From Ferroacidibacillus organovorans (GTDB lineage: Bacteria; Bacillota; Bacilli; Alicyclobacillales; SLC66): a stretch of DNA of 64,000 bases. The notes beneath the pieces are model-generated. The model searched no databases, was not told where the DNA came from, and saw nothing but the letters and a program-made list of their open reading frames with translations. The stretch spans positions 1 through 64,000 of the forward strand of contig NZ_LSUQ01000011.1 in NCBI RefSeq assembly GCF_001642725.1. Direction: 5' to 3'. Both the position numbers and the translations under genes were made by a program. Numbering within the stretch: position 1 is the stretch's first letter; the number at the start of each line of letters is the position of its first letter. Below are positions 1 to 64,000 of the stretch, piece after piece.

Positions 1-1046
1 ATCTGCGCGAGTGCCCATGCACTCATCGCGCGCAGTTCCGGTCGCGCGTGCGCGAGATAGGTGACGAGCACAGGAATCGCCTCGACACTTCGCGCATTTC
101 CGAGCGCCACGATTGCGTTTCTGCGCCAGATCGCAGGACCTCGCCACGCAGCCGCCGTATGTCCGATGCGCTTCATCAGCGCGCGGTTTGAGAGTGTGAG
201 GATTTCAAGCAGATCGGGATAGGCAAGCGGTGTAACGGGTGGACCAAACGTCGACGGCGCAGCACGATCTTCGTTTCGTGGACATACGGTCTGACACGTG
301 TCACACCCCCAGACTCGACGGCCGAGGGACGCACGAAACTCCGGCGGGACAATCCCGTGTTCCTGTGTGATGTAAGAGAGGCAGCGCTTCGCGTCAAGTG
401 TGTATGGCGCAATCAAGGCGCCTGTGGGGCACGCTGTCAGACAGAGATCACATGTGCCACACACCTCTGTCCCCCACGGAAGGGCTCCATGCAGCGCATC
501 CGCTCCCTCAACGCGCAGATCGGTCAACAGCACACCCAAAAACACATACGTTCCATACGTTTTCGTAATCAGCATTCCGCTTTTTCCAATGGCGCCAAGC
601 CCTGCGGCGGTCGCGTACGCGCGATCGACCAGCGGCGATGTGTCGACACAGGGAAGAAATTGTGCAGGCCTCGCTGCGCACGTTTCCAATAGCGCAGAAA
701 ACCGCGACAATACATCCTTGAGCACGCGATGGTAGTCTGTGCGTTGCGCATAGACCGAAACGGCGCCGTGACGACGTCCGGTCGGATGCCGTAAAGACTC
801 GGATGCGGTGTGATACGGAAGCGCGATTGCAATCGCCGTTTGCACGGCCGGCATCAGTGCGCGCGGATCGAGGCGCAGTTCCGAGAAAGGGTGCTCAAAC
901 CCCGAATCCCGCTGTTCATCATAGTATCGCCTTAAAACAGGTTCGAGTTCGTCGAGGCGGCGCGCTGACACAACACCGACAAGGTCTAGTCCGAGTGCAG
1001 CAGCCGCTAGATCGAGTTGTTCTTTCGTCACATCATAGTGATCCAT
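1..1046 (-). CDS. queG: tRNA epoxyqueuosine(34) reductase (3' end runs off the window)
   Basis: Not in the ORF track because there is no stop in the window. Manual translation from ATG 1046 gives MDHYDVTKEQ...VDTSPLVDRAYA..GLGAIGK..GTYVFLG..CGTCDLCLTACPTGAL..RCLSYITQ..WRG..RNAIVALGN, the QueG Fe-S motif and C-terminal signature. Confidence 0.92.
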   Translation of the reverse strand, partial: MDHYDVTKEQLDLAAAALGLDLVGVVSARRLDELEPVLRRYYDEQRDSGFEHPFSELRLDPRALMPAVQTAIAIALPYHTASESLRHPTGRRHGAVSVYAQRTDYHRVLKDVLSRFSALLETCAARPAQFLPCVDTSPLVDRAYATAAGLGAIGKSGMLITKTYGTYVFLGVLLTDLRVEGADALHGALPWGTEVCGTCDLCLTACPTGALIAPYTLDAKRCLSYITQEHGIVPPEFRASLGRRVWGCDTCQTVCPRNEDRAAPSTFGPPVTPLAYPDLLEILTLSNRALMKRIGHTAAAWRGPAIWRRNAIVALGNARSVEAIPVLVTYLAHARPELRAMSAWALAQ

Positions 1047-1071
1047 CGCTCGCTCACCTAATTGCACGCCG

Positions 1072-1524
1072 TCACTCCGCGCGCTTTTTTCCGCCTACCG
1101 CCGCGCGCGCAAGTGCGTCACACCGCTCGTTGTATGCGTGGCCACTGTGCCCTTTGACTTTGACGAACGTAACGTGGTGTACATCAAGCAAAGGCAGCAA
1201 CTGTTCCCACAAGTCACGGTTTTTGACGGCCTCCTTCTTGCTGTTCACCCAACCATTTTTTCGCCACTTTACATACCACTTCTCGTTGATGCAGTTGATA
1301 AGATAAGCTGAATCGCTGTGCAGCGCAACCTCGCACGGTTTTTTAAGCGCCTTTAGCCCTTCCACGGCGGCGAGAATCTCCATGCGCTGATTCGTCGTCT
1401 CAGCCTCCCCGCCAGATAACTCTCTCTCTTTTGCGCCGTTTACCAAAATCGCTGACCAGCCACCTGGCCCGGGATTTCCGCTGCACGCCCCATCCGTATA
1501 AAGTTCAACGTGAACTTGTGACAT
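1072..1524 (-). CDS. rnhA: ribonuclease HI
   Basis: [34 protein letters not shown] and VKGHSG..NERCD motifs. Start set at the ATG behind AAGGA. Confidence 0.95.
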
Positions 1525-1683
1525 CTCCATCATCCTTTTCATCCCAGTACGAAAGATCGAGCCCCAAGTGACGCATACTATCTTTGCTTTTAGCGTTTTA
1601 AACAAAGGAGCATTTCCCATGCGGCGATTCGACCAATACCCTATGTTTCTCTATTGTACCACCGCGCACTGTGGCGGTCGTCT

Positions 1684-2451
1684 ATGAATCCACTCGCGTC
1701 CCTCATAATCGCACTGTTACTCCCGTGCCTCTCTCAAATGGACACGTTAAAACCTGATATCTGGGGCGGTGGTGTCTCACGCATTCCCGCTTCCGGTCAA
1801 CAACTCTGGGAAGAGCGGGCTCCCCATCAAGTCTTTTTTCACGTGAAGACCACGAAGCGCATTGTAGCCCTCACCTTTGATGACGGCCCTCACCCATCCT
1901 ATACGCCAGCCATTCTCGCAGTCCTTCACGCTCATCACGCCCACGGGACCTTTTTCGTTGTCGGAAATGAGGTTAAACACTATCCGCACATCTTGCGCGA
2001 AATCATACGTGACGGAAATGAACTCGGCAATCACACATCCAATCACCCAAAACTCAGCCAGCTCACGGAAAAGGAAATTCGTTCATGTGACGAGTTGATT
2101 GAAGATGTGACAGGCTTTCGTCCTGTCTTATTGCGCCCCCCCGGCGGACACATCAGTGATCGTCTGCTCACACTCAGTCGAAAAACAGGCCATGTTTTGA
2201 TCATGTGGACATGGGATGTCGACGCCAAAGACTGGATGAAGCCAGGCATTCGGACAATCGTGCAAAAAATCGTGGATCACGTCGATCCAGGGGATATCAT
2301 CATTCTGCACGACGGCGGAGGTAAGCGCTCGCAGACGGTTGAGGCGTTGCCAATCATCCTGTCTGATTTGGCGCGCCGCGGCTACGCGTGCGTTTCTGTC
2401 AGTGAGTTGTTTCGCCAGACGCACATTCAACGCGAAGGTCCCCAAAAATAA
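1684..2451 (+). CDS. polysaccharide deacetylase (NodB/PdaB-like)
   Basis: ALTFDDGP, GNHTSNH, LRPPGG and IIILHDGG motifs, with a hydrophobic N-terminus. Confidence 0.9.
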   Translation: MNPLASLIIALLLPCLSQMDTLKPDIWGGGVSRIPASGQQLWEERAPHQVFFHVKTTKRIVALTFDDGPHPSYTPAILAVLHAHHAHGTFFVVGNEVKHYPHILREIIRDGNELGNHTSNHPKLSQLTEKEIRSCDELIEDVTGFRPVLLRPPGGHISDRLLTLSRKTGHVLIMWTWDVDAKDWMKPGIRTIVQKIVDHVDPGDIIILHDGGGKRSQTVEALPIILSDLARRGYACVSVSELFRQTHIQREGPQK

Positions 2452-2489
2452 AGAAACCACCCCCTTTGCCAAGGTGGAAGTCCCGTGCG

Positions 2490-2672
2490 TTACAACAAAA
2501 CGCGCATCGTAAAGTAGCCGATGGAAAAACCCGCGCCAAGGAGCGCCAAAAGCCCACTCCCGACCGCGGCGAGTCGGTTTCGTCTCTTCCAATACCAAAT
2601 CGTCACATTCACGGTATAGATCGCAATAAGAATAGGAACCGCGATGGATAAAACAAATTCAAACACACTCAT
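2490..2672 (-). CDS. small two-TM membrane protein at the end of the ger locus
   Basis: 60 aa with two hydrophobic segments. Its start overlaps the stop of the GerAB-type gene. Confidence 0.65.
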   Translation of the reverse strand: MSVFEFVLSIAVPILIAIYTVNVTIWYWKRRNRLAAVGSGLLALLGAGFSIGYFTMRVLL

Positions 2673-3895
2673 CGCAAGACCCCCTTTCGAAAGCCAGAGC
2701 GTGCACGCGCTGTCCCAGATTCACGGCTCTCCTCATCACCTTTTCCACTTCCACGCTTTTTTTTCCGATGTCGGCGGGATTTGATCCACTGAATGAACCG
2801 CGCGATCAAGGCTAAGCCAACCGGAAGCGCGAGTGTCACGATCCAACTGTACTTCTCAAAATAATTTGCATAGAGCATCTGAACCGTGGGCAAGTCGGGC
2901 GGTAAAAACGCGAGAACATAAATCAAGACGATGAACATCGGAAGCAGCGGGCGGTAAAGCGGCATGCGAAACGCATGCGCATAGAGATACCCTGTAAGCC
3001 ATAACCCGAATCCCAATTTGATGACCGCGGCAGAGATCCATAAAAACACAAAAACAGACTCCAAACGTTGAACGTAGCGCCCCACGTAGATGACACGCGC
3101 GAGTTGGTACATGGGAAAGGGGACCGTTCCAGTCACTGCCGACGCAAACGTGCCGATAAAAACCAGGAGAACGACTGACATGATCACGGCCGAAAAGGAG
3201 ATACTCATGATGCCCACGCGCAACGTGTGCTTGTGATTGCGCAGCGTCGCCGCGAGAATCATTATAAGTAAAAGCTGCGGAAATTCCCCAGTGTTGCGAA
3301 AGCCGCTTTTCGCGAGTGCGAGCGGGCCGTTGCCAAGGATGGGAAAAAGCAGTTCGCGCCGAAACCACGTCATCGGCAAGAGCGTCAACACAATAAGCCC
3401 CACCAGCATGACACCGCCGAGCAAGATAGAGACGCGTGTAAGCCCTTCATAGCCCGCCATCGCATAGTAGAATACGGTCAGTAGCAACAAGAGAATAATG
3501 ATCGAAGTCGGCGTCGCCGGAAGCACGGTCGTAATGATTGTCTCTGAGAACTCGCGCGCATTCAGCGCCGTCTGTAGCAAGAAATAGCAGGATAGCGCCA
3601 GTGCGAGTGGCATCGTAAGATAAGGGGTCAGTGTTTCATCCAGCGATTCAAGCCAGTTCCGTTTTGCGACAGAACGCTGCAATAGAAACACGACGAAAAG
3701 CGCCGCAAGCATGAGAACTGCGCTTAAAAGTGGGGTAAAAAATGCGCCTTGTGCACTGTGTTCAGCCAACCGGGATGGAAAACTGAGGAAGATATCGGTT
3801 GATCCATACACAGTGAGCAGCGCGGCCAGTTCGACAGTACCCACCCGCCCCGTTCGCAACACGACCCCTTTTCCGTCGGTTGATTGATCGCTCAT
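2669..3895 (-). CDS. spore germination receptor B subunit (GerAB/GerKB family)
   Basis: Multi-TM protein with LPATP, LFPILGNG and YVQRLESVFVFLW motifs. ATGA overlap with the upstream A subunit. Confidence 0.9.
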   Translation of the reverse strand: MSDQSTDGKGVVLRTGRVGTVELAALLTVYGSTDIFLSFPSRLAEHSAQGAFFTPLLSAVLMLAALFVVFLLQRSVAKRNWLESLDETLTPYLTMPLALALSCYFLLQTALNAREFSETIITTVLPATPTSIIILLLLLTVFYYAMAGYEGLTRVSILLGGVMLVGLIVLTLLPMTWFRRELLFPILGNGPLALAKSGFRNTGEFPQLLLIMILAATLRNHKHTLRVGIMSISFSAVIMSVVLLVFIGTFASAVTGTVPFPMYQLARVIYVGRYVQRLESVFVFLWISAAVIKLGFGLWLTGYLYAHAFRMPLYRPLLPMFIVLIYVLAFLPPDLPTVQMLYANYFEKYSWIVTLALPVGLALIARFIQWIKSRRHRKKKRGSGKGDEESRESGTARARSGFRKGVLR

Positions 3896-5829
3896 TTCTT
3901 GACCCGCCCCCTCCGTCCCCACCCGCGGCGCGCACGCTTCGCTTCTTCTGAGTCGGCGACGCGCGGATCAAACCCGCGCGTAACCTCCGCCTCTTTTCTC
4001 GTGCGCAGTGGCCAGTACGCGTTCGGTCGCTGCTCCATCTTGAAGATTTTCCCGCGCAGCAGGCTGTCAGGAGATGAGGTGCGCCGCGGGGCAATCGGGC
4101 TCATGATGGGCACCCCCAGACTGCGAACCGTCACCATATGCATGAGCAGAATCATAAGCCCAAGCGCGATCCCATAGAATCCAAACGCGGCTCCGGCCAC
4201 GATGAATCCAAATCTCAGGAGTCGCACGCTAAAGGAGAGGTTGTAATTTGGCATGGTGAATGATGCGAGCGCGGTAACCGCCACCACGATGATCAGAAGT
4301 GGACTGATGATCCCCGCCGCGACGGCCGCTTGTCCGAGAATCAAGGCGCCGACAATGCCGATGGTTGGACCGATAATCGTGGGGATGCGAATCCCCGCCT
4401 CGCGAATCAGCTCGATCGAAAATTCCATAAGAACCACTTCTAGCACGACGGGAAATGGGACGCGTTCACGCGATGCGGCGATGGCCAGCATGAGGTCGGT
4501 CGGAATCATCTCTGGGTGAAAGTTTGTCACTGCGATGTAAAAGGATGGCAAGAGGAGCGCTATCGTGAGCGAAATCAGTCGGATGACCCGAATAAAGGAG
4601 CCGAATGGCCAGCGCAAATACGCGTCTTCCGATGTTTGCAAAAGCGTCCAAAAGAGTACAGGCGCGAGCAGCGCAAATGTGCTGTGTCCGACAAAGATCG
4701 CCACCTGACCCTCCGACAGGCCGTACGCAACGCGATCAGGTCGCTCTGTCGATAAAAACTTCGGAAAAAAACTGATCGGCCCATCTTCCAGGAACTGCTC
4801 CAACATCCCGCTGTCTGGAAGATAGTCGATCTCAATCCCCATGATCCGTTTTTTGATCTCGGTCACGAGTTTGGGATTCGTTACGCCATCCATATACATG
4901 ATCGCGACATCCGTGCTCGCAAGCGTCCCGATCTGCAACATCTCTGTGACGAGTCTTGGTGAGCGCAGTTTTGCGCGCACGAGTCCTGTATTCGCGCGAA
5001 AGCTCTCCGTAAACGCATCGTGCGGACCGCGCACCACTGCTTCTGATTGGGAGAGTCCAACGGTGCGATGCTCCCAGCCTTTGGTTTCTACCGAAAGCAC
5101 CGCGCTGATTCCGTCAAAAAAGAGGACCGTACTGCCTGCGAGAATGTTTTCGGATGCTTCTTTCCATGTCTTAAACGCGACCGCTTGATTTCCCGGCACG
5201 AGCGCCTGTTTGATATGGTCGAGCCACTGCCCTCTTGGCGTCTGGTGATCGAGATTGGTCAAATACATGAGCGGTTCGAGAATATGGGTATTGATGATCG
5301 TTTTATCTGCCAATCCATCGACAAAAACGGCGATCGCTCGAAACGGATGATCCCCGCCGATGGAAAAATCGCGAATGACAATATCCGCATTTCGCGGCAA
5401 GCGAAACAGTCGCGTGAGGATTCGTCGATTGGTCGCCAAATCGTATTGAATCGCTTTTGGAATTGGACCCTGAAACGAGAGTGTTTCTCCGGTCGTCCGA
5501 CGAATTGCGCGCGTCGCCAACTCTTCAAACGAGATGGGGCGAACCGCTGTCTGAAACGTTCGCTCGCTCGTGTACACATCGCGCGAAGTGAGCGCGCGAT
5601 CTTCCCGTTTGTCTGAGATCTCTACGTCGCTTTCATAGTTTGCAGACTGTTGCGATTCGCGAATGTTCACCTTTGCGCGGAGCAACCGCAGCCTTGAATA
5701 CGGTACGTCGCGGCGGTGGTTGCGGCGCTTTCCTGAAGTTTTTCGTTGATCTTCAGGTGTAAGTACAAACGCCTCGTCCATCACTGAGTCATCGACCGTG
5801 AGAAGTCGTGTAAAGCGGCTCCAATCCAT
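3892..5829 (-). CDS. spore germination receptor A subunit (GerAA/GerKA family)
   Basis: VRGPHDAFTE, TERPDRV, RERVPFP, ELIREAGIRIP and GLVLGQAAV-like motifs. Long charged N-terminal extension. Confidence 0.93.
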   Translation of the reverse strand: MDWSRFTRLLTVDDSVMDEAFVLTPEDQRKTSGKRRNHRRDVPYSRLRLLRAKVNIRESQQSANYESDVEISDKREDRALTSRDVYTSERTFQTAVRPISFEELATRAIRRTTGETLSFQGPIPKAIQYDLATNRRILTRLFRLPRNADIVIRDFSIGGDHPFRAIAVFVDGLADKTIINTHILEPLMYLTNLDHQTPRGQWLDHIKQALVPGNQAVAFKTWKEASENILAGSTVLFFDGISAVLSVETKGWEHRTVGLSQSEAVVRGPHDAFTESFRANTGLVRAKLRSPRLVTEMLQIGTLASTDVAIMYMDGVTNPKLVTEIKKRIMGIEIDYLPDSGMLEQFLEDGPISFFPKFLSTERPDRVAYGLSEGQVAIFVGHSTFALLAPVLFWTLLQTSEDAYLRWPFGSFIRVIRLISLTIALLLPSFYIAVTNFHPEMIPTDLMLAIAASRERVPFPVVLEVVLMEFSIELIREAGIRIPTIIGPTIGIVGALILGQAAVAAGIISPLLIIVVAVTALASFTMPNYNLSFSVRLLRFGFIVAGAAFGFYGIALGLMILLMHMVTVRSLGVPIMSPIAPRRTSSPDSLLRGKIFKMEQRPNAYWPLRTRKEAEVTRGFDPRVADSEEAKRARRGWGRRGRVKK

Positions 5830-5870
5830 GCGCGACCCCCCACCAGAAATCCTCGTGATCCTTCTCAACC

Positions 5871-5899
5871 GAGTATTTCCAAGTGGAGGTATCGTATGC
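5871..5899 (-). promoter_or_regulatory. candidate forespore sigma-F/G promoter of the ger locus
   Basis: GCATA-N14-GGAAATACTC on the minus strand, about 40 nt upstream of the GerAA start. Confidence 0.5.
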
Positions 5900-5904
5900 G
5901 CCTG

Positions 5905-7221
5905 CTAGAAGAGGAGTTGCCCGAGCAGCGCCGCCGACAGCCCGATCAAGGCAAGCGCAATCGTCCACGAGATGGTCTTGCCAAACGTCCCGTTTCGATA
6001 CGCCCCCATCACCGCCTCATTGCTCGTCAGACGAATGAGGAAGATGAGCGTCGGCGCAATCAAGACGCCCCCTGCGACTTGCGCGAGCACCGCCGTGAAA
6101 TTGAGTGGAAGATGCGGGATCAAAATGGCGCCTGCCGCCAGCGCCAGGCTGCCGATGTACACAGCGTAAAACCGCGGGGCAGCCGCAAGTTTGTCGTTGA
6201 GACTGCGCGCCCAGCCAAGCGTCTCCGCGATCGTCCAGGAGGAGGACAGGGAGATCGTGATGGATGCGAGAAAGCCCGCATTAAAGAGGCCGAAGCCAAA
6301 GAGAATGGCGGAAAAGCGACCTGCGACGTGGGCGAGCGCTAGTATGAGAAGCGCGGGCGACGCGCTTGCGATCGATGTGACGTGCTGATAGAGCACTGCG
6401 CCGCAGATCATGATGGCCGCCGCGATGATGACCTGGATGATACTTCCAAGCGCTGTGTCGATGCGCGCCAGTTTCAGGTGACGGATCTCCACGCCTTTAT
6501 CGATGACTGCGCTGCCCTGAAAAAAGATCATCCAGGGCGCGAGCGCGTTGCCAACCGTCGCGATGACAAACCACAGCACACTTGCGTGGGGCACAGGCAT
6601 TGACCAGTGAAAGAGCGCATTGGCGAGCGTGGCGCCATTTGGATGGGTGAGGATGGCCACGATCAAAAACACGATGTTGAGCGCGCCAACGAGCAGAGCG
6701 AGTCGCTCTTTGGTGAAATAGCCGGTAAAGATAGCGATGGCTACGACGAGCAAAAAACTCACCCCATCCGCAAGCGTGAGTGGCCAGCCAAGCAGCGTGA
6801 GTCCCGCTGTCATTCCGATGAACTCGGTCATGAGCGTCAAGAGATTCAAAATGAGCAGTGTCACCATCTGAAACCGCCCGAACCCTTTTCCGAAGTGGAT
6901 GTATACGAGTTTCGCGAATCCCTGTTTTGTCACGGCGCCAAGCCGCACGGTCATCTCCTGAATGGTATACGTGACAATCGAGAGGCATAATACGAGTGGA
7001 ATAAAAAAGCTCAGTCCAAACGTGGCTCCCGTTACGGCGTAGGATACGACACCGCCCGCGTCATTGTCGCCAATCATGGCGAGAAGCCCCGGGCCCATCA
7101 AAAGCCAAAAGGCCATCGACCATGCGCGCAACCTCCGCGTCCACGTCTTGCTCTCACAAAGTGTCACTGGGTCATTTGCGATTTCTTGTTCGACGGAGGC
7201 GGAACGTGTGCGATTGTTCAA
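5905..7221 (-). CDS. NRAMP-family divalent cation transporter, NRMT (Mg2+)-type
   Basis: About 11 TM segments. GPGLL..IGDNDAGG replaces the canonical DPGN; QEMTVRLG and APWMIFFQ are present. TTG start behind AAGGGGG. Confidence 0.85.
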   Translation of the reverse strand: MNNRTRSASVEQEIANDPVTLCESKTWTRRLRAWSMAFWLLMGPGLLAMIGDNDAGGVVSYAVTGATFGLSFFIPLVLCLSIVTYTIQEMTVRLGAVTKQGFAKLVYIHFGKGFGRFQMVTLLILNLLTLMTEFIGMTAGLTLLGWPLTLADGVSFLLVVAIAIFTGYFTKERLALLVGALNIVFLIVAILTHPNGATLANALFHWSMPVPHASVLWFVIATVGNALAPWMIFFQGSAVIDKGVEIRHLKLARIDTALGSIIQVIIAAAIMICGAVLYQHVTSIASASPALLILALAHVAGRFSAILFGFGLFNAGFLASITISLSSSWTIAETLGWARSLNDKLAAAPRFYAVYIGSLALAAGAILIPHLPLNFTAVLAQVAGGVLIAPTLIFLIRLTSNEAVMGAYRNGTFGKTISWTIALALIGLSAALLGQLLF

Positions 7222-7251
7222 GCCGTGTTCCCCCTTCTCCATACGCAACTC

Positions 7252-7279
7252 AGCATATGAACAGGGGCGAGGCTTTGTG
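7252..7279 (-). promoter_or_regulatory. candidate sigma-K promoter
   Basis: CACA-N16-CATATGCT matches the B. subtilis sigma-K consensus mACm-N16-CATAnnnT, about 30 nt upstream of the start. Confidence 0.55.
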
Positions 7280-7386
7280 CACAGCGAACATGTGGTGACG
7301 CAGAAGGATTTTCAGGAGAACACTTGGGCAATCCTCAATGCTCGAAATGGTGTGTCGCGCACTGCAAGCTGTGATTCTGTGGTGTT

Positions 7387-8028
7387 CTACGTGATTGCTC
7401 CACGTTCAGTTACAGGTGAGCGTATGGACGAGATGTCAAAGACAACTTCCTCACCTGTCGGATCACCGTCTGGGCTGTTCAACTTCTTAAACACAAAACG
7501 CTGCGAAGCTAGATCGTCTGGGAGTGCAGGGGAAACCGCAAATGCGAAACTGTAGTGGTGTGCAGATCCACCGCCACCCGAATTCACGGCGGCATACGGT
7601 GCACCCACTTCCAATTCGAAGAAAGGATGGGGCAGGCGTTTATGAATTTCTACATTTGGCATCGATTCGTAGTCAAGGAGGAGTTGTACCACGCTGGCAT
7701 TTTGATATTGACGGATGAATGAGAGCGTATACATCACCCCGTCGCGCTCAAGCGAGCGGAGAATGGGGATATACTTGCGGAAGTTTTCCGGCTGGATTCG
7801 CGGACGGAAACTCGACGGACGGCGCGCAACTGCAAAAATAGAGTGCAAGTAATCCTCATACAGATCGTATTTCTCGGACCACGCGGTAATCTTTTCCGGT
7901 GACGGCAACAACGCCGGTTCACCTGACAGCTCTTTTCTCTGCTTGAGCAGCGCACAGATCTGCTCGTCAATTGACGCCATGCGCTCATCATCGTAGCTTG
8001 GCCAGCGCTCGCTCGGCATGCGGTTCAT
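7387..8028 (-). CDS. hypothetical protein with a chorismate mutase-like N-terminal helix
   Basis: 213 aa. IDEQICALLKQR resembles AroQ helix 1. ATGA overlap with nth. Confidence 0.75.
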   Translation of the reverse strand: MNRMPSERWPSYDDERMASIDEQICALLKQRKELSGEPALLPSPEKITAWSEKYDLYEDYLHSIFAVARRPSSFRPRIQPENFRKYIPILRSLERDGVMYTLSFIRQYQNASVVQLLLDYESMPNVEIHKRLPHPFFELEVGAPYAAVNSGGGGSAHHYSFAFAVSPALPDDLASQRFVFKKLNSPDGDPTGEEVVFDISSIRSPVTERGAIT

Positions 8029-8747
8029 CCTAAATCATCCCCCAATCCTTTGCGACTGTCACGCACCGTGCTCTGCTCACGCGCGCGTTTGCGCTTCTGT
8101 CGCTTTGCACTCTCACGAAAGGTCCTGCACGATACTGCGAGTTCGCAGCGACTGCACTGCGGTTGCCGGGCGTTGCACACGCGCCTGCCGTGGAAAATCA
8201 GCCAGTGGTGCGCTTGCGTCCACTGCGCCTTCGGAATCCGCCGCATCAGTTGCTGCTCTGTCTCATGCACATCGTCGCTGTCTGCGAGCCCCAATCGATT
8301 CGAGACGCGCTGTACGTGCGTATCAACCGCGATCGCCGGGACCCCGAAGGCGTTTGACAGCACAACATTCGCTGTTTTGCGCCCAACGCCCGGAAGTGCG
8401 ACCAGCGTCTCCATCGTGTTGGGAACCTCGCCTCCGTGCTCGTCGCTGATACGCCTGCTCGTCTCGACGATGTTTTTCGCCTTCATCTTGTAGAGTCCAC
8501 ACTGCGCGATCAAGCGCTCCACATCTTCGAGCGACGCTTTTGCCATCGCCCCAGGTGTCGGATAGTGTTCGAACAACTCCGGCGTGATCATGTTTACGCG
8601 CTTATCCGTGCACTGCGCAGAGAGAATCGTCGCAATCAAGAGCTCGTAAGGATTGCGGTGATCGAGTTCACAATGCGCATCCGGGTAAAGATCCTCGAGT
8701 GTACGCAAGATCGTCCCCACCGGCACGCGCGGCAGCGTATTCGCCAT
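8025..8747 (-). CDS. nth: endonuclease III
   Basis: LLIATILSAQCTD, LPGVGRKTANVVL, AVDTHV and the C-terminal CX6CX2CX5C Fe-S motif. Confidence 0.96.
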   Translation of the reverse strand: MANTLPRVPVGTILRTLEDLYPDAHCELDHRNPYELLIATILSAQCTDKRVNMITPELFEHYPTPGAMAKASLEDVERLIAQCGLYKMKAKNIVETSRRISDEHGGEVPNTMETLVALPGVGRKTANVVLSNAFGVPAIAVDTHVQRVSNRLGLADSDDVHETEQQLMRRIPKAQWTQAHHWLIFHGRRVCNARQPQCSRCELAVSCRTFRESAKRQKRKRAREQSTVRDSRKGLGDDLG

Positions 8748-10189
8748 TACACGTCCTCCTTTCCTGTCGCGCAATCAACATACACGCGGGGTACGCGCGC
8801 GGCTTCAACCGCGCTTTCTTGCGCGAATGCCCGTTCGAGGAGTTCCCGCATCATTGGACGCGTATAAACGTATCGCGCAGGATTCAGGTGCGTATAGACA
8901 GGAGAGAGCGCCAAGTACTCACAGATCGCCGCCGTTATGGTTTCATCCATTTGCAGTGCGCGGCCGTCTTTTCTTATTTCGAGAATGCGCACCCGACCAC
9001 CTTCGACCGACCCATCGGATTCCGCCAAAACCTCCACACCTGACACGTGGATTCTCCCAATGTAGTAACCGCGAAACCCGAATCCGAATCCGCGTTTCGA
9101 GATCGTTTCCATTGCTAATCCCGCTTCAATGAAGGTGCACAATGTAGCGACATCCATCTCTAAAAGCACCGCGCGCATCGGCGTCCCGCAAATCGCCAGG
9201 AGATCGCGGCGCGCAATCTCGCCATCGCGCAGACTGGCCGAGATCACTCCGCCATTTAACAACGCCACATCTGTCACAAACTCGCGACGCATTTGATCAC
9301 ACAGCAAATTGACGATGTGGGACTCACCGAACTGGGCGTGGCATAGCGGCTCTCGCAGATACCCGACGACTTTGTCCAACTCGCGACGCGCCTCTTTTGC
9401 AAATAAAGCAGTCTCGCGAACGATTCGCGGATCTTGCAGCGTCCGACGATCCGTATAGATAAGCTGTGAGGTGACATTCACCACACGTTTGCCTTCTAGA
9501 CAAACTACCGTGTGCCCATACGCGATCCCCTGTTTCCCCGCCTGGACAATCCACGTATCGCCACGCTTGACGCTCGCCTGAAGAAAATGGTGCGTGTGCC
9601 CCCCCACGATCAAATCAACGGGTAATCCTTTGTCGGCCAGAGACTGATCAACCGCCAGGCCCAAATGGGAAAGCATAATGACCACGTCAGCGCCGCGTTG
9701 ACGCAATGAGGCACTGACGCGCCAGGCCGTTTCGTATGCGTCAAACGCATCCACACCAAGCGCTTCCATGATCGCGCGATAAAAAACGGTAACCCCAAAA
9801 ACGCCAAATTTCATCCCATTCACGTCATACAATCGACCTTGGGGAAACGAAACGATACGGTCCGGGAATGTCATGTTTGAACAAAAAACGGGCGTCTTCG
9901 CCGCGCGCAAATACGCGTGAAGATGCTCCTTCTCAAGTGTCAGCGTCTCATTGTTCCCAAGCACCATGCCGTCATACTGAACAGCGCGCAAGATCGCCGC
10001 ATTCACGCGCCCGCGTGTCGCGTCACTCAGCGGGTGGATGCGGTCGAGATGATCCCCTATCTCAAACGTGAGAACGGCGTCTCCCTGGGCGCGCAGCGCC
10101 CGGCGAAGTGACGTGAGCGATGCAGTCAAACGCGCGTACATTGCGAGATCGCTGTGCACATCGTTCGTATGAAGCACATGCAGATTCAT
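8747..10189 (-). CDS. bifunctional metallophosphatase/5'-nucleotidase (YunD-like)
   Basis: LHTNDVHS, GD, GNNE, SHLG and GGHTHH motifs, plus GFGFRG in the C-terminal domain. Confidence 0.88.
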   Translation of the reverse strand: MNLHVLHTNDVHSDLAMYARLTASLTSLRRALRAQGDAVLTFEIGDHLDRIHPLSDATRGRVNAAILRAVQYDGMVLGNNETLTLEKEHLHAYLRAAKTPVFCSNMTFPDRIVSFPQGRLYDVNGMKFGVFGVTVFYRAIMEALGVDAFDAYETAWRVSASLRQRGADVVIMLSHLGLAVDQSLADKGLPVDLIVGGHTHHFLQASVKRGDTWIVQAGKQGIAYGHTVVCLEGKRVVNVTSQLIYTDRRTLQDPRIVRETALFAKEARRELDKVVGYLREPLCHAQFGESHIVNLLCDQMRREFVTDVALLNGGVISASLRDGEIARRDLLAICGTPMRAVLLEMDVATLCTFIEAGLAMETISKRGFGFGFRGYYIGRIHVSGVEVLAESDGSVEGGRVRILEIRKDGRALQMDETITAAICEYLALSPVYTHLNPARYVYTRPMMRELLERAFAQESAVEAARVPRVYVDCATGKEDV

Positions 10190-10195
10190 CGCGCC

Positions 10196-10774
10196 TCACA
10201 CCGAAACGCCACGCAGCTCCAATTCATCTGCGGCTGCTTGCAACGCGTGAATGACAAACTCGATGTGCTCATCAAGCGATCGACCAAGTTCCTCCGCCCC
10301 CTGGTACACATCCTCACGCGATACACCTTTAGCAAACGCCTTATCTTTCAGCTTCTTCTTCACACTCGCCACATCGACATCCATTACGCTCTTCGTCGGT
10401 CGAACAAGCGCGACGGCTGTCACAAATCCGGAAATCTCGTCACACGCAAAAAGCGCGTGATCAAGACGCGTCTTTCTTCGCTCGCCCGTACGATCCGCGT
10501 GACCAGCGATCGCTTCGATCACATGCTCGGGATACAAAAGCTCGCGAAGAATGGCGCCACCGACTACCGTGTGTTCCTCCAGGCTAGGATACCGCTCATA
10601 GTCAAAATCATGGAGCAGACCGACGACGCCCCACTCCTCTTCGTCTTCACCGTAGAATTTTGCGTATGCACGCATCGATGCTTCCACCGCCAACGCGTGT
10701 TTGATAAGCCCTTTATTTTCTGTATACTCACGCAACAAAGCGTATGCTTTTTCTCGATTCCGATAATCCAACAC
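10196..10774 (-). CDS. HD-domain (HDIG-like) metal-dependent phosphohydrolase
   Basis: HALAVE..GLLHDFDYE..ALFACDE..KKKLKDKAFA. Confidence 0.88.
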   Translation of the reverse strand: MLDYRNREKAYALLREYTENKGLIKHALAVEASMRAYAKFYGEDEEEWGVVGLLHDFDYERYPSLEEHTVVGGAILRELLYPEHVIEAIAGHADRTGERRKTRLDHALFACDEISGFVTAVALVRPTKSVMDVDVASVKKKLKDKAFAKGVSREDVYQGAEELGRSLDEHIEFVIHALQAAADELELRGVSV

Positions 10775-10794
10775 TGTGACTCCCTTTCCGTCAT

Positions 10795-11502
10795 TTATAC
10801 GCTGCCTGTGGCCGCAACAGAAGATCCCGCACGCCTTAAACTGAGATCTGCCAGTGGGTACAATCGGCAGAGTTTCTGCAGCGTCTCGTCAAACTCATCG
10901 AGAAGCGCGCTTGCCGAGAGCGATTGGACATACGCTTTCGACCATTCCCGACCGAACAGGAGATCCCCGCGTTTCACCGAAGCCGAACGCGCCACCAACT
11001 GCTCATACGCATCGTCTGTCAGCGTCTCAAGAGCAACTCCCGACGGAGTCATGTGGTCCTTATACACAAGGAAATCGGGAGGAAGAAGTGTGCGCGTCAT
11101 TTCCAAGTTTTCGAGGACAAGGTTCGCAAATGCCGCCTTATATGGTGACTCATAGATAAAGCCGAATTGCAGGAAAACGTGAGATGACCACATCCCGAGC
11201 ATGAAGGTCGGCCATTTTTTGTATCCGCGTCGATCTTGCGAGAAGGCAACCCACGAGTCTTTGGGTGGGTTGGTCTTTCGGCGCGCGTGCTTGGCGACAT
11301 GCACAAACACGGAACGCTCAAGTTGTGTGGCTAAACGATTGGAAAAGTGTTCACCGAGTTGTTCCAGTTTCGGACGCAACTGCGTGCGCAGCGCATCCAT
11401 GCGCGGTTCGAGACCCGGAATCGTAAAGACTGCAAAATCAGCCTCTTCAAACCCAAGGAACCCTACATTTTGAATATGGACGTCCTTGAATTGCGTCGCC
11501 AT
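10795..11502 (-). CDS. YktB/DUF1054 family protein
   Basis: DFAVFTIPGLEPRM, HVAKHARRKTNPPKDSWVAF and RGYK motifs. TAATG coupling with the upstream gene. Confidence 0.85.
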   Translation of the reverse strand: MATQFKDVHIQNVGFLGFEEADFAVFTIPGLEPRMDALRTQLRPKLEQLGEHFSNRLATQLERSVFVHVAKHARRKTNPPKDSWVAFSQDRRGYKKWPTFMLGMWSSHVFLQFGFIYESPYKAAFANLVLENLEMTRTLLPPDFLVYKDHMTPSGVALETLTDDAYEQLVARSASVKRGDLLFGREWSKAYVQSLSASALLDEFDETLQKLCRLYPLADLSLRRAGSSVAATGSV

Positions 11503-11861
11503 TACGCGTTGACCCACTCCTGCAAAATGGATTCCGTGTCCATCTTGAATTTTGAATTCGGAAACACCGCGTCACATCCGGCCGTCTTCGCGCGCGCCAG
11601 CAAATCTTTTTGAACGTGCGGTCCAAACGCCACAACATGTGCGCCGCTTCTTTTGGCGAGACTCACCATGTGTTCAAGCTCTCCCCCAACCGACGAAAGA
11701 TCAAGTACGACCAACGCTGGCGCCACTTGCGTCAATTTCTGCTCATAATCTTCTTGTTGCTTCACAACTGTTACCACATCATCGTCGCGGCCTGCCGCTT
11801 CACGCAACTGCACGGAGAACATCAAGTCAGGAACAAACGCCAAAATCGCTTTTCCCGCCAT
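11502..11861 (-). CDS. stand-alone atypical receiver-like protein
   Basis: CheY-like pattern (DLMF, VVLDL, AFGPHV..ARAKTAGCDAVF) with no output domain. Confidence 0.7.
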   Translation of the reverse strand: MAGKAILAFVPDLMFSVQLREAAGRDDDVVTVVKQQEDYEQKLTQVAPALVVLDLSSVGGELEHMVSLAKRSGAHVVAFGPHVQKDLLARAKTAGCDAVFPNSKFKMDTESILQEWVNA

Positions 11862-11965
11862 CAGCCGTCCCTCCTCATCTCTACCTGTCTTCGACGAGAG
11901 ATAGGGGCACGCGTTCATGCGCCCCCTATCCACCTACCATTTTCAGTAGTGTATCACACTCCTCT

Positions 11966-12964
11966 TTAAAGTGCGCACTCCTCAATCTCAAAACCCAAAT
12001 CCTCAATCATCTTCCAATCGGCGACAGGCTCTTGGCCTCCCGTCGTCAGATAATCCCCCACAAAGATCGAGTTTGCCGCATACAAGGAAAGCGGCTGTAG
12101 GCTGCGCAGGTTGATTTCGCGACCACCCGACACGCGAATTTCTTTAGTGGGATTGACAAAGCGAAACATCGCCAGCACCTTCAGACAGTAGCGCGGATCG
12201 AGAACGCGCATTCCTTCAAGCGGTGTTCCGTCAATCGGGTTGAGGAAATTGACCGGAATGGAATCGACATCGAGATCCTGCAGTTCAAAAGCGACATCAA
12301 CCACATCCTCCTCCGTTTCCCCCATGCCGACAATGATGCCAGAACACGGCGACATGCCAGCCGTCTTCACGTGTTCGATCGTATCGACACGATCCTCATA
12401 CGCATGGGTCGAACAAATGCGATCGTAGTGACCTTCGCTCGTGTTCAGATTGTGGTTGAAGCGGTGCACACCCGCGTCTGCCAGCGTGTCTGCGTCTTCT
12501 TGAGTGATCAGACCCATGCAGCAGCAAATCTTCAGTTGCGTATGCGACGTAATCTCGCGAACGGCATCTGCGACTTCATTTACTTCGCGCTTTGACGGGC
12601 GGCGTCCGGACATGACAATGCAGTAGGTCCCTGCTTTGCGTCTCGCCGCTTCCTTTGCACCGTTTAGAATTTGTTCGCGATCGAGCAGCGAATACTTTTC
12701 GACAGGCGCAGAAGACACGATTGACTGCGAACAATAGCCACAGTCTTCCGGGCACATCCCGCTCTTGGCGTTGATGATCATGTTCAACTTGACTTTGTTT
12801 CCAAAGTGGTGGCGGCGAATCTCATAGGCAGCCGAGAGCAGTTCGAGCAATTGCGCGTCAGGCGTTTGCAAAAGCGTGAGCGCCTCTTCCTTGCCAATCG
12901 CCTTCCCTGCGACGACCTGCTTTGCCAAACTATGGAAATTGCGGGTCATTTCTTGAATCGACAT
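11966..12964 (-). CDS. bioB: biotin synthase
   Basis: Radical SAM motif CPEDCGYC, NHNLNTS, PVNFLNPIDGTPL, GGRE and ANSIFVGDYLTT. Confidence 0.97.
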   Translation of the reverse strand: MSIQEMTRNFHSLAKQVVAGKAIGKEEALTLLQTPDAQLLELLSAAYEIRRHHFGNKVKLNMIINAKSGMCPEDCGYCSQSIVSSAPVEKYSLLDREQILNGAKEAARRKAGTYCIVMSGRRPSKREVNEVADAVREITSHTQLKICCCMGLITQEDADTLADAGVHRFNHNLNTSEGHYDRICSTHAYEDRVDTIEHVKTAGMSPCSGIIVGMGETEEDVVDVAFELQDLDVDSIPVNFLNPIDGTPLEGMRVLDPRYCLKVLAMFRFVNPTKEIRVSGGREINLRSLQPLSLYAANSIFVGDYLTTGGQEPVADWKMIEDLGFEIEECAL

Positions 12965-13050
12965 CCTTATTACCTCCTAAAAATCGATTGGGATGGCCTA
13001 GCACGGCTGCGTGTCACACTTCTTGATTTCAAAATGAAGAGCGGTTCACG

Positions 13051-13734
13051 TCACGCAAAGGCGATTGCCGGATTCCACTGGCGCCGAACCATGTCGGTCG
13101 CACGCGCGAGATCCAACGGTTCAAGGCGGGGAAGCACCGCGACGACCGGGCATTTTGCATACTGTTCAATCATGGGGAGGTTTGCCCAGGCGAGATCCGC
13201 TTCATCTTCTGGCATGCCAGAAACGATAACGCCTACCACATCAATCCCCCGCGCGCGCGCGTGCGCGACCGTTAGCGCCGTGTGATTGACCGTTCCTAGC
13301 CCCGCGCGCGCCACCACCAGCGCACGCGCGTGAAGTTCGCACGCCAGATCGCAAACGGTAAACCCGTCAAGAAGCGGAGCCAAGAGTCCGCCCGCCCCTT
13401 CCACGATTGTATTCGCGTGCGTCGCAAGATAGGTTCTCGCGTGCGCCAAAAGTTCCGCTCGACTCAACTCTATACCCGCCCTTGCAAGAGCCAGTCCAGG
13501 CGCCAGAGGTTCTTCAATGGCGCGACAGCACATCACTTCAGGCAAATCGAAAACACCCGCAACCGTGCGCAGACGCATGACATCGCCTTCCGGATGCATG
13601 AGCGCGTGACCGCTTTGCAGCGGTTTGTAGAGACCAATGTCCATACCCTCTTCGCGCAGGATCCGCCCGAGGATGCCTGTTACTACCGTCTTTCCGACTT
13701 CGGTATCGGTCGCCGTCACGAGAAGAACACTCAC
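13051..13734 (-). CDS. bioD: dethiobiotin synthase
   Basis: TATDTEVGKT, YKPLQSG, VEGAGG and GLGTVNHT motifs. Confidence 0.96.
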   Translation of the reverse strand: MSVLLVTATDTEVGKTVVTGILGRILREEGMDIGLYKPLQSGHALMHPEGDVMRLRTVAGVFDLPEVMCCRAIEEPLAPGLALARAGIELSRAELLAHARTYLATHANTIVEGAGGLLAPLLDGFTVCDLACELHARALVVARAGLGTVNHTALTVAHARARGIDVVGVIVSGMPEDEADLAWANLPMIEQYAKCPVVAVLPRLEPLDLARATDMVRRQWNPAIAFA

Positions 13735-15107
13735 CGCAAATGCCCTCCCATGCGCTCGCGCGTTTCCTCTTTAATCGAGCGGTACAGGATGTCGAGCATC
13801 GCGCCCGCCTGTTCCTTTGTGACAATGAGCGGTGGAATGAACAGACACACCGATCCGAGCGGTCGCATGATCATGCCATTTTCACGACAGCGATTACCCA
13901 CGTGCCAGCCAATCCGCTCTTCAAACGCAAACGGCTCGCGCGTTGCGCGATCGCGAACGAGCTCGATCCCTACAAACAGACCCTTTTGGCGAATGTCTCC
14001 GACAGCTGGCAGATCCCAAAACTGCTGTAAACGCCCTGCGACATACGAGGCGACATCCTGAACGTGCTCAATCACCCGCTCTTCTTTAAACAAGCGCAAG
14101 TTTTCGAGTGCAACCGCGCATCCAAGCTGATTACCCGTAAACGTGTGCCCGTGATAGAACGTCTTGTTCGAGTCATACGTACCGAGAAACGCTTCATAGA
14201 TTTCATCTGTCGCTAAAGCAGCCGCTACCGGAAGATACCCACCTGTCAGTCCTTTTCCAATCGTCATCAGATCCGGTTCCACACCATCGTGGTCGCTCGC
14301 AAACATCTCGCCTGTGCGGCCAAACCCTGTCGCGACCTCATCAACGATCAAGAGAACGTCGTTTTTCTTACACAGCGCCTCAATCTCGCGCAGATAGTCG
14401 TCAGGCATTGGAATGATCCCGCTGCTACCCTGCACTGGCTCAAGAATGACGCCTGCAATCCTATCCGCCTTTTCGGCGAGCAACGTCTTCAGTTCTTCCA
14501 TGCACGCGTGTGCACAGGTCAATGGCGAGAGGCCGAGCGGACAGCGATAACAGTACGGGTACGGCACTTCGAACGTTTCAAAAAGCATGTCACGGTACGT
14601 CTCGTGAAAGCGTTCCATCGCGCCTACACTGACCGCACCGATCGTATCGCCGTGATACGCCTCGACAAACTTGACGAATCGTTTTTTCTCCGGACGTCCT
14701 TTTAATTGCCAGTACTGGTAGGCCATCTTGAGTGCGATCTCAACAGCCTCAGCGCCACTGTCGCAAAAAAAGACGTGAGAAAGCCCATCCGGTGCGATGT
14801 CAACAATTTGTTCCGCCAAAAGAATCGACGGCACATTCGCATGCCCGAGCAGAGTTGAATGCGAGACCAGCTGAGCCTGTTTGATGATCGCGTCGGTGAG
14901 CGCGGGATGCGCGTGTCCGAGCGTGTTCGTCCAGATCGACGCGACACTATCGTAATACGCACGGCCATCGACGTCGTACAGCATAACGCCCTCTCCACGC
15001 TCAACGATCAAAGGCTCGTGTTCCTGATAGTCCTGCATCTGTGTAAATGGGTGCCAAACATAGCGAAAATCTTTGTCCATTAAGGTTTGATATCGTTCTG
15101 AACGCAA
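13731..15107 (-). CDS. bioA: 7,8-diaminononanoate transaminase (BioA/BioK)
   Basis: VWHPFTQM, SGAEAVEIALKMA, YHGDT, DEVATGFGRTG and GKGLTGGYLP motifs. Coupled to bioD. Confidence 0.94.
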   Translation of the reverse strand: MRSERYQTLMDKDFRYVWHPFTQMQDYQEHEPLIVERGEGVMLYDVDGRAYYDSVASIWTNTLGHAHPALTDAIIKQAQLVSHSTLLGHANVPSILLAEQIVDIAPDGLSHVFFCDSGAEAVEIALKMAYQYWQLKGRPEKKRFVKFVEAYHGDTIGAVSVGAMERFHETYRDMLFETFEVPYPYCYRCPLGLSPLTCAHACMEELKTLLAEKADRIAGVILEPVQGSSGIIPMPDDYLREIEALCKKNDVLLIVDEVATGFGRTGEMFASDHDGVEPDLMTIGKGLTGGYLPVAAALATDEIYEAFLGTYDSNKTFYHGHTFTGNQLGCAVALENLRLFKEERVIEHVQDVASYVAGRLQQFWDLPAVGDIRQKGLFVGIELVRDRATREPFAFEERIGWHVGNRCRENGMIMRPLGSVCLFIPPLIVTKEQAGAMLDILYRSIKEETRERMGGHLR

Positions 15108-15200
15108 CGTGCAAGATCCCCCGTTTCTCCCAGTCTCACCCTATCATAGCATGCTTTGGTCTATAATTAGGACATGTTCTGCAAAGAAAGGAGCATTACG

Positions 15201-15500
15201 ATGATCGAGCACATTGTTCTTCTCGCGTGGAAAGAAGGTACACCGCACGCTGAACAGGAGCGACTCTTACGCGAATTGTTAGCTTTGAAAGAGCAGATTC
15301 CAGGGATTGTATCTGTATCCGGCGGTGAAAATTTTTCCGCGCGCAGCCAAGGGTACCACCACGGATTTCTCGTCACATTCAAAGATCGCGCTAGCCTTGA
15401 CGCATATGGCCCACACAAGGCGCATCAACGCGTCGTCGCGCAACTACAACCTGTACTTCAAAGCATCCTCGTCCTCGATTTTGAGCGTGCAACCGAGTAA
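15201..15500 (+). CDS. Dabb (stress-responsive A/B barrel) protein
   Basis: MIEHIVL..IPGI..GENFS..F..Y..H.AH..DF pattern. Confidence 0.88.
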   Translation: MIEHIVLLAWKEGTPHAEQERLLRELLALKEQIPGIVSVSGGENFSARSQGYHHGFLVTFKDRASLDAYGPHKAHQRVVAQLQPVLQSILVLDFERATE

Positions 15501-15527
15501 TTTGCCTCACACGCATCCTCTCACTCA

Positions 15528-15567
15528 AAAGCGACTCTCTTTTGCCTGCCAAAAAGAGAGTCGCTTT
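15528..15567 (+). terminator. intrinsic terminator hairpin
   Basis: 16-bp inverted repeat AAAGCGACTCTCTTTT / AAAAGAGAGTCGCTTT after the Dabb gene. Confidence 0.7.
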
Positions 15568-15668
15568 GACGTCTAGCAACATACCATATCCCATCTGATT
15601 CACACTCCATGTATCTTTCTTCCAGAATCAGGACATAAAGAGAATATCAAGCTTTGGAGGGATTCTGA

Positions 15669-16304
15669 ATGGAATTGATGGAGAGATGGGCGTCGCGCTC
15701 CGACGCGTGGACTCCAGAGGATGATGTGACACTGGCTGAATTGGTGTTGAAGCATATCCGCGAGGGAAGTACACAACTCGTAGCGTTTGATGAAGCTGCA
15801 TCACTGCTCGGTCGCACATCGGCCGCCTGTGGCTATCGCTGGAACGGCGTCGTGCGAAGACACTATGAAGACGCCATACGCGAGGCGAAACACATTCGTC
15901 GTCGCGCGCTTGAAGAGCGGCGCACGCGGAGGCCGAATCGAACGCAGATCACGCTTGGCGATGAGCACGAGTTCACGCTCGATCTTTTGATTCGCGGGTT
16001 GCGCGATTTTGAGCGACGCTACCATGAATTGCACGATGAGATCGAAAAACTCACGCGCGAAAAACAAATGCTCGAAGATCGTTTTTTAATGCAGCAACCT
16101 GTGCGCGCCGTAGAGCTTGATCGCGCGCGCGCCACACCGGAGCAAATCGAAGAAGACAGCCGCGCATTGCTTGCCATCATGGAGCGAGCGCGCCGCATAC
16201 TCGACGCAGAGAGCGATGAAGCAAAACCGCGCTTTCGACTCGATTCGTTTGGCAATGTAGAGCGCATCGAAATGCAAGATTCGTTGCGCGAGGAGCATCC
16301 TTAA
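15669..16304 (+). CDS. rsfA: RsfA-family prespore transcriptional regulator
   Basis: RSDAWT.EDD..LAE.VL.HIREGSTQL.AF..RTSAACGYRWN, coiled coil, IMERARR, and F..D..GN.E tail. Confidence 0.88.
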   Translation: MELMERWASRSDAWTPEDDVTLAELVLKHIREGSTQLVAFDEAASLLGRTSAACGYRWNGVVRRHYEDAIREAKHIRRRALEERRTRRPNRTQITLGDEHEFTLDLLIRGLRDFERRYHELHDEIEKLTREKQMLEDRFLMQQPVRAVELDRARATPEQIEEDSRALLAIMERARRILDAESDEAKPRFRLDSFGNVERIEMQDSLREEHP

Positions 16305-16331
16305 CCACCACAACGCTTCGATGGTTCCGAG

Positions 16332-16919
16332 TCAGGTCAAAAGTGAAAATACGCCGCGTCGCTGCTTGACGTCCTTAATGGTTCGTTTGAGGTCGGTCTC
16401 TACTTGACGACACAATTCTAAAGGATACGAGTAGCGACGCGCATGTAGTGCAAACTCCCCACGGTCAAGTAGCTCGATGTTTCCTTCCCTATCGACAAAC
16501 ACGTCGAGATCCATGTCCACAAAGCTTACGATCCTAAGATCTGGGTTAATCTGCAAGTTCGTATACGCATTGCAATAGAATTGCGGTCCCTCTGGTTGCA
16601 GCAGCACCATACTTTGCACGAGTGAGCGCGTCTCAAAACAGGCGAGTACAGGGTATGGCCGCTTCCAGCTCTCTCCGTTACTCTCCACAACGCGTGTCTG
16701 CGCGGGAATAAGGAAAGTATGATCCGGCGCATCACGCACTGCACCATGCCACGGCCAGTGTGACACGCGCGACCATATCCGATGTACTGCGCCGTCATAC
16801 TTTTTGCTGACAAGTTGCCACGACCCACTACGTATGTCATCAGTTTCATCAGATCCTTCGCGCGACCATACGCATGTCTCATAGAGCTCTGCATACGCTC
16901 TGCCTACAGACACGTCCAT
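16332..16919 (-). CDS. DUF402 (YgaC/FomD-like) protein
   Basis: KYDGAVHRIW, FYCN and FVDMDLDV..LLDRGEF..H...YSYP motifs. Confidence 0.8.
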   Translation of the reverse strand: MDVSVGRAYAELYETCVWSREGSDETDDIRSGSWQLVSKKYDGAVHRIWSRVSHWPWHGAVRDAPDHTFLIPAQTRVVESNGESWKRPYPVLACFETRSLVQSMVLLQPEGPQFYCNAYTNLQINPDLRIVSFVDMDLDVFVDREGNIELLDRGEFALHARRYSYPLELCRQVETDLKRTIKDVKQRRGVFSLLT

Positions 16920-16942
16920 CGTCCTCCCCTCGCAGCGATACG

Positions 16943-18055
16943 CTACGTCCGCTCCTTTTCGGCCTCTTCTCTTGGTAGAATGCTCGCCGGGAAGAAGTCG
17001 TCAAAAATTCGTTCGCGCAAGAGTGAGCGAATCGCAATCATCAAAAGCGGACCGAGCAAGAGTCCGAGGATGCCGAGGCTCGTCAGGCCGACATACATGC
17101 CAAACATCGTTGCAAACGTGCCAATTCCCATGTTAGACGCCAACAGTTTGGGTTCAATCGTATGCCGAACCACGGAGGCAACCGCTTGCAGCAGCAAGAT
17201 TTTGATCGCCAAAATCACTTTCCCCGTCACAAGCGCCCCGACTACCCAAGGAATCGTAATGATGCCTGAACCAACGATTGGAACCCACCCTGTAAGCCCG
17301 ATCCCGACACCGAGCAGAAGAGCGTATTGAACCCCCATGACAGCAAGACCAATGACACAAATCACGCTGGTTACGCCGATCAGCACCAATTGCGCGCGAA
17401 ACAGTCCGATGACTGCGCGCCACACATCACCTGCAATCTCTTCTACTTTCGGCCCCCACCCAGGCGGAAGCCATCTTCTCATCCCCTGCAACAGCATCTC
17501 GCGCTGCGCCAGGAAAAAATAGGCGGCGACGACGGAAATGACGATGATGACAATCAAATCGGGCAGAAGAGCCACCTCACCGACAAACCCGCTGAGAAGG
17601 GTTAACGCGAACTGGCGCGCCTGATCGACCATCGTGTTGACGGTCGTCTGTACAGCTTCCACCATCTTTAGGGGAAGGTGCGCGTATACGGCCATGCCCT
17701 GCTCAATCGCGTATTGAGAAACTTGCTTCCACATTCCGAAATAGCGGGGAATTGCAATGGCGAGACTGGTCGCTTCGCCTGCGCCCTGCACGAGCAGAAA
17801 AACGATCACGGCGAGCAAGCCGCCGAGCGAAACGACGAGCGCCCCGCTGATCGCGATAGCGCGCGGGAGGAAGGATTCAAAAAATGCCGCAACCGGAAGC
17901 AAGACGGCCGCGATGAGAAAGCCAATGACAAACGGCATGATGTAGTTGAGCACATGCGCAAAGACGGAAAGCGCAATGACGAGAAAGAGGAGGGACACGC
18001 CTACCTCTGTCAGCTTCATGACATACCTGCGCATCGGTTCTTTCATTTCTTGCAC
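16943..18055 (-). CDS. ytvI: AI-2E family permease, sporulation protein YtvI-like
   Basis: PF.IG..IA..L.P, RAQL.LI, PIVGSG, R..IEPK and GLLLGP motifs. Start uncertain. Confidence 0.75.
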   Translation of the reverse strand: MQEMKEPMRRYVMKLTEVGVSLLFLVIALSVFAHVLNYIMPFVIGFLIAAVLLPVAAFFESFLPRAIAISGALVVSLGGLLAVIVFLLVQGAGEATSLAIAIPRYFGMWKQVSQYAIEQGMAVYAHLPLKMVEAVQTTVNTMVDQARQFALTLLSGFVGEVALLPDLIVIIVISVVAAYFFLAQREMLLQGMRRWLPPGWGPKVEEIAGDVWRAVIGLFRAQLVLIGVTSVICVIGLAVMGVQYALLLGVGIGLTGWVPIVGSGIITIPWVVGALVTGKVILAIKILLLQAVASVVRHTIEPKLLASNMGIGTFATMFGMYVGLTSLGILGLLLGPLLMIAIRSLLRERIFDDFFPASILPREEAEKERT

Positions 18056-18117
18056 AGCACACCCACTCGCTCTCTGTACAAATCCTATGCTTGTATACCG
18101 CATGAAGTCCACGCGAT

Positions 18118-19617
18118 CTATGGAAGCTCAATGGTAAATTTTGCGCCGCCCATACTGCCATTTTCAGCTGTGATCTTCCCGCGATGTTTTTCAACGATGG
18201 CGCGAACAATCGAGAGGCCAAGCCCCGTCTCGCCTTTATCTCCGTGAAAGAACCGCTCAAACACCCGTTCGACATCTTTAGTGACAAACCCTTCTCCGTC
18301 ATCCTCAACAACGATCTTCGCAAACTCTTCTTTGCGCAGTGTGACGATCACGCGCGAGTGCGCATGGCGAATCGCATTTCCGATCAGATTGAGCAGCGCC
18401 TGAACAATCTTGTCCGAATCGATGTACGCAAGCACGATGCCTTCTGGCAAGTCTGGAACAATCTGAATCTGTCGCTCGCGAGCGAGTGGATAGGCGCGCT
18501 CAATCGTTTTGGTAATGATTTTGGTGAGATTATCATGTGTGAACGTGTATACATCATCCAGTGTTTCCAATTTTGAGAGATAGATAAGCTCATCCACCAA
18601 CCGCTTCAAGCGCACGCTCTCTGCCGCAATGATATCGAGAATGTGCATCGATTCACTCGGTTCAAAGACGCCATCGCGCAACCCTTCTGCGTAGCCGCGA
18701 ATCCCTATGAGCGGCGTCTTCAATTCGTGTGACGCATTCTGGAGAAAACGCTTTTGCCCCTCATCAAACGCTTTAAGCGCGTCCACCATGTTATTAAACG
18801 CATAGGCAAAGTCCTCCCACTCGTCCCCTGTGTGCACCACTGGGACATGCGTAAAGTCACGCTCCTGAACGCGCATGATCGCTTGTTTCAAGAGGCCCGC
18901 TGGCTGCATCAGCGATCTCGCGAGCACGATGCCAACAATTGCCGTGATCAGTGTCGCAATCATCAACCCTTGGGCCACTGCCACCCAAATCTCATAGGTG
19001 ATCCGCTTCATATCACTGAGCTTCGTAAAAAGCACAAGCACTTTTGTGTTTCGATGTTCAATCGTAAGGTTTGGCATCATGATGCTTGGCGGGAAACCTG
19101 GGTGAAGCGACGTGACGGGGACGAGATACGCATAGGAAAATGGTATTGCCACAAACTCAAAGATTGGATTTTGTTGAGGATAAACGCCTGACGCCGTGTG
19201 ACGGCCCTTTAGCGCCATCGCGACGAGCGTGCTCACGTGTTGAAGCAGTGGGAGATCCGCTGCCGTGAACGTATTCCATACAATGTTCCCATTAGGATCG
19301 ACGATGATATACTCGCGCTGAACACTTTGAGCAGCGATCGTCACGAGCGCGCGGCTTGTAGGGGGGGTCGCGTGACGATCCTCAAGCGTTTGCCCATATG
19401 CGCGAAACTGCTTGATGATCACCTGTCCATCACCGATCAGGTTATTGCGCGTCGAATCGATCACATACTGGGAGATCGAACGATTCGTCAGATAACCTGC
19501 GAGCGCAAGAGAGATCATCACAATCACCAGATAGACGACCACCACTTTAATTGCAATCGGCATGCGCATTCGAAGGGAAAACCCGATGCTGCGTCGCCCG
19601 CTTAGCTTACCCTTCAA
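18118..19617 (-). CDS. HAMP-domain sensor histidine kinase
   Basis: Two TM segments, ASHELKTPL H-box, NLIGNA, DDGEG and GLGLSI. Confidence 0.93.
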   Translation of the reverse strand: MKGKLSGRRSIGFSLRMRMPIAIKVVVVYLVIVMISLALAGYLTNRSISQYVIDSTRNNLIGDGQVIIKQFRAYGQTLEDRHATPPTSRALVTIAAQSVQREYIIVDPNGNIVWNTFTAADLPLLQHVSTLVAMALKGRHTASGVYPQQNPIFEFVAIPFSYAYLVPVTSLHPGFPPSIMMPNLTIEHRNTKVLVLFTKLSDMKRITYEIWVAVAQGLMIATLITAIVGIVLARSLMQPAGLLKQAIMRVQERDFTHVPVVHTGDEWEDFAYAFNNMVDALKAFDEGQKRFLQNASHELKTPLIGIRGYAEGLRDGVFEPSESMHILDIIAAESVRLKRLVDELIYLSKLETLDDVYTFTHDNLTKIITKTIERAYPLARERQIQIVPDLPEGIVLAYIDSDKIVQALLNLIGNAIRHAHSRVIVTLRKEEFAKIVVEDDGEGFVTKDVERVFERFFHGDKGETGLGLSIVRAIVEKHRGKITAENGSMGGAKFTIELP

Positions 19618-20311
19618 GTTTGTAGCCGTACCCCCAGACCGTGACGATCTCAGCGATCGATTGCGCCTGCGTCAGTTTTCGCCGAAGACGTTTGACCAAA
19701 TCGTCGATGGCGCGCTCATCACCGATAAAATCGTAGCCCCAAACCTGTGTGAGCAACTGTTCGCGCGTAAATGCGCGGCTTTTATTTTTAATAAAGTAGG
19801 CGAGCAGTTCAAATTCTTTGGTAGTAAGGACGAGGTCGCTTCCCGCCGCGATAATACGACGTTCATCATCCCGCAGTTCGAGATCCGCACAAGCGGGATA
19901 CGTCGCCGTCGCACCGTCTTGCACAGATGCGGCGCGCGCTCCATTCAATCTGCGCAAGACGGTGCGGACGCGCGCGACGAGTTCTCGCGGCGAGAACGGT
20001 TTAGAAAGATAATCGTCGGAGCCAAGCTCAAGGCCAAGGACGCGATCCACCTCTTCATCCCGCGCGGAAACCATGATGATCGGAACTTCTGTGCGTGCGC
20101 GCAGCCACCGGCAGAGATCGTATCCGCTGGTGCCTGGAAGCATGATGTCAAGGATCACCATATCAGGGAGATTCTCAACAAGAGCTGGCATCGCCGAATC
20201 AGCGTTTGCAAAGCAGGTGACCGAAAACCCTTCGCGCAAAAGGTAGCGCTCCATCACGGTTCGCACACTCTCGTCATCGTCTATGACAAAAATTCGCTGT
20301 GCGGTCTCCAT
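19607..20311 (-). CDS. OmpR-family response regulator
   Basis: IDDD, ILDIMLP, DDYLSKPF, and winged-helix tail TVWGYGYK. Confidence 0.95.
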   Translation of the reverse strand: METAQRIFVIDDDESVRTVMERYLLREGFSVTCFANADSAMPALVENLPDMVILDIMLPGTSGYDLCRWLRARTEVPIIMVSARDEEVDRVLGLELGSDDYLSKPFSPRELVARVRTVLRRLNGARAASVQDGATATYPACADLELRDDERRIIAAGSDLVLTTKEFELLAYFIKNKSRAFTREQLLTQVWGYDFIGDERAIDDLVKRLRRKLTQAQSIAEIVTVWGYGYKLEG

Positions 20312-20369
20312 CGACGCTCACCTCCATAAATCGATCTGTTGCACCAACGGAATCTCTGCGCTTCGTCTT

Positions 20370-20555
20370 TTACAACAAGCCGCGCTTGCGAAACGCCGCT
20401 TTAAGTACAAACCCCATTGCCGCAACGGCAAGTCCAATTCCTAAAAGGACCATGGCCAGCGTAAAATGAGCGTCAATTTGAACAGAGCCCACAGCGAGCA
20501 ACGTCATCGCACACAGCGAGATGAAAAAAAAGAGAAGTTTTTTCGATTTTGTCAA
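20370..20555 (-). CDS. small two-TM protein, YlaF/DUF5325-like
   Basis: TTG start behind AAGGGTG. C-terminus MGFVLK..FRKRGLL resembles YlaF. Confidence 0.6.
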   Translation of the reverse strand: MTKSKKLLFFFISLCAMTLLAVGSVQIDAHFTLAMVLLGIGLAVAAMGFVLKAAFRKRGLL

Positions 20556-20571
20556 AATACAGATCACCCTT

Positions 20572-21264
20572 TCATTTCGCGTTGCGCATCGCATCCATGG
20601 CGCGCCTGCGATAAAGTTGAATATGACGTTTTGCCGACTCACCGTCTTGCACGGCGATCGAGTCATAGAGCGCGCGATGAAGCGTAATCATCTCATCGCG
20701 AAAGTCTTCATCCATCAACAAGAGGTTCATCACGCCTGTGAGCGGTTGGTAAAGGATGCGCAAAAGGTTCACCGCAACCTCATTTCCCGCACACTCCGAG
20801 AGCGTAACGTGAAACTGCCGCTCGCACTCCATCATTCTTCCTGCGTCTTCACGACTCGCCTCCATCATAAAAAGCGTCTCCGAAAGAAATTCGCAGTCTT
20901 GACGCCGTCTGCGCTGTGTCGCTTGTTCAACGATGCCGCCTTCAAGCCACATCCCTACTTCAAGCAGCGCGCGTGCGTCAGACGCAGCCAATAGAATTGC
21001 GGCGTGAATCGGTCGCAAAAAGGAATCCAGAGAAAACGATTTAACGTAGATTCCATCACCGTGCCGGACCTCGATCAACCCCGCGCCGACGAGGACACTG
21101 CACGCTTCGCGAACCACCGCACGCGACACCGCAAACATCGTCGCGAGTTCTTCGAGCGTCGGCAACCGCTGCCCCGGCTGCCACTCACCTCTCATGATCA
21201 TCGACTCGATCTGGTCTGCTACGCGTACATAGCGCGTTTTAGATAAATTTTGCACATTTGCCAT
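20572..21264 (-). CDS. FadR/GntR-family transcriptional regulator
   Basis: GQRLP..EL..F.VSRAVVREA HTH and FCD domain (FH..L...GN). Confidence 0.9.
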   Translation of the reverse strand: MANVQNLSKTRYVRVADQIESMIMRGEWQPGQRLPTLEELATMFAVSRAVVREACSVLVGAGLIEVRHGDGIYVKSFSLDSFLRPIHAAILLAASDARALLEVGMWLEGGIVEQATQRRRRQDCEFLSETLFMMEASREDAGRMMECERQFHVTLSECAGNEVAVNLLRILYQPLTGVMNLLLMDEDFRDEMITLHRALYDSIAVQDGESAKRHIQLYRRRAMDAMRNAK

Positions 21265-21327
21265 ATGCGTATTGTATCGCGTTTGTAGACAAACGGGTAT
21301 GGTGAACTTTGCTTTGAATGCGCACGT

Positions 21328-21633
21328 TTAGCACAGATCTCCCTCATAACCGGTAAAGGCGACACGAAATGAATCCTCCACATCATCGTAATACACCGTA
21401 ATCGGTTCGCGAAGGAGTGCCGCAGTAAATGGATCAAACACAAATGGAATTCCTTTGACCTGAATCTCTTTGTCTCGTTTCATACGCTCATCCAGAGCGA
21501 TGCGAAGCCGCATCCCACCTCAGCCAGGCGACGCAGAAATGCGTACACACAAACCCTCTTCCTGCTCCTCTGCAAGCACGGATTGCAAACGCAAAGCACC
21601 CTGTTCAGATAGCTCAATCGAAAGTAAGCTCAA
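21328..21633 (-). CDS. HesB/IscA-like protein with in-frame TGA (predicted selenoprotein, 101 aa)
   Basis: GGAGGAG then TTG start. MSLLSIELSEQG...VRISASPG-TGA(21520-21522)-GGMRLRIALDE...YEGDLC is one continuous frame across two track ORFs. Confidence 0.85.
21481..21502 (-). promoter_or_regulatory. candidate bacterial SECIS hairpin
   Basis: CAU-CGCUC-[UGGAU]-GAGCG-U-AUG stem-loop starting 17 nt after the in-frame UGA. Confidence 0.65.
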
Positions 21634-22723
21634 AACTGTTCTCCTCCAGATCGTGCAGCATACGTACAAAAAGGCGCGCAAAAGGGAGCGGCGCTCGATC
21701 TTCACTCGACATCATTCTACACGAAGTAACGCATTCATCCGATGAAATGTGAACCTCAATCAAGCGCGCGCGCCACTTTTGATGTGAAAAAACATGCTCG
21801 TATACGCCGCGATCGCGCAGTTCAAGCGGTTTTTTTACGCCCCGCGCGGACAGTGCGTCCTGAATCCACGCATCCTGCACAGCCACTTGTTCATAGGCAT
21901 GCTCAACTAGTGGGAGTTGCCACAGGTTGGCAAGCAATCCAATGGCTGGTCGTTTCTCGATGGCCAGGCGGCCACCTTGCCGAATGGCCAGCGCCACAAA
22001 CTCCCTTGTCGGGATCGCCCCTTTGGGACGTTTAATCGGCAATTTGAGGTGGATGCCCTCTCGCAGCCCTGCGCATTCAACCGCGATCGGACACGCGTCA
22101 CACTGTGGATTTTTCGGCAAGCAAAGGGTTGCGCCAAGCTCCATCAGCGCTTGATTGAACTCTCCTGGGTCTGCCAGATGGACAAGCGTTTGGGCACGCT
22201 CTTTCATATAATTTCTAGCTTGCGCCGTCGCGAGATCCTCCTGAAACCCATCAACCCGCGACAAGACACGCATCACGTTTCCATCAACCGCCGGAAGCGC
22301 CTGGCCATATGCAATAGACATCACTGCGCCTAGTGTGTACTCACCCACACCCGGGAGACTGGCAAACGTTTTTGCGTCGCGCGGAACGTGGTTTCCATAG
22401 TGTTCCTGAAGCTCGCGCGTTGCTGAGACGAGATGGCGTAGTCTGCGATAGTAACCAAGCCCCTCCCAATACTTGAGCGCTTCCTCATCTGGCGCTTGCG
22501 CAAGCGCCTCAACCGTCGGAAACCGCTCAATAAATCGATTGTAATAGGGAATGACCGTCTCCACGCGTGTTTGCTGTAACATTACTTCAGAAACCCAAAT
22601 GAGATACGGGTCCTTTGTCTTGCGCCACGGAAGATCGCGCGCCACACTCCGAAACCAGACTGAGAGGGCGTCCGCGATACGCTGATCGCGCATTGCATCT
22701 TCGTCGATTTGTTTCCCTTCCAT
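21614..22723 (-). CDS. mutY: A/G-specific adenine glycosylase
   Basis: RDLPWR, WVSEVMLQQT, WEGLGYY, VDGNVMRV, NQALMELGA, Fe-S CX6CX2CX5C and a NUDIX-like C-terminal domain. Confidence 0.96.
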   Translation of the reverse strand: MEGKQIDEDAMRDQRIADALSVWFRSVARDLPWRKTKDPYLIWVSEVMLQQTRVETVIPYYNRFIERFPTVEALAQAPDEEALKYWEGLGYYRRLRHLVSATRELQEHYGNHVPRDAKTFASLPGVGEYTLGAVMSIAYGQALPAVDGNVMRVLSRVDGFQEDLATAQARNYMKERAQTLVHLADPGEFNQALMELGATLCLPKNPQCDACPIAVECAGLREGIHLKLPIKRPKGAIPTREFVALAIRQGGRLAIEKRPAIGLLANLWQLPLVEHAYEQVAVQDAWIQDALSARGVKKPLELRDRGVYEHVFSHQKWRARLIEVHISSDECVTSCRMMSSEDRAPLPFARLFVRMLHDLEENSFELTFD

Positions 22724-22764
22724 CGTCTATGCCATCCTTCACAAAATCCATTCATGTCATGTAC

Positions 22765-22794
22765 GTATGAACTCGTCTTTCCAACTTCATACTA
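22765..22794 (+). promoter_or_regulatory. candidate sigma-G promoter
   Basis: GTATG-N18-CATACTA upstream of the ORF at 22859. Confidence 0.55.
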
Positions 22795-22858
22795 GAAATA
22801 CGAATGCAAGCAAGATGTCGATCATGGAACGCATCACCCGACAGAAAGCAGGTTATCG

Positions 22859-23053
22859 ATGAGCGAATTTAAAGCAGCTCCACTTGAATCAAGTGATCTC
22901 TTTGCACTTCATCAAATGGAACAGGCATTAAGCGAAAAACTTGGAACCCCGATTGTGCTCGTCGCCTATTCCTCCAGCGAGGCAAAAGGAGACCGTTTCC
23001 ATCTCCAAGCAGACTACGTCAAGCAAAGCGCGTATGCGCAGCATGATTTGTAG
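22859..23053 (+). CDS. small hypothetical protein (64 aa)
   Basis: Isolated ORF with GCAGGT RBS. A..L...E..L......IVLVAY pattern. Confidence 0.65.
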   Translation: MSEFKAAPLESSDLFALHQMEQALSEKLGTPIVLVAYSSSEAKGDRFHLQADYVKQSAYAQHDL

Positions 23054-23187
23054 ACCATCTTATCGCTCAAGTTTACCATAGCTGCCCACACGCCGCGCAG
23101 TGTCTTCAAGGCAAACGGAGTGGCAAAAGATACCTCATTAACGCATGCCGGTTTTGGGAAACCTACGACCGACAGGAGGTGTTCGCC

Positions 23188-23382
23188 ATGTGGGGGATCG
23201 TAGATCGCGTTTACAATCCACGGCGTAACGTTCACAAGGGACTTGGCATGATGCCCACCCTTTTGTTGGGGGCAGGCGTCGGTATCGCTGCATGGGAGTT
23301 CGCCAAACGGCGTGCCACGCCCGAGATGACCACGACCAAAAGCATGATGAGCGCATCAAATGTCGACGAAGATCTGTTTTGA
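23188..23382 (+). CDS. small single-TM hypothetical protein
   Basis: AGGAGG RBS, glycine-rich TM (TLLLGAGVGIAAW), and a terminator hairpin downstream. Confidence 0.7.
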   Translation: MWGIVDRVYNPRRNVHKGLGMMPTLLLGAGVGIAAWEFAKRRATPEMTTTKSMMSASNVDEDLF

Positions 23383-23396
23383 TGTGTTTACTTTGC

Positions 23397-23425
23397 AAAG
23401 GGGCCTTGCTGAGCAAGGCCCCTTT
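23397..23425. terminator. terminator-like perfect inverted repeat
   Basis: AAAGGGGCCTTGCT-G-AGCAAGGCCCCTTT, 14-bp arms with a 1-nt spacer. Confidence 0.75.
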
Positions 23426-23536
23426 ACTCGAAAACAAAATTGGACTTCGCAGATTACCATTCAGCAGAAAAATGTGTATACTATCCTCATACATTATAAT
23501 GTTACTACAAATTCAATCGGATGCGAGGCGATCACG

Positions 23537-24265
23537 ATGCCATCCATGCGATCCGTCCACCCTCTCTACGTCCAACTGAAGGCGTCGCTGCTGGAGCGAA
23601 TCGAGTCAGGCGAATGGCCGTCTGGCCAAATGATTCCAACAGAGCAGGAGTTAACAACTCTTCACAATGTGTCGCGCACGACCGTGCGCCAAGCCATTCG
23701 CGATCTCGTTGATGCAGGTTATTTGATTCGCCAACAAGGCAGAGGCACCTTCGTTCAGCGAAAAGTGCACACGCAATCCACGCACTTATATGGTTTCATG
23801 GAAGAGTTGGAGCAGGCGAATCAGCCCATTTCCATACGCGAGTTTCAGGCCACCGTGATTCCGGTGAGCGAGCGCATCGCCTCTTTGCTGCGAATCACGC
23901 CACGGCAGAATGTGCTTTTCGTATCGCGGGTCATCTGTACGGATGGCGAGCCCCTCTTTTATGACGAGAGCTACCTCCCAGAAGACCTTCTGGCGCGAAT
24001 CCGCACACAAGGCGCCACGCGCTCTCTCTACAAACTGCTTGAGGCTGAAGGAATCTCCATCGCATCCGGTGAACAAACTGTAACCGCCGCCTTGGCAGGC
24101 CCCTTGCGCGCGACGCGGCTCGCGTGCCGGGCCGATGATCCTGTCCTGCACGTGGAGCGCATCACCGAAGATGGCGCGGGTCGCCCAGTCGAATACTCCT
24201 CCGTTTCTTATCGGGCCGACCGCTATGCGTTTGCGGTCAAGTTAACTCGCCAAGAGACGATTTAA
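23537..24265 (+). CDS. GntR-family (HutC/UTRA) transcriptional regulator
   Basis: PLYVQL..IPTEQEL...VSRTTVRQAI..GRGTFV and a UTRA domain. Confidence 0.92.
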   Translation: MPSMRSVHPLYVQLKASLLERIESGEWPSGQMIPTEQELTTLHNVSRTTVRQAIRDLVDAGYLIRQQGRGTFVQRKVHTQSTHLYGFMEELEQANQPISIREFQATVIPVSERIASLLRITPRQNVLFVSRVICTDGEPLFYDESYLPEDLLARIRTQGATRSLYKLLEAEGISIASGEQTVTAALAGPLRATRLACRADDPVLHVERITEDGAGRPVEYSSVSYRADRYAFAVKLTRQETI

Positions 24266-24354
24266 GTGAGCGTCAAAGAAAGAATGAGTAAAATTCGCAC
24301 ACCTATCCGATTCCAGCGTCACGCCGAAAGGAGACAGGGCATGTCCCGCTCACG

Positions 24355-25839
24355 ATGAAAGTTCGAGAAAACATCACTGCCAATCTCCCCCTCGCTGGAA
24401 TCTGCGCGAAAACCAATTACCACTGGTATGTCGTTGCCACGGTCTGTATCGGGGCGTTTATGGCGGCGCTTGACGGCAGCATCATTACCGTTGCCCTGCC
24501 AACGATCACCCGACAGTTTCACGTCACCTTGAGTGCGACAGCGTGGGTTGCACTCGCCTATCTCTTAACCTTGACGGCGCTGCTCACCGTGTTTGGGCGG
24601 ATTGCCGATCTCGTCGGAAGAAGACCGCTTTATACGATGGGCTTTGGAATCTTTATCGTGGGCTCCGCGCTCTGTGGCGCCGCCCAATCCCTCCCGTTTC
24701 TCATTGGCGCGCGCGTCTTACAAGCCGTCGGCGCCGTAATGCTTCAGGCGAACAGCGTCGCGATCATCACAGCGGCAGTTCCCTCGTCAGTGCGCGGAAA
24801 AGCGATCGGCATTCAGGGGTCGGCACTTGCTGTCGGATTGTCACTGGGGCCTGCGATCGGAGGGCTTCTGATCAGTGCATTCGGCTGGCGCTCCATCTTC
24901 TACGTCAACGTTCCTGTCGGCTTGATCGGCACGACGCTCGCCGCGCTCATTCTCCCGCTCGACCAGGAAAAGGATCAAGCAACAAGAGGCGTTTCTTTTG
25001 ACTATCTCGGTTCGCTATTGCTCGCAGTCTCGATCGTGTCCGTGATTCTTGGACTCAACCAAGGAAATGAGAAGGGTTTCGGTTCTCCTTACATTCTCTC
25101 ACTCTTTGCGTGCGGCGTTTTGAGTAGCGCTCTCTTTATTTGGCAAGAAAAACGTCACCGCGCGCCGTTGGTGGATCTGTCCCTTTTTAAAATCCCGACG
25201 CTAACGTGGGGAAACGTAAGCGGCTCACTCTCCTACGCACTCATGTACGGTATTCTTTACATCATCCCGTTTTATTTTGAAGAAGTTCGAAAAAATCCAT
25301 CTTCACTCTCAGGACTTCTCACCACGCCGCTTCCGATCGGCATGATGCTGCTCGCGCCAATGGCCGGACGCATCGCCGATCGACTGGGCTCTCGCATTCC
25401 AACGGTGGCAGGCATGACACTCGCCACACTTGGCGGTCTCTCTTTATTACTGTTATCTTCAACTGAGCCACTCGTATGGATCATTATCGCACTGCTCATT
25501 ATCGGCATGGGCATGGGGGTCTTTACGCCACCCAATAACAGTTCCGTCATGGGCAGTTCGCCGCGCAACCGATTGGGCGTAACCTCTGGACTTCTCAATA
25601 TGTCGCGCTCCCTTGGTCAAAGCTTCGGAATTGCGTTTGCGTTCGCGCTGTATCAAGGTGTAGTTTTAGCGGAAGGTTACTCTCCATTGAGTGCGCCAGC
25701 GCGCATCCTTTTGCCCGGTTTTCACATCGCATTCGCCGGTGTCACGGCGCTCGGACTCATGGCGGCGCTAATTTCCATGTTTCGCGGCAAGGTTCAACCA
25801 CTTGCAGATGCGGATCGCGAACACACCATCGAACTCTGA
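24355..25839 (+). CDS. MFS DHA2-family efflux transporter
   Basis: About 14 TM segments, LDGSIITVALP, GRIADLVGRR and WRSIFYVNVP motifs. Confidence 0.92.
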   Translation: MKVRENITANLPLAGICAKTNYHWYVVATVCIGAFMAALDGSIITVALPTITRQFHVTLSATAWVALAYLLTLTALLTVFGRIADLVGRRPLYTMGFGIFIVGSALCGAAQSLPFLIGARVLQAVGAVMLQANSVAIITAAVPSSVRGKAIGIQGSALAVGLSLGPAIGGLLISAFGWRSIFYVNVPVGLIGTTLAALILPLDQEKDQATRGVSFDYLGSLLLAVSIVSVILGLNQGNEKGFGSPYILSLFACGVLSSALFIWQEKRHRAPLVDLSLFKIPTLTWGNVSGSLSYALMYGILYIIPFYFEEVRKNPSSLSGLLTTPLPIGMMLLAPMAGRIADRLGSRIPTVAGMTLATLGGLSLLLLSSTEPLVWIIIALLIIGMGMGVFTPPNNSSVMGSSPRNRLGVTSGLLNMSRSLGQSFGIAFAFALYQGVVLAEGYSPLSAPARILLPGFHIAFAGVTALGLMAALISMFRGKVQPLADADREHTIEL

Positions 25840-25930
25840 TTGATGAAAAAAGCAATAAACGTCGACCTGAGTATCCCCGCACAGGCGAGCATTCAGGCCG
25901 ACGCTTTTATCATCGATTCATTGCGTGAGT

Positions 25931-26182
25931 TTATGCTTTGAGTGAAGAAAAGAAAACGTACGCGACGAGGGGAAGCGCGAGAAAGACATAAATGCGCAAT
26001 GCCCACATCAGGGTGAGCACGCCTCGACCCAACTTCTTTTTCCCATACGGCACGGCGCGATATTGGCTCAATTGAGAGGGTTCAAGCACAGCAGATAACT
26101 TCTTCAGTTCTGCCTGATCCTGACTTGATGGGTTTTGCACGCCAGACCCAAGCTCTTCTACCGTGAAAGACATTTTCCTCAC
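25931..26182 (-). CDS. small hypothetical membrane protein
   Basis: 83 aa with a C-terminal TM (LMWALRIYVFLALPLVAYVFF). Confidence 0.65.
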   Translation of the reverse strand: MRKMSFTVEELGSGVQNPSSQDQAELKKLSAVLEPSQLSQYRAVPYGKKKLGRGVLTLMWALRIYVFLALPLVAYVFFSSLKA

Positions 26183-26282
26183 CCCACTGTTTCACCAATT
26201 TTGCTGTCTTTAGAATACCACCACTTTTAACTGAAGGCAAAACTTTTTCCTAAGCACAACATTGTTGTATGCAGGAAAGCGA

Positions 26283-26317
26283 CAAAATGTGTTGAATCTT
26301 CGATTCAACACATTTTG
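26283..26317. repeat. perfect 16-bp inverted repeat between divergent genes
   Basis: CAAAATGTGTTGAATC-TTC-GATTCAACACATTTTG. Confidence 0.85.
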
Positions 26318-26383
26318 ACACCTCACGTGCAATACGCTAGGATTTGTACGCACTACGATGCTTGAATGGAAGGGAGGCTTACT

Positions 26384-27604
26384 ATGAGTTATCGAGAACT
26401 CGAGGATGGTTTCCTTGTCACACTCGCGCTCATCGTTTCTTCACAGCTCCTCGTCATTCTCATTTCTCTGATCAGCAATCAGTTTCGCCGACAACGAAAG
26501 CTCTCCATTACGAATCAACCACCTGTCGAATCGGTGATTGACGGCAATCAGATCACAATCTACACATACGGAATGGACTTCTATCATGCCCTTCTACGTG
26601 ACATCACGCAGGCGAAGGATATTATTTGCATTGAATCCTTTATCTGGAAAGATGATGCGGTTGGACAACAAATCAAAGAACTTCTGGCCAAAAAAGCGCG
26701 CGAGGGCGTAACTGTTTATGTTGTTTTTGACGCGTTTGCAAACCTCGTCGTACCGCGTCCCTTTAAACAGTTTTCTGCTGACATTCACCTTTACCGCTAT
26801 CGCGCCTGGCAAAGATTTCTCGATCTGTTCGATCCACGCCGGCTCGCGCGCGACCACCGTAAACTCGCCATCATTGACCGCACAATCAGTTATGTCGGTG
26901 GTTTTAACATCGGCGAGTTGTATGGACGAAAGTGGCGCGATACGCATGTACGTATAGAGGGGAGCTCCTCTCACAACCTTTTTGCGGCATTCGCTGATTT
27001 TTGGAATGCGCAAGCGCATAAACTTCCGAAGCTGAAAACTGAGCGCGCATCCCTTTCGCCCTATATCCGTCCCTATGTAAATAATCCGCAACGCATCCTC
27101 TTTCCGATTCGTTCCATGTACATTGAAGCGATTGATCTGGCTAAAGAGCACATCTTTTTGACGACCCCTTATTTCGTGCCAGACCGCGTTGTTCTATCCG
27201 CACTTATCGATGCGGCTGATCGAGGCGTACAAGTCTCTCTGCTCGTCCCCGAACGCTCCAACCATCTTCTGGCGGATTGGCTGGCGCGAACGTATTTTAC
27301 TGATTGTCTGAAACGGGGCATTCGCATCTATTTGTACCAAGGGGCAATGATTCACGCCAAAACGGCGACCGTCGATGGAAAATGGACCACAATCGGAACG
27401 GCAAATCTTGATCGGTTGAGCCTCTTTGGAAATCACGAGATTAACGTGGAGTTTTTTAGTGAAGAGGTTGCGACGCACATGGAGGGGATGTTCGAATACG
27501 ATCTCAAGGCGTGCCGCGAATTGAGTCTCGATGAGTGGAACCGCCGACCAATGACTCAGAAACTCGGTGAACTCGTGCTATCCCCTCTCTGGCCCTTTCT
27601 ATAG
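26384..27604 (+). CDS. cardiolipin synthase-like phospholipase D
   Basis: Two HKD motifs (HRKLAIID, HAKTATVD), WRDTH, TPYFVP and GTANLD. Confidence 0.9.
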   Translation: MSYRELEDGFLVTLALIVSSQLLVILISLISNQFRRQRKLSITNQPPVESVIDGNQITIYTYGMDFYHALLRDITQAKDIICIESFIWKDDAVGQQIKELLAKKAREGVTVYVVFDAFANLVVPRPFKQFSADIHLYRYRAWQRFLDLFDPRRLARDHRKLAIIDRTISYVGGFNIGELYGRKWRDTHVRIEGSSSHNLFAAFADFWNAQAHKLPKLKTERASLSPYIRPYVNNPQRILFPIRSMYIEAIDLAKEHIFLTTPYFVPDRVVLSALIDAADRGVQVSLLVPERSNHLLADWLARTYFTDCLKRGIRIYLYQGAMIHAKTATVDGKWTTIGTANLDRLSLFGNHEINVEFFSEEVATHMEGMFEYDLKACRELSLDEWNRRPMTQKLGELVLSPLWPFL

Positions 27605-27675
27605 TCACAGGAATTTTAATTCTATTAAATGGAGTCTTGATGTCCAGATACTTTACAACTATACTTAACCCGAAA

Positions 27676-27693
27676 TATACCCGTAAGGGTATA
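27676..27693. promoter_or_regulatory. CsoR/CstR-type operator
   Basis: TATACCC-GTAA-GGGTATA palindrome just upstream of the RBS of the DUF2892 gene. Confidence 0.65.
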
Positions 27694-27710
27694 AGAAAGA
27701 GGTGTATGAA

Positions 27711-27929
27711 ATGTTTGTATGTAGCGGAAAAGGTTCTACAATTCGGTTACTAGCAGGAATTTTCTTTTGGGTCTCTATTTTACTGGGGTTATTTGTGAAT
27801 AAATATTTAATGATCATTGGAGGGCTACCCGCGACGATGCTAATTGTATCGTATTTAACTGGATGGTGTCCTACAGAAATGCTTCTAAAATTGTTTGGAG
27901 CAAAAGAACAAAAAAGAATCTTAAAATAA
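27711..27929 (+). CDS. YgaP/DUF2892-like small membrane protein
   Basis: IRLLAG..two TMs..TGWCP...L..FG motif. Markedly AT-rich. Confidence 0.75.
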   Translation: MFVCSGKGSTIRLLAGIFFWVSILLGLFVNKYLMIIGGLPATMLIVSYLTGWCPTEMLLKLFGAKEQKRILK

Positions 27930-27935
27930 ACGAAA

Positions 27936-27979
27936 AGTAATACACGATGGAGTAGGTACCTACTCCATCGTGTATTACT
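27936..27979. repeat. 44-bp perfect palindrome between convergent genes (probable bidirectional terminator)
   Basis: AGTAATACACGATGGAGTAGGT|ACCTACTCCATCGTGTATTACT with no spacer. Confidence 0.9.
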
Positions 27980-28013
27980 CATCATTGAGTATGCTTTTGG
28001 CAACCATTGGTTG

Positions 28014-29534
28014 TTAATACACTGGGTCAGCGAATTCCTCGAGTTTCTTAAAGGAGTGATCATCCACGTCCGCATGCAGACTGTTGCCGTGACTGTCCAT
28101 CGTTACAATGGCCGGAAACCCATCCACCTGAAGGTGCCACATCGCCTCTGGAATTCCAAACTCTTCGAGATAATCCACACCGTCTACCGCCTCAACGCTT
28201 TTCGCGTAATACTGCGCCGCGCCGCCGATCGCATTGAGATAGACCGCGCCTGACGCTTTCAGTCCGGCGAGCGTTTTTGCACCCATGCCGCCTTTGCCCA
28301 TGACGACGCGCAGGCCAAATTTTTGGATGATCTCCGCTTGATATGGCTCTTCGCGCGCGCTAGTGGTGGGCCCTGCCGCCTTTACGTGCCACTTGCCTTC
28401 GTCATCCTTCATCATGACGGGTCCACAGTGGTAGAGCACACCGCCTTCAAGTGACACTGGCGCATCGTGATCCATCAAATACTTGTGGATTGCATCACGC
28501 CCCGTATGCATTTCTCCGCTGATCAAAACCACATCACCGACGTGGAGCGCGCGAATCTCTTCTTCTGAAATGGGCGCTCGCAACACCTTTACCTTATCTG
28601 AAAAACCCGCAAATTCTTTGCGTTTGAGGTCGGATGTGCCCTGTTTGTAAATCCAGTTGAGAATCTCTCCGGTGCGCGGGTCAATGCGCACGCCCTGCCG
28701 ACGAAAAGCCCAGCAGTTGTACGCAACGGAAACGAAGAAACTCGCAGGAAGTCGATTTTGAACGCCGATCTTACAACCGAGCAAAGAGATGCGGCCGCCG
28801 AATCCCATCGTTCCCACACCCAATTCATTGGCGTGTTCCATGATGTACGATTCGAGTTCAGCAAGCTCTTTAATCGGGTTATGATCGTCAAGATGGCGGA
28901 ATAACTGCTCTTTGGCGTGCTGATAACCGGACGTTCGATCGCCACCGATCGAGACCCCAATAAATCCTGCACTACAGCCTTGCCCCTGCGCCTGGTACAC
29001 CGCGTGCATGATGCATTTGCGGATGCCGTCGAGATCACGCCCCGTTTTTCCAAGTCCAGGAAGCTCCATCGGCAGACTGTACTGGATGTTCTTGTTTTCA
29101 CACCCACCGCCTTTGAGAATCAGTCGGACATCAATCTCATCGTTTTCCCATTGGTGAAAGTGGATGACCGGTGTCCCAGGGCCCAGATTATCACCCGTAT
29201 TTTTCCCCGTCAGAGAGTCAACCGAGTTTGTGCGCAGTTTGCCAAGGCGCGTCGCCTCGGCAACCGCCGCTTTGATCTGACGCTCCATCACGATCTGGTT
29301 CGCGCCGACTGGCGTATGCACTTCAAACGTAGGCATTCCTGTATCCTGACAGATTGGTCCCTGTTCCTCTTCGGCCAGTAAAACATTCTCAACGATCGTC
29401 TCTAAAGCAAGCGCCGCGCGCGACCCGATCTCTTCCCGAATCTGCGCCTGTTCAACCGCCCGGCGCACGTCAGGAGGAAGATTGGTCGACGTGTCAATAA
29501 TCAATTTCAGTAGGCTCTCTTCAAAATGTTCCAC
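28014..29534 (-). CDS. fumA: class I (Fe-S) fumarate hydratase
   Basis: PICQDTG, KGGGCEN, TGRDAIH, AGPTTSAR, GKGGMG and MDSHGNSL motifs. Confidence 0.92.
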   Translation of the reverse strand: MEHFEESLLKLIIDTSTNLPPDVRRAVEQAQIREEIGSRAALALETIVENVLLAEEEQGPICQDTGMPTFEVHTPVGANQIVMERQIKAAVAEATRLGKLRTNSVDSLTGKNTGDNLGPGTPVIHFHQWENDEIDVRLILKGGGCENKNIQYSLPMELPGLGKTGRDLDGIRKCIMHAVYQAQGQGCSAGFIGVSIGGDRTSGYQHAKEQLFRHLDDHNPIKELAELESYIMEHANELGVGTMGFGGRISLLGCKIGVQNRLPASFFVSVAYNCWAFRRQGVRIDPRTGEILNWIYKQGTSDLKRKEFAGFSDKVKVLRAPISEEEIRALHVGDVVLISGEMHTGRDAIHKYLMDHDAPVSLEGGVLYHCGPVMMKDDEGKWHVKAAGPTTSAREEPYQAEIIQKFGLRVVMGKGGMGAKTLAGLKASGAVYLNAIGGAAQYYAKSVEAVDGVDYLEEFGIPEAMWHLQVDGFPAIVTMDSHGNSLHADVDDHSFKKLEEFADPVY

Positions 29535-29570
29535 GCTTATTCACTCGTTTCATAAGTGAGGTAGATACGT

Positions 29571-31439
29571 TTAACCAACGTGAACGGGTGTCGGAGGGAT
29601 CGGTTTTTTGCCAGCCAGCTCATTCAGGTAGGCGTCGATCAATTTGCGTGCGACCGATCCTGATGAGAGATAGCCTTCACCAGCACCTGGGACAATGACT
29701 GCAACGGCGATCTTTGGATTCTTGTACGGCGCCCAACCAATAAAGAGCGCGATATCGTGACCGACGACACCCGTTTGCGCCGTACCCGTTTTCCCCGCCA
29801 CAGAGTAAGGGTCGCCGAGAAATACGGACCACGATGTTCCCATTCGCTTCGTGGTCACCCAGTGCATGCCTTGACGAATCATACTCAAATTCGCAGGACT
29901 GACAGGCACTTTGTTGAGGACGACCGGCTGAATCGTTTTGATCACCTCGCCTGTCGGCGAAAGGATTTGATGCAGCACTTCTGGCTTCATGCGTTTACCT
30001 GTCGCAATGGCGCTCACGTACTGAGCAAGCCCGATCGCTGAGTACACCTGATCCTGTCCAATCGCCATATACGCGAGATCCGAGAGATAGCCATTATCGT
30101 GGAAATAGCCCACGCGCTCATTAGGCAGGTCGATCTGGGTCGGCGAAGTCAAGCCAAAGTACTTACCAAAACTGGCAAGTTGATTAAACGCTTTGACGCG
30201 CTCACCTGTCATCCACGTGTTGATATTATAAGACGGCGGATAATGTCCCATCCAAAGTCCGGTTTGATACAGAAAGACGTCAGATGAATACTCTAGCGCC
30301 TCTGGAACAGTGACCATTCCGAATCCGCCAGGCACCCACTCGTGCAGGACCGTATTGCCCACCAGCAGATAGCCTGGATCCCAAACGGTCGTCGTCGGTT
30401 TAATCGCGCCCAGATTCAAAGCATCCATAAGCGTCAGCGGTTTTTCCGTCGATCCTGGCATAAAGAGACCCGACACCGCCATATTGAGCGCTGCATTTTG
30501 ATACTGTGCATAGTGCTGATTCGAGATCCCGCCGACAAACCACTGCGGGTTATAATCCGGATAACTGCCCATTGCAAGCACCGCGCCCGTTTGCGGGTTC
30601 ATCGCAACCGCCACACCCGAGTCAACCCACGAATATCCCTGCGAGCGAAGGCTCGCCACTTGGGTTTGAAGCGCCTGTTGCAAAACATTCTGCAGATGTC
30701 CGTCAATGTTCAGGACAAGGTTGTCACCCGGCATCGGCGCGGGATACATGCCAAGCTCTTTCATCGGCACATTCGCCGCATTCACCTGCACACGCATGAC
30801 ACCCGGTACGCCTTGCAGGAGGGAATCGTATTGCTGCTCAATTCCGTCCAACCCAACCAGTGCATTGGCTGGGTACTTGCTATACTGAGGCATCGCGTTA
30901 TTCGGCGGAATAGGCCCGATATACCCAACCACGTGATCAGCGAGTGCGCCATACGGGTAGTAGCGAAGCGGCGTCGTGATCACCCGCACGCCGATCAGCG
31001 AGTTTTCGTGTTCCTCCACGTATGACACTGCGCGTGGAGAGGCATTCTGTAGAATAGTGACCTGTGGGTTCGCGTAATTGTATGCGTTCATCGCCTGTAA
31101 AAGATTTTTTACTGATTCACCAAACGCAGGCGCCAGACGCTTTGCGATCGCATTTGTATTTTGAAGCGGTGTCGCCAAACGCGTGTAGACAACCGTGAAC
31201 GTTGGTTTATCCGCGGCCAGCAATACGTGGTTTCGATCATAAATCCAGCCTCTTGGCGCAGGCACCGCATACGTATCGTACTCGTTCGTATGCTCTTGCG
31301 CGACAAACTGGGAACTCGTCTTGATCTGGAGATACCCCAGGCGAACGATAAGTAGGGACATCGACAAAAAAACCGTGGTAAACGCAAACGCGAGACGCGC
31401 CTCAACAGGGCGGCGCCGCGGTTTGTCTGCCTTTTTCAT
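29571..31439 (-). CDS. class B penicillin-binding protein (PBP2-like)
   Basis: N-terminal TM, PAPRGWIYDRN, RYYPYG, PGSTEK (SxxK), SSD (SxD) and AGKTGT. Confidence 0.92.
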   Translation of the reverse strand: MKKADKPRRRPVEARLAFAFTTVFLSMSLLIVRLGYLQIKTSSQFVAQEHTNEYDTYAVPAPRGWIYDRNHVLLAADKPTFTVVYTRLATPLQNTNAIAKRLAPAFGESVKNLLQAMNAYNYANPQVTILQNASPRAVSYVEEHENSLIGVRVITTPLRYYPYGALADHVVGYIGPIPPNNAMPQYSKYPANALVGLDGIEQQYDSLLQGVPGVMRVQVNAANVPMKELGMYPAPMPGDNLVLNIDGHLQNVLQQALQTQVASLRSQGYSWVDSGVAVAMNPQTGAVLAMGSYPDYNPQWFVGGISNQHYAQYQNAALNMAVSGLFMPGSTEKPLTLMDALNLGAIKPTTTVWDPGYLLVGNTVLHEWVPGGFGMVTVPEALEYSSDVFLYQTGLWMGHYPPSYNINTWMTGERVKAFNQLASFGKYFGLTSPTQIDLPNERVGYFHDNGYLSDLAYMAIGQDQVYSAIGLAQYVSAIATGKRMKPEVLHQILSPTGEVIKTIQPVVLNKVPVSPANLSMIRQGMHWVTTKRMGTSWSVFLGDPYSVAGKTGTAQTGVVGHDIALFIGWAPYKNPKIAVAVIVPGAGEGYLSSGSVARKLIDAYLNELAGKKPIPPTPVHVG

Positions 31440-31631
31440 AGATTCCTAAATCGCCCTCTTCTCCGTAACCGATTCGCAAAAGCCACCATCGTATTATAAA
31501 TCTATGAACCTACGAATAACAGGGAAAAACGAGACTAGACAGGAAATGTTTACACTTTTGCGCAGAGCATAAAGCAGGACGAATTGACTCACGCTAGTTC
31601 TGCAATGAATCCGTTCGAGAGGGGGATGGAC

Positions 31632-31835
31632 ATGACCAAACTGGCACTTGTCCTCGTGATCATCGGGGCGTTGAACTGGTTGCTCGTCGGTCTGTTCCAA
31701 TTTGATATCGTTGCCGCCATTTTCGGCGGTCACGGCACACTTCTTAGCCGCGTCGTCTATACACTGGTTGGCCTCGCCGGAATCTACACCATCGGCCTAC
31801 TGTTTCGCGATGCAGATCATCGCGACGTGGTCTAA
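31632..31835 (+). CDS. DUF378 (YuzA-like) membrane protein
   Basis: LVIIGALNWLLVGLFQFD..AIFG..SR.VY.LVGLAG. Confidence 0.88.
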   Translation: MTKLALVLVIIGALNWLLVGLFQFDIVAAIFGGHGTLLSRVVYTLVGLAGIYTIGLLFRDADHRDVV

Positions 31836-31927
31836 TCGCAAGACAATAGACAGACCCGCGCATGAGCGATCTCTTCGCCTTTGCGTGGGTCTGTCAGCTT
31901 TCATTTGAGGCTAACGCCTTAAGACAA

Positions 31928-33430
31928 TCAACCTCTGCGAATGAGCGTTTTTGTCTTAAAAATACTCGGCCGTCCATCTTTTCGATACAAAGGTGCACGA
32001 ATCAATACGCCTTTGATGCCCTCCCAGTCAAACGGCAAGAAGGGCCACAGATAAGGAACACCAAACGACTTTGTCGTCGCTAGCAGCACGATAAGTCCGA
32101 TGATGCCAAGGATGAAGCCAATCCAACCACCGACCGATGTAACGATGATTAAGATGAAGCGAACGAAGCGATTGGCAGTAGACAGCTCATGTGAAGATGT
32201 GGCAAACTGCGCCACCATTGCAGAGCCCATGAAGACGAGCACCTCAGGCGAAACGAGGTTCATCGAGACGGCAAACGGTCCAAAGACGAGACCGGCAACG
32301 ATACCTGTCGCCGTGGCAAGCGCCGTCGGGGTATTGATCACCGCACGCTCAAAGAGGTCTACGGCAAGCTGCGCCAAGAGAAACTGAACGGCGAGCGGAA
32401 GTGAGAGCGGCGCCGGATCGACCAAACGCGCCAACCAGCGCGGCTCGACCTTTCCAAGTTGCGCCGCAACAATAAAAAAGGATGGCGAGAACACCGAAAT
32501 GAGCGCACCAAGAATCGACACCACGCGCATATACGTCCCATTCGTCGGGTATACGTGATAGTCTTCCGGGTGATGGATGTGATTAAACAGCGTGCTCGGC
32601 GCAATGATCACTTCTGGCGTCGTATCGACGACGATAACGATCTGTCCTTCCATCAGACATGTCGCCGCGACATCAGGCCGCTCCGTGTACCGAACGATCG
32701 GGTACGGATTCCACTTAACCTTTGCGATAAACTCCGTCACCGCTTGCTCACCCATCGCGACAACATCCGTATTGATGGATTTGAGTTCCTTTTTTACATT
32801 GTCGACGAGCGCGTCATTTGTCACATCTTGGAGATACATGACACTCACGTCCGTCTGTGAACGCGTCCCCACTTGAATGAGCTCAACGCGCAACCGTGGA
32901 TCGCGCAGTCGCCTGCGAATCAGCGCGACATTCATAAGCATCGTCTCGACAAACCCGTCACGCGGGCCGCGCACGACCCGCTCAACTTCCGGTTCAGCAA
33001 TGGAGCGCATCGGGTAGATCCGGGTGTCGATCATGAGCGTCTCGTTATACCCGTCGAGGAATATGACAAGCGGACCCGACAGGATGTAGCGAACTGCGTC
33101 TTTCATGTTGTTCACTTTTTGCACTTGAACAAAACTGATCGTGACATTCAAATAGTTTACAAGCTCATCAATCGTAAAATCGCGCGCAGGGTGGCGCGCT
33201 ACAAACTCTTTCAAGGACATCTCAACGTTTTCAAGGATCAGCACCATGTTCATCGTCAAGAAAAAGCCGTTTGCCGTGTATCCCGTCATGCTGATTTGTT
33301 CGTAGACAAACGGTTTGGCGATGAGATCCCAACTGACCCCTATTCCCAGCAGTTGCTTGAGAAATGCGTCATTCTGTTGAAGATTTGTTGAAATGGAAAC
33401 TTGTTCAAGCGACTCCATCTCCGTCGTCAA
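31928..33430 (-). CDS. spoVAF: GerA-family protein, SpoVAF-like
   Basis: IDTRIYP.R.I.EPE.E.VVRGPRDGFVET, WNPYP.VRYTERPD and SFGVPYLWP motifs. Confidence 0.8.
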   Translation of the reverse strand: MTTEMESLEQVSISTNLQQNDAFLKQLLGIGVSWDLIAKPFVYEQISMTGYTANGFFLTMNMVLILENVEMSLKEFVARHPARDFTIDELVNYLNVTISFVQVQKVNNMKDAVRYILSGPLVIFLDGYNETLMIDTRIYPMRSIAEPEVERVVRGPRDGFVETMLMNVALIRRRLRDPRLRVELIQVGTRSQTDVSVMYLQDVTNDALVDNVKKELKSINTDVVAMGEQAVTEFIAKVKWNPYPIVRYTERPDVAATCLMEGQIVIVVDTTPEVIIAPSTLFNHIHHPEDYHVYPTNGTYMRVVSILGALISVFSPSFFIVAAQLGKVEPRWLARLVDPAPLSLPLAVQFLLAQLAVDLFERAVINTPTALATATGIVAGLVFGPFAVSMNLVSPEVLVFMGSAMVAQFATSSHELSTANRFVRFILIIVTSVGGWIGFILGIIGLIVLLATTKSFGVPYLWPFLPFDWEGIKGVLIRAPLYRKDGRPSIFKTKTLIRRG

Positions 33431-33451
33431 TGCGGCTCACTCCTCCACACC

Positions 33452-33481
33452 CAGTATGTGGAACGACGCATCTTCATATAC
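33452..33481 (-). promoter_or_regulatory. candidate sigma-G promoter of the spoVAF-like gene
   Basis: GTATA-N18-CATACTG immediately upstream of the GGAGGAG RBS. Confidence 0.6.
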
Positions 33482-33620
33482 GTGAGTCTCGCAAACTCAC
33501 AAGCCACCCAGTTAGCATGTTTGATTATCACTGAAAGCTTAGGTACACTATATATAGGTAAGTCGACTTCTCATCCTAACTTCGCGATGAATCGACCGCA
33601 GCAAAGGGGGGGATACGCAT

Positions 33621-33929
33621 ATGATGAAGACGATACAAACGGCGGAATACGATAAACTTGTCGGATCCTCCACAAAACCCGTCATTCTTGACTTCTCAGC
33701 GGATTGGTGACCGGGCTGTCGAATGTTGAGACCGGTGGTCTCTAAAATTGCAGGAGAAGATGCAACCGTTGACTATTACTATGTGGATGTCGATCAGTCG
33801 CCTGAACTCGCCATGAAATTTGGCGTTCAGAGCATCCCGACCATGATCTTGATTAAAGACGGAAAAGAAGCGGGTCGCAAGATCGGCGCCGCGCGGGAAG
33901 CAGACGTCCTGAAATTCGCTCACTCTTAA
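33621..33929 (+). CDS. thioredoxin with in-frame TGA at the catalytic position (predicted selenoprotein, UxxC, 102 aa)
   Basis: AAGGGGGG RBS. MMKTIQTAEYDKLVGSSTKPVILDFSADW-TGA(33708-33710)-PGCRMLRP..VDVD..FGVQSIPT..KDG. The ORF track shows only the part after the TGA. Confidence 0.9.
33728..33742 (+). promoter_or_regulatory. candidate bacterial SECIS hairpin
   Basis: GAGACC-GGU-GGUCUC stem-loop starting 17 nt after the UGA, with a G-rich apical loop. Confidence 0.65.
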
Positions 33930-33956
33930 TTCGCGTACACTCCGTAACCATTGCAA

Positions 33957-33995
33957 GGGCGCTCGCCTGGAGAAATCCGACGGGCGCTCTTTTTC
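33957..33995 (+). terminator. intrinsic terminator after thioredoxin
   Basis: AGGGCGCTCG...CGGGCGCTCT followed by a T-run. Confidence 0.65.
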
Positions 33996-34052
33996 ATCAT
34001 CGTGTAAGCTAGAGGTACGTTCATATTTACACGTTTGGGAGGTATTCAATCG

Positions 34053-35033
34053 ATGATTCGAGTGGCTATGATGAGCAAGTGGCACGTTCACGCGACCGAT
34101 TATCTACGCGAGGCGAACGCCCATCCTGAAGTTGAAGTCGCCGCCGTGTGGGACGAAGACCCTGCCCGCGGGCGCGCCTTTGCGCGCGAGATCGGTGTAC
34201 CTTTTTATGATTCTACGTCTTCACTCTACCGCGAGGCAGCTATTGACGGAGTCATCGTCGATACGCCGACAAACATGCACCCTCAGATCATCGCGGAAGC
34301 GATCCAGAATAAGAAGCACGTTTTTAGCGAGAAGGTGCTCGCGCTCAACGCGAGTGACGCGATTCATTTGACTGACCTTGCCCATACGTCAGGTGTTCAT
34401 CTGATGCTTTCCCTGTCTCGTCTCTGCGCGCCATACACCGTGTATGCCGAGTCCCTACTGCAGGAAGAAGCGCTCGGACGCGTCACGTCGTTTCGCTGCC
34501 GCGTCGCGCATGATGGCTCTGTGCCAACCGATGAACATGCACAAGGCTGGCTGCCCGCCCACTTCTACGATCCGATCACGTGTGGAGGCGGCGCACTGAT
34601 TGACCTTGGCGCACATCCCATCTATCTCTCAAACCGCCTCGCAGGTCCTGTACGCGCACTCTCGGCGCGTCTTGAAGCGACGCTTGGTCACGAGGTCGAT
34701 GACAATGCGACCGTAATGATTGAGTACGCGTCAGGCGCGCTCGGTCTCCTTGAGAGCAGCTTCGTCTCGGGAGGCAGCCCCTTTCTTATGGAAATTCACG
34801 GGACGAAGGGTTCCCTGCTGATCGAGAATGAGTCAGCGCGCGTGCGCTTTGGGCGTGGGCCACTTGTTGCAGTGAACCTTCCTCCTGAGCGACGCAGCGC
34901 GATGACGCAGTGGGTGGATGCGATTCTGCGCGACACGGCTCCCGAGATCACGCCAGACGACATGATCGAACTGACACGTGTCAATGAACTGGCGCAGCAA
35001 GCGCATCGCGAAGGACGGCGTGTCACACGCTAA
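34053..35033 (+). CDS. Gfo/Idh/MocA-family oxidoreductase
   Basis: KHVFSEK and GGGALIDLGAHPIY motifs. Confidence 0.9.
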   Translation: MIRVAMMSKWHVHATDYLREANAHPEVEVAAVWDEDPARGRAFAREIGVPFYDSTSSLYREAAIDGVIVDTPTNMHPQIIAEAIQNKKHVFSEKVLALNASDAIHLTDLAHTSGVHLMLSLSRLCAPYTVYAESLLQEEALGRVTSFRCRVAHDGSVPTDEHAQGWLPAHFYDPITCGGGALIDLGAHPIYLSNRLAGPVRALSARLEATLGHEVDDNATVMIEYASGALGLLESSFVSGGSPFLMEIHGTKGSLLIENESARVRFGRGPLVAVNLPPERRSAMTQWVDAILRDTAPEITPDDMIELTRVNELAQQAHREGRRVTR

Positions 35034-35137
35034 ATCGGTGCCCGCGGTGTCATTAAGTTGTCATCTTTTAATGTAACACTCAAGGTATAGTAGACACTTT
35101 TTGTCTATGTACCGTATCGACGGGAAGGTGTTCGTAG

Positions 35138-35809
35138 ATGAAGATCCTCATTGTCGAAGATGATCTTCGCATTGCAGCCCTCTTACAACGCGGACTGGAG
35201 CGAAAAGCACACGTTGTGGACGTTACGCACACGATGCACACCGGTTATCAGGCGGCAATTGACGGTCTTTTTGATGTGTTAATCCTTGACATCAAACTTC
35301 CTGACGGCGACGGGATGTCCCTTTGCGAAAAACTACGAAATGTAGGCGTTACGATTCCTATCCTCATGCTGACCGCAAGGGACAGCACCGAAGACAAAAT
35401 TGCAGGGTTTCATCACGGCGCGGATGACTACCTCACGAAACCATTCTCTTTTGAGGAACTCCACGTGAGGTTGATCGCGTTGGCGCGACGTCCTGCTGCG
35501 TACGTTGAAAATCAGGTCTTGCGCTGTGGCCCTCTTGAATTGAACACAGGGAGTGCTGAAGTGCGCAAAGATGGCGTGTTACTTGAACTATCACGAAAAG
35601 AATTTTCACTTTTGGAACTCCTCATGCGAAACGCGGGACAAGTCATGAGCCGCCAACTCATCCTCGAAAAACTCTGGGGATCCGATTTTGAACCGGAGGC
35701 CAATGTCGTGGAGGCCATCGTCGCGCGTTTGCGCGCAAAGTTGGATGCGCCAAAGTCCGCACCGCTCATACGCACTGTGCGCGGGATCGGTTATAAAGTC
35801 GATCGATGA
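35138..35809 (+). CDS. OmpR-family response regulator
   Basis: MKILIVEDD, ILDIKLPDGDG, GADDYLTKPF and TVRGIGYK. Confidence 0.95.
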   Translation: MKILIVEDDLRIAALLQRGLERKAHVVDVTHTMHTGYQAAIDGLFDVLILDIKLPDGDGMSLCEKLRNVGVTIPILMLTARDSTEDKIAGFHHGADDYLTKPFSFEELHVRLIALARRPAAYVENQVLRCGPLELNTGSAEVRKDGVLLELSRKEFSLLELLMRNAGQVMSRQLILEKLWGSDFEPEANVVEAIVARLRAKLDAPKSAPLIRTVRGIGYKVDR

Positions 35810-37125
35810 AAAATCAATTTACACAGTCTGAGCGTCGCATCTTGTCCCGCATTCTATTCAATGTTTCAGCCTGGCATCTCGTCGCGTTTCTTGTCTTTGA
35901 ATTCGTTTTGATCATTGGAACCTATTACTATGTACAAAATCGAACGATGTCCTACGCGTACCAAGCGGTGCGTGAAGAATGGGAACAAAAGTTACACGGA
36001 ATGGTCGAAACGGCAAACGCTTCGACTCCTTCCTTTCGCAACGCAAAAGTGGACATCGAGCCCGAACCTGTCGCAACGTGGATTTTTTCTAAAGAAGGGT
36101 TTCCTTTATCTGAAGACCTTACCTTGATTGGCGTCACGGGAAACATTGCGCCGCTCATGGAGGTTTATGCGCGCGCCTACACACCGCACACCTTCACACA
36201 GTGGAGCACCACAACGCTGAATAAGCAGCCCCTGCTCATTGGCACGCGCGACATAGGGAAAGCAGGCGCATTTCTCGTCAGCGCATACTCCCTCTCAGAA
36301 ATTGTGCACACCCTTCACGCCCTCGTCGCAGTCGATTTTACACTCGCGCTCGCCAGTTTGTTGATCATCCTGCCGATCACGTACGGTTTGGCAACGCATT
36401 CCCTCAAACCGATTCGCCTCGCCATGCTGCGCCAACGCCATTTCGTCAATGACGCGGCGCATGAACTGAGGACTCCAATGACGCTATTACGCGGTATCCT
36501 CGAACTTGAAAAAGAGAGCAACGATCCCGAAGCGATGCGCACCGCGATTGAAGAAGGATTGCGCGAAGTCGACTATCTCTCACGAATCATCGGCGATCTC
36601 TCCACACTCGCGCGCGTTGGTTCAAATCAACCGACACTAAAATTCGAACCGTTGGAGCTTGGTAAACTTGTTGACGAAGTCGTCTACGCATTGAGCGTTT
36701 TTGCCGAAGAGAATCACGTCAGCGTTTTGGTCGACGCCGGAGGGGAGGCGTGGACGCTCTATAGCGACCGCGTCCAGTTGCGACAACTGCTTACCATTTT
36801 GATTGAAAATGCGATTAAATACAGCCGTCACGATGGTCGCGTCAAGATTCGAATCGGAAGAAAGCGAAATGATCTCTTCATCGACGTGATGGACGACGGC
36901 ATCGGTATCCCTAAAGAAGACTTGCCCCGCGTGTTCGACCGATTCTACCGTTCAAAAGGCGCGGAACAGCACGCAATCGGAAGCGGCATCGGCCTCTCCA
37001 TCGCAGCGTGGATCGTCAGCCTTCTAAAAGGAACCATTGCGGTTTCTAGCATTGAGGGAAAAGGTACAACGTTTCATGTCACACTTCCCTGGCGGTCGAT
37101 TCGGCGCGGCTTTCACTCTACCTGA
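35806..37125 (+). CDS. sensor histidine kinase
   Basis: Two TM segments, AAHELRTP, ENAIKY, DDGIGI and GSGIGLSI. ATGA overlap with the regulator. Confidence 0.93.
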   Translation: MKNQFTQSERRILSRILFNVSAWHLVAFLVFEFVLIIGTYYYVQNRTMSYAYQAVREEWEQKLHGMVETANASTPSFRNAKVDIEPEPVATWIFSKEGFPLSEDLTLIGVTGNIAPLMEVYARAYTPHTFTQWSTTTLNKQPLLIGTRDIGKAGAFLVSAYSLSEIVHTLHALVAVDFTLALASLLIILPITYGLATHSLKPIRLAMLRQRHFVNDAAHELRTPMTLLRGILELEKESNDPEAMRTAIEEGLREVDYLSRIIGDLSTLARVGSNQPTLKFEPLELGKLVDEVVYALSVFAEENHVSVLVDAGGEAWTLYSDRVQLRQLLTILIENAIKYSRHDGRVKIRIGRKRNDLFIDVMDDGIGIPKEDLPRVFDRFYRSKGAEQHAIGSGIGLSIAAWIVSLLKGTIAVSSIEGKGTTFHVTLPWRSIRRGFHST

Positions 37126-37256
37126 ACGACGTGGAGTGTCGCTGCTCCGCGATTCGACGTGTATAGAATGTGAAAAAGTGGACCATCCTGTCATGATATG
37201 ATCATAGAAACCCTCTACGATACAGCTATACCAAGATTCAAGGAGGAACATGAACC

Positions 37257-37664
37257 ATGACAAACATGATGACACGCATGAATCGCGGCATGATCGCCTT
37301 GCTGATTGCTATTCTATCGTTTGTAGCTGGACAGCAATTCACTTCGTCACACGCAGCCTATCAATATGAAGCACGCGAAGTTTCCACCACAGGATCGAGC
37401 ACGTCAACCGCACCGAGCACGCCGGTCCCCGTGATTACGACAAAAACGTCAACCTACAAACCGCCTTTGGCGGAGCGCATCAATCTCGCTGACACCGCCG
37501 CTCTTGACGCAGTACCAGGCGCAAAAGTCCACTCGATCACAGCGACTACGCTGAATGGTCAGCCTGTGTGGCAAGTCGTTCTCACAAAGGCAAAGACACA
37601 GCAGGTCGAAGTGACATTGACACGTCCTGGCAATCACATTTTGCAGATCAAACCGATTGCGTAG
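37257..37664 (+). CDS. secreted PepSY-domain-like protein
   Basis: Signal peptide, Ser/Thr-rich linker, and A..AAL.AVPG.V.....VW.V.......EV......G.IL pattern. Confidence 0.7.
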   Translation: MTNMMTRMNRGMIALLIAILSFVAGQQFTSSHAAYQYEAREVSTTGSSTSTAPSTPVPVITTKTSTYKPPLAERINLADTAALDAVPGAKVHSITATTLNGQPVWQVVLTKAKTQQVEVTLTRPGNHILQIKPIA

Positions 37665-37702
37665 TACCCTATAGAGCCCGCCCATGTCGGGTGCACCACC
37701 CC

Positions 37703-37732
37703 AAGAGCCCCTATTCTAGAATAGGGGCTCTT
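37703..37732. terminator. 30-bp perfect palindrome, bidirectional terminator
   Basis: AAGAGCCCCTATTCT|AGAATAGGGGCTCTT between convergent genes. Confidence 0.8.
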
Positions 37733-37749
37733 TCATTCGTCTCAGCAGA

Positions 37750-38751
37750 TTAAATTTGTTCAATCAGCGCGGCTGCCAGCAGCTCAAACGAGCGCACCCG
37801 GTGTTCGAACTCTGCCGTTGTCGTCACGGCCATCACCTCATCGACGCCATAGTCCGCCGCGAGTTGATGGAACTGCTGTTTCACTGTGGCCTGACTCCCC
37901 ACGATCATGCGTTTACGGTTCTCACGAAGCAGCGCTTGTTCGTACATCGTATAAGGATACGCCAGTGCATCTTTGACCGCTGGCGTCGCGTCCGCCCGCT
38001 TGCCACTCGCGAGCAACACGAGCGCAAGATCAAGGCTCGCCGCAATCCGCTCTGCCTCTGCGTCTGTATCCGCGCATACCGTGAAAATCGCCACTCCTGC
38101 TCTTGGCGTGAGGAGCGCGGCGGAAGGTTTGAATTCAGCCCGATACGCCTGAACTGCCTCCACGCCCCCCTCACCGTTTATGAAGTGGGCAAACATAAAC
38201 GCCGTTCCTTTCGCAGCGGCCGTGCGCGCGCTCACGTCGCTTGAACCGAGTAGCCACATCTCAGGCGCCGTTTTGATTCGCGGTGTCGCGCGAAGTCCCG
38301 CAAAGCGATGTCCCTCTGGCAGAGCGTCGGTCAGATACGCGCGCAGGTCATCCACTTGCTGGCTATACGAGGGTTCTCGTGTCCGCCCCTCTTGGAGCGC
38401 CCGTGTAGAGATTGGCATGCCACCTGGCGCACGCCCGAGTCCGATGTCGATGCGTTCTGGATAGAGCGCCTCAAGCATGCGGAAATTTTCCGCTACCTTA
38501 TACGCACTGTAGTGAGGAAGCATGACACCACCAGAGCCGAGCCGGATCGTCGATGTTCTTGCACCGAGATGAGCGAGAAGAACCTCCGGCGTTGAGCCTG
38601 CCAAGGATGACGCGTCGTGGTGCTCCGACACCCAGAATCGAGTGTATCCGAGCCGCTCTGCCAACTCAGCGATCTTCGCAGTTTGCGCGAGCGCAGTGTG
38701 CGCGTCACTTCCTTGCGCGATCGGCGATTGATCCAGGATGCTAAGCCGCAC
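37750..38751 (-). CDS. luciferase-like (LLM) flavin-dependent oxidoreductase
   Basis: LSILDQSPI, RFWVSEHH, GSGGVMLPHYS, GLGRAPG and WLLGSS motifs. Confidence 0.92.
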   Translation of the reverse strand: MRLSILDQSPIAQGSDAHTALAQTAKIAELAERLGYTRFWVSEHHDASSLAGSTPEVLLAHLGARTSTIRLGSGGVMLPHYSAYKVAENFRMLEALYPERIDIGLGRAPGGMPISTRALQEGRTREPSYSQQVDDLRAYLTDALPEGHRFAGLRATPRIKTAPEMWLLGSSDVSARTAAAKGTAFMFAHFINGEGGVEAVQAYRAEFKPSAALLTPRAGVAIFTVCADTDAEAERIAASLDLALVLLASGKRADATPAVKDALAYPYTMYEQALLRENRKRMIVGSQATVKQQFHQLAADYGVDEVMAVTTTAEFEHRVRSFELLAAALIEQI

Positions 38752-38805
38752 TTCAATCACTCCTAAAAATCTTAGCCAATGCGCCACCTAGGCGCATCAT
38801 GACAC

Positions 38806-39198
38806 CTATTTGGCCTGTTCAATCGCTTGAATCAGCGTGCTTTCCACACCCTGCGCGATTTCGTTCAAGGACGCCACTCCGACAACATCCATCAATGCAG
38901 TCGGTTTAGGCAATCCGATCTGCGTTTTTCCATCCACTTCATAAACAACAATTTTACACGGAAGAAAATAACCTACAAGCGGCGTTTCAGAAAGCACTTT
39001 CTTCGCTTCGTGCGGGTTGCATACCTCAAGCACTCGATACGGCATGTCAAGCGGAACGCCTTTTTCTTCAAGCTTCGCGCGAAGGTCGAGCTTCCAGAGC
39101 ACGCCAAATTTATGTTCCTTTAAAGCGGCTTCCAATGCTTCAACCGCTTCGTCCACCGACTTATTCGTGGTTACAGAATAGTGAAATGACGTCATCAT
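38806..39198 (-). CDS. DUF302 protein
   Basis: FGVL..D..KL..KG, LEVCNP and FLPCKIVVYE motifs. Confidence 0.88.
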   Translation of the reverse strand: MMTSFHYSVTTNKSVDEAVEALEAALKEHKFGVLWKLDLRAKLEEKGVPLDMPYRVLEVCNPHEAKKVLSETPLVGYFLPCKIVVYEVDGKTQIGLPKPTALMDVVGVASLNEIAQGVESTLIQAIEQAK

Positions 39199-39245
39199 TC
39201 TTCCCCCTATCGTAGATACCGCCTGCTAACCTCTACATTTTACCA

Positions 39246-39302
39246 AAAACCCGTACGCGTGATACGTCTTTTGATAGACGCGTCACGAGCACGGGTTTTT
39301 TT
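39246..39302. terminator. long imperfect terminator hairpin
   Basis: AAAAACCCGT..CGTGA..CGTCT / AGACG..TCACG..ACGGGTTTTT. Confidence 0.6.
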
Positions 39303-39317
39303 ACCCCTGTACGTGTA

Positions 39318-40472
39318 TTATCCGTGAACAGCGCAGCGGTTTGGACCAATCTCCATCTCACGCTGCTCATCTTCACCTGGCTGCAATTTGCCCATGTTTG
39401 TCAGCCGAATTTCTTGATAGGCATTCGGTTGCGGTGGAAGATTTTCCGTCACCAGTTTATGGAAAATTTTCTCATCCGACACGAGAAGTCCCGAGTTTGT
39501 CGCGTACAATTGTCCAAGATTGGCGCAGACGCATCCATTCTCATTCATTTCATCACCGTGTGCATAATGCGCCGGAAGCAACGTCAAGTTTGCAGATAGC
39601 CCTTGGTACGTTTCATAGAGGGATTTCCGCAAATCGGCTGCCCAATCACCCGCCGCACCCGCGAGATCCGGTCTGCCAATCGATTGGACAAACAGGATAT
39701 CCCCGGAGAGTAGATAAGCGTCGTCAACGATCAGCGATGTACTGCCGATCGTGTGTCCTGGCGAATAAAGTGCAGAAATTTTAACTTCTGTCAAACCGAC
39801 GGTGATGACCTCGCCATCTTCCAGCGGATGATAAGAAAATTGTGCATCCGTCGCATCTTTTGGAGGAAGCCAATACGTCGCGCCGAGTTTCTCAGCGAGC
39901 ACTCTGCCGCCAGAAATGTGATCCGCGTGCAAGTGAGTGTCGAGCGTATGCTTGATCGTGACGCCGAGTTCTTTTGCAAACGACTCATACACATCGGTCA
40001 TGCGTGCTGTGTCCACAATCGCCGCTTCCCCATCCGATACGATCATGTAAGAGAGGCAGCCTTTGCCAACGCGCACGAATTGGTACAAAGCGCCATTTTC
40101 CGCGAGATTCCCAACTTTTACGGGGCGCAGATACTCGCTCCACGTTTTCATACCGCCCGCGAGGTATGTGACATTGTCACGCCCTGCCTCAATAAGTTGT
40201 TCTGCCACAAATTGAGAAGAACCCTCTTTGGCACAAACGACGAGAACAGGTTGGTCGCTTGGCAGTTGCTCAAGCGCAGCCTCGACACCGTCGAGCAGAT
40301 CAAAATATGGAATGTTGACGCTCGTCACGGCTGGACCTTCAATCTTCCAATCCGCGAATGCATCTTCGTTGCGAACGTCCAGAATCCATAGCGGCTCTTT
40401 GCGAAGCACTTTTTCAAATACTTCAGCCGAGGTCTGTGTTGACGCGTTCGTCTCTACTGTCATTTCCGACAC
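39318..40472 (-). CDS. rhodanese-MBL fusion, persulfide dioxygenase-like (YrkH-like)
   Basis: N-terminal rhodanese ([18 protein letters not shown]) and MBL motifs THLHADH, PGHT, GRPDL, PAH. C-terminal GPNRCA. GTG start behind GGGGG. Confidence 0.88.
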
Positions 40473-40489
40473 ACTGTTCCCCCCTATCA

Positions 40490-40550
40490 TATACGGTATG
40501 GGGTATATATTAATCGGAAGGAGTCGTCGAGTCAATACCCTTAGGCGTAT
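40490..40550. promoter_or_regulatory. tandem CsoR/CstR-type operators
   Basis: TATACGGTATGGGGTATA (40490-40507) and ATACCCTTAGGCGTAT (40535-40550), with the same geometry as the site at 27676. Confidence 0.6.
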
Positions 40551-40552
40551 CT

Positions 40553-41799
40553 CTAAATCGATGCGCGATGCGGATTCATCGCCGTATCCTTCATCATAAC
40601 CAGTGCAAAACCGGTGACTAATGAGGTAAATGCCATGAAAGAACCTGCCCAAAATCCGATCGTTCGCGCCGGAACTACGACGAGCAAAAATCCGGTCGCC
40701 AGCATGGAAAGAGAAATCACGACACTCGAGATTGTCCCGAGCAGCGAAAAAATTCTCCCGTGAAACACAGTCGGCGCCTCTCTCATCAAAAGCGTGGTCG
40801 TCACGGCGTTGCCAATCCCTGCGCTCATCGTCGCAAAAGACAAAAAGAGGGCTGCTCCCCACAGCACAGGCGACAGACTAACCGCGACATGGCAAATTCC
40901 CTCGAAGAGATACGCTGCGGCCGTGATGATCCGAAGCCTCTTTACAAGGCGCGATGCGATGAACCCACTTGCCAAAAACCCTATACCGAGCGCGCCATAG
41001 AGAACTCCGACACCCCAGTTTCCACTGCGAAAACCTGATATCCGTAGACACTGAGAAGCGTATTGACGGCACCCCCGCCAATTGCCCAGAGAATCGCTTG
41101 CACGCTGACGAGTTGAATGAGCCTCGACTGACGAAAGACAAACCAAAACGAGTGCGAGGATGCTTGAGAATGGGTTCGCTGCCGTTTTTTCTCTAGCCCC
41201 TCAAAACTACCGCGACCACGGTTGGGTGAGCTTGGCAGGTTGATAGACCCGCAGATGAATCCTGATGCTAAAAACGAAACAGCGTTGATGGCAAACGCCG
41301 TGTCAAAACCGAAGCGCGCGCTGATGAGTCCGCCGAGTCCCGCACCGAACGCCATGACAAGGCCGCCGAGCGATTGTTCGAGCGCATTGGCGACTGCGAG
41401 ATGCTGCGGGTGTACCAGTTGTGGAATCACGGCGGTTCGCGCTGGAGAAAAAAGCGCCGAGAAGACGACGAGACCCGCGGTCGCCACATAGGCGATCCAG
41501 ACTTGTGACACAGAGTTTACAAGTAGCAAGGACAGCGCAATAAAAAAACGGGAAAAGTCTGCGAATACAAGGATCGTTTTACGATGCAACCGGTCAGCCA
41601 AAATTCCGCCAAGTGGTCCCATGACAAGGTATGGAAACGTGCGCACTGCCAAAGCAACGCCAACGGACAGACTCGATCCTGTAAGATGAAGGAGGAGGCT
41701 GAGAAGTGCCACACTGTTGAACCAGTCACCGATTCCGCTCAACAGACTCGCAAAAAGCAACCGCCGATATGCAGGCTCGGCGCGAAGGAGGTTCATCAT
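40553..41799 (-). pseudogene. MFS transporter (DHA3-like), frameshifted
   Basis: The N-terminal frame (GGILADRLHRK) switches to the C-terminal frame at about 41030. One extra T in GTTTTC restores YQVFRSGNWGVG. Confidence 0.8.
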
Positions 41800-41905
41800 C
41801 TTCCTTATGATCCATCACACCCTCAAGTCGATTCGAGCCGACACACATCATTTCTATATTGCGTGAAATATTAGTATAATAGTGGTTGTCGAGGAGGGAA
41901 GAAGT

Positions 41906-42220
41906 GTGAGCAAGCCTGTGTACTGCAACCGATGCACCAACACCATTGAGTACCGAGAGGATTTAATCATTTGCTTCAACTTCATTAAGTTGTCCGTGTA
42001 TCACAATGAATGCTATTCTGAAGAGCTAAAAGGCGTATCAGGATTGTTTTTAAACAATCCCATAAACTCGCTTTCATGGACGCTTGCCGCTTTTATCTTG
42101 TTGCCTCTCACCCTATTCTTCAGCTTCATATCTCATCAATGGATTTTAATGGCACTCCCTCTCATCGTACTCTTTATCAGGTATCTTTCATGGTACCTAT
42201 TTGAAAAAAACCTTTCATAG
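41906..42220 (+). CDS. hypothetical membrane protein with CxxC...HxxC motif
   Basis: GAGGAGG RBS, GTG start, CNRC..YHNECY and two TM segments. AT-rich. Confidence 0.7.
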   Translation: MSKPVYCNRCTNTIEYREDLIICFNFIKLSVYHNECYSEELKGVSGLFLNNPINSLSWTLAAFILLPLTLFFSFISHQWILMALPLIVLFIRYLSWYLFEKNLS

Positions 42221-42319
42221 TTTGTCATATCCATACGCACACGCACGCCTCGAAAGATCGCGCAGATTGCAGTAGAATGGTTGAAGGATCCATTCCTTTA
42301 ACCCGGCAGGAGACGCGCA

Positions 42320-44062
42320 ATGAAAAAACTTTTTCGTTTTTTGCGGCCATACAGGGTGTCGATTCTCGGCATTCTGGTGCTGATTTTTCTGCAATCCCTA
42401 TCCAGCTTATATCTGCCAAACCTAATGTCAAAGATCGTTGATATCGGCGTCATGACGGGCAACGTGGGCTACATCCTGAAAATTGGGTTGCTCATGCTCT
42501 TGGTCGCGCTCGCGGGTGTCTTTTGTTCTGTCTTTGCAGGACTGCTTTCGGCGATTGCCTCCGCCGGTTTTGGAAGGAACTTGCGGCAGGCAATGTTTGC
42601 CCACATCGAGGAGTTCATGCTTCACGAGTTTGACGAGATCGGTACCTCCTCCCTGACCGTGCGCGCTACAAACGACATCATGCAAGTCCAGCAATTTATC
42701 AATATGCTGCTGCGCATGATGGTGATGGCGCCACTCATGGCGATCGGCGGCATCTTGATGGCCGTCTATACGAATGCGCAACTCTCCTTGATCCTCGTTT
42801 TCATCATGCCTGCGCTGGCCCTTGCGATCTATCTCATTCTGCGAAGAGGGTTCTTCCTTTTTGGCGAAATTCAAGACAAGGTGGATCAGCTCAACCGCGT
42901 GGTGCGCGAAAACCTAATCGGCGTTCGCGTCGTGCGCGCCTTTGACCGAACGGCAGACGAGTTAAAACGCTTCCAGCTTGCGAACCTCGACCTAACCGAT
43001 GTTTCCGCGCGGGCCTTTCAAGTCATGTCTACACTGATGCCTCTCTTGATGCTAATCATCAATCTCTCCACGATCGCCATCCTCTGGTTTGGCGGCATCC
43101 GCGTCAACAACGGCAGCCTGCAGATCGGAAGCCTGATGGCGTTCATCCAATACGTTACACAGATCATGTTCTCCGTCATGATGGTTTCGGCCATGCTGTT
43201 CATGGTTCCACGCGCGCAGGCTTCCGCCAAGCGCATTCAAGAGGTTTTCGACATTCAGCCGCGAATCGGCGACCCGGTGTCCCCGAACCCCACACCTCTG
43301 CCGCCTGCGTCGACGCCAAAAGGGCTTGTGTCGTTTGAGGGCGTCCGCTTTCGCTATCCTGGCGCGGAGAAAGACGTGCTCGAAGACCTGAGCTTCCAGG
43401 CATTCCCGGGGGAGATCACTGCCATTATCGGCGGAACTGGTGCGGGAAAGTCCACGCTTCTCAGTTTGATTCCACGCTTCTTTGATGTGACAGACGGTTG
43501 CATCCGAGTCGATGGCATCGATCTGAGAGAGATGAGCCAGCAGGCCTTGCGTAAAAAGATCGGCATGGTGCCGCAAAAGGCGGTTTTGTTCTCTGGAACG
43601 ATCGCCGAGAACCTGCGCTTTGGACGTGAGGATGCGACAGATGAGGAGATCCGCCACGCGGCAAACGTCGCGCAGGCCAGCGCGTTTATTGACAGCCTCG
43701 AGAGCGGTTACGAAACCATTCTCGCCCAAGGCGGCGCAAACCTGTCGGGCGGTCAAAAGCAGCGGCTCACCATCGCCCGTGCGCTTGTGCGAAGCCCGGA
43801 GATCTACCTTTTTGACGACAGTTTCTCGGCGCTTGACTTCAAGACAGACCTCATGCTGCAAAGGGCGCTGCGCACGGAAGCCAGGCATGCGACGGTCATT
43901 CTAGTCGCCCAACGCGTGATGTCTGTCAAAGACGCCGACCGCATCCTCGTGCTTGATGAGGGGCGCAAGGTAGGCGAAGGAACGCATCGCGAGCTCATGG
44001 AGACGTGCACCGTGTATCAGGAGATTGTCCATTCGCAACTGGCTGAGGGGGAAATTGCGTGA
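42320..44062 (+). CDS. ABC exporter, permease plus ATPase (heterodimer subunit with degenerate site)
   Basis: TM domain, GGTGAGKST, LSGGQKQR and degenerate Walker B LFDD. Confidence 0.94.
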   Translation: MKKLFRFLRPYRVSILGILVLIFLQSLSSLYLPNLMSKIVDIGVMTGNVGYILKIGLLMLLVALAGVFCSVFAGLLSAIASAGFGRNLRQAMFAHIEEFMLHEFDEIGTSSLTVRATNDIMQVQQFINMLLRMMVMAPLMAIGGILMAVYTNAQLSLILVFIMPALALAIYLILRRGFFLFGEIQDKVDQLNRVVRENLIGVRVVRAFDRTADELKRFQLANLDLTDVSARAFQVMSTLMPLLMLIINLSTIAILWFGGIRVNNGSLQIGSLMAFIQYVTQIMFSVMMVSAMLFMVPRAQASAKRIQEVFDIQPRIGDPVSPNPTPLPPASTPKGLVSFEGVRFRYPGAEKDVLEDLSFQAFPGEITAIIGGTGAGKSTLLSLIPRFFDVTDGCIRVDGIDLREMSQQALRKKIGMVPQKAVLFSGTIAENLRFGREDATDEEIRHAANVAQASAFIDSLESGYETILAQGGANLSGGQKQRLTIARALVRSPEIYLFDDSFSALDFKTDLMLQRALRTEARHATVILVAQRVMSVKDADRILVLDEGRKVGEGTHRELMETCTVYQEIVHSQLAEGEIA

Positions 44063-46065
44063 ATCAGCGTGTCGGCAATCACCAGGAGGCGCGACCTGGA
44101 CCGGGCAACGGCTTCGGCGGTCCAGCAGGCATGCTTATGCCTGTGCAAAAGCCCAAAGACATGAAAGGGACGCTATCGCGCCTGATCCGCTATTTTCGTC
44201 CGTATACCCTGCGTCTTCTGCTCGTCGTGTCAGCCACCCTCTTTGGCACCGCATTCAGCATCTTCAGCCCAAAAATCATGGGCAACGTGACGACCGACCT
44301 CTTTGCGGGTGTTGTCCAAAAGTTCAGAGGCGTGCCGGGCGGAGGCGTCGATTTTCAACAGATCGCAAAGTTGCTTTTGCTTTTGGGTGGACTGTACATC
44401 TTCAGTTCGCTGCTCAGTTATGTCCAGCAGTATGTCATGGCGGGCGTCGCACAAAAGGCGGTCTCCGACCTGCGCGGCCAAGTCAACGAGAAATTGTCCC
44501 GACTGCCGATCAGCTACTTTGACGCACATCCGCACGGCGAAATCCTCAGCCGATTCATCAACGACTTTGACAACATCAGCAGCACGCTCCAACAAAGCCT
44601 CACCCAGGTCATCTCTGCCGTGGTCACGTTTATCGGAGTTTTTGTCATGATGCTGACCATCAGCCCACTCATGACGCTGGCGGTGGTTTTGACTCTGCCG
44701 CTCAGTTTCGTCGTCACCAAGGCCATCGCAAAGCGTTCGCAAAACCAGTTCAAGCTCCGTCAGCGCTCACTCGGCGCATTAAATGGACACATTGAGGAAA
44801 TGTTCGCGGGCCACCAGGTGGTCAAAGCGTTTGGCTATGAGACAATCGCCAAAGAGAAGCTTGCCACGATCAATGAAGCGTATTACGAGGCGGCATGGAA
44901 GGCGCAGTTTGTGACAGGGATCATCATGCCGATCATGAATTTTATCGGCAACCTCAGCTATGTCTTGGTCTGTGTCATCGGCGGGATACTCGTCACTTAC
45001 AAGCGCCTGCAAATCGGCGACATTCTCGCGTTCATTCAGTACTCCCGGCAATTCTCCCAACCGATCAACCAATTGTCGAGCATCTCAAACGTCATTCAAT
45101 CCACACTGGCGTCTTCCGAGCGCGTGTTTGAGATGCTCGACGAACAGGATGAGGAGGATCCGCGCGAACAAACTGCAAAAAACGCGGCACGGGCCCGTGA
45201 TGATCACGGTCAAGGGCACGATGAACCTGGGCGATCCGAGGAAGCGGTGCGGTTCGAAGGTACGGATCAGGTTTTCGTCGCGGAGCGTTCGACGGAATCT
45301 GTCACAACAAAGCGCGGCAGGGTCGTGTTTGAGAACGTCTCGTTTCGCTATAAAGCGGGCGCACCGCTCATTGAAAATCTGAACCTGTGTGCCGAGCCGG
45401 GACAGATGATCGCGATTGTCGGTCCGACAGGCGCCGGAAAAACCACGCTGATCAATCTGCTGCTACGGTTTTACGAGCGGGATGCCGGGACCATTTTGCT
45501 CGATGGCGTGGATATAAAGACGATCCCCCGCGCGGCGCTGCGGCAAAAATTCGGCATGGTGTTACAGGATACCTGGCTGTTTCACGGCACGATCTTTGAA
45601 AATATCGCATACGGACGCAAAGGCGCGACCGAGGCGGAAGTGATTGCAGCGGCAAAAATGTCTTATGCCGACTCGTTTATTCGAAAACTTCCGGATGGCT
45701 ACGCCACACGCTTAAACGAGGAAACTTCCAATCTATCGCAGGGGCAAAAACAGTTGTTGACGATTGCCCGCGCATTCTTGGCCAATCCGACGATCCTCAT
45801 TCTTGATGAGGCCACAAGCAGTGTCGACACACGCACAGAGATCCACATCCAGCACGCGATGAAACGCCTGATGGACGGGCGCACTAGCTTTGTCATCGCT
45901 CACCGATTGTCCACCGTGCGCGACGCAGACTGCATTCTCGTGATGAATCACGGCCATGTCGTCGAGCAGGGATCTCACGACGCACTGATCGAGCGGGACG
46001 AATTCTACGCAGAGATCTATAAAAGCCAGTTTGCCAGCGCGTTGCCGGAATTCGCGGCACGTTAA
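44059..46065 (+). CDS. ABC exporter, permease plus ATPase (heterodimer partner)
   Basis: GPTGAGKTT, LSQGQKQ, ILDEATS and IAHRLST motifs. Confidence 0.94.
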   Translation: MNQRVGNHQEARPGPGNGFGGPAGMLMPVQKPKDMKGTLSRLIRYFRPYTLRLLLVVSATLFGTAFSIFSPKIMGNVTTDLFAGVVQKFRGVPGGGVDFQQIAKLLLLLGGLYIFSSLLSYVQQYVMAGVAQKAVSDLRGQVNEKLSRLPISYFDAHPHGEILSRFINDFDNISSTLQQSLTQVISAVVTFIGVFVMMLTISPLMTLAVVLTLPLSFVVTKAIAKRSQNQFKLRQRSLGALNGHIEEMFAGHQVVKAFGYETIAKEKLATINEAYYEAAWKAQFVTGIIMPIMNFIGNLSYVLVCVIGGILVTYKRLQIGDILAFIQYSRQFSQPINQLSSISNVIQSTLASSERVFEMLDEQDEEDPREQTAKNAARARDDHGQGHDEPGRSEEAVRFEGTDQVFVAERSTESVTTKRGRVVFENVSFRYKAGAPLIENLNLCAEPGQMIAIVGPTGAGKTTLINLLLRFYERDAGTILLDGVDIKTIPRAALRQKFGMVLQDTWLFHGTIFENIAYGRKGATEAEVIAAAKMSYADSFIRKLPDGYATRLNEETSNLSQGQKQLLTIARAFLANPTILILDEATSSVDTRTEIHIQHAMKRLMDGRTSFVIAHRLSTVRDADCILVMNHGHVVEQGSHDALIERDEFYAEIYKSQFASALPEFAAR

Positions 46066-46120
46066 CATTTGAACCGCACACCGTCTGTGAACCGACTCCA
46101 CATGAGAGAGGGCTTCTATC

Positions 46121-46999
46121 ATGAGACTTCGTTCTAAACTTGGATTGGCGGCCATCGTGGCGGTCGCCGCCCTTTTTTTTGCCGAGATAAACCAGCAAAA
46201 GAAGCCGCCGACTCAAGTTACACCCGAACTTTTCATGCCTCAAAACAACGTGGTCATCAATACAGAGATGAACCGCGCTTCTTACCTTCAACTCCCTGTG
46301 TACATTGTGCCGAAGCAAAAAAACGGTGCGGGGAATATCTCCAGAATCTCTCTTGACAAGATGCCCGGCGTTCAGCTTAAGAACGCCTACTTTGGCTCTG
46401 GTACAAACGTTCAGGGGCAACTCACAAGTCTTCCACTCATTTTGGAAATGTCCACGACTCATCTCGTCCATTCGATCACGGCAAATCCTGCATTCACAAT
46501 TCATTTTTCAAACGGGCAGACCATTTCGCTCCAAGCAGGCCATTGGCAAATCAATATCTGGCCAGATCACACACCCGCATTTCGCGTTAACCGTCTAGCG
46601 ATCGGAAATGAATTTTTAAATCCCGTGAAACAAACCACGTATTCACTCACCGTGACGAATCAAACAAATTCCAAAGTTACGCTGACTGGGCTCACCACGG
46701 CGAGTCCACTCGCCACCTTCCGCGACGTCACGGTGCATGCGTCAGACTCACACGCCAAACCGGCTCGTTTGACACCAACCGCAGACGTGAACGTATACCC
46801 GAAGCAAACTGTGACACTGCGCGCCACACTGGACTTTGGAAACTCCTTTCGCGGATACGGTCTGTTTACACCGCTCCTTGAATACGTCGATTCAAACGGC
46901 AAGGCAGTACAGCCACTCATGCCCGCCATCTTTCAACTTACACCCAATCTCTCGCGCATTCAAAAAACCATTCCAGGCGTACGCTATTCTATAAATTAG
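46121..46999 (+). CDS. secreted or membrane-anchored hypothetical protein
   Basis: N-terminal signal/TM followed by a beta-rich, Thr/Asn-rich body. No family recognised. Confidence 0.75.
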   Translation: MRLRSKLGLAAIVAVAALFFAEINQQKKPPTQVTPELFMPQNNVVINTEMNRASYLQLPVYIVPKQKNGAGNISRISLDKMPGVQLKNAYFGSGTNVQGQLTSLPLILEMSTTHLVHSITANPAFTIHFSNGQTISLQAGHWQINIWPDHTPAFRVNRLAIGNEFLNPVKQTTYSLTVTNQTNSKVTLTGLTTASPLATFRDVTVHASDSHAKPARLTPTADVNVYPKQTVTLRATLDFGNSFRGYGLFTPLLEYVDSNGKAVQPLMPAIFQLTPNLSRIQKTIPGVRYSIN

Positions 47000-47038
47000 G
47001 ATCCATTTCAAAAAAGAAATGGGATCGCCGAGCGCCAC

Positions 47039-48037
47039 TCAAGTCTCTTCCACATACAGTCTGCTGACAGCCGTCCAAACGGCATTTGGCTCGAGAATCA
47101 CAATCCTTGTTTCATCACTTGAAAGATTCACATTCGGCGCATTGACCATGTTCGTTTGCGGCTCAGGACAAATGTATTCACCGCGTCCGAAATTGTTAAA
47201 GACCATCCAGTATCGATACTGCGTGTCAACTTCATACACCAACCGCACGCCAAGCCGCGTGTCTGTCAGCGTAGCGTAATTTCTCCCATCCTGAGGCAGC
47301 GCTTTGTAGTGATGATCAAGCGCCGCATAAAATGGCTGCACACCGCTTGTTTGAAGGCGCTCTTCCTCAGGTGTAAGCGGCTGAAGTCGCCCTGTCGGAA
47401 GCATGCGCGGCGATAGCTCAAAATGATCTCCGATCGTCGCCTTGATTCTGTAATCATCGACTTGACTGTCCTTGGCAAACGGAACACGCAGTGCCGTGTG
47501 AAACCCGAGCATGAGCGGCATCGCCGTAGTTCCGCAGTTTTCCACCCGCACATCTTGCTGTAAACCCTCTTTTGTCAGCGTATAGCGAAGAGCGATCGTA
47601 AATTCGTGAGGGAAGTAGCGATGCGCGGCATGTTGTTCATCCACGCGCTGTGTCAACTCGACGTAGGCCGCATCTTCCGTTTCACCCGTTTCCGATACAT
47701 CCCACGGTATGTCAGTCAAGAATCCGTGGATGTGATTGTGCGTTTTTGTCTCCGTGACGGGAAAATGGTACGCGTGACCGTTTACGGTGAACACGCCATC
47801 TTCGTATCGATTGGGTGGGAACAATACGGGGAATCCATAGAGAAGCGGTTTCTCAGCGATTGCGGCGAGACTTTCAGGCTTGCGCAAAAAACTCAACTGG
47901 CGTATATCATCTTCAAAAGAAACGAGGTTGCCGCCCTGCGCTGGCAACACCATCGCAGAATACGGCCCCGCCTTCAGAGTAATCGCATTCGCCCCGTCAA
48001 AAAGATGTCGCTTCACATTTGCCTGCACGTCGACCAT
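47039..48037 (-). CDS. aldose 1-epimerase family protein
   Basis: PVLFPPNR, HNHIHG, GFH and CPEP motifs. Last gene of the gal operon. Confidence 0.85.
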   Translation of the reverse strand: MVDVQANVKRHLFDGANAITLKAGPYSAMVLPAQGGNLVSFEDDIRQLSFLRKPESLAAIAEKPLLYGFPVLFPPNRYEDGVFTVNGHAYHFPVTETKTHNHIHGFLTDIPWDVSETGETEDAAYVELTQRVDEQHAAHRYFPHEFTIALRYTLTKEGLQQDVRVENCGTTAMPLMLGFHTALRVPFAKDSQVDDYRIKATIGDHFELSPRMLPTGRLQPLTPEEERLQTSGVQPFYAALDHHYKALPQDGRNYATLTDTRLGVRLVYEVDTQYRYWMVFNNFGRGEYICPEPQTNMVNAPNVNLSSDETRIVILEPNAVWTAVSRLYVEET

Positions 48038-48114
48038 CTCCATCCCGCCATGTCGTTGTAGCCCCATCAGGTATTGATGCACTATGCCATCCGAACCGCG
48101 AACCCTCGCCCGCC

Positions 48115-49125
48115 TCACGAACGAACTGGGGAATCCTCATCCTCATACCCGTTCGGATGCGCCTGATGCCACGTCCAGGCACTCGCTACCATGGAAGAAA
48201 GGTCCGTATACTTCGGCTGCCACCCGAGCATCTCCCGCGCGTGCTTAGAAGACGCGACAAGCGCTGCCGGATCGCCCGCGCGGCGCGCCACCTTCACAGC
48301 CGGGATCGGATGCCCCGTCACCTTGCGCGCCACCTCAATGACTTGATTTACGGAAAAGCCCTGCGCATTGCCGAGATTGAAGGACTCCGCCCCGCCTTCG
48401 CGACTGCGCAACCGCAAAACAGCGAGTCGGTGGGCGCTCGCCAAATCCGACACGTGAATGTAGTCGCGGATGCACGTTCCGTCCGGCGTAGGATAGTCAT
48501 CGCCAAACACGGACACCGCCTCTCGCTGACCGAGCGCGACCTGCAGCACGAGCGGGATGAGATGCGACTCTGGACGATGGTCCTCGCCGATCGGAAGCGT
48601 CGCGTGGGCACCCGCCGCATTGAAGTAGCGCAGGCGGACAGACTTTAGCCCGTACGCCTGATAACACCAGTCCAGCATCTTTTCAATCGCCAGTTTCGTC
48701 TCGCCGTATGGATTCGTGGGCTCCTTCTTGGCAGACTCCTCAATCGGCATCCGCTCAGGCTCTCCGTACACGGCGGCGGTCGATGAGAACACGATCCGCG
48801 AAACGCCCGCCTCCACCATGGCAGAGAGCAGCTTGGCGGTCGCGGCAACGTTGTTTTCGTAGTATTTCAGCGGACTTTTTACACTCTCTCCGACGAGCGA
48901 ATAGGCGGCAAAATGAACGACGGCATCCACATTGTGCTTTTTTAGCACCGCGATCATCTGCTCCGAATCGCGCAAGTCCATCGCATAAAATGGCGTGTCA
49001 AGCACCGCGCCCCTGTGCCCTGTGGTGAGGTTGTCAACCACCACCACCTCTTCCCCGTGTTCCTTGAGTTCCGCCACCGTGTGACTGCCGATGTACCCGG
49101 CCCCGCCCGTCACTAAAATCGCCAT
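48115..49125 (-). CDS. galE: UDP-glucose 4-epimerase
   Basis: GGAGYIGSH, FSSTAAVYG, YGETK, LRYFNAAGA and DGTCIRDYIHV motifs. Confidence 0.97.
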   Translation of the reverse strand: MAILVTGGAGYIGSHTVAELKEHGEEVVVVDNLTTGHRGAVLDTPFYAMDLRDSEQMIAVLKKHNVDAVVHFAAYSLVGESVKSPLKYYENNVAATAKLLSAMVEAGVSRIVFSSTAAVYGEPERMPIEESAKKEPTNPYGETKLAIEKMLDWCYQAYGLKSVRLRYFNAAGAHATLPIGEDHRPESHLIPLVLQVALGQREAVSVFGDDYPTPDGTCIRDYIHVSDLASAHRLAVLRLRSREGGAESFNLGNAQGFSVNQVIEVARKVTGHPIPAVKVARRAGDPAALVASSKHAREMLGWQPKYTDLSSMVASAWTWHQAHPNGYEDEDSPVRS

Positions 49126-49148
49126 CCTCTAACCCCCCGCCTCGACTT

Positions 49149-50414
49149 TTACTTGCCGCCGCACGAACCGTCACGCTCCATCTCGCGCGTGACCTCTTTG
49201 ACTCCATCGCCGAGATCCGTGATGTAAAACGACGGCTCGTAACCGATGATCCTTGTGTACTCTGCTCGCACTTCCGCGACAAACGCCTGCACGTAGTCAT
49301 CCTGCACGAGATTCACGGTGCATCCACCAAACCCCGCGCCTGTCATGCGCGCACCCATACAGCCCGGCGCGCGCCACGCGACCTCAGCCAAAGTGTCAAG
49401 CTCAAACCCCGTCACCTCATAATCATCCCGCAAAGAAACGTGCGACGCATTCATCATCTGGCCAAACCATGCGATCTCGTTGCGGCGCAATACGTCCACC
49501 GCCTGCTTTGCCCGCTGGTTCTCCGTCACCACGTGGCGGGCGCGCTTGCGCAAAACCTCGCTTTCAAGTGTCGCCTCGAGCGTGGCATATTCCGCCTCGT
49601 CAAGATCAGCCAGATAGCGAATCCCTGGGCGCACGCGCTGCAGTTGACGAAGCGCCTGCTCGCACTCGCCTCTGCGCTCGTTGTACTTCGAATCGGTCAA
49701 GCCGCGGCGCTTGTTTGTGTTGATGATCACTAAACGCACGCCCGCAATCTGCATCGGAACTCGCTGGTAATCAAGCGTGTCACAATTCAGCGAGATGGCG
49801 TGGTCCGCCTTGCCAAGCGCCACCGCAAACTGGTCCATGATGCCACAGTTGACCCCGACAAACTGGTTCTCAGCCGCCTGCGACATAAGCGCGAGGCGTT
49901 CCGGCGCAAGATCGGCCCCGAGCATTTCATTCAACATGAAAGCTGTGACAACCTCGATCGAGGCGGAACTCGAAAGACCCGCGCCACTCGGCAGGTTGCC
50001 AACGTAGAGCAGGTCAAGACCCGGAATGTCAAAACCTAGCTTCTGGAACTCACGGAGCACCCCTTTGGGGTAATTCGCATAGTCATCCTGCGCGCTGTAG
50101 TGAATCTCATCACTTGCGACCTCCACGACTTGCGAAAAGGAGGTCGACGCGATGCGCACCAGCTTGTCACGGCGTACCCGAACGAAGACCCATGTGCCTA
50201 GATCAAGGGCTGCGGGCAAAACGTGACCGCCGTTGTAGTCCGTATGCTCACCAATCAGATTCACGCGCCCCGGCGCAAAGAACACGCGAACAGGCGCATC
50301 GCCTGTAATGTCTGGCTCAGGCGAAAAATCGAGAAACGTTTGCATAGCCTGCGCCAACTCATTTTGCAGCACTTCACTTGCTGTCTGACCCGCGAGACCG
50401 TTAGCATCCGTCAT
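49149..50414 (-). CDS. galK: galactokinase
   Basis: APGRVNLIGEHTDY, PSGAGLSSSAS, CGIMDQ and GARMTGAGFGG motifs. Confidence 0.97.
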   Translation of the reverse strand: MTDANGLAGQTASEVLQNELAQAMQTFLDFSPEPDITGDAPVRVFFAPGRVNLIGEHTDYNGGHVLPAALDLGTWVFVRVRRDKLVRIASTSFSQVVEVASDEIHYSAQDDYANYPKGVLREFQKLGFDIPGLDLLYVGNLPSGAGLSSSASIEVVTAFMLNEMLGADLAPERLALMSQAAENQFVGVNCGIMDQFAVALGKADHAISLNCDTLDYQRVPMQIAGVRLVIINTNKRRGLTDSKYNERRGECEQALRQLQRVRPGIRYLADLDEAEYATLEATLESEVLRKRARHVVTENQRAKQAVDVLRRNEIAWFGQMMNASHVSLRDDYEVTGFELDTLAEVAWRAPGCMGARMTGAGFGGCTVNLVQDDYVQAFVAEVRAEYTRIIGYEPSFYITDLGDGVKEVTREMERDGSCGGK

Positions 50415-51423
50415 GGTCGAATTCCTCCCCTCGTTTGAGAATGGCTGCGCGAAGCTGTGGCGCAGTGTCTTCCACTGCGAGCGGGTTGCATGGCGCCCAC
50501 GCTCCAGACTCGGATGAGGCGAGATACTTTACCCTGTCTTTTGAACGCAGCGGCGGGTAAAACTCGATGTGAAAATGATAGAATTCACGAGCATCCGGGA
50601 AATGCCCCGTCGGCGCGGTCGCGTTTGCCACATCCTGGTTCACAGGGCTTTGATGCAGCACCATCATGTAGGGGAATTCGCGGTCGAACAGCGCATCCAT
50701 GCCCGCCGTCACACGTTTTAACATCTTGGCGAGATCGTCCCGCTCTTCACTTGTGAATTGAAGGAGATTCGACGTGTGCGACTTGCTGGAGATGAACGCG
50801 CCATACGGATAATCCGTAAAAAAGGGGATATAGCTCACAAACGAATCCGTTTCCAAAAGCATTCTCTGCTGAAATGACGTCTCTTCTCGGTTGATATCGC
50901 AGATCAGGCAGGATCCTGTCGCAGTGTGATGGTCGCGGCAAGCTTCCAGCTCAACGCGAATCTTTTGCGGCACGTAAGGGTACGCATAGATTTGTCCGTG
51001 TGGGTGCGGCATGGTGACGCCAACCTCCGGCCCGCGATTCTCGAAAATCAGGATGTATTGATGAGCAGGATCTTGTGCTAATGCCGCAAACCGCTCCGCC
51101 CACAAATCGACCAGTTTGCGCAGATGGGAAACGGAAAGCTGTGCGAGCGACGCGTGATGATCTGGAGAATAGAGGATGACTTCACATTTCCCGTACGCCT
51201 CTGCCGTTTGATAAAGCCCTGTGGCTACATCGTCCGGTTGTGGCGGGTGCTGCGACAATGCGGGGAAGTCATTGTCATACTGGTAAACGTCATAGTCTTC
51301 TGGAACCTTGCCCGAGCCGGGACAAAACGGGCAATCGTCCTTTGGCATCTGCGGACGTCCCTGCCGATTGGATGCCACCATGGTCCAGTCTTTTAGCAAT
51401 GGATTGTAGCGCAGTTCGGCCAC
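50401..51423 (-). CDS. galT: galactose-1-phosphate uridylyltransferase
   Basis: ELRYNPL, CPFCPG, NDFPAL, FENRG and HPHGQ motifs. Confidence 0.96.
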   Translation of the reverse strand: MAELRYNPLLKDWTMVASNRQGRPQMPKDDCPFCPGSGKVPEDYDVYQYDNDFPALSQHPPQPDDVATGLYQTAEAYGKCEVILYSPDHHASLAQLSVSHLRKLVDLWAERFAALAQDPAHQYILIFENRGPEVGVTMPHPHGQIYAYPYVPQKIRVELEACRDHHTATGSCLICDINREETSFQQRMLLETDSFVSYIPFFTDYPYGAFISSKSHTSNLLQFTSEERDDLAKMLKRVTAGMDALFDREFPYMMVLHQSPVNQDVANATAPTGHFPDAREFYHFHIEFYPPLRSKDRVKYLASSESGAWAPCNPLAVEDTAPQLRAAILKRGEEFDHDGC

Positions 51424-51483
51424 GGTAGCCCCTCCTTTCTAAATAACGTGGGAGAACCGATCCCCCCACCTCAGCGCGCAAAT

Positions 51484-52365
51484 TTACGTGTCATCCGTCT
51501 CTGCACGCGCGATGATGACTTCTGGCCCGCGTCGGCGAAGTTCCGCAATCTCCGCTGCGTGCGGATCTGAGTCCCCGTCTTTTTCAGCAGATGCGTCTGT
51601 AATCACCACATCCACCTCATCCAGCATGGCGAGATGGGCGAATCCGCGCACCCCCCACTTGGTGTGATCAAACAGCAATACGGACGTCTCCGCCCTCTCC
51701 ATTAAAACGCGATGGACAGACGCTTCTTGCAGATTGGGCGAACTAACGCCGAATTCCAGATCCACGCCGTGCGCGCCAAGAAAGAGCAGGTCTGCGTGCA
51801 ATTGGCGAGCGCTCTGCTCGGCAAGCGGCCCAACCAGCGCATCAGACGGCGTGCGAAATTGTCCCCCCGTCAAGTGAATGTCACGCCAGCCATTGGCCTG
51901 AAGCGCGATGGCGATGTTGGTCGAATTCGTCACGAACGTGAGGGACTCCCGTTTCATGCGCGCCTGGCTGCGACGTTCTTTCACCTCACGCTGTGCGACC
52001 GGTGTGCCCGAACCTGTCGCCAACGACTCGGGCTTGATCCACTTGGCGAGCGTCCAAGTCGTGGTTCCCGCCGACATGCTAATCGTCATGCCAGGCTCGA
52101 TCAAGGATAATGCCTGCTTGGCAATGGCGGTCTTTTCGGCTTGTTGGAGCACGCGCTTGTTCATAAACGCCAGCTCGCTCGTGCTTTTCGCGGCGCGTCC
52201 CCCACCCGCCACTTTTTCCACCATGCCTTGCCGCTGCAACATCGTGAGATCGCGGCGGATTGTGATCTCCGAGACGTTGAGTTGCGCCGCCAGATCCTGA
52301 ATCGATACAAAGCCTTTTTGACTCAACACGCGGAGAAGCGCGTCGTGACGCTCTGTCGGATACAT
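51484..52365 (-). CDS. DeoR/GlpR-family regulator of the gal operon
   Basis: VSEITIRRDL HTH, AGTTT, VTNS and DHTKW motifs. Confidence 0.92.
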   Translation of the reverse strand: MYPTERHDALLRVLSQKGFVSIQDLAAQLNVSEITIRRDLTMLQRQGMVEKVAGGGRAAKSTSELAFMNKRVLQQAEKTAIAKQALSLIEPGMTISMSAGTTTWTLAKWIKPESLATGSGTPVAQREVKERRSQARMKRESLTFVTNSTNIAIALQANGWRDIHLTGGQFRTPSDALVGPLAEQSARQLHADLLFLGAHGVDLEFGVSSPNLQEASVHRVLMERAETSVLLFDHTKWGVRGFAHLAMLDEVDVVITDASAEKDGDSDPHAAEIAELRRRGPEVIIARAETDDT

Positions 52366-52534
52366 CGACGACCCCCTCCTCTCCATCTGCGCACGCTAAT
52401 CTATGGCGCACGACCAAACGGCGAACTCGGCGCGGCGTATGGCGAATCGGCGCAGCGTGGCCCCACGTTTCGCGAAAACAAACTTTGCGCTCGATGGCTC
52501 AATCATTGAATGATCTTATATTATCATTTTTTGA

Positions 52535-53263
52535 TCAACACATTCGATCGTTTTTGAAAATATTTTGCACGCTCCCTGCCAGTTCCCATTCCAGTCCCAG
52601 TTCTCTCTTGAAAGCCTCGAATCCTTTGCGTGTCACGCTTACAGCGCGCCCGCCTGGGACCCGTTCGATCCACAGAAGCTCAAACAACCGATGGGCCATC
52701 GCGGCTCCGAGCGCCCCCGCAATGTGGTGCCGCCGCTCACTCCAGTCCAGACACTGCCGGGCAAAATGGCGTCTGCCACTTCGAAGCTGCTCTGTGTCAA
52801 CGCCGAATGATTGAAACCACGTTTCACCTTCGGATGACACCGTGAAATCTCGATGATTCTCAAGCAAAAACCCCAGTTCCACCATCCGTTCAGTAAGCGC
52901 GACACCAACCTCCCCCGCCAGGTGGTCATAGCACGTGCGAGCAAAGTGCAGAGTCTTGGTTTGATCCGACTCGCGAAGCGAGCGGACAGGCTTGGACGGA
53001 GAGATCGCGCAAAGCGCCTCCAAGGCATGACCTATCTCTTGGTTTGCGAGTCGATAATAACGGTGGCGGCCATGTGATTCTTGAAGCAAAAGACCACCCT
53101 CTACCATTTTCGCGAGATGTGAACTCGCCGTTTGTGGTGTAATGCCTGCGGCGCGCGCCAGTTCACTGGCAGGCATCGCCTTGCCCCCGAGGAGGCGCAT
53201 CAACATCTCTGCCCTAGAGGCATCTCCGATCAAAGAGGCAATTTCAACGACGTTTGGGGTCAT
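52535..53263 (-). CDS. ArsR/SmtB-family regulator (YdfF-like)
   Basis: PQTASSHL, GRHRYY, ARTCYDHLAG and CLDWSERRHH motifs. Confidence 0.9.
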   Translation of the reverse strand: MTPNVVEIASLIGDASRAEMLMRLLGGKAMPASELARAAGITPQTASSHLAKMVEGGLLLQESHGRHRYYRLANQEIGHALEALCAISPSKPVRSLRESDQTKTLHFARTCYDHLAGEVGVALTERMVELGFLLENHRDFTVSSEGETWFQSFGVDTEQLRSGRRHFARQCLDWSERRHHIAGALGAAMAHRLFELLWIERVPGGRAVSVTRKGFEAFKRELGLEWELAGSVQNIFKNDRMC

Positions 53264-53316
53264 CCCCGTTTGCACCCCTTCTTTTTATCTCATCCTATCC
53301 GAATCATACATCCACG

Positions 53317-53334
53317 ATTCGATGATAATCGAAT
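53317..53334. promoter_or_regulatory. candidate ArsR operator
   Basis: ATTCGAT-GATA-ATCGAAT palindrome between the divergent regulator and flavin reductase genes. Confidence 0.55.
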
Positions 53335-53389
53335 GCTTATCGCTTTACAATGAAGGGGACAGACAAACACGCACAGGAGGCGGACCGTT

Positions 53390-54007
53390 ATGCACGTTCA
53401 AGAAGAAATGACGAAGACGAGAACGATTCACCCAAAGATCTTGTATTTTGGGACACCTGTGGTGCTCCTCACGACCCTTCAAGAAGACGGGACAAGCAAC
53501 ATCACACCGATGTCCTCCGCGTGGGCGCTTGGCAATCGCATCATTCTGGGGCTCGGTGAAGGAGGCCAAGGGCTTGTCAATCTGCGACGGCATAAAGAGT
53601 GTGTCGTCAACATCCCCAGCCCCGATCTGTGGCCTCAAGTCGAGGTGTTGGCGCCCCTGACCGGGGCAAATCCAGTCCCCGCGCATAAAAAGGGGGTCTT
53701 TCGATATGAAAAGGACAAATTTGCGGCGTCCGGTCTGTCTGCCATCCCCTCCCATCGTGTGGCGCCCAGCCGAATCGCCGAATGTCCGCTGCAAATCGAG
53801 GCAAGCGTGGTGAATCTTCGCGTGACAGGAGAAGATACCCGATTTGCAATCATTGAAACAGAAGCGGTATTGATTCACGCGCACGAGCGCATCATCATCG
53901 ATGACACGCACATTGACCCATTAAAGTGGAGTCCACTGATCTACAATTTTCGTCACTATTTTGGTCTTGGCGAACAAAGAGGTAAGACGTTTCGCGCAGA
54001 GGTTTGA
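53390..54007 (+). CDS. flavin reductase-like (DIM6/NTAB) protein
   Basis: ILYFGTPVVL, NITPMSS, ECVVN and IAECPLQIE motifs. Confidence 0.88.
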   Translation: MHVQEEMTKTRTIHPKILYFGTPVVLLTTLQEDGTSNITPMSSAWALGNRIILGLGEGGQGLVNLRRHKECVVNIPSPDLWPQVEVLAPLTGANPVPAHKKGVFRYEKDKFAASGLSAIPSHRVAPSRIAECPLQIEASVVNLRVTGEDTRFAIIETEAVLIHAHERIIIDDTHIDPLKWSPLIYNFRHYFGLGEQRGKTFRAEV

Positions 54008-54055
54008 GAATGCAGCTTGCAAATCCATGGTTCCGCCATGGCGTCTCCTGCTGGC

Positions 54056-55402
54056 TCACGCTAACTGCTGAACCCAATTGCGTGTCCTTCGATACCACAG
54101 AAAGAGTCCTGCACGCAACGCGTTATCTGCAGCAATGCTGACCCACACGGCTGGCAAGCCAAAGCCGAGGCGCCAGGCAAAGAGGTACACACCCAGTGTC
54201 CGAACACCCCAAATGCCAATCATCGTAGTGATCATGGGAAACTTGCTGTTGCCTCCGGCTTGAATGGCGGATGTGTCTACCAAGACGGCCGCCAAAAAAG
54301 GCTGGGAAAAGACATCGATGGCAAGGATGATGAACAGCAGGTGTATGACATGTGGGTTGTGTGTGAATAAAAGGCCGATCCAAGGACTTAACACACACAA
54401 AAGAACGGCAACCGCTGTCATGGATACTGCCGACTCCATGTAGCTAAAGCGTCGATACATCCTCACATCAGATTCATTGCCGCTTCCAATGGCTTGTCCG
54501 ATCGTGGCTGTGGTTGCGACAGCAAATCCGTTTCCAATTGCCGATCCGAATGTCGTGATGGTTCCTGCAATATTGTGTGTTGCATACACATCAATACCCA
54601 TCCGCACGATGAGTCCAAAATATACGACTTGCCCAAGGCGCATGGAAAGGCGTTCCAATGCGGCAGGAATCGCAAATTGTGTCATACTCCAGCCGAGCGA
54701 GGTTGACAACTTCAAGTCTGAAACGCGCAAGGTGAGTGAGTCCACGCTACGGGATTTTTGCCAAAGGCGAATCAGAGCGTAAAGACGCGCGAGCACCATG
54801 GCGATGGCCGCGCCCTTGATGCCGAATCCGTGAAACGGTCCCACCCCGAAAATCAGCACATAATCAAATACAACGTGCAGACCGTTCATTTCAAGTCCCA
54901 CACGAAATGGGGTCTTGGTGTCGCCAATAGCCCGAAATGCCGCCGACTGCGCAGTAAACAACGCGATAAATGGAGAGATTCCAAGTACAACTGAAAAATA
55001 CGGGAGTGCCGTACTCTGCAGAGTCCCTTGAGCGCCCATGACATGCAGCAGCGGTACCGCGAAAAAGAGGGAGATAAGCGAAGCGAAGAGGCCGATGATG
55101 AATGCAATGACAAAACCATGCCAAATCACTGAATGACTTCGTTCTTTGTTTTTCGCGCCAACCGCGCGGGACAAAAAGACCGAAAGCGCCGCCGACACCG
55201 CCGTAAACACACCAATGTAGGTCATACTGTAGACATTGGTCACACCCACTGCATCAATCGCGATAAGTCCCAGCTTCGCAATAAAGAAGGTGTCAACAAC
55301 ACCCAATAAATTCTGCAGATACGCCTCTCCAATGGCAGGCAATGCAATATTGAACACCTGTTTAGCTTGAGTTGGGATTCGAGTGGCCAAACCCATACGC
55401 AT
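54056..55402 (-). CDS. MATE-family efflux transporter
   Basis: ALPAIGE..VDT..KLG, RAIGDTKTP, GIKGAAIA and IGQAIGS motifs. Confidence 0.92.
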   Translation of the reverse strand: MRMGLATRIPTQAKQVFNIALPAIGEAYLQNLLGVVDTFFIAKLGLIAIDAVGVTNVYSMTYIGVFTAVSAALSVFLSRAVGAKNKERSHSVIWHGFVIAFIIGLFASLISLFFAVPLLHVMGAQGTLQSTALPYFSVVLGISPFIALFTAQSAAFRAIGDTKTPFRVGLEMNGLHVVFDYVLIFGVGPFHGFGIKGAAIAMVLARLYALIRLWQKSRSVDSLTLRVSDLKLSTSLGWSMTQFAIPAALERLSMRLGQVVYFGLIVRMGIDVYATHNIAGTITTFGSAIGNGFAVATTATIGQAIGSGNESDVRMYRRFSYMESAVSMTAVAVLLCVLSPWIGLLFTHNPHVIHLLFIILAIDVFSQPFLAAVLVDTSAIQAGGNSKFPMITTMIGIWGVRTLGVYLFAWRLGFGLPAVWVSIAADNALRAGLFLWYRRTRNWVQQLA

Positions 55403-55453
55403 CTTCCTTTCCGCGCCCCTCTTGAACTAGTTCAAGACATTTTTCCACGTCTG

Positions 55454-55666
55454 TCACGGATGGATGATCCGAAGCCGCTGCCATTTTTCACACCAATCCT
55501 TTGTCGCTACCCGGTCATCATAAATCTTTTGTTTATTCCCCGATATGAAAAAAGGAGTTGGACGAACAATTAAGTTTACCAAATCATCAACTCCATACGG
55601 CGCAACCAACTCCACCTGACCATCGTTGTCCAAATAAGCTCCGATGTATAGTTCCCAGCACCACAA
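55454..55666 (-). pseudogene. C-terminal remnant of a DUF925-like nucleotidyltransferase
   Basis: LVAPYGVDDL.NL.VRPTP...Y..RV..K.W..KW..L matches the family C-terminus. The N-terminus is missing. Confidence 0.65.
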
Positions 55667-55843
55667 ACCACATCTAAAACTTGATCTTGATTACGTACCT
55701 GTAGATGTTGTCTGAGCCTATGTACAATCTCTGAATCGGCTTTGCGCGGGTATCGTAGATCTTACCGATCTCGTCGAATAGCTCACTCAACATACTTCCC
55801 CCCAACTTCATAACCCTGCAACCCACTCAATGACCATCACATT

Positions 55844-56380
55844 CTAAGCGAGGTCAATGTCCTCAAATAGTATATACGTGTTCTTTTCGATTTCCTGAAA
55901 GACACGAATGAAATCAACTGAGAAAGTCGGGAATGGAAAAAGAGTTATCGACGCAAATGACCTCATTTCGCTGATTTCCTCTGAACTCATACCCCAATGG
56001 GTTTGTCCTAACGTTAGATGCGGGATGAATCGTTCCATCTCCATATACTGTTTCATAACTTCTGGTGGCGGTGAAACAGCTTCAACAAGCCGCTCGTGGA
56101 AGTCGTGAATTTCAGAGGATTCCACACTTAAATAGGCAACAGCCTCACCAAAAGTTTTAGGTTGATCAATCGATACTGTGAATCGCGGAAATGATGCACA
56201 GGTACGTTTAATTGACTCCAGCCAGCGCAAATCGTCACCCAATCCGCTCTGCGCTTTGACGGTAATGTGGGGTTCGGCGACTTCCCATGTCCGATTGCTT
56301 TGCCACCTCTTCTGAAACTCGACAATCCTTTCTTTATAATCCGTTGGTGGAACGATTCCGACAAAATACTGCACCGTCAT
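55844..56380 (-). CDS. 2H phosphoesterase (2'-5' RNA ligase family)
   Basis: Two HxT motifs, PHITVK and PHLTLG. Confidence 0.85.
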   Translation of the reverse strand: MTVQYFVGIVPPTDYKERIVEFQKRWQSNRTWEVAEPHITVKAQSGLGDDLRWLESIKRTCASFPRFTVSIDQPKTFGEAVAYLSVESSEIHDFHERLVEAVSPPPEVMKQYMEMERFIPHLTLGQTHWGMSSEEISEMRSFASITLFPFPTFSVDFIRVFQEIEKNTYILFEDIDLA

Positions 56381-56456
56381 ACCCCCGTCTATTTTTAACC
56401 GCCGAATAGAAATCAAGGAGGGATGTGACGCCCTCCCCTCCTTGAGCAAATGGCAT

Positions 56457-56908
56457 TTACGACTTGCTGGCCACCATCATCATTTCAAAGTCGTCAATGG
56501 TAAGTGGCTTACGTTCAAATTTCCTTGTTGCGCAACCAAAACCAGCATCGACTTCAAAGCAAGAATGCTCCTTCACATAAACAAATTGCCGCATCGAACT
56601 CAGGCTCGAACTGCATCCGTTTGGCATCTTGAACATGAAATTCCGCACTGAGATTTTCCACGTCAGACGTTTTATTTGCAATGACGACAAAGCATTCCGA
56701 GATGTCTATGCAACGGTGCAAAATCCACGACGAGCCAATTCCAAACTGTGCCGTCCTGCACCACAGCCAACATCCAAAATTCTGGAACCGACGGGTAAGT
56801 TCAACAACTTCATCAGAAAATCAACTTCTTGAACGCTTCCCTTCGCAAACCCATACTCAAGATAGTTTCCGCCTAAAAAATCTCCTATCGAACGGTAAAA
56901 TGTGCCAT
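56457..56908 (-). pseudogene. class I SAM-dependent methyltransferase, frameshifted and internally deleted
   Basis: RILDVGCGAGRHSLELARRG, then a stop/frameshift. FDAAICLCEGAF lies in another frame. Confidence 0.75.
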
Positions 56909-56914
56909 ATACCC

Positions 56915-57784
56915 CTAATCATAGTGATCTATACCGGAATATACATCAACACATCGGATTACTTCCTGACGAACACGATCCCAGTTGAGATCATTGTTAT
57001 CTATGACTTTCTTTCGTAACGGAAGTTGTCTCAAAACTTTTCGCTCTATATGGGTACGCACTACGAGAAATTCCACAAGCCCATCAAAACCTGTCAGCCC
57101 GTGACTTAACCCGTAACCCTGTTTTGTAAAATACTGAGTTACACCCTCTTTCCACTCCGATGAACGTTTCTCAAACGCCCTGTTTAGCGTGACGCGTACA
57201 TCGCCAGGATGGAAATAGATGAGCTGAGGAAACAGCGGTTTAATGACGTTTGCCAACTCTAACACATAATTGATAATCGCTTCTTCTGGTGCATCATAGC
57301 GACCGAGCATCGCTGTGAGGGGGTTCTGAATGAAACAACATTCAAAAATGGTTATTTCGTCCCTTTGCAGTTGCGTCTGTACGAACTCACGCCATCTAGT
57401 CAGATGCACTTCGCAGTATCGCTCTAACGGCAATATGCCATCGTAAATGTCATGCTGCATAACGTCTGCCAAAAGCTCGTCTGGAAGTACATCACCCATT
57501 TCACGTCTACACTTACCATATGGAATAAACTTATAAGCGCCCCTGTCCTCAGTCATCGACCGAATCAACGCTATAGATGCGGAGTGTTTCTGCAAAATCC
57601 TGTTGTATTCCTGAACAGTGAAACAGGCGACTTTATCGTAATCAGCAGGATGATCCAAATCTCCTTCAAGAAAGAGGCTTACCTTCACCCCTGATTCTAT
57701 TAAATGATCATAGATAAACTGAGCCGTGGTGGTCTTTCCTAATCCCCATACGCCTTCAACGACGATCAGTTTACACTTTGTCAT
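56915..57784 (-). CDS. P-loop nucleoside/nucleotide kinase-like protein
   Basis: LIVVEGVWGLGKTT Walker A, EGDLDHPAD and IFEC..IQNP. Confidence 0.75.
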   Translation of the reverse strand: MTKCKLIVVEGVWGLGKTTTAQFIYDHLIESGVKVSLFLEGDLDHPADYDKVACFTVQEYNRILQKHSASIALIRSMTEDRGAYKFIPYGKCRREMGDVLPDELLADVMQHDIYDGILPLERYCEVHLTRWREFVQTQLQRDEITIFECCFIQNPLTAMLGRYDAPEEAIINYVLELANVIKPLFPQLIYFHPGDVRVTLNRAFEKRSSEWKEGVTQYFTKQGYGLSHGLTGFDGLVEFLVVRTHIERKVLRQLPLRKKVIDNNDLNWDRVRQEVIRCVDVYSGIDHYD

Positions 57785-57989
57785 TGGAATTGTTCCTCCG
57801 ATTCGCATAAGGAAGCGTTTGGGGATCTGTATTTTTTCCTCATTATAATTTTAAAATTAAAAAATTACTAGTCATGCATTTCTAAACATGTTGCTAAAAA
57901 TTATAGTCCTGCCCGTTTTCTCGTTTGAAACAGATGTCTATTTGTGTTGAAGCAAGTGATTATTGTTTAGAACTGAGGAATTTATGGGG

Positions 57990-58028
57990 CTATAACTCGC
58001 GCTCCAACCTCGCCACGCACTCCACATG
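57990..58028 (-). other. displaced rlmD 3' end (att junction)
   Basis: Reads HVECVARLEREL*. The 14 bp at 58015-58028 are identical to rlmD 60997-61010. Confidence 0.8.
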
Positions 58029-58062
58029 TGTCGAGTGCTTAATATTGACATGAAAAGAGCCA

Positions 58063-58194
58063 TCATTCGGCCCCCGAAGACAATTGGGTTTCAAATCGGT
58101 CATGGATAACAATTTCATTGTAGTCCTTAACTTCAACACACTCAATCAAGCGGTGCAGTACGTCACAAAGCAATGATGGACTACCAGTTTCCAT
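58063..58194 (-). pseudogene. C-terminal remnant of a large serine recombinase
   Basis: DVLHRLIECVEVKDYNEIVIHDRF resembles the L..LI..I.V.....I.I.Y.F C-terminal motif of large serine recombinases. Confidence 0.6.
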
Positions 58195-58303
58195 CGCGGA
58201 CTAATTTAAATCCCTGTTGTAGATCCCTTTGCTATTGTGGGTGATGTCTAACAAAAAAGTCTACTTCAATACCAATGAAGGGTGTCAGACACCCATGGTG
58301 CCT

Positions 58304-59120
58304 TTACAGCAGCACACTCTCATTTAAAAATCGATTGTCCCTGACGATTTTTCTTATCTTTTTTATCGTGTTTGCGTGTTTTGGAACTCCGACGATCCGG
58401 TCGAGCAGTAGCAACCTTATGCAGGCAAGCGCATCAAAGATCTCCAACTCGTTTGTCGTTACGCGTATCTCATTTTGATAATTGTGCAAAAACGTCAGGC
58501 TTTTGCTCTCACTGGATCCCCAAATTGCCCATTCGTCCAGTCAATCACCGTGTATCGTCCATTTTCTTCTACGATATTACCTAAATTAAAATCGCCGTGA
58601 ATGATTCGGTCCATGTTCATATCTGCGGACGCAATGAGACGGATCAGTTCCTCTTTCATCGACGGAAACGCCTCAATCCCTGAATAGAAATACTCAACAA
58701 AATCACACCTAGCGAGCACATTACCTCCCAATTTCTCCGGATGCAGCCGATGAATGTCAGCTAGAAGAGAGGCGACTATCTTAAAATGTTCGGACTTACC
58801 TTCGTTAGTGCAGCGCCGTGATAACGGGTTAGCAGCACACTATCCCCGGTCCAGGTTCGCCCACAGGCAATCGGCACCGACACCTGAACTCTCTGAAGAT
58901 GTAGAGCTTCCAAAAGCCGATATTGGCGTAGAATGTCGGGTTTAGATCGTTTATTCCGCACCTTCAACACAAAATGCTCCTCCCCTTGCGTAATCTTAAC
59001 CACATCTGCCTCAAGCCCCGGTGAAAGAGGGTTAAGCGTAAGTTCAGCACACGAAGTAATCAGGTTATCCAAAATTGGATTTGTTTCATGCCATTCAATA
59101 CCCGCCAATGAGTGAGTCAC
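58304..59120 (-). pseudogene. APH/choline kinase-like phosphotransferase, broken into three frames
   Basis: FVLKV.. N-lobe (58776-59120), IIHGDFNLGNI..VIDW (58495-58731) and a C-terminal piece (58304-58489). Confidence 0.8.
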
Positions 59121-60059
59121 GAGATTTTCCTTTCTCTTTTGCGTCTTGTTAAGTTTACTTGCCCACTAATGACATAATCCAAATAATTCCTTGATGTACA
59201 CTTATGTCACGTGGTCAACAATTAAGGTATCAAACATACATATGTTACAAATCTGTCAAAAACAATAATCTAGTAATCAGCACGACACAAAGGATGATGC
59301 TGAAATAAAAATTAATTCTCTGATGTATGAGCTAAAGCCCTGTTTTTCAAAAAAATCACCCAAACACTTGAGCAGCAATTGCAAAAAGCTGTCCGCTGTG
59401 TGGAGGTAGTTCATCTCCGTTTAAAAGCATGATTGGGGGTTGAGTAACCATCTCAAATCCGCACCGAACCGATATTGATATAAATTGTGTTCGCTTTTAA
59501 TGTGGTATCCTTTGGTCATAGACCGTGTCAATAAAGTGCGAGGAGATAGAGGTGACCACCCAACGAGAAGGACACACTACGAGTACGAGGCCTGCGTCCA
59601 GACCCATGATACCTTCTTCGTTTTCATTCATGGACTGGTCGTATTTGCTGGATGAACTGAACCGCTTGATGGAGGCCTTGCATATCAAAAGTTTTTAAGT
59701 CGTTGCTCATAAATGACGAAGGGAACGGGAAGAACAATCCGTTGCAGCGATGAACAAACAGGGATTTTGATACAAGATTACTCTGGGCTCGCCCGCATGC
59801 TGAGGAAGGAACAGCAGGATGCTCTCATTGACTGGCGCGAATACCAGAAGCGAATGGAGCAACATCGGCAAAACGGGATCAAACACGCTTCCTTATACTA
59901 ATCGACAGAGTCACTAAACAAACGGGCAAGTCATTCCCGATCACAGTCGAAACTTGTCGAGAGGCTCGTGAATTGTGACTGAGTCAACGTATTCTTTGCT
60001 TTCGTAGAAGCTACGTTGTACTGCTAGTTTTTCGGAGCTTTCTTAAAAACCACCTGACC

Positions 60060-60473
60060 TTAGCCGATACTAAATGTGCCAATAACAGTCTTTCCATTAA
60101 CAGCATAAAGCGGGATTTTTCTAACGCTACCAGGTTTTCGGTCCATTGCCACAGCCTCTGCTGGCGTCTTGGGCATTGGCAAGAATTCGTCTTGTTTTAG
60201 CACATAACCAATAATGGGGTGTCCATTAGCATCTACCCCTTGTGTCAAAATCAAATCCGGCTCTGTGGCTAGAGATGTTGAATACATATCAGAGCCATAC
60301 GTTTGGCCATTCTGGTTTTTTGGAAAGTCGATCTTGTGTACTATGGGTAGGGAATTCGGATGAGGTATAAATAGAGATTTTGCAAAGCTGAAACCAGACA
60401 TACTCACCGTTATCCCTAGGATGAGAACACCGCCAATGACTGTCGTGCGCCCCGCAAACGGTTTAAACCACAT
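60060..60473 (-). CDS. secreted hypothetical protein
   Basis: AAGGGGGG RBS, signal peptide, and N.NGQTYGS..EPDLI...G..G..GYV..IPLY..NGKTVIGTF. Confidence 0.75.
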   Translation of the reverse strand: MWFKPFAGRTTVIGGVLILGITVSMSGFSFAKSLFIPHPNSLPIVHKIDFPKNQNGQTYGSDMYSTSLATEPDLILTQGVDANGHPIIGYVLKQDEFLPMPKTPAEAVAMDRKPGSVRKIPLYAVNGKTVIGTFSIG

Positions 60474-60485
60474 TTTCTTCCCCCC

Positions 60486-60611
60486 TTAGTAAGCTAGACT
60501 CGGGCTCTGATAAGTCTGGAAAGTTGTATACCCGTTGCCGTTATAAGCAGCGGTTGCTCGGATAGAGTAGTAAGTACCATTATTGTATTCGTAAGGCGTA
60601 TTCTGCCTCAT
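60486..60611 (-). pseudogene. 41-aa Tyr/Asn-rich ORF, probably a truncated partner gene
   Basis: AGGAGG RBS and MRQNTPYEYNNGTYYSIRATAAYNGNGYTTFQTYQSPSLAY*. The stop abuts the RBS of the next gene. Confidence 0.45.
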
Positions 60612-60910
60612 TCCGCCGCACGCCTCCTATAAAAACTCCATTACTGTTACAGAAATTACTGCAGTGGCCTTATTACGTGTTTACTAGAATGTTCTGTCGA
60701 ATCACAGTGATAGCTTACCATAACATAATTATCTTTTCATGTCGGAATTTGTCGTTCGCCGAAATGTCATCATCGATCCTATCTCAGTTCACGAAAACTA
60801 GATCATTATACAATCAGTTTAATAGACATGTTAGCACTACAACATCACGTCGCTCCTACTTCAATTGTAGGTCAGACACTTTCTTGAAGACGCCTCTTCC
60901 GGTGTAAACG

Positions 60911-60939
60911 GAAGGCTCGATCCAATAGGTCGAGCCTTC
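60911..60939 (-). terminator. hairpin downstream of rlmD
   Basis: GAAGGCTCGA-N9-TCGAGCCTTC. Confidence 0.6.
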
Positions 60940-60971
60940 TCCTCTGCGTCGGCAATTCCCATCTCCGAATT

Positions 60972-62519
60972 TTAGTCCACTCTGTATGTTGACACGACGC
61001 ACTCCACATGGCTCGTCTGCGGGAACATGTCCAACGGCTGTGCGACATCGACCGCATACCCGCGATCGGCGAGAATGCGCAGATCGCGCGCGAGTGTGGC
61101 CGGATTGCACGAGACATAGACGATCCGTGCGGGGGCCGCGTCACAGATCGCATCAAGCACCCGCTTCTCGCAACCCGCGCGCGGCGGGTCGAGAAACACC
61201 ACGTCCGGATGCTCATCCTCTGCCAAGCGTGACACGACATCTTGCGCATCGCCGAGCATCATCCTGACATGGTGCATGCCATTTCGCTCAATGTTCATCT
61301 GCGCGTCGCTCACCGCTTCCTCGACGATCTCAACACCAACCACCGAATCGGCCTGTCGACCCGCCATCAGCGTGAGCGTGCCAATGCCTGCGTAGATATC
61401 CCACACACGCTGCGTCCCCGTGAGACCCGCCAAAGCGAGCGCCTCCGCGTAGAGCCGCTCCGCCTGTGCCGGATTGACCTGCATGAACGAGCGCGACGAG
61501 ACGCCAAATGTCAGCCCCGCGATACGCTCTTCCATCTGCGGTTGCCCGAACATGACGCGCTCCGCCACACCGTCATCCGCAATCAAACCCACCACTTTGA
61601 CGCGCTGTGCCTCAAGTTCATTCCGAAACAAACGCACATCTTCAGGCGAAAATACCACACCTGTCTCTACGAGCAACGCAATCAGCACCTCCGCCGACCC
61701 ATTCGTGCGCACACGGACGTGGTGCACCCCTCGCCACGGCGAGAGCATGGCAGTCGACGTCCCCGCCCCCTGCCCCGGCGAAGCTGCCAACGTGTCATCA
61801 CCCCGCTCCGGCGAAGCTGCCAACGTGTCATCACCCCGCTCCGGCGAAGCTGCCGACAGATCAGCCCCGCGCACTGCCTCATCCACACGGCGCATCGCCC
61901 TAACGATGCGCAACACATGTTCCGGCACAATCGCACAATCATCCGTATCCACAGGATCGTGGCTGCCTTCTTCCACAAAGCCCACGGCGAATCGACCGTC
62001 CTCGACCGAAACCGTCCACGTCACCTTGTTGCGATACTGCCACACGTTTGGCGACGGAATCACGTCGCGCACCCACGCGCGAACATCTTCCTTAGGAAAC
62101 CTCCCGATTCGCTCAAGCGCATCCAAAACGGTCTGCTTCTTCATCCGCAGTTGCGCCTCTGCGCTCATGTGCTGCAGATTGCACCCGCCACACTCCGCGT
62201 ACACCGAACAGCGCGGCAAGACGCGCTCCGCCGCCGCTTCCACCACCTGCAACAGCACCGCCCGCGCAAACGACCGCTCCACACGCTCCATGCGTACTGT
62301 GACCCGCTCTCCGATCAGCGCGCCTGGCACAAACACCGTGAAGCCCTCGACACGCGCGACACCCTCACCCTGAAAGCCGAGTCGATCGATCACCACTTCA
62401 TAGGTCTGCCCCAGACGCACCGGAACAGCGCGCGCCGGCGTTCGCTCCCGGCGTCCATCCACACTCGCACCAGGCGTTCGCTCCCGGCGTCCACCCGCGC
62501 GCCCACTCTCCCGCTCCAT
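60972..62519 (-). CDS. rlmD: 23S rRNA (uracil-1939-C5)-methyltransferase
   Basis: TRAM domain, C..Y..CGGC.LQH, YRNK, SFMQVN, DPPRAG, YVSCNPATLARD and DMFPQT.HVEC. Confidence 0.96.
   Translation of the reverse strand: MERESGRAGGRRERTPGASVDGRRERTPARAVPVRLGQTYEVVIDRLGFQGEGVARVEGFTVFVPGALIGERVTVRMERVERSFARAVLLQVVEAAAERVLPRCSVYAECGGCNLQHMSAEAQLRMKKQTVLDALERIGRFPKEDVRAWVRDVIPSPNVWQYRNKVTWTVSVEDGRFAVGFVEEGSHDPVDTDDCAIVPEHVLRIVRAMRRVDEAVRGADLSAASPERGDDTLAASPERGDDTLAASPGQGAGTSTAMLSPWRGVHHVRVRTNGSAEVLIALLVETGVVFSPEDVRLFRNELEAQRVKVVGLIADDGVAERVMFGQPQMEERIAGLTFGVSSRSFMQVNPAQAERLYAEALALAGLTGTQRVWDIYAGIGTLTLMAGRQADSVVGVEIVEEAVSDAQMNIERNGMHHVRMMLGDAQDVVSRLAEDEHPDVVFLDPPRAGCEKRVLDAICDAAPARIVYVSCNPATLARDLRILADRGYAVDVAQPLDMFPQTSHVECVVSTYRVD
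61775..61854. repeat. 33-bp in-frame tandem repeat (about 2.4 copies) inside rlmD
   Basis: CCGGCGAAGCTGCCAACGTGTCATCACCCCGCT x2 plus 14 bp, encoding AASPERGDDTL repeats. Confidence 0.9.
62437..62493. repeat. 21-bp direct repeat (period 36) in the rlmD N-terminus
   Basis: GGCGTTCGCTCCCGGCGTCCA at 62437 and 62473, encoding GRRERTP twice. Confidence 0.85.
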
Positions 62520-62534
62520 CCAAACGCACAGCCT

Positions 62535-63422
62535 TTACCCTGAGATGACCTGCAAGTGTCCCTCTTTAATCGTCACCTTGTGCGGCAATCGACCGCCGTA
62601 CTCCCCATCGATGTTGAGGTCGACTTCTTCCTGCGACGAAAGCTCGATTCGCTTCGCGTGAAAATAAACCACCCGCTCATCCTGCGTGTGATCGCCCATC
62701 AATGCGGTTGACACCAAGCGGATCAGATCTCCGAGGTTACTCTGTTTCACAATCAGCACATCAAGCCAGCCGTCACTCACCGACGCCCGCGGCGCCACGC
62801 GCTCAAACCCGCCCACCGCGCGCGAGTTCGTGACAAGGCAGAGCATCGCCGGTCCCTCAAACTGCTCCGTATCCGAAGTGATCTTCATCTCGATCGCACG
62901 CAACCCCGGCAGCCGCTCAAGCCCCTTCATGTAATACGCCAAGTGCCCGAGCATCGTCTTCATCTTGCTCGGCACCTCATAGGTAATCTCCGTCAATCGC
63001 CCAAACGCCGCGATGTTCACAAAGTAGCGGTCCTCTCCGACACAGCCGAGGTCAAGCGACCGAATCTGCCCCTGCGCAATGCACCGCGCCGCCTCTTCCA
63101 CATGGCGAGGAATCTCAAGCGCGCGCGCCAGATCATTCGCCGTCCCTGACGGGATGATCCCGAGAATCGGTCGTGTCTCACTCGCCGCGAGACCGTTTAC
63201 CACCTCATTGACCGTGCCGTCGCCACCGCACGCCACAACGACCTTAAACCCGTCATTGGCAGCGCGGAATGCCTCTTTCGTTGCGTCCCCTGGCCCTGTT
63301 GTGGCGTGACACGACGCCTCGTATCCCGCGCTCTCAAGGATCTGAAGGATCTGCGGGAGATGCTGACGAAACGCCTCTTTTCCTGCCGTCGGATTGTAGA
63401 TCAATCGAATGCGCGGTCGCAT
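62535..63422 (-). CDS. dagK: diacylglycerol kinase (YerQ/DagK)
   Basis: IYNPTAG, GGDGTVNEV, PSGTANDLARAL and NIDGE motifs. Conserved gatB-dagK-rlmD order. Confidence 0.9.
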   Translation of the reverse strand: MRPRIRLIYNPTAGKEAFRQHLPQILQILESAGYEASCHATTGPGDATKEAFRAANDGFKVVVACGGDGTVNEVVNGLAASETRPILGIIPSGTANDLARALEIPRHVEEAARCIAQGQIRSLDLGCVGEDRYFVNIAAFGRLTEITYEVPSKMKTMLGHLAYYMKGLERLPGLRAIEMKITSDTEQFEGPAMLCLVTNSRAVGGFERVAPRASVSDGWLDVLIVKQSNLGDLIRLVSTALMGDHTQDERVVYFHAKRIELSSQEEVDLNIDGEYGGRLPHKVTIKEGHLQVISG

Positions 63423-63451
63423 GTCACACCTCCCACAAGATCAGCCTACGA

Positions 63452-64000
63452 CTAACGCGCCTCGCGAATCGCCTGAATCTGCTCGCCAATCAAGCGATTG
63501 ACCACCTGCGGGTTAGCCTTTCCCTTTGTCGCCTTCATCACTTGCCCCACGAGCGACGCGATCGCCTTGTCCTTTCCCGCGAGCAGATCCTCCACCGACT
63601 TTGGATTCGCCGCGATCACCTGCGTCACAATTCCCGCGAGCTCACCCTCGTCCGAAATCTGCGCGAGCCCCTGCGCTGCGATGATTTTGCTTGGCGACTC
63701 ACCGTACTCCATCACGTGTTTAAGCACATCTTTTGCGATCGCCGCAGAAATTCCGCCGCGTTTCAAGTTTTCGAGCAAATCCGCGAGAAGCGCACCTGTG
63801 AGTTTGGTGTCGCGCAGTTCAATCCCTTGCGCCTTCAAGTTTGCCAGCACATCGCCCATAATCCAATTGCTCACAAGCTTTGCGTCAAGCACCCGCTCCA
63901 CAGCCTGCTCAAACAGATCCGCAATGTCGCGTGACGATGTCAGCACGCCCGCGTCATACACCGGGAGCTGATAGTCCGCAATCCAGCGCGCCCGCCGGGC
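63452..64000 (-). CDS. gatB: Asp/Glu-tRNA amidotransferase subunit B (5' part outside the window)
   Basis: YDAGVLT, VSNWIMG, GLAQISD and LVGQVMKATKGKANP. Confidence 0.95.
   Translation of the reverse strand, partial: ARRARWIADYQLPVYDAGVLTSSRDIADLFEQAVERVLDAKLVSNWIMGDVLANLKAQGIELRDTKLTGALLADLLENLKRGGISAAIAKDVLKHVMEYGESPSKIIAAQGLAQISDEGELAGIVTQVIAANPKSVEDLLAGKDKAIASLVGQVMKATKGKANPQVVNRLIGEQIQAIREAR

Follow-up and report, generated by a model that had tools for sequence, protein, structure and literature searches.

The window analysed here is the whole 64,000-nucleotide (64 kb) stretch of DNA from Ferroacidibacillus organovorans, a member of the Alicyclobacillaceae. It contains a small gene, here termed trx(U), whose reading frame opens with the ATG at 33621, runs for 102 sense codons and closes with the TAA at 33927-33929 (Table 1). 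The sole internal stop is a TGA at codon 30, in the context D-W-[TGA]-P-G-C-R. Read through and scored with C substituted for U, the product matches Pfam PF00085 with an E-value of 1.1e-23 and 83.7 bits (cut-off 23.5), with residues 3-99 covering positions 3-100 of the 103 in the profile. When the sequences before and after the TGA are scored separately, they fall on adjoining parts of that profile, the N-terminal one on positions 3-29 (E 0.0054; alone under the cut-off) and the C-terminal one on positions 33-100 (E 4.7e-13). A sequence-only reading of this DNA had proposed a full-length 102-codon thioredoxin frame interrupted by one TGA at codon 30, and frame inspection, the PF00085 match and the HMMER alignment all agree with it.

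In HMMER alignments to solved thioredoxins the TGA falls on the first Cys of WCGPC, such that W29-U30-P31-G32-C33 and I72-P73-T74 of trx(U) correspond to WCGPC and IPT of the solved proteins. AlphaFold2, run on the family alignment, predicts the thioredoxin topology (beta-alpha-beta-alpha-beta-alpha-beta-beta-alpha, pLDDT 89.5), with the active site at the N-terminus of helix 2 and a helix at 31-46 that begins directly after U30, and the best Foldseek matches to this model are all thioredoxins, with TM values of 0.89-0.94. The score against the TrxA equivalog TIGR01068 is 91.4 bits, slightly below its cut-off of 96.8, and we therefore name the product a thioredoxin-family protein and not the housekeeping TrxA. 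No NCBIfam cut-off is reached by trx(U), and an antisense ORF lying over it (33699-34091, minus strand) has no Pfam match.

The same reading had assigned the gene a ribosome-binding site and a terminator. A Shine-Dalgarno-like sequence is indeed present upstream of the ATG. As for the terminator, folding gives a terminator-like stem-loop 3′ of trx(U) (centroid -21.6 kcal/mol, z -1.82) but a simple terminator and promoter scan found neither a terminator nor a plus-strand promoter at the gene. Elsewhere in the window lie genes of endospore formation, encoding GerA-family proteins, YtvI, a PdaB-like protein and RsfA. The MutY of the window shares 99% identity with its F. organovorans counterpart. 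The window also encodes, at 39318-40862 on the minus strand, a 514-aa protein with a rhodanese-like domain and a metallo-beta-lactamase-fold domain resembling hydroxyacylglutathione hydrolase; every NCBIfam match of this protein is far under its cut-off.

Table 1. Coordinates of trx(U) and its signals in the window, and of the selenium island in relatives (coordinates prefixed L refer to loci from the scan of other Bacilli).
Feature	Position	Strand	Basis or remark
trx(U), thioredoxin gene, 102 codons plus stop TAA, UGA30 proposed Sec	33621..33929	+	
TGA, proposed Sec codon (U30), at the site of the nucleophilic Cys in WCxxC	33708..33710	+	
TGT, resolving Cys33 of the U-P-G-C centre	33717..33719	+	C33 column invariant in family
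Putative bacterial SECIS-type hairpin, 6-bp stem GAGACC/GGUCUC, loop GGU, in codons 36-41 (L-R-P-V-V-S)	33728..33742	+	
Shine-Dalgarno-like AAGGGGGGG, 8 nt 5′ of ATG	33604..33612	+	sequence inspection
Terminator-like stem-loop (33955-33991) followed by T5 run	33955..33995	+	fold
Selenium island around trx(U)	L010:10350-20253; L002:372-13490; L001:3938-9525; and 21 further loci		
Island SelD, itself a selenoprotein (S-K-G-G-U-G-C-K)	L020:14400-14705; L010:14700-15080; L001:5900-6200	-; -; +	
GT4 glycosyltransferase (adjoins selD); polysaccharide-deacetylase-family gene	L010:15154-16146; L010:10353-10967	-; -	

A scan using one genome per species returned 79 loci, among which the genome of the window itself is absent. 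The first 32 of these (L001-L032) are family members with 48-62% identity. Their hosts include Paenibacillus, Aneurinibacillus, Melghirimyces, Paludifilum, Marinithermofilum, Virgibacillus, Sediminibacillus, Halobacillus, Aquibacillus, Planococcus, Planomicrobium and an Alicyclobacillus MAG, amongst others, and several of the host genera are known as aerobes. The family thus spans the Alicyclobacillaceae, Paenibacillaceae, Thermoactinomycetaceae, Bacillaceae, Fictibacillaceae and Caryophanaceae. All 33 family genes (the window copy and the 32 Bacillales loci) carry TGA at the codon of the first active-site Cys, which rules out a TGA unique to one assembly, one of the outcomes that would have undone the sequence-only reading. 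The next eight loci (L033-L040) are ordinary thioredoxins with WCGPC. Set against six of these eight in a tree of 38 rows (one relative, L030, was excluded for its extra stop) the family forms a single clade with an SH-aLRT value of 99; the tree roughly tracks host families and the window copy lies near the base. The family active centre reads U-P-[G/S/A/M]-C, and the window copy retains all 21 residues that are invariant in the family. The gene of Marinithermofilum abyssi has TAG at the Trp codon that directly precedes the TGA (L030:10049-10054), with the SECIS core described below intact; either pseudogene formation or an error in sequencing may account for this.

Databases hold this family largely as fragments. 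A protein search gave 16 matches, 13 of which are calls of 68-69 aa that start at a Met five codons past the TGA; the other three are one 128-aa call with W at the TGA and two ordinary thioredoxins. The short calls include RefSeq entries named 'thioredoxin family protein' from Bacillus fonticola, Terrihalobacillus insolitus and Sediminibacillus massiliensis. The expectation that gene callers truncate trx(U) was therefore accurate. Many relatives have Q, F, Y or H in place of Met35, at which those calls start, while conservation holds for the residues that separate the TGA from codon 35, and therefore the short ORF cannot be the conserved product. Median pS and pN are 0.78 and 0.30 in codons 1-29 and 0.80 and 0.20 after the TGA. 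Purifying selection thus acts on both sides of the TGA, with synonymous sites near saturation. Two public calls carry W at the TGA (P0003, with ADWWPGC, and probably P0093, with ADPWSTC), presumably because the callers applied a TGA=Trp code to short contigs, and not as a matter of biology.

Moreover, UPGC had been singled out as an unusual active-site tetrad, and this description holds. In a profile search of 1.84 billion representatives multi-thioredoxin proteins dominated the highest ranks, and 14 single- or double-domain proteins out of the best 150 matches were examined. No Cys orthologue with CPGC was found among these 14 (of the best 150) or among the 16 matches of the protein search; the nearest Cys-containing proteins examined have CGPC, CMPC, CPPC or CAPC.

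The hairpin that the sequence-only reading placed 17 nt downstream of the TGA is present exactly there, as GAGACC (33728-33733), GGT (33734-33736) and GGTCTC (33737-33742). The distance from the UGA to the GGU loop is 23 nt. The isolated hairpin has a folding energy of -8.2 kcal/mol, a value that 0 of 200 shuffles reach, while in a 50- or 71-nt context the fold does not surpass that of shuffles (z -0.44 and -0.29). Folding of the single sequence thus carries little weight, and it is conservation that makes the case. The published bSECIS model, as given in the legend to Fig. [quoted passage not shown] The window hairpin, with its 3-nt loop (G-G first), 6-bp stem, 23-nt spacing and -8.2 kcal/mol, fits these constraints. 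An Rfam gathering scan of the whole window returned no family, and an E-value scan of 33500-34050 gave seven matches, all far under gathering scores and none of them SECIS.

Every one of the 33 family members contains a single copy of the core G[AG]G[AG]CCGGTGGTCTC, always 17 nt 3′ of the TGA, and nowhere else in the 79 loci and the window; loci L041-L079 were scanned for this core alone, and it was absent. Across 31 sequences RNAalifold retains the 6-bp stem alone, with the loop and 3′ arm invariant and with stem pairs 2 and 4 varying solely between A-U and G-U; there is no compensatory double change at any base pair in these sequences. A lower stem seen in single folds of some relatives is not supported: 105-199 of 500 shuffles reach the observed pair counts. 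The codons beneath the hairpin tell more. P38, V39 and V40 are CCG, GTG and GTC in 30/30 genes, when all other degenerate codons conserved in at least 27 of the 30 rows use two to six synonymous codons, and pS is 0.18 in codons 36-41 compared with 0.80 in the remaining C-terminal part (Nei-Gojobori, 435 pairs). We regard this freezing of synonymous sites under the loop and 3′ arm as the decisive evidence, which shows a constraint at the level of the RNA. Taken together, the comparison with relatives that had been proposed as a check turned out in favour of the proposal, as both the TGA and the hairpin are conserved and purifying selection acts on either side of the TGA.

Lastly, we considered the genes around trx(U). 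At least one of selA, selB, selC and selD lies within 10 kb of the gene in 24/32 relatives, and ARAGORN identifies tRNA-Sec in the flanks of 22/32 loci. The island comprises trx(U), a NodB-type deacetylase, a PhnC/PhnE/PhnD-like ABC transporter, SelD, a GT4 glycosyltransferase, tRNA-Sec, SelB and SelA. SelD, SelB and SelA of L010 and L020 exceed NCBIfam cut-offs; beyond these two representatives, island genes were assigned by BLAST clustering of neighbouring ORFs. The binding protein of the transporter also matches TIGR04553 ('putative selenate'), under its cut-off. Gene order differs between a Paenibacillus type and a Bacillaceae/Planococcus type, and therefore the linkage of trx(U) to sel genes is more than inherited synteny. 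Virgibacillus sp. DJP39 has two family copies on separate contigs, of which one (L019) lies in the island and the other (L017) has a short flank free of sel genes. The window copy resembles the eight of 32 relatives without nearby sel genes: the 64 kb hold 0 tRNAs, and no SelA, SelB or SelD was found among the 56 ORFs scanned. A search with the C-terminal half of the SelB of L001 gave no Ferroacidibacillus among the best 120 of 277 matches, an outcome that speaks neither for nor against SelB in this genome.

The SelD of the island, itself a selenoprotein with GGUGCK, has a hairpin of its own. This element, CGCAG-GUN-CUGCG, is conserved, forms 8 bp and lies ~27 nt past the TGA of selD, with a 3-nt loop that has G first, as in the trx element; a strict motif search recovers this SelD in 15 loci. 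The GT4 glycosyltransferase, found in 22/32 loci, reaches 305 bits against NF038229 (cut-off 400) and 89 bits against the model of the selenosugar synthase SenB, and the polysaccharide-deacetylase-family gene is found in 20/32. That the island holds a selenosugar-type pathway is a guess only.

We propose, with a probability of roughly 0.87, that the gene product is a thioredoxin of 102 residues with selenocysteine as the attacking cysteine, in the active site W-U-P-G-C; at the level of the family the case is made by the TGA in 33/33 genes, the hairpin frozen at synonymous sites and the sel linkage in 24/32 relatives, so that the selenocysteine thioredoxin put forward by the sequence-only reading is upheld there. 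On this model, the ribosome would reach UGA30, the hairpin would serve as a bacterial SECIS that tethers SelB-GTP-Sec-tRNA(Sec), and Sec would be inserted in place of termination. The product would then alternate between a selenolate/thiol form and a U30-C33 selenenylsulfide, as a classical thioredoxin does with its cysteines. For F. organovorans we infer the Sec insertion itself, the binding of SelB to the hairpin, the reductant and the substrates.

The alternative that survives best, at a low probability, is that the family is one of true selenoproteins but that the Sec machinery has been lost here, in which case translation would stop at UGA30 and the gene would be decaying. The 64 kb contain neither sel genes nor tRNA-Sec, the window copy is detached from the selenium island that 24/32 relatives have, and another member, L030, already has the TAG. 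Against this, the window copy keeps every invariant residue, the exact SECIS core, its start codon, the RBS and the terminator-like hairpin. Moreover, seven other relatives without nearby sel genes have an intact trx(U), although in two of these seven the downstream flank is short, and one is the extra copy of a genome whose other trx(U) lies in the island.

Two further readings were weighed. Under the first, which we consider very improbable, UGA30 is read through without Sec, for example by near-cognate insertion of Trp or Cys, to give a protein with W-W/C-P-G-C. The two database calls with W (P0003 and probably P0093) can be cited for it, but the codon is that of the catalytic Cys, at which Trp would kill the enzyme; TGC, TGT and TGG never replace TGA in the 33 genes; and neither the linkage to Sec genes nor a hairpin conserved at synonymous sites is accounted for. 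The second reading, less probable still, takes the real products to be the pieces, a 29-aa peptide and/or a 68-aa protein from Met35. It draws on the 13/16 database matches called in this form. Yet Met35 is not conserved, whereas P-x-C-R between the TGA and codon 35 is; a single thioredoxin profile takes up both pieces side by side, and the structural model joins them in one domain; and the C-terminal piece would be left without an active site. The view that an ordinary thioredoxin gene was misread in sequencing or assembly, or has acquired a nonsense mutation in this strain, has nothing to commend it beyond the in-frame stop itself and is refuted by the same TGA in 32 independent genomes and by a protein cluster identical to the C-terminal piece on nine contigs.

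Returning to the selenocysteine thioredoxin, the protein may have a role in feeding selenium to SelD. According to PMC8538045, the reduction of selenite that supplies selenoprotein synthesis begins with a step performed by the thioredoxin system. Because selenite assimilation is thioredoxin-initiated in this way, and because trx(U) is linked to sel and transporter genes, such a role is plausible, although only as an inference. A stronger version, which we regard as doubtful, is that Trx(U) is no general disulfide reductase but a payload or helper dedicated to a compact island for selenium utilisation across Bacilli. If this were true, Trx(U) would act as a reductant or carrier of selenium for SelD, and in such genomes Sec decoding as a whole could be kept up for the sake of one small protein; the trx(U) of Ferroacidibacillus would then have separated from the island.

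In public annotation, RefSeq included, the thioredoxin genes of this clade in Bacilli stand as fragments of 68 aa or are missing, and no NCBIfam model names the clade. An HMM combined with the 15-nt SECIS core would repair its gene calls. Judged from its sequence, trx(U) would imply the use of selenocysteine in an acidophilic member of the Alicyclobacillaceae. With its core in 33 genes, the hairpin would moreover offer a very clean natural SECIS for the study of SelB recognition in Gram-positives, and the linkage of trx(U), selD(U), the transporter and the SenB-like glycosyltransferase is a testable lead on how selenium is delivered to SelD. Many Sec-utilising Bacillales have 0 known selenoproteins in Table S2 of Peng et al. 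2016, among them 17 Paenibacillus, 2 Virgibacillus, Oceanobacillus iheyensis and others, and small miscalled genes like trx(U) are worth seeking in these organisms. The same table gives Planococcus antarcticus two selenoproteins without naming them, which would fit SelD(U) and Trx(U).

In the parts of the literature consulted, we found no description of the trx(U) clade in Bacilli; supplementary tables and databases may include it. The texts on BSepDB and deep-Sep contained no mention of the clade that we could find, and in the part of BSepDB Table S1 consulted an F. organovorans assembly is given as 'examined' only. We found no literature linking Acidibacillus with selenocysteine, and none on selenium among the titles and opening abstract lines for F. 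organovorans. The text of a 2026 review mentions thioredoxin (Trx) and has no term beginning Bacill- or Firmicutes.

Compared with classical TrxA (E. coli 2trx and relatives, WCGPC), trx(U) has the same fold (TM 0.89-0.94) at ~30% identity and a similar length, and shares the Trp before the active site and the cis-Pro loop I-P-T. It differs in having U for the attacking Cys and P-G as the middle dipeptide; across the clade the dipeptide is P-[G/S/A/M], in contrast to the G-P of classical thioredoxins. As in the bSECIS consensus of PMC13188914, the hairpin lies in the coding region after the UGA and has a small G-G loop, and with its 3-nt loop and 6-bp stem it sits at the small end of that model. 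A thioredoxin-like fold and a UxxC-type centre are also shared with TsoB, PDO_seleno_TRX, SaoT and the HUIPC family. Against the first two of these models trx(U) scores 28.7 of 805 bits (NF045694) and 23.1 of 185 bits (TIGR02187), and the models for SaoT (NF040730) and the HUIPC family (NF047660) gave no match at E-values up to 0.01.

The closest parallel is the known Sec-thioredoxin. According to the tables of PMC13188914 and PMC9312934, both citing Kim et al. 2015, a Sec-thioredoxin (Trx, PF00085, UxxC) has been experimentally characterised. Such proteins were predicted in 2006 in Geobacter, Anaeromyxobacter, Carboxydothermus and Treponema denticola (PMC1794560), and Table S3 of Peng et al. 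2016 gives Sec-thioredoxin in 19 organisms. Like these, trx(U) is a single-domain protein with Sec in place of the N-terminal Cys of CxxC, giving UxxC, and with a hairpin just 3′ of the UGA. Unlike these, its clade is hosted by Bacilli and usually lies inside a sel gene island. The clade shares one SECIS core, and we set it beside the characterised Sec-thioredoxin by UxxC motif class only. Sec-thioredoxin as a class is already established, and the trx(U) clade of Bacilli is a further member of it.
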